Part shown: positions 1 to 33,229 of the stretch, in pieces
How positions within the stretch are numbered: position 1 is the first letter of the stretch
Layout of the letters: every line of letters starts with the position of its first letter
IMG/VR virus record: IMGVR_UViG_3300020044_007282
Coordinates: 1-33,229 of that record
Strand: one strand, 5' to 3'
Length of the DNA: 33,229 nucleotides
Source: a virus
Lineage: Duplodnaviria > Caudoviricetes
Program-made: the position numbers and the translations under genes
The notes under the pieces: generated by a model
What the model was told of the DNA's origin: nothing
Database searches by the model: none
What the model saw: the letters and a program-made list of their open reading frames with translations, nothing else

Positions 1-121
1 TTCGCAGTTTGCAGTCTTCGGTTGGCTGCTTCAAGTTGGTTGAGTAGAATTGCCTGCTCAATACCAAACTGCTTTTTAATCAGTTCTGCTTCTGCTTTGT
101 AATCAAATGGGATTACTTTCG
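1..121. repeat. Terminal direct repeat (copy 1); circular assembly overlap
   Basis: 1-121 is identical to 33109-33229, and an ORF reads through the junction. Confidence 0.95.
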
Positions 122-206
122 GTTTCTCTTTGGCGCAATGGTTAAGACCGATAATTAGCAGTAAGCATAGGACTGCAAAGGTTATAAGTTGGTGTTGTGG
201 TTTCAT
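1..206 (-). CDS. N-terminal part of a junction-spanning 188-aa membrane protein (spanin-like), continuing at 33108..32748
   Basis: ATG at 206 gives MKPQHQLITFAVLCLLLIIGLNHCAKEK..., in frame across the circular junction with ORF 32748..33050. Confidence 0.75.
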   Translation of the reverse strand, partial: MKPQHQLITFAVLCLLLIIGLNHCAKEKPKVIPFDYKAEAELIKKQFGIEQAILLNQLEAANRRLQTA

Positions 207-448
207 TTCTTAAAGTGTTCTAAATTTTTTTCTCTTTGATTCATTAAAAGTGCAACCTTTTGCGTTTCCAAAGCACCAATGATTTCGTGATAGGTGCATT
301 GATAATCTCCCTCATTTGCTATTGCAGTTGAGGCGCAATTCTCAAAAACTTCAACAGTAATCGTGAATAGTTTTTTGTTTTTGTTTGGTTCAAATAGTTT
401 ATTCATAGCCTTGTAATCTCTTTCATCCATATTGTTTAGTTTTAGCAC
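203..448 (-). CDS. Hypothetical protein
   Basis: 81-aa ORF packed between neighbours with overlapping start and stop codons. Confidence 0.6.
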   Translation of the reverse strand: MLKLNNMDERDYKAMNKLFEPNKNKKLFTITVEVFENCASTAIANEGDYQCTYHEIIGALETQKVALLMNQREKNLEHFKK

Positions 449-696
449 CCATCCCCATCAATTAAATCAGTTCTGGTTGGTGTTTCGGTTGTAAATTTAG
501 TTAAGAATTTAGTATTAATCAATAGGAACGTAGCTGCCAATCCACCCCAAAAGGCTTGCTTTAAAGTGATTAAACCTTGCGTTTCAGCCAATGCTAACGA
601 TGTTTGTATAAATGGCAGCAAAACGTAAATTAAGTAGTCTGCAATCTTTTTTAGTTGCTTGTTGTCGGGTGCGTGGTACTTTTGTTTTAGTTTCAT
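442..696 (-). CDS. Putative holin
   Basis: 84 aa with two hydrophobic segments (YLIYVLLPFIQTSLALA; AFWGGLAATFLLI), a basic N-terminus, and a position in the endolysin operon. Confidence 0.55.
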   Translation of the reverse strand: MKLKQKYHAPDNKQLKKIADYLIYVLLPFIQTSLALAETQGLITLKQAFWGGLAATFLLINTKFLTKFTTETPTRTDLIDGDGC

Positions 697-705
697 ATTG
701 TTTGG

Positions 706-870
706 TTATACATCAAAGTTTTCTAATTGCAATTTAAAATGCAGCAGTTCAATAGTCTGCCTCATACCAAAAAGATTTATAAGCGTGGTATATCTAATTC
801 CACAAATTGATTCTGATAATTCTTTAAGATTTATTTTTTGTTCTATTGTTAATTTTTTATACCAGTTCAT
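706..870 (-). CDS. Small hypothetical protein (54 aa, below the ORF-track cutoff)
   Basis: MNWYKKLTIEQKINLKELSESICGIRY...ENFDV fills the gap in the leftward operon. Confidence 0.55.
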   Translation of the reverse strand: MNWYKKLTIEQKINLKELSESICGIRYTTLINLFGMRQTIELLHFKLQLENFDV

Positions 871-871
871 T

Positions 872-1057
872 TCAATTAATTATTTCCCATTCAAATTTAG
901 CCTTAATATTCCATTCCACCAAAGGCATTATCAAATCGTGTTTATCCTTTCTGCGAAAGTAAACGTGGTCAATCTTTCGACCACCGATTACAATAAAATC
1001 AATCTTGCTAAAAGTGATTACCTCCTTGCCATTCGTGTAGCGTGTGTTGCGTGTCAT
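872..1057 (-). CDS. Hypothetical protein
   Basis: 61-aa ORF with ATGA overlap with the endolysin stop. Confidence 0.55.
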   Translation of the reverse strand: MTRNTRYTNGKEVITFSKIDFIVIGGRKIDHVYFRRKDKHDLIMPLVEWNIKAKFEWEIIN

Positions 1058-1476
1058 ACTATGGTCATTTTCCAGTTAGTTAATTCGTAGTGGGGTTGGT
1101 CAGAAAAGTTCTTAAAGTTGCCACCCCAAGTCAACTTGTTACTATGTGATTGCAACATCTCCCAAAATTCTTTAAAGTGCTTTGCAGAATAATCAAGTTC
1201 ACGTTTACCAACTTTCACAAAGGCAATGTCGAAAGCACGAGATGGGTAATAATTGTGCGGTGACTGCCCTGCTCTGGCATTAGTGATTTTCGGTCGCTTA
1301 TGATAGTAAACCTCCTGCATTGCATTGTTTCTGTAAGTGCAAACAATGATAACGTGAACATCATTGTGTGCTGCGTTAAATTGCGCTTCTGCTTTTTTGT
1401 AAGCGTTGGCAAGTGTTGGGTGTAGGTCCTCGATTAATCTCGATTCAAAGGGCTTGGTTTCATCTTTTGGTTTCAT
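1054..1476 (-). CDS. Endolysin, M15-family Zn peptidase (L-Ala-D-Glu peptidase-like)
   Basis: Motifs TYR...Q, SPH-x6-D (SPHNYYPSRAFD), WGG and D-x-PH-x-E. Confidence 0.88.
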   Translation of the reverse strand: MKPKDETKPFESRLIEDLHPTLANAYKKAEAQFNAAHNDVHVIIVCTYRNNAMQEVYYHKRPKITNARAGQSPHNYYPSRAFDIAFVKVGKRELDYSAKHFKEFWEMLQSHSNKLTWGGNFKNFSDQPHYELTNWKMTIV

Positions 1477-1649
1477 ATACCTTGAAAATTATTTTGGTTA
1501 GATTTCATTCCATTTATCCAAGCATTCTCTATCTGCTCCTTTTCCATTGCTTTGGCTTGGTTAAATAACTTATCTAATTCTTTTGCAGATGTTAACATAT
1601 TTTCTTTTAGTTGCATTTGTAACCATTCAACTGCTGTGACTTGTTTCAT
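1473..1649 (-). CDS. Small phage protein, TAVEWL-type
   Basis: MKQVTAVEWL...AKAMEKEQIENAW; ATG at 1649 follows an A-rich leader. Confidence 0.65.
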   Translation of the reverse strand: MKQVTAVEWLQMQLKENMLTSAKELDKLFNQAKAMEKEQIENAWINGMKSNQNNFQGI

Positions 1650-1650
1650 A

Positions 1651-1881
1651 TTATTTCTTTTTAAATTGTTCAAACCATTTTTGTATATCCTTAAAGGGAA
1701 CAAAATCTTTACCTCTACTATCTATAAATCCTGCTAATAAGTCTAAAACTTCTTCCTCACTATACATTCTTTCTTGTTGCCAGTTAATACCCCTTCTTAC
1801 TCCATCTTCCCATATATCTTGAGTATGCCCATTTGGATATCCTTCTCTTTCAATAAATTCTTCAAGTGTTTGTTGTTTCAT
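1651..1881 (-). CDS. Small phage protein (TLEE...WQQERMYSEEEV type)
   Basis: Likely start MKQQTLEE at 1881; could start upstream at 1965 or 1980. Confidence 0.6.
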   Translation of the reverse strand: MKQQTLEEFIEREGYPNGHTQDIWEDGVRRGINWQQERMYSEEEVLDLLAGFIDSRGKDFVPFKDIQKWFEQFKKK

Positions 1882-1942
1882 ATTATTATTATTTAAATTA
1901 CAATAGCATTCGTGTATGTCATTCGAGCCATAACACGCACAA

Positions 1943-2134
1943 CTATTTATTAAAGTTTTGTTCATAATATTCCTGCGCATTGTACTGTTTCGGCATTATA
2001 GCCCTTGAATAGCCAACGTGGTAGCCATTTATAATGTTTTGCTTTTCGATTTCTTTCGCTAACTTTAGCAACTTTTCATTAATTTCTATTTCGTTTGCCA
2101 ACCAGTCAACTGCGCTTATTTGTTTTGTGGGCAT
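1943..2134 (-). CDS. Small phage protein, paralogue of 1473..1649
   Basis: SAVDWL...AKEIEKQNIINGY resembles TAVEWL...AKAMEKEQIENAW. Confidence 0.65.
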   Translation of the reverse strand: MPTKQISAVDWLANEIEINEKLLKLAKEIEKQNIINGYHVGYSRAIMPKQYNAQEYYEQNFNK

Positions 2135-2262
2135 CTAACAGTTTTTTTAAATTGTTTATACTCTTTACTTGTATGGCAGCTATTGAATAGCAACCACATT
2201 ACAATCATTAAGACACGCATAAGTTGTTGTATAAGCGTGTAAATGTAGCGCATATTTGGTAG

Positions 2263-2574
2263 TTAGCGGTAATGGTCAGACGTTATATCTAACAGCAGAA
2301 GCCATTGCTATCAACAATAATATTCCTGCTATAATTGCACCATCTGTTCCAAACATTTGCCCTATGCAAAACATTACACCACCTGCTAATATTGTTGATA
2401 CCAACATATACCATCCCGTTCCTTTTTTAACTTTCGATAAACCACTACCGCTAACAGCAGTCTTACGCAATGGGGGGGTCTGTGCTTCGTTGGACAATTT
2501 TTCGTTAATCATAATTTTGTGCTTTTAATGTGGTGCAGTGGTTAAAAGCCCCCACTGCGTAAGGCTGCAAAACG
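2263..2574 (+). mobile_element. Putative integron-type gene cassette with an inverted ORF
   Basis: GTTAGCGGTAATGGT (2262-2276) is a 14/15 reverse complement of ACCACTACCGCTAAC (2441-2455), which begins an attC-like palindrome ending at G/TTAATA (2574-2580). Confidence 0.55.
2276..2512 (-). CDS. Small two-TM membrane protein carried in the cassette
   Basis: 78 aa with two hydrophobic helices; the N-terminus (PPLRKTAVSGS) is encoded by the attC-like arm. Confidence 0.6.
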   Translation of the reverse strand: MINEKLSNEAQTPPLRKTAVSGSGLSKVKKGTGWYMLVSTILAGGVMFCIGQMFGTDGAIIAGILLLIAMASAVRYNV

Positions 2575-2580
2575 TTAATA
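2449..2580 (+). repeat. attC-like imperfect palindrome (132 bp)
   Basis: CGCTAAC ... GTTAATA ends; inner arms 2457-2476 and 2549-2568 are 18/20 complementary. Confidence 0.6.
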
Positions 2581-2991
2581 AATCCTTAAATTCATAATCT
2601 CAATATCAATCGGCACTTCTATGCCCCTCACACCATCTTTCTCTGCGTAACTATACAACTGATACCCAATCGGAAAAGAGTGTCTTGGTGCAATCCTAAA
2701 TGCGTAACCATCATTAGCCTTGCATTCGATGTAATGACCCCAATGCAATTCAACCGATACATTTTCGCCAATCTCGTATCTGCCTAACCGTTGAATGATT
2801 CTCTGCCCTTTGATATAGGCATAAAAGTACAAAACGCAATAGTTCTCCTCCTTGCGAATGCCTAACCTAATGCTATTCCAATGATGCCAACCTCTTGAGA
2901 AGCCTATGACCTTTTGCACCCCATCGGACTTGTCGATGTCTGGCACAATAAATTCGCAGGTTAGTTTTGTTGGATTCCAGAGCAGTTTCAT
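2575..2991 (-). CDS. Hypothetical protein
   Basis: ORF with ATGA coupling to the upstream gene at 2988-2991. Confidence 0.65.
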   Translation of the reverse strand: MKLLWNPTKLTCEFIVPDIDKSDGVQKVIGFSRGWHHWNSIRLGIRKEENYCVLYFYAYIKGQRIIQRLGRYEIGENVSVELHWGHYIECKANDGYAFRIAPRHSFPIGYQLYSYAEKDGVRGIEVPIDIEIMNLRIY

Positions 2992-3179
2992 TTTTTCAAC
3001 CATTGTTGCATAAACCCAGCACCACACACCGCACTTGTAAGCGATGCACATAATGAAAGAGTAAAGGTTAAATGGTCAGAGTTTCCATTTTCTGCGCCAG
3101 TCATAGCAAATTTAACCGCCCAAAATGACATAAAAAGGGCTGATAATGCCCATAAGATAAGTGATAGTTTTGTTTTCAT
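2988..3179 (-). CDS. Small membrane protein
   Basis: 63 aa with two hydrophobic stretches. Confidence 0.6.
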   Translation of the reverse strand: MKTKLSLILWALSALFMSFWAVKFAMTGAENGNSDHLTFTLSLCASLTSAVCGAGFMQQWLKK

Positions 3180-3182
3180 AGT

Positions 3183-3350
3183 TTAAAAGTTTTCGGGATC
3201 TAATTCTTCGTTTAATAATTGTTCTAATTTAGGGCTTAAATGTACTGGTGTGTTACCATTAGTAATATCCGTTAATACCCAACCGCCACGAATGTTGTTT
3301 TCTCTGTCGGTTTCTTCAAATTCCCAATGCAATGTTAGTGTTGTTTCCAT
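3183..3350 (-). CDS. Small acidic hypothetical protein (55 aa), first gene of the leftward operon
   Basis: METTLTLHWEFEETDRENNIRGGW...DPENF, just downstream of the leftward promoter. Confidence 0.6.
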   Translation of the reverse strand: METTLTLHWEFEETDRENNIRGGWVLTDITNGNTPVHLSPKLEQLLNEELDPENF

Positions 3351-3373
3351 AGTTATTTAGTTTTAAATTTTGG

Positions 3374-3436
3374 CAAATATAAAATAAAAATAATTAGCAA
3401 ACAATTTTATTTTTAAAAATATTATTAGTAGGTTTG
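3374..3436. promoter_or_regulatory. Divergent Bacteroidota-type promoters
   Basis: TATATTTG on the minus strand (3374-3381) and TAGGTTTG on the plus strand (3429-3436) match the TAnnTTTG -7 consensus at the strand switch. Confidence 0.6.
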
Positions 3437-3460
3437 CCGAAACTTTTAACAACTAACAAA

Positions 3461-3628
3461 ATGAAACAACTTATCCAACGCTTACTCTTCGGTTACCGAA
3501 ATAACCCAGCAGCCTACATTCCTAAAGGAGGCGCAAAATTAACTTATAAAGGTGGCAACGCTGAAGCCATACATTCAGCATTAGTGTTAATGCAATACCA
3601 AATTCGCAATGCCGAAAAAATCAATTAA
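3461..3628 (+). CDS. Hypothetical protein
   Basis: ATG at 3461 follows the leader AACTAACAAA. Confidence 0.55.
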   Translation: MKQLIQRLLFGYRNNPAAYIPKGGAKLTYKGGNAEAIHSALVLMQYQIRNAEKIN

Positions 3629-3986
3629 ACCACGCAACAGAAAGATAAGCCGCTACATTAGTGATGCTTACGTAAACATCATTAGACCTGAAGCAATAGA
3701 CCAGAAGCACTGGGATATGTGGTTGAAACATAATGCAGGATTAACCCAAGTTGAACTCGCAATGCTATTCCAAGTTAAGAAATTCGAAGTGGTGCAAATA
3801 TTGGCAACGGTTGTGGAGCTTCTAAAATACAAACCGAAAATAATCGAAAAGGAATGGACACAAGAGTTTCGTGTTTGGATTGATGGGCAACTATTTAGAG
3901 ATAAGATAAGGGCTAAACTACATGCCGCGTATAAAGTGGCTAAAAAAACGAATACAAATCAGTTATTAATAATGTCAGAAGTATGA
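3609..3986 (+). CDS. Putative HTH DNA-binding protein
   Basis: GLTQVELAMLFQVKKFEVVQIL is a helix-turn-helix-like pattern. Confidence 0.55.
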   Translation: MPKKSIKPRNRKISRYISDAYVNIIRPEAIDQKHWDMWLKHNAGLTQVELAMLFQVKKFEVVQILATVVELLKYKPKIIEKEWTQEFRVWIDGQLFRDKIRAKLHAAYKVAKKTNTNQLLIMSEV

Positions 3987-4327
3987 TGGTTGAACTACGA
4001 AAAAAAAGAAGTGCAACAAGCGCCTATCAAGTTAAACCAATAATAAGGTGCGCTAAAAAAAAGCAATCTGTTTTTATTGTTTCAAAATTAATATTAAAAC
4101 AAATGGATATTAACCCCGAAACCGATGGTATTATGTTTGGATTTAAAGATAAAAAATTGCATATTTTTAAGGAACTAAAAGAAAGCGATAATTATCATTT
4201 ATCAGTTGCTGATGCCAACACGATGAGGTTTAGAAGCAATGATTTATTTGAGCATTTGTCTAAATTTTACAATAAACAAGATTTTACCATTTTATTACAA
4301 AACGATTTAACATTTAATATCCTATGA
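3983..4327 (+). CDS. Hypothetical protein
   Basis: 114-aa ORF with ATGA coupling on both sides. Confidence 0.6.
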   Translation: MMVELRKKRSATSAYQVKPIIRCAKKKQSVFIVSKLILKQMDINPETDGIMFGFKDKKLHIFKELKESDNYHLSVADANTMRFRSNDLFEHLSKFYNKQDFTILLQNDLTFNIL

Positions 4328-4572
4328 ACATAACCGCAGAACAACCCCGAATTAAACCAAGCAATGAACAACTTAAGCAAGAATACAAACAGATGTTAGC
4401 ACTTGTTGAGCATAATGGATCAAGACCAGCGAAATGCAACCCGATAACCGAAGCCGCTAAACAATTTGGATACACTCGACCAGGTATAGCTCGGTTAATG
4501 AATGGTAAAGTTGACCGGTGGAAGCCACAACATTTTGCTATTTATCAATTTCTTAAAGCATATTTAACATAA
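4324..4572 (+). CDS. Putative HTH (Cro/XRE-like) regulator
   Basis: ITEAAKQFGYTRPGIARLMNG. Confidence 0.6.
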   Translation: MNITAEQPRIKPSNEQLKQEYKQMLALVEHNGSRPAKCNPITEAAKQFGYTRPGIARLMNGKVDRWKPQHFAIYQFLKAYLT

Positions 4573-4598
4573 ATTAACACTTTAGTTGAAAATATTAT

Positions 4599-4628
4599 TT
4601 TGAGGTAATGAATTTAAGTGTACATTTG
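4599..4628 (+). promoter_or_regulatory. Bacteroidota sigma-A promoter
   Basis: TTTG-N18-TACATTTG. Confidence 0.65.
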
Positions 4629-4668
4629 CATCAACAAATAACAATTACTAATTTTAAAAACTAACAAA

Positions 4669-4917
4669 ATGAAAGCAAGAAAATTTGAAAACGTAGAAAT
4701 TAATCAAACAGTAACTTTTGAAGAAAACGGAATGATTGAAACTGGTATTGTATGTAATGTTGAACACAATAAATTTACCGTAAGAGCATTAAGATGTTGG
4801 GATAGATGTGGAGTAATGGTTTATTATGACAAAAATTTTAGTTTTTTTAAAACTGGAACTAAAACACATTCACATTATAATTATCAAAATGCGATTGCAA
4901 TAACTGGCACTATTTAA
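4669..4917 (+). CDS. Hypothetical protein
   Basis: 82-aa ORF after a promoter and an A-rich leader. Confidence 0.65.
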   Translation: MKARKFENVEINQTVTFEENGMIETGIVCNVEHNKFTVRALRCWDRCGVMVYYDKNFSFFKTGTKTHSHYNYQNAIAITGTI

Positions 4918-4972
4918 ACAATCAAAGGGGGCTAAACACCCCAATTACAAACCCAATAAAAACAAACTAACA

Positions 4973-5293
4973 ATGCAATCAATTTACATCACAAAAACAA
5001 TCACCACAGTTACAACGTGGGAAAACAAACAACAAAATCAAAAAATTGAACACGAATCAGATTCTCAAAACTTTTACTTTTGGGATGATGGCAGAATAGC
5101 AGCCTCATTTGAGGAAAAATATGCAGCCGACATACTTAAAAAATGCGATGCACTTATTTCTGCTGGCTTTAACGAAATGGATTTAGCAGGTCAAGACTTC
5201 ATCCCTAACAATGTTTTTCTCTCAATCGTGTTGTCACAATTTCTTCACGTTCCAAAAGTAGATACAATTCATAAAGATAGTAATCATAATTAA
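4973..5293 (+). CDS. Hypothetical protein
   Basis: 106-aa ORF with an A-rich leader. Confidence 0.65.
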   Translation: MQSIYITKTITTVTTWENKQQNQKIEHESDSQNFYFWDDGRIAASFEEKYAADILKKCDALISAGFNEMDLAGQDFIPNNVFLSIVLSQFLHVPKVDTIHKDSNHN

Positions 5294-5304
5294 TACAAAA
5301 CAAA

Positions 5305-5658
5305 ATGACAATTAAAGGCACAATTAAGCGCATAGGCGCAACAGTATCAGTAAGTGATGGTAAGTTCTCCAAGAGAGAATTAATCCTAACCACAACAGAC
5401 CAGTATCCGCAAATAGTATCAATCGAATTACAACAGAAGGCCTGCTCAATAGCAGATTCATTATCAGTAGGTCAGGACATTGAAGCTTACATTAACATCA
5501 GAGGTCGTGAGTGGACCAGTCCACAAGGTGAGGTTAAGGTTTTCAACACCATTGCTTGTTGGAAAGTGGATGCTAATCCGTTTACACAAACAAACGATCC
5601 GCAAGTGGAGTATTCAAAGCCAAGCACATCAATAACTGATTCAGATTTACCGTTTTAA
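5305..5658 (+). CDS. DUF3127-like ssDNA-binding protein
   Basis: KRELIL...QYPQ...NIRGREW...FNTIACWK and an SSB-like C-terminal DLPF. Confidence 0.8.
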   Translation: MTIKGTIKRIGATVSVSDGKFSKRELILTTTDQYPQIVSIELQQKACSIADSLSVGQDIEAYINIRGREWTSPQGEVKVFNTIACWKVDANPFTQTNDPQVEYSKPSTSITDSDLPF

Positions 5659-5682
5659 TTTTAACCCTAATACATAATAACA

Positions 5683-6363
5683 ATGAACACACAAGTTTCA
5701 ATAGTACAACAGTTGCCAATATCAGAATTGATGAATTTGGCCAAAGCATTCGCAGAAAGCGGAATGTTTGCAGACACAAAATCAGCAGCCCAAGCAATAG
5801 TTAAAATCCAAGCAGGGCAAGAAATTGGAATACCTCCTTTCGCTGCTATGACTGGCATTCACATTATTCAAGGCAAGCCGACCATTGGTGCTGGTCTTAT
5901 TGCATCAAGATTAAAAGGTAGTGGCAAATATGACTATCGTGTTGTTGAAGCATCAGAAAAGGTTTGCAGCATAGATTTCTATCAAGGTAACACAAAGATA
6001 GGTAATAGCACATTCACTATTGAGGATGCAAGAAAAGCATTAACCAAGAACATTGATAAGTTTCCAAAGAATATGCTATTTGCAAGGGCTATCAGCAATG
6101 GTGTTAAGTGGTATTGCCCAGACATCTTTAGTGGACCAGTTTATGTGCCAGAAGAGATGCAAGTGGTAACTACTGAAGAGGCTACCCACATTGAAGTTGA
6201 CACAACTATTGATGAGATAATTAATGACATTCAAGTGTGCGTTAGTTTAGATGAAATTAAAGCGGTATGGGGAAAGATTACCAAAGCGCAACGATTAGAC
6301 CTACGAGTATTAGCAGCAAAGGATGAAATGAAAACTAAACTAACACCTAACACCGAAGCATAA
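5683..6363 (+). CDS. ssDNA annealing protein/recombinase (RecT/Redbeta-like)
   Basis: GQEIGIPP...IHIIQGKP...PKNMLFARA...PD pattern; lies between the SSB-like and Gp157 genes. Confidence 0.7.
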   Translation: MNTQVSIVQQLPISELMNLAKAFAESGMFADTKSAAQAIVKIQAGQEIGIPPFAAMTGIHIIQGKPTIGAGLIASRLKGSGKYDYRVVEASEKVCSIDFYQGNTKIGNSTFTIEDARKALTKNIDKFPKNMLFARAISNGVKWYCPDIFSGPVYVPEEMQVVTTEEATHIEVDTTIDEIINDIQVCVSLDEIKAVWGKITKAQRLDLRVLAAKDEMKTKLTPNTEA

Positions 6364-6857
6364 TGAAACTAACAATTTATCAAATCGAACAAAGCTATAA
6401 CCAATTAGCAGAGGAATTAATCGAAAATGGTGGGGAATTAACCCCATCATTAGAAGAAGCACTTGCAATAACAGAAGATCAACTGCAAAACAAATCAGTT
6501 GCTTATTCGTTTGTAATAAAACAAATGGATGCTGATGTTGACATTATTGATGCTGAAATAAAACGATTGCAGGCAGCGAAGAAGCAACGTGAAAAAGCAT
6601 CTGAATATCTAAAGGAGCGAATCAAACACGCAATGGACACATTCCAGATTGAAGAAATCAAAACACCATTGGTAAAGATTAACTTTCGCAAATCTGAATC
6701 AGTTGAGGTGGATGATGTCAACCAACTACCTGCTGCATTCAAGGTTGTAAAGGTTACTGAGCAAGCCGATAAAGCAGCAATTAAAGCAGCACTTAAAGAT
6801 GGTGTTGAGGTTACTGGATGCAGTATTGCAACACATCGGAATTTGCAGATTAAGTAA
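6363..6857 (+). CDS. Siphovirus Gp157-like protein
   Basis: EIKRLQ coiled coil, RKSESVEV and DKAAIKAALKDG-EV-G...NLQIK. Confidence 0.85.
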   Translation: MKLTIYQIEQSYNQLAEELIENGGELTPSLEEALAITEDQLQNKSVAYSFVIKQMDADVDIIDAEIKRLQAAKKQREKASEYLKERIKHAMDTFQIEEIKTPLVKINFRKSESVEVDDVNQLPAAFKVVKVTEQADKAAIKAALKDGVEVTGCSIATHRNLQIK

Positions 6858-6972
6858 TTAATTTATATATTTGCATTGTTGTTTCGGTCTCACATTATAG
6901 AAACATAATAATATTGGCCCTTATAGAGGCGCAAGGAAGTGAGACCCCTTGCAAATCTTTAAGGGCTTTTTT
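6842..6972 (+). promoter_or_regulatory. Promoter plus structured leader RNA ending in a terminator (element A)
   Basis: TTTG-N20-TATATTTG; hairpin 6880-6905; long hairpin 6917-6966 followed by T6; complementary loops GGTCTCAC and GTGAGACC. Confidence 0.65.
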
Positions 6973-6985
6973 AATTCTTATAACT

Positions 6986-7135
6986 ATGAAAATATTTTTA
7001 GTAAAATCCCCAAGCGGGAAAATCCTTCCAACATGGGCCGAAACAATTTATCATGCAATCCAAAAAGCAATGGTAGTGGATGGCTTTAATTACAATCAAA
7101 CCGAGTATAATAAACTAAACCCTAAAAAAAAATAA
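6986..7135 (+). CDS. Small hypothetical protein
   Basis: MKIFLVKSPSGK...; ATG lies right after the leader terminator. Confidence 0.5.
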   Translation: MKIFLVKSPSGKILPTWAETIYHAIQKAMVVDGFNYNQTEYNKLNPKKK

Positions 7136-7136
7136 C

Positions 7137-7694
7137 ATGAAAACAGAAAAAGAATTTGTAAACAAACTTGAATTAAAATTTAAAAAGTATTTTGAAGTTC
7201 AAAGAGAAGTAGTAAGCAAGTGCAAGAAAAACAGAATTGATTTGCTTTTAACTATTGATGGCAAATATCACTTTGCAATTGAATGTAAAATACCCGACAA
7301 AAAAAGAGGCGAGGAAATAGGCAAGTACATTAAGCAAGCCGAAAGATACACAACCGCAGAGTGGGAATATAAACCAGGCGAATTTGTTAAAGCTATTGTT
7401 TTAATTTGCCCGCCTTTATCTTATAGCTATTTTATTTTAAATGATCAATCAACAATTATTGATGGAGTAGAATTGCACATCGATAGACATGAGGAGCTGC
7501 ATGACCATCATTCTTTTAACGGTTTTCTTGGTGTGTTTAACATTGGTGAAGTGCGAAAAAAACCATTAGGCTATCAGTTTAGCATCAATAATAAACCAGT
7601 ATTTGAGCATAAGATACATCCAAACGGTATTGATTACACAAATGTTCACATAGCCAATTATGAGTTTATGATGGATAAACTATGCAACCAATAA
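7137..7694 (+). CDS. PD-(D/E)XK-family nuclease-like protein
   Basis: E...RIDLLL...AIECK...Q...Y. Confidence 0.6.
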   Translation: MKTEKEFVNKLELKFKKYFEVQREVVSKCKKNRIDLLLTIDGKYHFAIECKIPDKKRGEEIGKYIKQAERYTTAEWEYKPGEFVKAIVLICPPLSYSYFILNDQSTIIDGVELHIDRHEELHDHHSFNGFLGVFNIGEVRKKPLGYQFSINNKPVFEHKIHPNGIDYTNVHIANYEFMMDKLCNQ

Positions 7695-8560
7695 CATTCA
7701 ACTACTACGAAGCCGACATCAAACGTAGCACTCCATTAGGCAGTGTTACGCTTGAATATCTTATAAACGCGATTAGAACACCTAAAAAAGATATCCGCAA
7801 TGTATTTGAGGAGATACGTATAGCAGAGGAAAAAAAAGACATGGCCAAAAAGCAAGCTTTAAAGTCAAAGCTATATTCATTTACTCCATGTGTGTATGTT
7901 AACGGGCCGCGTAAGTATTCCAATATTCAGCATTGGACTGGATTACTTGTTTTGGATTTCGACCATTTAGCAAGTGATGTGGCAGTTGAATTCAAAGAAT
8001 ATTTATTCAACGAATACAAATACATTATAACCGCGTGGCTATCCGCTTCGAGGCATGGTGTTCGCGCACTGGTTAAGATTCCGATTTGCACTTCAGTTGA
8101 TGAATTTAAACAATACTATGCAGGCATCGAGAGACACCTTAACTGTTACAATGGGTTTGATACAGCACCAAAGAACTGCATCCTACCAATGTTTATCAGT
8201 TACGATGCCGACATCCTACACAGAAACGATGCGCAAACTTGGTCAACAAAGCATATTGAAATAGTGAGGCCCGCAGTTAAGCAGTATATTGTTGATGATA
8301 AAACTTCGGTTATTGAAAAGATAATTGCTAAACGTATTAATACCATAACCGATACTGGGCATATTATTTTAAGAGCAACTTCGTACTTGCTTGGTGGTTA
8401 TGTTGGCGCAAATTATATTGATTATAATGATGCCATTTCACTTATTAATAATTTAATAGATTCGCAAAGTTACCTATCTAAAAAGCCAAGTATTTATAAA
8501 GCTACCGCAAAACAAATGGTGGATAAGGGTTTAAATTTTCCTACTTATCTATCTAAATAA
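7682..8560 (+). CDS. Primase-like protein (BT4734/VirE N-terminal-like, AEP-type)
   Basis: LKSKL..FTP, TGLLVLDFDH and SASRHGVRALVKI motifs. Confidence 0.75.
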   Translation: MQPITFNYYEADIKRSTPLGSVTLEYLINAIRTPKKDIRNVFEEIRIAEEKKDMAKKQALKSKLYSFTPCVYVNGPRKYSNIQHWTGLLVLDFDHLASDVAVEFKEYLFNEYKYIITAWLSASRHGVRALVKIPICTSVDEFKQYYAGIERHLNCYNGFDTAPKNCILPMFISYDADILHRNDAQTWSTKHIEIVRPAVKQYIVDDKTSVIEKIIAKRINTITDTGHIILRATSYLLGGYVGANYIDYNDAISLINNLIDSQSYLSKKPSIYKATAKQMVDKGLNFPTYLSK

Positions 8561-8562
8561 AT

Positions 8563-8696
8563 TTTGCAATTAAAAATATTTAGTTATATTTGCATCGCTT
8601 ATTCAGTATGAAAACATTCAAAAATCCCATCATTTACACTGCCTAAAGTTACGACCGTAACAACTGGATAAGCCTTTGTATTTGATGGGTATTTTT
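8563..8696 (+). promoter_or_regulatory. Promoter plus structured leader RNA (element B)
   Basis: TTTG-N18-TATATTTG; GCTTATTCAGT (8597-8607) is complementary to ACTGGATAAGC (8663-8673) inside hairpin 8620-8696. Confidence 0.55.
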
Positions 8697-8699
8697 ATT

Positions 8700-8888
8700 A
8701 TGAAAAACCAAAAAACAAAACAAGAAAGATTTGATTACTTTGCAGGATTAGCAATGCAAAGTTTTATTTCAAAAATGGAAGAAAGTTATAAAGATTTTGA
8801 AGAACTTGACATAGAAATTATATGTTTCGCTGCAAGAGAATTTGCTCAAGAAATGATAAAACAAATTGATGAAAATGAACAAATTTAA
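8700..8888 (+). CDS. Small phage protein (DYFAGLAMQ type)
   Basis: RFDYFAGLAMQSFI...A..MIKQ, a common phage small-ORF motif. Confidence 0.65.
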   Translation: MKNQKTKQERFDYFAGLAMQSFISKMEESYKDFEELDIEIICFAAREFAQEMIKQIDENEQI

Positions 8889-10431
8889 GAAACCCGAAAA
8901 GAACTCCATCTATAATCCTATAGATTGGTTTAACGAATTTGGAACGATGCAGCAAATATTTGAGGGCGATAAAAAATGTATTTCGTTTTCAGATACTGAA
9001 GCAACTTACCCCGTAAGTGATGCAAGTGATTTGTCTAAAAGCCCTAATTTTATTTTAAATAAAAACGGTAAGATTGACATTAAGAAGTCAAACCCATTTG
9101 ATTTAGCAACAGGGCAAAGCTTCAGTAAATTTATATTGTTGACAACGGTTAAATTTAAAGGCGATTACTTTCAAGCAATGAGTCACGTTTCTTATAATAT
9201 AATGCAAAACGAAATACCTTACATTCGCGTTGGCTCTGATTATTTTAAAGTAATTAAAAAAGATGACCGCTATTCAGGAACTAATGTAATTTTAAAGTCT
9301 TGGAAAAAAGATGAAATAAAAGAAGATCATACCAAAAATATACTTTGCAAAATTTATAAGTTTGATGACTTCACAATTATTCCTAATAATGTGACTTTTA
9401 TTCCATCTAAAAATAACTGCTATAATTTGTATGCTAAATTCCCACATACGAAATATAGTGATACTGTTTACACAGATGACATCAGTGTAACACTTGGTTT
9501 GTTAAGTCACATCTTTGGTGAGCAGTTAGAATTAGGATTAAAGTACATGAAATTACTTTATGAGTATCCTTGTCAAATATTGCCAGTGCTTTCGTTAGTT
9601 TCAACTGAAAGAGAAACTGGTAAGACTACTTTTTTGAATTATATTCAGATGCTATTTGGTGAGAATTCGACACTTATCAATCCAAGTGACCTAATGAGTA
9701 GCTTTAATGATGCCTATGCAACGAAAAACATTATAATGATTGATGAAACCGTAATTGAAAAGCAACACGTTGTCGAAAAACTTAAATCCTTAGCAACTGC
9801 AAAAACTATTTCAGTATCGCAAAAGTTTGTTCAACATTATAGTGTGCCATTTTTTGGTAAAATTATTGTTTGCACAAATAAGGAAACCGATTTTATGCGA
9901 ATAGATGACGAAGAGATACGCTTTTGGATTAGGAAAATTAATCCGATCGTTGGCAAAAAAAACACGAATATTGAAAATGATTTGTTTAACGAGATTCCTA
10001 AATTCCTTAAATATTTAGAACAATTGCCTGAAATAGATTTTTCAAATTCGCGTATGGTATTCACGCAGGAGGAAATACAAACAGAATCGCTGGAGCTTAT
10101 CAAAAAAGAAAGTAAAAACGGATTAAGAAAAGAACTTGAAATATACATTGAAGACTTTTTTAACAATAATGATGTAAATCAGTTTGAAGCAACTGCTAAA
10201 GATATTAAAGAAAAGTGGTTTGAACATGATAGGGAAAAGATGTCTTACATTCTTAAAGTGCTTAAAAACGAAATGAAAATGACACCACAATCAAATAAGT
10301 ATTATTTTCCATTTAATAGCAGTAATTACCTTGAAAAAAAGAAAGGCACTCCATTCCTATTTGTGAGGGAAAATACTCAAACCGTTCAAAATGAATCTTA
10401 TAGCGATTATGAAAACAGACAACCATTTTAA
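8875..10431 (+). CDS. Primase-associated SF3-type helicase (DUF5906-like P-loop NTPase)
   Basis: Walker A ETGKTT, Walker B IMIDE, motif C CTN and an RFW arginine-finger region. Confidence 0.8.
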   Translation: MNKFKKPEKNSIYNPIDWFNEFGTMQQIFEGDKKCISFSDTEATYPVSDASDLSKSPNFILNKNGKIDIKKSNPFDLATGQSFSKFILLTTVKFKGDYFQAMSHVSYNIMQNEIPYIRVGSDYFKVIKKDDRYSGTNVILKSWKKDEIKEDHTKNILCKIYKFDDFTIIPNNVTFIPSKNNCYNLYAKFPHTKYSDTVYTDDISVTLGLLSHIFGEQLELGLKYMKLLYEYPCQILPVLSLVSTERETGKTTFLNYIQMLFGENSTLINPSDLMSSFNDAYATKNIIMIDETVIEKQHVVEKLKSLATAKTISVSQKFVQHYSVPFFGKIIVCTNKETDFMRIDDEEIRFWIRKINPIVGKKNTNIENDLFNEIPKFLKYLEQLPEIDFSNSRMVFTQEEIQTESLELIKKESKNGLRKELEIYIEDFFNNNDVNQFEATAKDIKEKWFEHDREKMSYILKVLKNEMKMTPQSNKYYFPFNSSNYLEKKKGTPFLFVRENTQTVQNESYSDYENRQPF

Positions 10432-10439
10432 CAGTAAAG

Positions 10440-10690
10440 TATTTTCTAAAAGTCTTTTCTATATTAAACAATTGATTACTAATTATTTAGAAAAAAGTAG
10501 AAATAGAAAAGGCATTTGGCAAACTACTATAAAAAATTTTATCAATAATAATAATAGGAATAGTTTTAGCCATTTACCTCTCTCTTTTTTCTATTTTTAT
10601 ATAAAATATAGTAGTAGTAATGGTTATAGCTTAGAAAAGACTTAGAAAAGTTATTAGAAAAGACTTAGAAAAAAATTGAGTTTTCTATAA
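10440..10690. repeat. AT-rich intergenic region with direct and inverted TAGAAAA(GAC) repeats; candidate replication origin
   Basis: TAGAAAA at about 10488, 10504, 10632, 10643, 10655 and 10666; TTTTCTA at 10442, 10455, 10587 and 10681; directly after the helicase. Confidence 0.5.
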
Positions 10691-10708
10691 ATTATAAATT
10701 AAATCAAT

Positions 10709-11239
10709 ATGAAAATTTACACAATCCCCGAATTCGAACTTTATTACCACAACGAATACAAACGGTCAAACATGAATCAAGCATTTTGGCAAACATTACC
10801 GATTGAGCGATTCAACCTCAACAAAAAGAAAGTTGTTAAGAAGCGAAAAGCGGAGCTCACGACAAACCATTTGGATTTGCCAGTGAACAACATCCTGCAG
10901 CATAAAGAAACCAAAGATGCTTTTAACACTAATAAGTTTACCGACCTTATTATTGCTTACCTTAAAGCAGTACACAGTTGCAATAGTGCAAGGCGCATAA
11001 GTAGTGAGGGCCGATATCGAAAGGGGATAGGTTACATTGCAGGATTAAACAAAGGTATGGAGGACATTCAATGTATTCTTAAAGGGAAACTTTTTGCAAT
11101 CGAAGTCAAAAGTCCAAGTGACCGAATAGGCGAAGCGCAACTAAAGCGCAAGGCAGCACTTGAAGCCGATGGCGGGCATTACATTATTGCTACATCGTTT
11201 GAGCAGATGCAAACGGATTTATTGAGCATATTAAAATAA
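10709..11239 (+). CDS. VRR-NUC-domain nuclease (Holliday junction resolvase-like)
   Basis: GMEDIQCILKGKLFAIEVKS...Q...GG.Y. Confidence 0.8.
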   Translation: MKIYTIPEFELYYHNEYKRSNMNQAFWQTLPIERFNLNKKKVVKKRKAELTTNHLDLPVNNILQHKETKDAFNTNKFTDLIIAYLKAVHSCNSARRISSEGRYRKGIGYIAGLNKGMEDIQCILKGKLFAIEVKSPSDRIGEAQLKRKAALEADGGHYIIATSFEQMQTDLLSILK

Positions 11240-11251
11240 TACTTATCTTTG
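11222..11251 (+). promoter_or_regulatory. Promoter for the packaging operon
   Basis: TTG-N19-TATCTTTG. Confidence 0.55.
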
Positions 11252-11295
11252 TGCAATGAAAGTTTTATGGCATAGTGCGTTAAATTGCGATAAAT

Positions 11296-11562
11296 ATGGC
11301 AATAGGTAAAAAATCGGGTGGAGGTAGTCGAAAGGGCAGCCCCAACAAACTGACAAAATCAGTTAAAGAAGCGTTTGAAATTGCGTTTAGTGAATTACAG
11401 GAAGACAAGGAAGCTAAACTTACTAACTGGGCCAAAGAAAATCCAACCGAGTTTTACAAGTTGGCTGCTAAACTTATTCCAACATCTGTTAATGCTGATT
11501 TGACAAGCAAAGGTGAAGCAGTTAAAATGTGGCAAGTAGAATTTGTAGATGCTAAAAAGTAA
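11296..11562 (+). CDS. terS: Terminase small subunit
   Basis: GKKSGGGSRKGSPNKLT N-terminus, FYKLAAKLIP, and a position immediately before TerL. Confidence 0.7.
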   Translation: MAIGKKSGGGSRKGSPNKLTKSVKEAFEIAFSELQEDKEAKLTNWAKENPTEFYKLAAKLIPTSVNADLTSKGEAVKMWQVEFVDAKK

Positions 11563-13905
11563 AGTAAAAATTAACGAAGCATACCGCCCCGCACTTTTAA
11601 GCCAACATAGATACTTGGTATTGAAAGGCGGGGCGGGCTGATTGGATCTGGCAAATCCATAGCAGCAGTTCAAAAGATAATCCTGCGCATCACAACCGAG
11701 CAAGGTCATCGCATACTTTGCATTAGAAAGGTAGCAACCACCATTCGTAATAGTGTGTATCAGTTATTTGTCGATAAGCTATTAGAGTACGATATATTTA
11801 GCGAATTCACTATAAACAAAAGTGAGATGCGATTTACTCACAATCCAACAGGCAACGAAATATTATGTGCCGGTATGGATGACCCCGAAAAAATTAAATC
11901 AATTGCCGGTATCACATCTGTTTGGTGCGAGGAAGCAACAGAGCTTGATGAATTAGATTTCAATCAGTTGGAGTTAAGGGTGCGAGGCGAAACAAACAAC
12001 TACAAACAGTTTATTATCACATTCAACCCCATTTCGGAGCAACACTGGATAAAGCGCAGATTCTTTGATGAACCTGATGCTGAAACCATGTTGATGAACA
12101 CGACCTATAAAGACAATTCATTCCTCGATGCCGATTATATTCATCACTTAACCGAACGTGTTAAAGCTAACCCAAACCTGCACAAAGTTTATGTGCTTGG
12201 CGAATGGGGGAAAGTTGATTTTGGGGGTGAGTTTCTTAAAAGCTGGTCCACAATCAAACACACTGGCATTGTAACTTATGACCCATCCCTCGCCATTTGG
12301 CTTTCGTTTGATGAAAACGTAAACCCATATTTTCCTTGTGGCATCTTTCAAATTAGTGATGACAACGAGATAAGATTGATTGATTGCATTGCGTTAAAGA
12401 ACCCCGACAACACAACCAAAGCAATGGGCAGGGCAATAATGCAACGGTTAAGACATTGGAAGCATAACGGCCATGTTTATGTTTGTGGCGATAGCACCAG
12501 CCAAAAGGATGACGTTAAACAAGAAAAGGGCTTTGACTTATTTCGCTTACTAATCAATGAATTAGATGAAGTTAAACCGATTCGCAGAGTGGCTAAATCA
12601 AATCCAAATGTGCGCCCAAGTGCTGACTTCTTTAATGCTATTTTAGGCTACAATGAGCAAGGCATTAGTTTTATAGCTGATGAAAGTTGCAGAGTTGCAA
12701 TATTAGATTTTGAGAATACAAAGGAGGATAAAAACGGCAAGGTAGATAAGCGCACAGTAACCGATCCTGTGACAAAAGTAAGTTACCAGCCATTTGGCCA
12801 TTTTTGTGTTATTGGTTCTACAATGATAAAAACTATTAACGGTGAAAAGCGAATAGATACCATTACAACTGAAGATAAGGTGCTAACAAGATGTGGATAC
12901 AAAAAAGTTTTAGCAGTTCACAACAATGGGTTAAAATTAGTAAATAAATATAAGTTAAATAATATTGAAATCACTTGCACACCAGACCATAAAATATTTA
13001 CTTACAACTTTGGATATATTGAGATACAAAAATTAGTAACATATTGGATACAACAAGATATATTTATTTGTATATTTGATGAAAATAAAAAAATATGCAA
13101 ACAGAAATTATTGAGTATAATGGTGAACGATTTACACGTTACCCGCAATCAACAAACAGAACAGAACGCGTTTACTTTAGTGGATGGGTTAAAATCAATG
13201 GTAAACAATCAAAAAAAAGGCTTCATTGGTATAAGTATTTTATTGAAGTTGGCGAAATACCTAAAGGATTTCATATCCATCATATTGATGAAAACCCGCT
13301 TAATAATTCAATCGAAAATCTACAACCTATTTGCGGTAAAAAACATATTGGTGAACATGCCAAAAAAACACTGGAAACAAATCCAATACACAAAGCTAAA
13401 TTTCATGCAGCAGGTATTGAGGCCGCAAAAGTTTGGCATAAATCAGATGCAGGCAGAGAGTGGCATAGTCAACTTGCATCAAGAAGAATGTCAGAACGCG
13501 AATACATTACAAAACAATGTTTGGTTTGCGAAAAGGAATATAAAACAAGGGCATTACAATCAGAAACAAAATTTTGTTCCAATAATTGCAAATCAGAATA
13601 CAGACGTAGAAGCGGAGTTGATAACATTAAAGCACAATGTATTGTTTGCGGATGCGAGTTTGTTAAAAGTAAATATAATGCAAAAAAATGTTGTTCAAGA
13701 AAATGCTCAACAAGTTTACGACTTAACAGTTGACAGTTGTCATGAATACTTTGCTAATGGTGTTTTACTTCATAATTGCGACATAACAAGGTACTTAATT
13801 ACATCGGTATTCGCCTCACAATATGCCCGCTTTCAAACAGGAATTATCAAACCGCTCGTTGTTGTGGGTAGAGATGCTGAATATAAATCAGCAAGTAGAT
13901 TTTAG
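11549..13905 (+). CDS. terL: Terminase large subunit (PBSX-like), with a recoding site at 11636-11646 and an intein at 12805-13776
   Basis: The 11549 frame gives RYLVLKGGAG then a stop; the second frame continues GSGKS...GMDDPEKIKS...WCEEATE...TFNP...LGEWG...SFD...GHF[intein]CDITRY. The predicted mature protein is about 458 aa. Confidence 0.9.
11584..11646 (+). promoter_or_regulatory. Candidate translational recoding signal (hairpin followed by GGC-TGA-TT-GGA)
   Basis: CCGCCCCGC (11584-92) pairs with GCGGGGCGG (11628-36); the stem extends to about 21 bp with two bulges and ends at the Gly codon before TGA. Confidence 0.6.
13071..13094 (+). promoter_or_regulatory. Putative internal promoter -7 element and A-rich leader for the nested HNH gene
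   Basis: TATATTTG (13071-78), then GAAAATAAAAAAAT-ATG; the -33 TTG spacing (24 nt) is suboptimal. Confidence 0.45.
13095..13733 (+). CDS. HNH homing endonuclease with C-terminal Cys4 zinc fingers, nested out of frame inside the intein
   Basis: RLH...GEIPKGFHIHHIDENPLNNSIENL...H; two CxxC...CSxxC repeats. Confidence 0.88.
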   Translation: MQTEIIEYNGERFTRYPQSTNRTERVYFSGWVKINGKQSKKRLHWYKYFIEVGEIPKGFHIHHIDENPLNNSIENLQPICGKKHIGEHAKKTLETNPIHKAKFHAAGIEAAKVWHKSDAGREWHSQLASRRMSEREYITKQCLVCEKEYKTRALQSETKFCSNNCKSEYRRRSGVDNIKAQCIVCGCEFVKSKYNAKKCCSRKCSTSLRLNS

Positions 13906-13950
13906 TTACATTTTTACATTATATCGAATAATTTATTATTATTTTGCACT

Positions 13951-14625
13951 ATGGCACGATTCTTAAAAACCTCCGACTATCTTTCAATAATTCAAACGGT
14001 TGACCTCAATCAGATAACCGAGAACACCCCGCAAAACTTGTACGATAGCGAGGTTAAGGCCATAAGCAGAATGCGCACTAAATTGGTGCAGCGTTACATG
14101 GTTGACATCGAATTAGGCACAATGGATGCCTATTCAGCAACAACACATTACCGCACACGTGACAGAGTGATATTAGGCGAAGTAATCACACACGTTAATG
14201 ACTTTAGCAGATGGGATAATAAAACCGAATACATTATAGGCAACATTGTAACAGATGACAATGGTTATGTTTACACAGCTATTGCAGCAAGCACAAACCA
14301 ACCTTTGACATTAACTGCATACTGGTCTAAAATGATAAACATTGCAACAAGCAACGCAACCTATTGGACTGTTGGCGATAATCGTTACCCAATGTTTGTG
14401 GAGCTTGCAATGGACATGACATTGTATAACCTGCATGCACGTATAAACCCGCGTAACATACCCGATTTGAGAATAGAACGCAATAGAGAAGCACTTGACC
14501 AATTAGATGCGTGGGCAAGTGGCACAGATACCGCTGAGGTGTTAAACATCAATTCAACCGATAGCACTGGTTATTCTATACGCTACGGAAATAGTTTAGA
14601 CAAACAAGATAATTTCTTTAAATAA
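13951..14625 (+). CDS. Head-tail adaptor, Mu gp36/DUF1320-like, with an inserted aromatic repeat domain
   Basis: R.PM...MDMTLYNLHARINPRNIPDLRIER..EA...L C-terminal pattern; lies before the portal. Confidence 0.7.
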   Translation: MARFLKTSDYLSIIQTVDLNQITENTPQNLYDSEVKAISRMRTKLVQRYMVDIELGTMDAYSATTHYRTRDRVILGEVITHVNDFSRWDNKTEYIIGNIVTDDNGYVYTAIAASTNQPLTLTAYWSKMINIATSNATYWTVGDNRYPMFVELAMDMTLYNLHARINPRNIPDLRIERNREALDQLDAWASGTDTAEVLNINSTDSTGYSIRYGNSLDKQDNFFK

Positions 14626-15911
14626 TGGCTTGGTATAACGATATATTTAACTTTAATAAACCACAACCGCAGAAAGCCAACATACGTAAGACTATTGACT
14701 TTGAGCAACAGTTACAACGTGTAAGGCAGGATGCGACAAAGTTTAACATTGCGTTACAGGCGGCTGAATCACCGATGTACCCAAACCGCTTTTTATTGAT
14801 GCAAACCTATCAGCAAATAGTGTTAGATGGGCAAGTGCAATCGGCTATGTTGCAACGCAAATCAAAGATATTGAGCAAAAAGTTTATGGTTTATGGCCCG
14901 GATGGAGAATGTGATGAAGCCAAAACTGCATTGTTTAATCAAAAGTGGTTTTATGATTTTCAAAGTTTATCTTTAGATTCAATCTTTTGGGGTTTTAGTT
15001 GTGTGCAATTTGGCGCAATAATTAACGATAAGTATTCAAGTGTTGAACTTATACCGCGTATTTATGTAGTGCCTGAATTTAGTTTAGTTCGCACCAACAC
15101 AGCAACCGTAACAGAGGGCAAAAGATTTGATGTGTCACCATATAACAACTGGTGTATAGGTGTTGGCGAAAAGAAAGATTTAGGATTAATGATGTATTTA
15201 GCACCATACGTTATTTGGAAGAAAAACGCAATGGCAGCGTGGGCGGAATTTGCTGAAGTGTTTGGCAGTCCGATACGTGTTGGTAAAACAGATGTGCGCG
15301 ATGAATTGACACGCAAAAACATGGAGAATATGCTGCGCAATATGGGTGTGGCTTCGTGGGCGGTTTTAGATTTAAACGACAATATTGAATTGATGCAAGC
15401 GAGCCGCACCGATGCCTATGCAGTGTTTGATAAGATGGTAGAGCGTTGCAATTCAGAAATCAGCAAAATAATTTTAGGGCAAACAGGCACAACTGATGAA
15501 AAGTCTTATAGTGGTTCGGCTAATGTACATGAGGGTGTTGCTGCAATGATAGCAAAGCAAGACACGTTGAAAATGCAGTTTATCATTGAAGACCAGTTAG
15601 TGCCTATGATGATTAGAAATGGATTTGATTTAACAGGTTGCACATTTAAGTATGATGATAGCGAGAATCTTCCATTGATGGAGCAAGCAAAGATAGATGC
15701 TTCATTTATGCCATACGTTAAGTTTGAACACGAATATTTAGAGCATAAATACGGCATTGAATTAATGGATGAAATGGGTGTAGAGGAAGAAGAAGAAGAA
15801 CCAACCGAAAACGAACCCAATATAGAAAACGAAAACGAAAGCGAAATAGAAAACGAAAACGAAAGCCAACTTGAAAACATTGCAAAACGATTAAGAAACA
15901 TTTATAGCTAA
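14625..15911 (+). CDS. Portal protein (Mu gp29/DUF935-like)
   Basis: WAEFAEVFGSPIRVGK; CNSEISKIILGQTGT...GS...VHEGV. Confidence 0.88.
   Translation: MAWYNDIFNFNKPQPQKANIRKTIDFEQQLQRVRQDATKFNIALQAAESPMYPNRFLLMQTYQQIVLDGQVQSAMLQRKSKILSKKFMVYGPDGECDEAKTALFNQKWFYDFQSLSLDSIFWGFSCVQFGAIINDKYSSVELIPRIYVVPEFSLVRTNTATVTEGKRFDVSPYNNWCIGVGEKKDLGLMMYLAPYVIWKKNAMAAWAEFAEVFGSPIRVGKTDVRDELTRKNMENMLRNMGVASWAVLDLNDNIELMQASRTDAYAVFDKMVERCNSEISKIILGQTGTTDEKSYSGSANVHEGVAAMIAKQDTLKMQFIIEDQLVPMMIRNGFDLTGCTFKYDDSENLPLMEQAKIDASFMPYVKFEHEYLEHKYGIELMDEMGVEEEEEEPTENEPNIENENESEIENENESQLENIAKRLRNIYS
15783..15880 (+). repeat. Acidic low-complexity tandem repeat in the portal C-terminus
   Basis: GAAAAC units; ATAGAAAACGAAAACGAAAGC occurs twice at a 24-nt period. 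Confidence 0.7.
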
Positions 15912-16786
15912 TGTGCGGCTACTGCGACATATTAAATATTGACAAGGAGGTTGACCCACCTACACCGTTTGATGAAAACGATTTTAATCGTATGTCGAAT
16001 GATGTTTGGATTGGTGCGATTAATAACCAAGTGTTGCCAGAGGGAATTTATTTAAAGACTGCGAAATATTTAAGAGATGGCATTGATTTGGCACCAGTGG
16101 TTGATGAAATATTAGTTGCTGATTTAACGAATAACATTTACATATTTTCGGGTGCTAAAACATACCAACAAACAAGGGCAATGACTGCAATGTTAGCAGA
16201 CCCCGAATTGCAATCAAACTTCTATAAGTTTAAAGAGGCAGTTAAACCGATGTTTACGCTATACAACGAAGACTATTTGCAAGCCGAATACCAAACTGCG
16301 AAAGCATCAGCACGTATGGCATCCGATTGGAAGCGTATTGAAGCAGATGCCGATGTATTGCCGTTGTTACAATACCAAACCGTTGGCGATGGCAGAGTAA
16401 GGCCAACACACCAAGCATTAGATAACATCATTCGCCCAATAAGCGACCCGTTCTGGAAACAATACTACCCCCCGAATGGGTGGCGTTGTCGTTGTACCGT
16501 AATACAACTATCAGAGGGGCAAGAAACTGATTTGAGCAAGTTTACACCGCCCGATGATGTGCCGCCATTGTTTCGTATGAACGCTGGCATTGATGGCTAT
16601 GTGTTTAAGGAAAAGGGCAAAGATAAGCATCCTTACTTTGACATTGCAAAAGGTGACAAAGAAATGGCAAAAAAGAATTGGAATTTACCGATACCGCAAG
16701 CACCAAGACCTGCGCCTGCGATGCCGACACCCAATGCACCGACATTACCGCCACAACCAACACTTCCACCAGCACCAACAATATGA
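15911..16786 (+). CDS. Minor head morphogenesis protein (Mu gpF/SPP1 gp7 family)
   Basis: YQTVGDGRVRPTH...DPFW..YYPPNGWRCRC. Confidence 0.9.
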   Translation: MCGYCDILNIDKEVDPPTPFDENDFNRMSNDVWIGAINNQVLPEGIYLKTAKYLRDGIDLAPVVDEILVADLTNNIYIFSGAKTYQQTRAMTAMLADPELQSNFYKFKEAVKPMFTLYNEDYLQAEYQTAKASARMASDWKRIEADADVLPLLQYQTVGDGRVRPTHQALDNIIRPISDPFWKQYYPPNGWRCRCTVIQLSEGQETDLSKFTPPDDVPPLFRMNAGIDGYVFKEKGKDKHPYFDIAKGDKEMAKKNWNLPIPQAPRPAPAMPTPNAPTLPPQPTLPPAPTI

Positions 16787-17223
16787 GCAAGAGCAATAAA
16801 TTCGATTTAAAACAGGCAGAAAAGAAAGCGCGTAAAGCGATGGAAGCGGCTATTGTAGATGTTGGTAACACTGCAAAGGTGTTCTTTGTTGATTCGTTTA
16901 GGAAGCAAGGGTGGGATGACCAAAGTGTTCAGAAGTGGAAACCGAGAAAGCGCACAACGTATAAAACTAAAGGCGGTAAAACAGTTGATGACACAACAAG
17001 GGCTATATTAGTAAAAACTGGAGATTTAAGGAGGTCAATAATTCGTAATCCTGCAAACAGAGCAGCGTTAACTATTAAGATTTCAACTGATTTGGTTTAT
17101 GCTGCGCGACATAACAATGGTTTAAAAAATATGCCCAAGCGTCAATTTATGGGCGATTCTTACAACTTGAATGAGAAAGTAAAAGCAGTTATTGTTAAAC
17201 GATTAGATAACATTTTTAAGTAA
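16783..17223 (+). CDS. Virion morphogenesis/tail completion protein (Mu gpG-like)
   Basis: LVKTGDLRRSI...YAARHNNG...MPKRQFMG; ATGA coupling at 16783. Confidence 0.8.
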   Translation: MSKSNKFDLKQAEKKARKAMEAAIVDVGNTAKVFFVDSFRKQGWDDQSVQKWKPRKRTTYKTKGGKTVDDTTRAILVKTGDLRRSIIRNPANRAALTIKISTDLVYAARHNNGLKNMPKRQFMGDSYNLNEKVKAVIVKRLDNIFK

Positions 17224-17798
17224 TGCAGTTAGCAATATATAATCAATTAAAGGCACGTATCAGCACACTTCAATCATTGAAGTATGTTGCACTATGGAAC
17301 AACCAATTTGAGCGCGAGGATGTGAATATACCATTTAATTATCCTTGTTGTTTTATTGAGTTTCCATCTGCCGACTATATTGAAAACTTGCAAGGGCAAC
17401 AACAAGGCACAATGTCAATAGCTTTGCATTTAGGTTTTGAAAGCTATAAGACAGAAGACACCGATATATTGCAACTAAAACAAGACCTAAATGCTTTGAT
17501 ACATGGGTGGTCTACACCTTATAACAGTAGATTCCTGCGCAGAAGTGAAATTCAATCGGCAGACCATACCAACGTACAAGAGTTTATTATTACTTACACA
17601 ATGCAAGGCTTTGACTATTCAGCAATGGATGGGCCAACAACAGAGGTGTTAGTTACAACATTGGTTACAAACAACAGCCCACAATTAGACAACGCAATTA
17701 TTCGCACTGGATTTATTCCTGAATCAATAGCGTTAACGAGTGAATTAGGTTACGAATTATTAACAGAAACAGGTTATACACTTATAATACAACAATAA
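17223..17798 (+). CDS. Putative tail terminator/neck protein (Mu gp37-like)
   Basis: VALWNNQ...YPCCFIEF pattern and synteny. Confidence 0.55.
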   Translation: MQLAIYNQLKARISTLQSLKYVALWNNQFEREDVNIPFNYPCCFIEFPSADYIENLQGQQQGTMSIALHLGFESYKTEDTDILQLKQDLNALIHGWSTPYNSRFLRRSEIQSADHTNVQEFIITYTMQGFDYSAMDGPTTEVLVTTLVTNNSPQLDNAIIRTGFIPESIALTSELGYELLTETGYTLIIQQ

Positions 17799-17799
17799 A

Positions 17800-18009
17800 A
17801 TGGCAGAGCAAAAAATTTCCGAGTTACCAGCAGCAGGCGCAATTACAGGAACTGAAAAAGTAATAGTAAATCAAAATGCAGTTACATCAATAACAACTGT
17901 TAATGCTATTGTTGGTTATACAACTGCAACAGGTGCAACAGGATCGTTTACTACCGCTAATGGCAAAACAGTTACCGTAGTTAAAGGACTTATAACATCA
18001 ATTGTATAA
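17800..18009 (+). CDS. Small structural protein with a KISEL fibre-like N-terminus
   Basis: MAEQKISELPAAGAITGTE resembles the N-terminus of 30278..31528. Confidence 0.55.
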   Translation: MAEQKISELPAAGAITGTEKVIVNQNAVTSITTVNAIVGYTTATGATGSFTTANGKTVTVVKGLITSIV

Positions 18010-18848
18010 TGGCCCGCACAGTAGCACAAATCAAACAAAGTATGTTGGATGCAAAGAATGCAGACCCAACATTGTCGGCATTGACCTCAACAAGTCAAAC
18101 TGCCAAATGGAATCTATATTATTTTATCGTAGCAAGTTGCATAGCTATTTTTGAGCAGTTGCAAGACCTATTTAAAACAGATTTAGAAGCCATCGCAAGC
18201 ACAGCAGCACCAAGCACACCGCAATGGACACGTAACAAAGTTTTAAAGTATCAAAAAGGCGATGTTGCTCAATTGAACACAACAACATTTACTGTTGAAT
18301 ACCCAACCATTAACACTACTAATCAAATATTGACAAGGTGTGCAGTTATTACAGCCCCAAATAGAACGGTGTTAATTAAGGTTGCTAAATCAGACCCACC
18401 TGTGCCAGTTTCAGTTGGTGAATTAGCCGAGCTTCAAAGTTACATTGAAACATTTAATCCTGCGGGCATTGCATTCACTTTAATCAATGAGAATAGCGAT
18501 AAGATGGAAGTGGCAGCAACTATTTATTATAATGGTCAATATTCAGCAGTAATAAGCACAAACGTAGTAGCAGCATTAAACAATTATATGGCTACCTTAC
18601 CATTTAATGGTGTTATAAGCACACAGGCAGTTGTTGATGCTATACAAGCGGTTGAGGGTGTTAATTCGGTATCATTAACACGTATATTAGTAAGAAAACA
18701 TACGGTTGCTTATGGTGCAGGTGTGACATTGTATAATCTTTCAACTGGTGTTGATAGTGTGCAATATCAAACTATTGCGGGCTATGTAGCACAAGAAACA
18801 ACTGCAACACATACCTTTGCAGACACATTATCTTATATTGTACAATAA
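18009..18848 (+). CDS. Baseplate wedge protein (J-like)
   Basis: S.TAKW...T.QW...KVAK...PAG...FNG...DAIQAVEGV, typical of myovirus J-like proteins. Confidence 0.7.
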   Translation: MARTVAQIKQSMLDAKNADPTLSALTSTSQTAKWNLYYFIVASCIAIFEQLQDLFKTDLEAIASTAAPSTPQWTRNKVLKYQKGDVAQLNTTTFTVEYPTINTTNQILTRCAVITAPNRTVLIKVAKSDPPVPVSVGELAELQSYIETFNPAGIAFTLINENSDKMEVAATIYYNGQYSAVISTNVVAALNNYMATLPFNGVISTQAVVDAIQAVEGVNSVSLTRILVRKHTVAYGAGVTLYNLSTGVDSVQYQTIAGYVAQETTATHTFADTLSYIVQ

Positions 18849-19552
18849 TGAGTAGCATCATAAATACGGATACATTTGCAGTCAACTTCTTACCACCAAA
18901 GAAGCGGCTGCCGATTTACAAATCTTGGACTAAAACACTTGTAAAACCATTGCAAGTGCTATACAATACAATGTTTGGCACGTTTAAAGATGGGAATGCA
19001 GCAGCATTGTATAGCGGTGCAACTGCCTACGCGGTAGGTAACCAAGTGAAATACACAGACAAAGCAGTGTATCAATGTTGGGTTGCAAGCACTGGCAACC
19101 TACCAACAAACACAAACTATTGGTTTAAGATTCAAGACAATTTTGTAGGCATCGAGCCGCGTTGTAAATACAATGCACAACACATCTTATTTGAATGGGC
19201 ATTAAATGAATGGTTTGGAACTACGTTTGTAAATGTGCCGGGTAGTAGTGATATATTTATAAGCGGTTCGGGTGCAAGTTTGGGCGCGTTTTATGTTGGC
19301 ATATCACCAACTGAAAGCAGTTATGTAGTTTATGACGAACCCGAAGCAACAGCGTACATACAAGCATTAGATTTAACAACTGCGGGTATATCATTTACTA
19401 TTAATGTACCTATTGGAGTGGCTAATGCGTTAACAATACCACCTGCAACAGATATTGCACCGAATATTAGCGCAAACAATGAAAATATAATTAGGCAAAT
19501 TGCCGACCTGTATAATTATGCAGGCATAACTTACAATGTAATTACATACTAA
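18848..19552 (+). CDS. Baseplate wedge protein (gpI-like) with an inserted carbohydrate-binding-like repeat
   Basis: LPPKKR...LVKPL...Q....E.ALN..F...YNYAG..Y pattern; follows the J-like gene. Confidence 0.6.
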   Translation: MSSIINTDTFAVNFLPPKKRLPIYKSWTKTLVKPLQVLYNTMFGTFKDGNAAALYSGATAYAVGNQVKYTDKAVYQCWVASTGNLPTNTNYWFKIQDNFVGIEPRCKYNAQHILFEWALNEWFGTTFVNVPGSSDIFISGSGASLGAFYVGISPTESSYVVYDEPEATAYIQALDLTTAGISFTINVPIGVANALTIPPATDIAPNISANNENIIRQIADLYNYAGITYNVITY

Positions 19553-20409
19553 TGAAAAAAATAAAAACAACAGACATCATTGCTGGCAGTGCAATGCCAT
19601 TAAAATCGGGCAGTTTAAATCATTTGCAATCAGCTAACCAAGAGGGTATATTTAGTTTGGCGCAAAGCGAATTATTTCAAAGAACGGGAGTAAGCGCAGG
19701 ATATGCAAACCCGCAAGCACTTTATGGTCTTTCTTACACTGTATCTGGTTCAACTTGGTCAATTGAAAGCGGTTGTTTAGTATTTGGAACTGAAATGTAT
19801 TTGTGTGATGCAACTTTAGGAATTGTTTTAGGTACTGGTCAGGTAGTAGTAGGCACAATTACAACTACTTACTTAACTGCAACTAATGCCGACCCTGTTA
19901 TATTTAGTGATTCAACATCAAACAATGTTCACGAAATACGTAAAATAGTATGGAGTGCTGGTGCAAGCGGAAGCGGAAGTTTTGACTTTGTAAATATGCA
20001 ATATTTAGGCAGATGGATTGAACAAACATACAGCGCAGGAGATTTAACAGCCGCAACTGGCTTATGGACTATTCCTGCAGGTGCAGCAGATTTTAAAGTT
20101 AAAACACAACGTAGAGGCAGTACAATGATTGTTGATTTTTATATAAATAATTCAACATTATCAGCAAACCCCGCTTATTTATCACTTTTATTAAATTCAG
20201 CAGATAGAATTAAAAGCACATTTAGAAATATATGTTACTTTGAAAACCCATCAGCATTAACAGCAAAAGGAGCATGTAAAGTTGAGGCAGTTTCAGGAAC
20301 AAGGGAGTTAAGATTTACGCCAATGATTGTAGGAACATGGATAGCAGACACGGCATCAGTAGATGTGTGGGGTCAAATAACAATTGAAATGGATTGCAAT
20401 CAAAGTTAA
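19552..20409 (+). CDS. Putative tail fibre/baseplate appendage protein
   Basis: Follows the wedge genes; beta-rich and S/T/G-rich. Confidence 0.5.
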   Translation: MKKIKTTDIIAGSAMPLKSGSLNHLQSANQEGIFSLAQSELFQRTGVSAGYANPQALYGLSYTVSGSTWSIESGCLVFGTEMYLCDATLGIVLGTGQVVVGTITTTYLTATNADPVIFSDSTSNNVHEIRKIVWSAGASGSGSFDFVNMQYLGRWIEQTYSAGDLTAATGLWTIPAGAADFKVKTQRRGSTMIVDFYINNSTLSANPAYLSLLLNSADRIKSTFRNICYFENPSALTAKGACKVEAVSGTRELRFTPMIVGTWIADTASVDVWGQITIEMDCNQS

Positions 20410-20410
20410 T

Positions 20411-20590
20411 CTAAAACCTATTCTTTCCATAATGCTCTGATAATATTTCTTTGAGCAGATAAGATTCTTTGGTGCCAGTACGTTCTACTTCATCAAAGAA
20501 TTTCTTTTTTAATTCGCCTGTTAAGTGAGCAGTTACGCGAGCTTTTGCGGCTTGTTTTTTCTCTGCTATATCGTTTTTTGGATTCGCCAT
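20411..20590 (-). CDS. Ribbon-helix-helix-like small regulator
   Basis: RVTAHLTGELKKKFFDEVERTGTKESYLLKEIL; has its own TAATTTTG promoter element at 20617-20624 on the minus strand. Confidence 0.6.
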   Translation of the reverse strand: MANPKNDIAEKKQAAKARVTAHLTGELKKKFFDEVERTGTKESYLLKEILSEHYGKNRF

Positions 20591-20670
20591 TGTCAAATAT
20601 TAGTTACTAAACACCACAAAATTAGTAACTTATTTGAATTGAAGTGCAAATATGTAACCATTTTTGTACA

Positions 20671-21780
20671 ATGAAAATCACGAACATATCAAACGAGGTT
20701 GCCACAATGCTTATCTATAAGCATATTGGCAATATTGATGGTATGGATAATGGCATCAACGGTGCTTTTATCGCAGAGGATATTCAATACATTAACGATA
20801 ACTATTCGGATCAAGTTAAGTGCATTAACATTCGTATCAATTCAATTGGTGGAAGTGTTGCCGATGGGCTTTCAATCGTTAGTGCTATACTTAATAGCGC
20901 TATACCTGTAAACACTTATATTGATGGCATGGCTTATTCAATGGCTGGTGTAATTGCTATTTGTGGCCAAAAGAAATACATGGCCGATTATGGCACATTT
21001 ATGATGCACAACGCTAACGGTGGGAGTGATGAAGAAGTGTTGAATTTAATTACAAATAGTTTAGCAAAAATATTTGAACGCAATACAAATCTAACATTAG
21101 ATAAGTGCAAAGATTTGATGGCAAAAGAAACGTGGATGACTGCCGAAGAATGTATGAGTTTAGGCATAGTTGATGAAATTATTGAAACAAAGAAAATGAA
21201 GCCTGCAATGAACGCAACTGTGCGTGAGTTACATGCTATATACAATAAAGTAATAATTAAAACAGAAACCAAAATGAATAAATTAACTGATTTATTAAAG
21301 CTATCTAACGAGGCAAGTGAAGATGCCATCGTTGAAGCGGTTAACGCTAAAGATGCACGTATTGCTGAATTAGAAGCAAGCATCGAAGCACAGAGCAACG
21401 AATTACAAGCATTGAAAGATGCTAACAACGAAGCGGTACAAGCAGCGAAAGTTGAACTTGTTGAAAACGCAATAAAAGAGGGTAAAATTGCTGATGCAAG
21501 TAAAGAAATTTATTTGACTTCTAACAAATCAAACGATGAATTAAAAGATGTGTTTAGCAAGTTAACACCTGCTTACACTCCCATCTTTGAAAACAAAGCA
21601 AACACACCAGCAGCAGTTGCAGGTCGTGAGTCTTGGACATTCAACGATTGGTCAAAGAATGACCCTAAAGGTTTAGCAGAAATGAGAGTAAACGATGCAG
21701 CATCATTTGAGGCATTGATTAACAACTTGCCTGCTAACTTGTCACCAAACTACAACCCATCAACAGATAAAAAATTCTAA
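20671..21780 (+). CDS. ClpP-type prohead protease fused to a scaffold
   Basis: RINSIGGSV, GMAYSMAGVI, MMHN, ETWMTAEEC..LGIVDEI; C-terminal coiled coil. Confidence 0.9.
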   Translation: MKITNISNEVATMLIYKHIGNIDGMDNGINGAFIAEDIQYINDNYSDQVKCINIRINSIGGSVADGLSIVSAILNSAIPVNTYIDGMAYSMAGVIAICGQKKYMADYGTFMMHNANGGSDEEVLNLITNSLAKIFERNTNLTLDKCKDLMAKETWMTAEECMSLGIVDEIIETKKMKPAMNATVRELHAIYNKVIIKTETKMNKLTDLLKLSNEASEDAIVEAVNAKDARIAELEASIEAQSNELQALKDANNEAVQAAKVELVENAIKEGKIADASKEIYLTSNKSNDELKDVFSKLTPAYTPIFENKANTPAAVAGRESWTFNDWSKNDPKGLAEMRVNDAASFEALINNLPANLSPNYNPSTDKKF

Positions 21781-21782
21781 TT

Positions 21783-21968
21783 ATGGAAGCAATTTGGAAC
21801 GCAAACCCAACGGTTAACATGCTATATTGTTTTGAGGATGGCAACTGCTTTATCAAACATAGTGAGGCAGCAAGTTATGCGCAGTCAACCAATAATGCTT
21901 ATGTAGTTAAAGTAAGAGAAACAGAAACAGAAATAGAAAACAAACCAATAAAAACAAATAAAAAATAA
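21783..21968 (+). CDS. Small head-module protein
   Basis: 61-aa ORF within the head operon. Confidence 0.55.
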   Translation: MEAIWNANPTVNMLYCFEDGNCFIKHSEAASYAQSTNNAYVVKVRETETEIENKPIKTNKK

Positions 21969-22303
21969 TGGCAACAATCAACAACCCATTTGGCGCAGCA
22001 GGCACGTTAACGATTGCTGCCACAGGCACAACTGCCGCAACAATTAGCAACAACGAAACCGTTGTTACATCGTTAACTACCTTAACTGGTAACGCAACAC
22101 TTGACTTAACGCTTTCAAGCGAATTAAAAGCGGGTGCAGCATTACATATTAAAGTAAAAACAACCGCAACTGAAACCTTTACTTTTGGAACAGGCATTGA
22201 TGCCCCAACAGTTACAGGAGCAGCAGGTAAAACATGGTGTCAATCATTTTGGTATGATGGAACTGTATTTTTACCATCTGGCGCAAAAATTCAAATAGAT
22301 TAA
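21968..22303 (+). CDS. Putative head decoration protein
   Basis: T/A/G-rich 111-aa protein between the protease and the capsid gene. Confidence 0.5.
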   Translation: MATINNPFGAAGTLTIAATGTTAATISNNETVVTSLTTLTGNATLDLTLSSELKAGAALHIKVKTTATETFTFGTGIDAPTVTGAAGKTWCQSFWYDGTVFLPSGAKIQID

Positions 22304-22330
22304 TTATTCACGTAAAAACACAAAAACAAA

Positions 22331-23266
22331 ATGGCATTAATAAAAGAAATTTGGGTATCAGATGTACAAGAAGCATTAAATAGAAATGCTGACTTTTTAC
22401 CATACTCAGTCGATCATTCAGCGTATATCGCATTTGGAACAGTACACGTTCCACAATCAGGTTCAAACCCAACGGTAGTTAAGAATCCTGCAACTTTCCC
22501 TCTTTCAATCAACGAAAGAACAGATACTGACCGCACTTATTCATTAAATCAATTTGCTTTAGAGCCTGTATTGATTACTAACTTGGATGAATTGCAAATC
22601 AGTTATGACAAGCGTCAAAGCGTTTTAGGTCAACAAATCACCACACTTACACAACGTATTGGTGATGAGGTTGCTATCTCTTGGTCTGCAACAGGTGCAG
22701 CTAACATCGTATCAACAACAGGTTCAGCAGTTGCTACATCATTAGCACCGGGTGCAACTGGTACTCGTAAGGCCGTTACTTTAGCTGACATCGCTTCATT
22801 AGCAAACAAGTTAGACAAGGACAATGTGCCAAGACAAAACAGAAAGTTGTTAATGTCAACTGATATGTTTTGGGAGTTATTCCAAATCAGTGATGTAATT
22901 AGAGCATCTTACAATGGTTTCCAAAACCAACCTAACGTATTAGCAAACGGTATCGTTGCAATGCTTTACGGATTTGAAATCATGATGCGCCCAGTGGTAT
23001 CAGTTTACGCTAATTCAGCAACAAGCCCAAAGGCTTTCGGTGCTGCTACTGCAACAACTGACAACCTTGCTTGCATCGCTTTCCATTCTACAACTGTTGC
23101 ACGTGCATTAGGTAGCATGACACCTTTGTATGATAGTGGTTCAAACGGTAACGGTAAGCCAGAGTATTTAGGTTCAATCTTCAACATGGAAGTAATGTTA
23201 GGTTCTGCAATTTTAAGAGCTGATATGAAAGGTGTTGCTGCTTTGGTTCAAACTTGGGTATCTTAA
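22331..23266 (+). CDS. Major capsid protein
   Basis: 311 aa after the protease/scaffold; EIW, ELQISYDKRQS, LDKDNVP..NR and LYGFEIM motifs; followed by a terminator. Confidence 0.85.
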   Translation: MALIKEIWVSDVQEALNRNADFLPYSVDHSAYIAFGTVHVPQSGSNPTVVKNPATFPLSINERTDTDRTYSLNQFALEPVLITNLDELQISYDKRQSVLGQQITTLTQRIGDEVAISWSATGAANIVSTTGSAVATSLAPGATGTRKAVTLADIASLANKLDKDNVPRQNRKLLMSTDMFWELFQISDVIRASYNGFQNQPNVLANGIVAMLYGFEIMMRPVVSVYANSATSPKAFGAATATTDNLACIAFHSTTVARALGSMTPLYDSGSNGNGKPEYLGSIFNMEVMLGSAILRADMKGVAALVQTWVS

Positions 23267-23290
23267 TATTAAATAAATTATAAACTAAAG

Positions 23291-23325
23291 AGGCCTACCC
23301 GCTATAATGTAGGTAGGCCTTTTTT
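23291..23325 (+). terminator. Intrinsic terminator after the capsid gene
   Basis: AGGCCTACC/GGTAGGCCT stem followed by a T-run. Confidence 0.8.
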
Positions 23326-23340
23326 AATACTAAAAAATAA

Positions 23341-24888
23341 ATGGCATTACCAAATATAAACTTTGTCAAAAGCACAAGCGGTTTAGGTAGAGCATTACCC
23401 GGAACTGATTACATTTCGGGTTATGCACATTACTATCCAAGTGGTGGCACATTACCAACTGGCTTTACTTCAAGCGACAGAATCAAAAAAATATTTTCAG
23501 TTGCAGATGCTGAGAATTTAGGAATAACTAATACATCATTAGGGGCAACTGCTTCTACTGCAACTGATACAATTACAACTAAATTTGCTGCCGGAGATAC
23601 TTTTAAAATTACTTGCAATACAATAGATGGGGTAAGAGCAGGAGTGCCAATTACTTTGTGCAACTTTACTGCTGTAACTGCTGATGCTGTAAGTATTACA
23701 ACAAGCGCGGATAGAATAAGTTTAGAAATAAACGCGGGAACACAAACACATGGTTTTAGTGCTTCAAATGCAGCTGGTGTTGTGACTATTGTAGCACCAA
23801 AAAATCAAGGTATATTTTTAAATTCTCCAAGCACACCTTACGTTGTTACCAAAACAGGTGCAGTTGCTCACACATTAGTTCAAAATGTTGTGGCAGGTGT
23901 TGCATCATGGATTGATACCTTATACTACCACATTAGCGAGTATTTTAGAATACAACCTAAAGGCGAATTGTACGTTGGTCTATACGAAGAAGAAGCAAGC
24001 ACATACACATTTGCAGCGTTAACATTGATGCAGAGTTATGCAGTAGGTGCTATTAAGCAAATGGCAGTGTTTGAAAAGAACGTAGCGTTTACATCAGCGC
24101 AATGCGCGGCATTGCAAGCTATTGCAACGGCAAACGAAGCAGTTTACAAACCGATGCAAATAATGTTAAATGCTGAAATCAGCGCAACAGGAAGCGTTGC
24201 TACATTAGCAGATTTGTCAACCTCAACTGCCCCAAATGTAAGCGTATGTATTGCACAGGATGGCGCAAACGATGGCGATTACATCTACAAAGCAACTGGC
24301 AAATCAGTTGGTGCGATTGGTGCAATGTTAGGCGCGGTTTCTTTAGCAGTTGTAAGCGAATCAATCGGATGGGTAAGCAAGTTTAATATGGCATTAGGAA
24401 GCGAATTAGACACTATCGCATTCAGCAATGGTCAATTATATACTGCGCTTGCTGATAGTCAATTTGAGAGCTTGAATAACTACTCTTATATTTTCTTACG
24501 CAAGTTAACAAGCATCACAGGATCGTATTGGAGTGATAGCAAAACAACTGTTACACCAACAAGCGATTATTCAACAATCGAAAACAATCGTGTTTACCAA
24601 AAAATTACACGTGTAGTTAGAGCAAATATGTTACCTGCATTAAGTTCACCATTAAGAGTGAATGCAGATGGCACTTTGACCGCAGGCACAATAGGTTATT
24701 TTGAAACATTGGCAAATAATCCATTAGTGCAAATGGAAGCCGATGGCGAATTATCAGCACATAAAATTATTATTAACCCCGCCCAAGATGTACTTGCTAC
24801 CTCAACGCTCGAATTGACATTGCAGAATGTTCCATTAGGTGTTGCGCGTATCATTAAAGTAAATGTTGGCTTCGTAAAATCAGTATAA
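23341..24888 (+). CDS. Tail sheath protein (DUF2586-like)
   Basis: GLGR N-terminus; YHISEYFR; Y.FLRK...G.YW.DS...DY..IENNRV..K..R; P.GVAR.I.V..GF. Confidence 0.85.
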   Translation: MALPNINFVKSTSGLGRALPGTDYISGYAHYYPSGGTLPTGFTSSDRIKKIFSVADAENLGITNTSLGATASTATDTITTKFAAGDTFKITCNTIDGVRAGVPITLCNFTAVTADAVSITTSADRISLEINAGTQTHGFSASNAAGVVTIVAPKNQGIFLNSPSTPYVVTKTGAVAHTLVQNVVAGVASWIDTLYYHISEYFRIQPKGELYVGLYEEEASTYTFAALTLMQSYAVGAIKQMAVFEKNVAFTSAQCAALQAIATANEAVYKPMQIMLNAEISATGSVATLADLSTSTAPNVSVCIAQDGANDGDYIYKATGKSVGAIGAMLGAVSLAVVSESIGWVSKFNMALGSELDTIAFSNGQLYTALADSQFESLNNYSYIFLRKLTSITGSYWSDSKTTVTPTSDYSTIENNRVYQKITRVVRANMLPALSSPLRVNADGTLTAGTIGYFETLANNPLVQMEADGELSAHKIIINPAQDVLATSTLELTLQNVPLGVARIIKVNVGFVKSV

Positions 24889-24891
24889 AAC

Positions 24892-25320
24892 ATGGCAGCA
24901 AATGGACTACCGTTAATTAACGGAAAAGCGTATGAGTTCGCAGATATTACTTGCATCATACTTGGAACACCAATCATAGGTGTAACCGCAATCGAATATG
25001 GCGAGGAGGATGCAACCGAAAACATCTACGCAACAGGTCGTTATCCTGTTGCACGTGGTTACGGTCAAATCACACCAAGCGCAAAGGTTACAATATTAAT
25101 GAATGAGGTAATGAATATTGTATCGGCCGCCCCAAATGGTCGCATACAAGACATACCAGAGTTTGACATTGTTGTAACATTTACAGATGCTAATTTGATT
25201 CCTGTTGTGCATAAAATTCGCAATTGCAGATTTATGAAAAACATGATTGCTTCAGCAACTGGCGATACTTCAATACCAATGGAATTAGATTTAATTGTTT
25301 CACATATCGAATTTGTTTAG
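24892..25320 (+). CDS. Tail tube protein
   Basis: INGKAYEFADI...I.Y...YATGRYPVARGYG; follows the sheath gene. Confidence 0.8.
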   Translation: MAANGLPLINGKAYEFADITCIILGTPIIGVTAIEYGEEDATENIYATGRYPVARGYGQITPSAKVTILMNEVMNIVSAAPNGRIQDIPEFDIVVTFTDANLIPVVHKIRNCRFMKNMIASATGDTSIPMELDLIVSHIEFV

Positions 25321-25350
25321 TAAATTTGTGCAAACCAAATCAAAAAACAA

Positions 25351-25653
25351 ATGACAAATATTGAAGAATTAAAATCAAAGTATGCGGGTGTTGAAATATA
25401 CACATTGACTGTATTAAACAGACAAGGCGCACCTATAACGATTCACTTGCGTGAAATGGATAGGATTGCTTACAAAACCGTAAGCGCGTTAATTGCTAAA
25501 GATGAATTAATGGGTGTAGAATCGTTTTTAAGAACACTTTGTGTTGAGGGCGATGTGAATGCTATTATCAGTGATTTTAAAGCATTACGTAGCGCAGCAC
25601 GTACAATTTTGCCGATGTTAGAAACCGAAGCGGGTGAACTAAAAAAAAATTAG
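25351..25653 (+). CDS. Tail assembly chaperone (G-like)
   Basis: Lies between the tube and tape measure genes; ends CTA AAA AAA AAT TAG. Confidence 0.75.
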   Translation: MTNIEELKSKYAGVEIYTLTVLNRQGAPITIHLREMDRIAYKTVSALIAKDELMGVESFLRTLCVEGDVNAIISDFKALRSAARTILPMLETEAGELKKN

Positions 25654-25823
25654 ATTCGGCAAAGAAGTTATTTGAAACGGATGAGTTTGCGCGTCAAAAT
25701 GCACTCATCCGTTTTTATTATCAAACAGACCCAAACCAAATGAATGATGAACAATGGGCAGAAGCTATTGAGAGCATTATGTGGGTATTAAAGTTTAACG
25801 GTACAATTCAAGACAAGAAGTAA
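25641..25823 (+). CDS. -1 frameshift extension of the tail chaperone (GT-like)
   Basis: A9 slippery run at 25641-49; the -1 frame (KLDSAKKLFETDEFARQNALIRFYY...DKK) is open to TAA 25821-23, overlapping the tape measure ATG. Confidence 0.75.
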   Translation, partial: KKKLDSAKKLFETDEFARQNALIRFYYQTDPNQMNDEQWAEAIESIMWVLKFNGTIQDKK

Positions 25824-27172
25824 TGGCAAATAATAGTGTTGAATACATATTATCCTTAAAAGATAAGTTTAGCAGTGGCATACGTTCAGCAACGAATGAA
25901 ACTGAAAAACTAAATAAATCTGTTAACCAAACCCAAAACAGTTTAAATGGGATGGGTGGAATGATTGCAGGACTTGGGGCAACTATTGGAGCAACTGCAC
26001 TTGCAAATGAAATGTTAAATGTAGGTAGTACATTTGAATCAGCCGAAATAGGATTAAAAACATTATTAGGTTCAGCAGAGGCAGCAAGCAAAGTATTCAA
26101 TCAATTAAAACAGGATGCTACACAAAGTCCTTTTGATTTTGAAACATTAGTAATGGGAAATCGTGCATTAATAAGTGCAGGATTATCAGCAGAAAAAGCA
26201 AGGGAGGATTTTAGCAATTTATCAAATGCAATAGCAGCAACAGGTGGCGGTAATCCTGAATTACAACGTATGGTTGTAAATATGCAACAGATAAAAAACT
26301 TGGGAAAAGCAAGTGCATTAGATGTTAAGCAGTTTGCTTATGCAGGTATTAATATGTATTCTTTGCTTAATGATTATGCAACTAAATACAATCTGACATT
26401 AGACAAAGAAAATATTACCTATGAGCAACTATCAGCAGCATTAAAAAATGCAGCTTCAGAGGGAGGAATGTATTTTAATGGATTAAGCAATTTAGCAAAT
26501 TCAACAAGTGGAAAATTAAGCAACTTAAAGGATTCATTTAAAAATACTTTGTATGAAGTATTTGTGGCATTAAAGCCAGTTATTGATGAAGTAGTAGTTG
26601 GTATTACTAAATTTTTTGAATTAATAAAAAGCGGCATTAATTTTATTAAAGAAAATGAAACTGTATTTGGAATTATAGGAAGTGTTTTATTAGGTATTGC
26701 AACTGCAATGGGAATAGTTAAAGCACAAATAATATTAGCTACAATTGCGCAATGGGCCTTAAACACTGCAACAGCCGTATTTGATGCTTTAAGTGGCAAT
26801 TGGGTGGCTTTGGCAGCAGGCGCAGGAGCATTAGCAGCAGGAATTTATATGGCTGCAAATGCGCAAGAATCATTAAATAGTGAATTAAGTAAAAAAACAA
26901 CTGCAACTGCAAAAGCACTTGACCCAATGGGAAAAGGCAAAGGTTTTAATGCAGGCAAAACTGATTCAACATCACCTAAAGCTAAAGGTGGCACAGGTAC
27001 AAACATAGTTGAAAGTAGAGGTGTGCAAAACTTTAATATATCAATTAAAGAATTTGGTGCGGTTACACTTAACACAACAAACATTAAAGAGGGTGCAAAT
27101 CAAATCAAAGAACAAGTGGCGCAAGCATTGATTGAGGCGGTTAATGATTTCCAACTAATGGCTACAAAATAA
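25823..27172 (+). CDS. Tape measure protein
   Basis: FE......TLLGS...A...SPFDF...GGG..ELQR tape-measure domain; Ala/Gly-rich helices. Confidence 0.85.
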   Translation: MANNSVEYILSLKDKFSSGIRSATNETEKLNKSVNQTQNSLNGMGGMIAGLGATIGATALANEMLNVGSTFESAEIGLKTLLGSAEAASKVFNQLKQDATQSPFDFETLVMGNRALISAGLSAEKAREDFSNLSNAIAATGGGNPELQRMVVNMQQIKNLGKASALDVKQFAYAGINMYSLLNDYATKYNLTLDKENITYEQLSAALKNAASEGGMYFNGLSNLANSTSGKLSNLKDSFKNTLYEVFVALKPVIDEVVVGITKFFELIKSGINFIKENETVFGIIGSVLLGIATAMGIVKAQIILATIAQWALNTATAVFDALSGNWVALAAGAGALAAGIYMAANAQESLNSELSKKTTATAKALDPMGKGKGFNAGKTDSTSPKAKGGTGTNIVESRGVQNFNISIKEFGAVTLNTTNIKEGANQIKEQVAQALIEAVNDFQLMATK

Positions 27173-27312
27173 TGAAAGCAATAGAAATAAAAATAGATAA
27201 ATTAATAACTAATCCAATTAATATTAATAAGGTGGATTTGATAAAAAGCAAGGAAAAATTAATTGCTGAAATTAACGCTAAGTTTATTGATATTGTTTTA
27301 GCAACAAAATAA
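27172..27312 (+). CDS. Small ORF (46 aa) resembling the tape measure C-terminus
   Basis: TAATG coupling; MKAIEIKIDKL...IVLATK. Confidence 0.4.
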   Translation: MKAIEIKIDKLITNPININKVDLIKSKEKLIAEINAKFIDIVLATK

Positions 27313-27316
27313 AGAT

Positions 27317-28015
27317 ATGAGTTTACAATTTATAATACCAACACCAGCGCAGAAGCAAAATGTAAGAACATTATCAAAGGGCTTCGGGCTTCCATTGGTG
27401 CAACGTGCTTTAATAGCTGCGAATAACTTTAATATTAAAACAGATACACCCGATGGAACTTCATTGTATGGCACACCGATGTATGGCACACTGTTTATTG
27501 AAAGGCCCGAATATACAACATTTGAATACAATGATTTTACAAACGAGTATGTTGAAACACCAAATCCATTAGCAAGCAATAAATCATTTGGTACTTTAAA
27601 TGTTGCACCGGGCATCAAAACAGGGGGCGCACAAGGTTTATTCTTAAACGGTGTTATCATTGATGCAACGGTAAACAAAACAATCGTTAAAACAGAGGTA
27701 GTTGATTTAAAAGGCACAGTTAAAGAATACATTGGCGAAAGTGATTTAACGATAACCATTCGCGGTTATGTGGCATCACAAAATCCTGATGAATACCCCG
27801 ATGACGATGCGAGATTGATTAAATCGTATTCAAGTGCGCCAGTATCACTAAAGGTTACAAGTGATTTTTTAAACAATATACTTGGTGTTAGTCAAATAGT
27901 AATTGAAAGCTGCCAAATGTCGCAGCAACAAGGGCTTCGCAATGTGCAATATTTTCAGTTGAATTGTGTTAGCGATATAGATTATACAATTTCTAAAACG
28001 ACTAAAGATGTTTAG
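27317..28015 (+). CDS. Tail tube initiator/baseplate protein (DUF6046-like)
   Basis: KTIVKT.V....GTVKEYI...D..ITIRG...YP...Q.FQL.C.SD. Confidence 0.7.
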   Translation: MSLQFIIPTPAQKQNVRTLSKGFGLPLVQRALIAANNFNIKTDTPDGTSLYGTPMYGTLFIERPEYTTFEYNDFTNEYVETPNPLASNKSFGTLNVAPGIKTGGAQGLFLNGVIIDATVNKTIVKTEVVDLKGTVKEYIGESDLTITIRGYVASQNPDEYPDDDARLIKSYSSAPVSLKVTSDFLNNILGVSQIVIESCQMSQQQGLRNVQYFQLNCVSDIDYTISKTTKDV

Positions 28016-28991
28016 AATTGTTTGCCGCGTAATAATAGAGCAACAAGGCGATGGACGAAGTGATACCTTTACATTCGCATCTGTTAGCAAAGTTAGTGTT
28101 AGCAGGTCATACGATAAGCAAACACAAACGGCATCGGTTGTATTACCGCGCAATGTGCAATACAATAAAAAAAACATTTACGAGGGTGCAAATGCTATAA
28201 TGCGCAGAGGCGATAAGATTAAAATTATTGCTGCATATTTTCCAAACGAAACGGTAATATTTCAAGGTTACATTTCAAAGATAAACAACAACGTGCCTGT
28301 TGAAATATTGTGCGAGGATGAAATGTTTTTGTTAAAGCAAGCTATTGCACCGAATTTAACTTATAAGACAGTTAATTTGCGCACGTTTATTGCTAAGATG
28401 CTGGAAAACACATCGACACCATTTAAAGCCATTAACGCTGAATTAGGTCAAATCAGATTACAAGAAGCAAGTGTTGGAAAAATTCTGCAAGTGTTGCGCG
28501 ATCAATATGGTTTGTATTCGTTTTTTAAAAACGGAGTGCTTCGTGTTGGATTACCATTTTATAAAGAGGAGGCAATGAAAGCGGTGTTTTTATTTGAAAA
28601 AATGGTTAAGGAGGGCATGGGTTTGACATACTTAAAAAAAGATGATGTTAAGGTGCAAATCAAAGGCATACTAATTAAAAACAATCAGCGCGAAGAATTT
28701 ATATATGGTGACCCATCGGGTGACATTCGCACTGTATTTCAGTTAGGTGGCACAAAAGCCGATTTAGATTTAAAGTGCAATTCGTTTTTAGAGCAAGCAA
28801 ACTACACTGGTTATTATGGAAGTTTTAAAACTTTTTTAGAACCATTAGTTGTGCCGGGCGATTATGCAGTTGTTGATAGTTGGAAGTATCCAGAGCGTAA
28901 AGGTAAATACTTAATCAAATCAGTTACAACAGAGGTAAGTGTTACCGATGGCGGTAAGCAAACAATTGAATTAGAACGTAGAATAGCATAA
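28008..28991 (+). CDS. Baseplate hub protein (gpD/Mu gp44-like)
   Basis: T.TA...LPR, F.GYI, CEDEMF.LK, G...G.F.TF..P...GD, G.YLIKSV. Confidence 0.75.
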   Translation: MFRIVCRVIIEQQGDGRSDTFTFASVSKVSVSRSYDKQTQTASVVLPRNVQYNKKNIYEGANAIMRRGDKIKIIAAYFPNETVIFQGYISKINNNVPVEILCEDEMFLLKQAIAPNLTYKTVNLRTFIAKMLENTSTPFKAINAELGQIRLQEASVGKILQVLRDQYGLYSFFKNGVLRVGLPFYKEEAMKAVFLFEKMVKEGMGLTYLKKDDVKVQIKGILIKNNQREEFIYGDPSGDIRTVFQLGGTKADLDLKCNSFLEQANYTGYYGSFKTFLEPLVVPGDYAVVDSWKYPERKGKYLIKSVTTEVSVTDGGKQTIELERRIA

Positions 28992-28992
28992 T

Positions 28993-29508
28993 ATGAGCGT
29001 ACAAGTAACAGATATAAGACAAGCGATTCAATCTTTAAGCGGCTTAAATGACCTGCAATATGAGGGTGTGGTGTGCAATGTGAGCGACATTGATTTGGCT
29101 ACGTTCACTTGCACTTGCACCCCGATAGATGGCAGTGCGGAGTTTTACGAGGTGCTATTGAATGCCGATGCTGATAAGGGTTTTACATTGATACCTGCAA
29201 ATGGTAGTTTAGTAATTATACAACAAACATCGCAAGCAAATGCTTATGTGACTATGGTAAGCAAGGTTGACCAAGTTTATTTGGCTGGCGATGCGAATGG
29301 TGGGTTGGTTAAGGTGCAAGTGTTGAACGCTGCATTGAATAACTTACAAACCGAAATTAATACGTTGAAAATAGCAATAACGGCACTTATGGCAGGTTAT
29401 GCTCCTATTGATGGAGGTGTGGCACTATCAACATTTACTTCACTTGTATTACCACAAATAAACATTTCACAAATAGAAAACACAACTGTAAAACATGGCA
29501 ACGGCTAA
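28993..29508 (+). CDS. Baseplate spike protein (gpV-like)
   Basis: OB-fold-like N-terminus (TCTCTPIDG...P..GSLV), GGLVKV and ENTTVKHG C-terminus. Confidence 0.65.
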   Translation: MSVQVTDIRQAIQSLSGLNDLQYEGVVCNVSDIDLATFTCTCTPIDGSAEFYEVLLNADADKGFTLIPANGSLVIIQQTSQANAYVTMVSKVDQVYLAGDANGGLVKVQVLNAALNNLQTEINTLKIAITALMAGYAPIDGGVALSTFTSLVLPQINISQIENTTVKHGNG

Positions 29509-29800
29509 AGATTTTCTGCAAAATAGCGATGGAGATGCGCTAATAGTTAACAACGATTTTGTTATTGGTGCCAGTGATGAAGACCATATTGTTGACATTA
29601 TTAATTCTGCGCAAGGCGATTGGAAAGAATACATTTTGTGCGGTGTTGGGATTGATAATTACTTGAATAGCAGTGGTTCACAATTACAATTGAAAAAACA
29701 AATATTATTACAATTAGCACAGGATGGATTCAGTTCGATAACGGTTAACTTCAGCGATAATAATAGTTCAAACTTCGATGTCGATGCAATACGTAGTTAA
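29495..29800 (+). CDS. Baseplate gp25/gpW-like protein
   Basis: DFVIG.SD..H...I.....GDWKE....GVGI. Confidence 0.65.
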   Translation: MATAKDFLQNSDGDALIVNNDFVIGASDEDHIVDIINSAQGDWKEYILCGVGIDNYLNSSGSQLQLKKQILLQLAQDGFSSITVNFSDNNSSNFDVDAIRS

Positions 29801-30278
29801 GGCAGGGCAAGGTATTTATGATGTTGCTATTCAGTTGTATGGCGATGCTCAATATTCGGTTAAGCTATGCACTGATAATGATTTGACAATAACCGATTCA
29901 ATAGAGGGGCTTACATTAACTTATGATGACACAATAAGGCGCAATGTTGTTTCCGCTGCAATAAAGCAACAGAACACACCACAACAACCCGACAATAGTT
30001 ATTTTATTAAACAAACACAATCGGTTTATGATTTGGCTTTGCAGTTTGGTTATGGTCTTAACAGAGTTGCCGAATTTTGTCAACTTACTGGATTAGATAT
30101 TACTTCAACGGATGTTGGAACACAAATAATTCAAGTTACTAAAATACCAAATAATATACCATTTGGTAGTATATTTGCAACTCAATCCGAAAGCGAAGCG
30201 CCAGAAATTCCTTACTTTATTTTATTAGAAGATGGATTTTATTTGTTGCAAGAAGACGGATCTAAAATAATATTATAA
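29784..30278 (+). CDS. LysM/gpX-like baseplate protein with two repeats
   Basis: YVVKAGQGIYDVAIQLYG and YFIKQTQSVYDLALQFG. Confidence 0.65.
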   Translation: MQYVVKAGQGIYDVAIQLYGDAQYSVKLCTDNDLTITDSIEGLTLTYDDTIRRNVVSAAIKQQNTPQQPDNSYFIKQTQSVYDLALQFGYGLNRVAEFCQLTGLDITSTDVGTQIIQVTKIPNNIPFGSIFATQSESEAPEIPYFILLEDGFYLLQEDGSKIIL

Positions 30279-31528
30279 TGGCAGATTTAAAAATAAGTGC
30301 ATTAACAAGTGCTGGTGCATTAGCAGGCACAGAACCATTGCCTATTGTGCAAGGTGGTTCAACTAAAAAAACAACCGCGCAGGATATAGCTAATTTAAAA
30401 GCAACACCAAACCTCCAACAAGTAACAACTGCTGGTGCTACAACAACAGTAGGTGTAACTGTTGACAATGGAACTGAAAGCGTTGTAATTAAGCACGACC
30501 AAATAAAGATAGTAAACGCATCAGGAGCGGAGGCAGTAATACTCTCACCAACACTTGCAACAACAACCAATTTTAGAATTCCTAATAAAGCAACAAGCCC
30601 GCAAACCTTTGCGATGTTGAGTGATATTACAAGTGGTGGTGTTGCATCAGTTAGCGCAGGCACAAATATATCGGTTACCGGTACATCAACAAACCCAATT
30701 ATTAACTCGTTAGCGGATAGATATTCAACCACATCGGTAACAAGCAACACAATCAGTAACGGTCCTAAAACATTCACAGTTGATGCTAATTTAGCTTACA
30801 TTCCTTTACAAGAGGTGTTGATAGTTTATAACGCAAGCAACCATATGCACGCAACGGTTACAAGCTATTCAGGCACTACACTTGTTGTTGATGTGAAAAG
30901 CCATACGGGTGGCAGCACTTATATATCGTGGGTAATCAATCTCGATGGTGTGCCAGTTGATGCGATTACGGGTGTTGGAACTGCTAATCAAATAGCTTAC
31001 TTTACAAGCGGTCAAGTTATAGCTTCGTTAGATACTGCAACCTATCCGAGTTTAACGGAATTAAGTTATGTTAAGGGTGCAACAAGTGCTATTCAAACGC
31101 AATTGAACGCTAAAAAAGACACCGTAGCGTTTGCAGTTATGGGAACAATCATATCCTTGCCATCAGACAGCACAAGTTATCATTTTGGAATACAGCCTTG
31201 GACACCTAACACAACAGCAGCATTTAGAGGTTTTAAATTTACCGATGCAGGTACAGTTGAAAAGGTTTCAATGGCATTATCTCAAACAATAAATGGGAGC
31301 AATCAAACAGTAAATATTTACCTTAGAAATGTAACCACATCAACAGACTATTCAATTGGAACTTTCACTTCTGATTTCGGTGCTAACTCTACATTAAAAA
31401 CATTGTTTAGCGGGTTGTCAATAGCGGTAAACACAACCGATGATTGGACTGTTAAAATACTAACTCCCGCATGGACAACAAACCCAACAGATTGGGTATT
31501 TGGGGGTATAATTTCAGTAACAAAATAG
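30278..31528 (+). CDS. Tail fibre/receptor-binding protein
   Basis: KISAL N-terminus, LQQVTTAG, GVASVSAGTNI and ELSYVKGATSAIQTQLNAK fibre motifs. Confidence 0.75.
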   Translation: MADLKISALTSAGALAGTEPLPIVQGGSTKKTTAQDIANLKATPNLQQVTTAGATTTVGVTVDNGTESVVIKHDQIKIVNASGAEAVILSPTLATTTNFRIPNKATSPQTFAMLSDITSGGVASVSAGTNISVTGTSTNPIINSLADRYSTTSVTSNTISNGPKTFTVDANLAYIPLQEVLIVYNASNHMHATVTSYSGTTLVVDVKSHTGGSTYISWVINLDGVPVDAITGVGTANQIAYFTSGQVIASLDTATYPSLTELSYVKGATSAIQTQLNAKKDTVAFAVMGTIISLPSDSTSYHFGIQPWTPNTTAAFRGFKFTDAGTVEKVSMALSQTINGSNQTVNIYLRNVTTSTDYSIGTFTSDFGANSTLKTLFSGLSIAVNTTDDWTVKILTPAWTTNPTDWVFGGIISVTK

Positions 31529-31533
31529 AAAGC

Positions 31534-31842
31534 ATGACTATAAAATTCAAACAACAAGGTGATGGTCGCAAATCGTGGATAGTTGATGGAGAATTAATCT
31601 ACGATAGCCCTACAAACAAGTATCATAACGAAATGATGCAAGAAATATTAACAGATAAAAACTATTTGTCAATCGGTGAGGTATCAATGTGGATTAATGA
31701 TGTGGAATTTGGTGCAGAAGCACAAAGTATTATTGATTGGTGGATTAATACTTGCAAGTTAGTGGCTAATTATGTAGCTTTGAATCCAAATGAAGAAACC
31801 GCAGCAGAATTTTTAGCAACCTTACCAACATATCCTTTATGA
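31534..31842 (+). CDS. Putative tail fibre assembly protein
   Basis: Follows the fibre gene; Y.SI.E....F.AEA....WW...FLA.LP pattern. Confidence 0.5.
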   Translation: MTIKFKQQGDGRKSWIVDGELIYDSPTNKYHNEMMQEILTDKNYLSIGEVSMWINDVEFGAEAQSIIDWWINTCKLVANYVALNPNEETAAEFLATLPTYPL

Positions 31843-32045
31843 TACATTCCCACCACCCCGACAATAGCATTTTAGTCATCATTACATCGGTCATCATTCA
31901 AGCAGGAGTATGGACTTCGGATTGGTTTGGCAATATGAATTTAGTTGGCATTTATGACACTATTTATGACTTCGCTAAACTTGGTGCATTAGTAGTTTCG
32001 ATGTGGGCATCTTATCGTGTTGCAAAAAAAAACAAGAATGACTAA
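31839..32045 (+). CDS. Small two-TM membrane protein (holin-like)
   Basis: Two hydrophobic segments and a basic C-terminus (KKNKND). Confidence 0.45.
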   Translation: MIHSHHPDNSILVIITSVIIQAGVWTSDWFGNMNLVGIYDTIYDFAKLGALVVSMWASYRVAKKNKND

Positions 32046-32205
32046 GGAAATGGTATTGCTTATCGCACTATTATCAATAGTAATAATTGGTATTGTATAT
32101 TGGTATTACGTGCAAGAACGTGAATATAAATCGTTGATAGAAAGGTTGAAACAAGTGCCTATGGTTTGTGCGATATTAGTTTTTTTGGGGATGGATGATA
32201 AATAA
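32038..32205 (+). CDS. Small membrane protein
   Basis: N-terminal TM segment VLLIALLSIVIIGIVYWYY. Confidence 0.45.
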   Translation: MTKEMVLLIALLSIVIIGIVYWYYVQEREYKSLIERLKQVPMVCAILVFLGMDDK

Positions 32206-32232
32206 CAAAGCCCTCACATTTCTGCAAGGGCT
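32199..32232 (-). terminator. Terminator hairpin at the convergence point
   Basis: AGCCCT...AGGGCT stem followed on the minus strand by TTGTTATTT. Confidence 0.55.
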
Positions 32233-32284
32233 ATGAATCTAATAACTTAACTAACATTGAACGGGGCAAAGATAGTAAAAATTA

Positions 32285-32638
32285 TTACTTCCAAACACCA
32301 TTAACAAATATAAAATCTCTTACAGTTCCCTCTTTATATTTATTAGCTATTCGCCTTTCATTAATCCAATAAAAACAACTGTAATAAGTTTTAGATTCAA
32401 ATAAATCATCATTTGAACCTAAACAAAATACCATACAATTATTATTGCCCTCTTTTAAAGCACCCACATAAATTGCAGGAGCATCATACATTCCAAACAA
32501 GGTAGTATTATCATTAGGCATCATTGTTTGATTATTTATAATAAATGATTTTGTTGTATCAATAAAATCATTTTCGTTTTCGTTGCTGTCTAAAATAATA
32601 CCTAATCCACCATTTTCTGAATAAATTATTTTTTCCAT
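32285..32638 (-). CDS. Hypothetical protein (moron-like, with its own promoter and leader)
   Basis: 117-aa AT-rich ORF after element C. Confidence 0.65.
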   Translation of the reverse strand: MEKIIYSENGGLGIILDSNENENDFIDTTKSFIINNQTMMPNDNTTLFGMYDAPAIYVGALKEGNNNCMVFCLGSNDDLFESKTYYSCFYWINERRIANKYKEGTVRDFIFVNGVWK

Positions 32639-32648
32639 TTCTTTAAAT

Positions 32649-32764
32649 TAAAAAACCTCAACAATAGCGAGTAGGAGGTCGCTAAAGTCAAGGCTTTTGT
32701 TAAAATTTCGTTTCGTTGCTCCTACACAACGCTGCAAATGTAATAATTTATTTCAATCCCACAA
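32649..32764 (-). promoter_or_regulatory. Promoter plus structured leader RNA ending in a terminator (element C)
   Basis: TTG-N19-TACATTTG on the minus strand; hairpin loops GUAGGAG and CUCCUAC are complementary; U-run. Confidence 0.65.
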
Positions 32765-33108
32765 CAAGCCAAAGAATAAACATAGCCCCACCAACACACC
32801 ACGCTGCTATCTTACCTTTGCGTTGTTGTTTCGTTTCTTGTTTGCTAATTACTAACAACGTGCTATCCGTTACATTCTCCGCTTTGTAAGCAACTATTAA
32901 ACTATCCTTAATGCTACTCCCATCAGCGCAAAGTTGAAACGCATTAAACAACGCAGCATAACTTGAATCTTTAACATTGATTATTTCATCGCACAACACG
33001 AAGACTGTATCACACTCTTTTGGTAGCGTATTACGTAGTTTCTTCATCAAAGCTATGTTAGTGTTGGTTAATGATAATTCACGTTGTCTAATGCTATCTT
33101 TTGCGTTA
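32748..33108 (-). CDS. C-terminal part of the junction-spanning spanin-like protein
   Basis: Coiled-coil-like region with Cys residues and a C-terminal TM (IAAWCVGGAMFILWLVVGL). Confidence 0.7.
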
Positions 33109-33229
33109 TTCGCAGTTTGCAGTCTTCGGTTGGCTGCTTCAAGTTGGTTGAGTAGAATTGCCTGCTCAATACCAAACTGCTTTTTAATCAGTTCTGCTTC
33201 TGCTTTGTAATCAAATGGGATTACTTTCG
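33109..33229. repeat. Terminal direct repeat (copy 2)
   Basis: Identical to 1-121. Confidence 0.95.

Follow-up and report, generated by a model that had tools for sequence, protein, structure and literature searches.

An HNH endonuclease gene nested out of frame in a phage terminase intein, and a candidate ribosomal hop in the Walker A motif of the same gene

Introduction

Class 1 inteins are recognised by Cys or Ser at position 1, a TxxH motif in block B, a block F, a terminal His-Asn pair and Cys, Ser or Thr at position +1.

Inteins that share their DNA with a nuclease gene in a different reading frame have been described before. A brucellaphage TerL intein with an out-of-frame HNH was in print in 2015 (PMC4422536). 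As described there, the intein of brucellaphage Tb (GenBank JN939331) is unbroken and the HNH is annotated separately in the other frame. A preprint (10.1101/2025.01.02.630785) reports actinobacteriophage inteins, with TerL among the hosts, whose frame 3 encodes an endonuclease VII-like HEN, and proposes that these originated through invasion by free-standing nucleases. On the accounts given in these two sources, the out-of-frame nuclease layout is already published. Two other systems are related. The ShiLan domain (PMC11855218) is described as a zinc-finger HNH hidden in frame 3 of a non-essential methylase gene, with the host frame left open and no intein. In the fractured genes with split inteins of PMC2677866, a nuclease gene with its own start lies between the intein halves; the nucleases reported are GIY-YIG and Vsr-like.

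Here, we describe the terL gene of a 33,229-base virus record; this whole stretch of DNA is referred to as the window. The locus encodes an uninterrupted TerL intein together with a nuclease ORF that lies inside it in a different frame. Like the inteins of the preprint, it combines a continuous intein with a same-strand, frame 3 nuclease in a TerL host. Unlike them, so far as that description goes, its nuclease is HNH_3/phrog_15471 rather than endonuclease VII, and the family occurs in phages of several phyla; the two families were compared by description and may overlap. The differences from Tb are larger. The HNH of Tb occupies frame 2 (offset 1), that of the window frame 3. The Tb intein interrupts the ATPase half of TerL (RAD/C...HN/CVIIDD) and the window intein the last nuclease motif. 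The Tb HNH belongs to PF01844, with Cys units before the core, whereas the window HNH belongs to HNH_3, with Cys units after it; about 50 residues of the two align, at 34%. In contrast to the ShiLan domain, the window has full splicing motifs and an essential host gene. The arrangement of the fractured genes is found in 11 of the 80 loci of the window's nuclease family, but the intein frame of the window itself is unbroken. An earlier, sequence-only reading of the window treated the nested layout as new, and so overrated it given the precedents in PMC4422536 and 10.1101/2025.01.02.630785.

Results

The terL frame of the window contains a complete intein

The window is a complete virus genome with terminal repeats. 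Its other genes include those for a Mu-type portal, tail sheath, baseplate and major head proteins. Profile searches found one Terminase_3 match in this complete genome, and thus a single terL. The searches also identified a BT4734-like gene. Several genes are preceded by TANNTTTG boxes, which are the Bacteroidota −7 promoter consensus (after PMC6847099). Together, the BT4734-like gene and the boxes suggest that the host belongs to the Bacteroidota.

The terL gene is on the plus strand and is written as two pieces: 30 codons, a gap, then 752 codons. The 5' piece (11549..11638; MLKSK...LVLKGGAG) runs from the ATG to a candidate take-off Gly codon. After the gap come the N-extein (11647..12804; ATPase and nuclease, Terminase_3), the intein (12805..13776) and a 42 aa C-extein (13777..13905). 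An 88 aa ORF on the same strand (11296..11562) is probably the terminase small subunit, a name taken from its position directly before terL. Its sole PHROGs match is phrog_11043, of unknown function.

The intein is 324 aa long, begins with Cys1, ends in His-Asn and is unbroken in the terL frame. Every motif that had been named was located. The Cys1 codon is at 12805, TPDH at 12979, VYDLTV at 13714 and HEYFANG at 13741; the final Asn codon ends at 13776 and is directly followed by the Cys+1 codon (TGC) at 13777. The class 1 marks are thus all present (C1, T59-P-D-H62, VYDLTV, H323-N324 and C+1). C1, H62 and N324 are invariant across 39 aligned inteins; one locus with a wrong C-end call (L045) was left out of this alignment and of the distance comparison below. 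The Pfam Intein_splicing profile matched at E 4.8e-8 with 33.4 bits, slightly below the cut-off of 35.8. In the AlphaFold model, both ends of the intein have pLDDT >90 and adopt the Hint fold. The middle scores lower, with four stretches <50. A search of the PDB with this model gave 40 matches at E ≤0.001, with inteins on top and the gp41-1 intein best (E 1e-6).

Profile searches of both frames, as the sequence-only reading had proposed, were run. The intein frame matched only Hint families (Pfam) and no nuclease family (Pfam, PHROGs). Hence, it has no canonical in-frame homing endonuclease, as had been supposed. With no stops, the frame is neither a fractured gene nor a split intein. The insertion is in frame at a site that is empty in 73 of 75 close alleles. 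We predict that the intein splices itself out of the TerL precursor, since terL is single and essential and four cultured phages carry the same arrangement.

An HNH gene is nested in frame 3 of the intein

The nested gene (13095..13733, +) encodes a 212 aa HNH endonuclease with an HNH_3 core and two Cys4 units. It has its own ATG and is offset by 2 with respect to terL (frame 3). Its TGA stop (13731-13733) straddles V309/D310 of the intein, immediately 3' of VYDLTV. The ORF and an HNH_3 match (Pfam, E 1.3e-9) bear out the frame, start and stop that had been assigned to it. All 10 PHROGs matches are HNH, and Pfam gave only HNH_3 and HNH, with no endonuclease VII family at E up to 0.1. The catalytic core is intact. 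The AlphaFold model has a pLDDT of 96, and its best PDB match, a weak one, is I-HmuI (E 2.3e-3).

We examined how improbable the double openness is. With genome codon usage, 9.9 stops would be expected in the intein frame of the overlap and none is present (0/20,000 trials were stop-free). When the HNH's own codons were shuffled synonymously, 4.3 stops were expected (P 0.0003). For comparison, 21 other genes of the window have 16.8 stops per 212 codons. All five NTA codons of the HNH are followed by C, as had been observed for the codons checked by eye. The description of the locus as two open frames in very AT-rich DNA is right about the openness only; the overlap has 34% GC and the genome 36%, so the overlap is not extremely AT-rich. 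An assembly indel was considered as the origin of the nested frame and rejected. No net indel is present where contigs from two public runs (X1 and X5) cross the intein, and both frames are preserved in three independent assemblies (L001, L002 and L142).

The nested state is the commonest form of an old HNH family

Collecting homologous terminase inteins, another check that had been suggested, showed that the out-of-frame HNH is widely kept. From 99 HNH relatives, 80 viral loci were retained. In 56 of these the host frame is stop-free, and it is always the same second frame; the third frame is open in none of the 80. When clustered at 70% identity, 41 of 53 clusters are nested, those of the window and L142 included. 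Both ends of the intein could be located in 40 of 42 representative rows, L045 being one of the 40. Among 27 host ORFs scanned, 24 match a terminase or intein/Hint family and 22 a terminase family. Within the last nuclease motif, the insertion points occupy four adjacent positions, with counts of 22, 10, 3 and 2 of 37.

Of the 24 non-nested viral loci, 11 have the HNH gene flanked by the halves of a split intein, 11 have it free-standing behind terL, and in 2 it follows a terL that contains a mini-intein. Family matches were found in 39 GenBank phage records, of which seven were examined. Four are nested: Acinetobacter phage Highwayman, Clostridium phage phiCDHM19, Tetrasphaera phage TJE1 and Rhodobacteraceae phage LS06-2018-MD07 (OZ038341, LK985322, HQ225832 and OP947163). 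All are annotated plainly as TerL, and a literature search on the names of these phages found no paper. The remaining three records contain one free-standing HNH, one HNH within a broken host frame and one that is frameshifted.

We built a quick tree of the HNHs, from which L079 was omitted because its HNH frame is broken. The nested state requires five changes on this tree, four of them forced by strong branches, and free and split forms are interspersed among nested ones. Distances between splicing domains and between HNHs are weakly correlated (Mantel rho 0.28). The proposed dicodon count was also run: an NTA codon followed by purine occurs 0/153 times in nested HNHs and 54/93 times in non-nested ones. 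The absence from nested genes is built into how nested is defined, but the contrast with non-nested genes is not. Judged from these comparisons, the HNH family is old, nesting is its commonest state, and split-intein and free-standing forms are mixed in. For that same reason, entry of a free-standing HNH into a mini-intein is no more than one plausible route.

The Walker A motif of terL is interrupted by a candidate ribosomal hop

The sequence-only reading makes no mention of an interruption at 11639-11646, near the 5' end of terL. From the ATG at 11549, the gene encodes LVLKGGAG and meets TGA at 11639, after which GSGKS follows in another frame. The Walker A motif is thus broken by 8 nt, TGATTGGA. 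If the gap were not recoded, the intein frame would be out of reach from the terL ATG.

The candidate hop (11636..11646, +) consists of a take-off codon GGC (11636-11638), TGA (11639-11641), TT and a landing codon GGA (11644-11646). Reading would resume at TCT 11647. We surveyed 76 alleles, of which 4 were too short and 72 readable. The gap is present in 40. The other 32 read GGAGSGKS directly, and in these the residues of the 5' piece run straight into SGKS. The order of take-off codon, TGA or TAA, 2 nt and GGN is the same in 40/40 gap alleles. The take-off codon is always GGY (38 GGC, 2 GGT). The landing codon is GGC in 22, GGA in 15 and GGT in 3; hence, it is GGY in 25/40, whereas GGA, as in the window, is a wobble mismatch to GGC in 15/40. 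The dN/dS of terL is 0.044 among gap alleles and 0.041 among intact ones, with no internal stops. Assembly error and pseudogene formation, tried as causes of the gap, were ruled out by its presence in 40/72 alleles, by this low dN/dS and by terL being single.

A long hairpin of −30.8 kcal/mol is predicted in the mRNA (11584..11636, +); its last base is the first of the take-off codon. All 13 distinct gap alleles have such a hairpin, at −28 to −33.5 kcal/mol (z −4.8 to −7.7). Conversely, 18 of 19 distinct intact alleles reach only −3.7 to −14.3 kcal/mol; the exception, L083, retains a weaker hairpin of −21.7. When 29 gap alleles were aligned, 99% of the stem cells were paired; the single compensatory pair (C-G to A-U) occurs in 4 alleles of one related group. 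On the tree the gap alleles are dispersed, with 17 changes compared to 19 when labels were shuffled. Inteins inserted at the GGAG/S junction were sought in relatives; of 18 pattern matches, none resembled a terL intein. With the gap length fixed at 8 nt, the gap pattern had 43 viral matches, of which 41 were terL of the same group, and 94 metagenome matches, of which 9 were; the rest were treated as chance.

Known bypassing systems share some of these features. In T4 gene 60, as described in 10.1101/2024.12.09.627546 and 10.1101/2022.08.31.505936, there is likewise a Gly take-off codon, a stop, a Gly landing codon and a 5' stem-loop. However, the T4 gap is 50 nt, not 8 nt, and the landing codon here is often wobble-mismatched. 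The bypass candidates in the terminase of Streptomyces phage Hau3 (PMC10732093) are likewise short frame-breaking inserts in an essential phage gene. The first Hau3 gap, as reported, is at ...KGWG/KD, which we read as Walker A, and the Hau3 candidates involve a rare UUA whereas the window hop would be stop-codon-triggered. Folding prediction and covariation place an mRNA structure 5' of the terL gap, at the take-off codon, and the ORF downstream is essential and under selection. Unlike T4 gene 60 and Hau3 as described, the gap is polymorphic in a wild population, and 72 alleles searched to 2.5 kb showed no nuclease ORF or homing cassette linked to it. A search of mostly open-access literature found no paper on an 8-nt gap in a terminase Walker A motif.

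Taken together, the allele survey and the folding predictions indicate that the gap is likely a programmed ribosomal hop, which would yield exactly the protein of the intact alleles. The main rival is a −1 frameshift that adds Leu-Ile-Gly; the product, G-G-A-G-L-I-G-S-G-K-S, would still contain a GxxGxGKS pattern. The −1 frame is indeed open for 12 codons ahead of SGKS. Re-pairing of the P-site codon from GGC to GGG is possible in 36/40 gap alleles, and the remaining four have a T-TTA-AAG heptamer upstream. However, the window has no slippery heptamer, and those four alleles would require GGY to re-pair with TGG. A shift also leaves aside why all 32 intact alleles read exactly GGAGSGKS and why a Gly codon stands precisely 8 nt on in 40/40 gap alleles, and the hairpin lies on the 5' side rather than the 3' side. 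We therefore regard the frameshift as unlikely.

The nested HNH is under selection and probably spreads the element

The dN/dS of each frame was computed, as had been proposed. Six nested pairs were informative; five further pairs carried ≤5 changes. In the informative pairs the HNH frame has dN/dS of 0.23-0.43 and the host frame 0.78-1.03. The intein filler is hence nearly neutral save for stops. For six non-nested pairs, the HNH dN/dS is 0.07-0.15. The higher values of nested HNHs may reflect suppression of synonymous change by the overlap, or weaker selection. Residues H62, H63, N71, N75 and H84, and the first four Cys of the HNH, are invariant in 42/42 nested rows. These comparisons support purifying selection on the nested HNH in its own frame.

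To follow the intein through the population, we selected 80 close terL loci out of 484; 75 of the 80 have a full ungapped N-extein. Only two of the 75 contain the intein. The carriers are apart on the tree: the nearest N-exteins to the window (91-92% DNA identity) are empty, and carrier L104 pairs with an empty allele (support 0.998). Between the window and L001 the intein DNA is 96% identical, as are its first 290 nt, outside the overlap, whereas the flanks are 89% and 83% identical. Empty-site joints were seen in all four public metagenome runs compared, all from lake water. The scattered carriers, and an intein more alike than its flanks, suggest homing. With the element this rare and recombination in the population free, scatter alone is no proof of active cutting.

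The natural empty allele reads G-H-I/V-D-L-T-R-Y. The empty target that had been proposed, G-H-F/C-D-I-T-R-Y, is absent among these alleles, since the +1 residue is Val in 73/73 empty alleles and Cys in carriers. The −1 codon is TTT (Phe; 12802..12804, +) in the three carriers and encodes Ile in 70/73 empty alleles. Hence, it is likely that short co-conversion lets the element carry in a nucleophile of its own; the idea was put forward as speculation in PMC11855218.

The HNH could instead be an intact passenger whose homing has been lost, the element moving by ordinary recombination. The rarity of the element, heavy recombination across terL and a dN/dS above that of non-nested relatives would all fit. 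Conversely, dN/dS is well under 1 even in the closest nested pair (0.23) and the catalytic residues are invariant. The similarity of the inteins relative to their flanks, and a sharp exchange limited to a few flanking codons, also argue against this. We think the passenger explanation quite improbable, and spread of the element through homing by the HNH likely.

The HNH has its own start codon

An ATG lies 7-22 codons upstream of the anchor in 36/40 nested clusters, against a background of ~1% per codon elsewhere in the frame. In the intein frame, the TG of this ATG belongs to a Trp or Cys codon. The window start has A at −3. SD-like words precede 15/39 nested starts, compared to 11% in controls. 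A weak candidate for an internal promoter is a match to the Bacteroidota −7 box, TATATTTG (13071..13078, +), 16 nt before the HNH ATG. The TANNTTTG box precedes 3/39 nested starts, that of the window included (control 3.6%). Genome-wide, the box is not above chance (65 observed, 56.9 expected), which leaves the internal promoter as no more than a lead.

We considered whether the HNH might be reached from the intein frame by a −1 frameshift and act as a TerL-IntN-HNH fusion. The HNH does sit in the −1 frame and an A7 run lies upstream of the window's HNH ATG. An X-XXY-YYZ heptamer is found within the open stretch in 10/40 nested loci. A natural fusion of this type, P0080 (protein record only), was the one match among 324 longer-protein candidates; it ends without a C-terminal intein block and says little in either direction. 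However, 30/40 nested loci, the window among them, have no such heptamer, and TAA lies 2 codons upstream of the window's HNH ATG. The retained ATG position and the SD-like words likewise speak against a shift, which we judge very unlikely. Production of the HNH from its own ATG is likely. The proposal of a dual-coded mobile element has thus gained from selection, an own start and patchy spread; its further step, invasion of a mini-intein in the window lineage, has not.

Discussion

Two explanations remain to be weighed. In the first, the 8 nt are excised from the RNA, as a micro-intron or by other processing, or translation of terL begins anew past the gap, at a non-AUG codon. Conserved RNA structure flanks the gap, and CTG and ATT codons are in the main frame just upstream of GSGKS. 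However, Rfam gives no match in 11000-14200, and a restart would lose the conserved strand RYLVLKGG, which is retained in 40/40 gap alleles; both variants seem highly improbable. The second, raised for brucellaphages in PMC4422536, makes the HNH a terminase packaging cofactor kept in or near terL for the benefit of the phage, and although all but a few short loci of the 80 relatives are in or beside terL, it has least to recommend it, since the intein is missing from 73/75 close terL alleles, no HNH cluster besides 3 nested copies is within 2.5 kb in 72 alleles, and the nearest fold is a homing nuclease.

The explanation we prefer for the locus as a whole, and hold to be probable, combines a continuous intein that splices, a frame 3 HNH made from its own ATG and active in homing, and a hop at Walker A. 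Peptidyl-tRNA-Gly would leave GGC once UGA occupies the A site. It would slide 8 nt while the upstream hairpin closes behind it, re-pair at GGA and resume at SGKS. The product would be a 782 aa precursor with a normal GGAGSGKS loop, from which splicing would remove 324 aa to leave a 458 aa TerL. The discarded filler of ~210 aa would have a sole requirement, namely to lack stops. In mixed infections, the separately translated HNH would nick or cut terL alleles that have no intein, close to the nuclease motif H-x-x-D-x-x-R-Y. Repair would then copy in the intein and a few flanking codons, and so supply the Cys+1 that is missing from empty alleles.

A broader reading can be offered more tentatively, and we would sooner doubt than trust it in full. 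Here, terL would be decoded through a hairpin-driven, stop-triggered hop together with splicing and a nested nuclease with its own promoter. The hop would be a nuclease-free cassette of ~60 nt that spreads horizontally and is carried by over half of the wild population. Its likely role would be to protect Walker A against homing elements or to adjust the terminase level. The HNH would be an old specialist of the terL 3' end, shifting between nested, split and free forms and rewriting +1 to Cys to invade sites that are otherwise unspliceable.

To our knowledge, natural programmed bypassing is known in very few genes. The terL alleles, with an 8-nt gap, a 53-nt hairpin, gap and no-gap forms and both matched and unmatched landings, would make a compact test of forward sliding driven by mRNA folding. 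The conversion of Val to Cys at +1 implies that an intein may be able to colonise a site that has no nucleophile. One data set contains the nested, split and free-standing stages proposed by models of intein origin. Many TerL inteins that are unannotated or considered 'degenerate' probably hold a live frame 3 nuclease, as in the four cultured phages here.

An interrupted Walker A motif in terL

In the window, a strong predicted hairpin precedes an 8-nt gap in the terL Walker A motif (positions 11584-11646, with the gap at 11639-11646). The gap is shared by 40 of the 72 close terL alleles; intact alleles read directly through GGAGSGKS. The Walker A gap behind the hairpin is likely a site of ribosomal hopping. 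One close allele, L083 (positions 991-1095), has an intact Walker A motif yet retains the 5' arm of the hairpin. Because its downstream sequence is nearly identical to that of a gap allele, L094, L083 would be either a recombinant or an allele from which the gap was recently lost. Across the close terL loci (L081-L160), several unrelated versions of the small-subunit gene and the first 20-30 terL codons are found on near-identical terL bodies. The region upstream of Walker A in these loci is, by sequence comparison, a recombination hot spot. In the gene following terL in the window (13951-14625), the C-terminus weakly matches Mu gp36, and a stretch in the middle weakly resembles a tail fibre.

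Variation in the intein and its HNH gene

Three empty alleles, lacking the intein (L106, L107 and L133), have the target S-H-I instead of G-H-I and are possibly nuclease-resistant variants. In five relatives of the nested HNH gene (L029, L050, L062, L068 and L070), the Trp codon of the conserved intein G-W strand supplies the HNH start codon. This start is 11 codons further upstream and, therefore, the overlap extends into the splicing domain. The element appears frameshifted or split in the cultured phages L167 (AY855346) and L164 (NC_055736), which could reflect decay or old sequencing errors.

Other arrangements were also observed. Locus L035 (17-2707) encodes a terL with two inteins; one, at the C-terminal motif, is split and the second is near the N-terminus. 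P0080, known from the protein alone, is an 823 aa in-frame TerL-IntN-HNH fusion that ends without the C-terminal intein block. In L017 (1162-3636) and L019, terL carries a mini-intein at the same motif as the window intein. A free-standing HNH gene from the window HNH's own family, weakly sister to the window HNH and accompanied by a TACCTTTG box, follows directly. Such a mini-intein terL and free-standing HNH may form a collaborative-homing pair.
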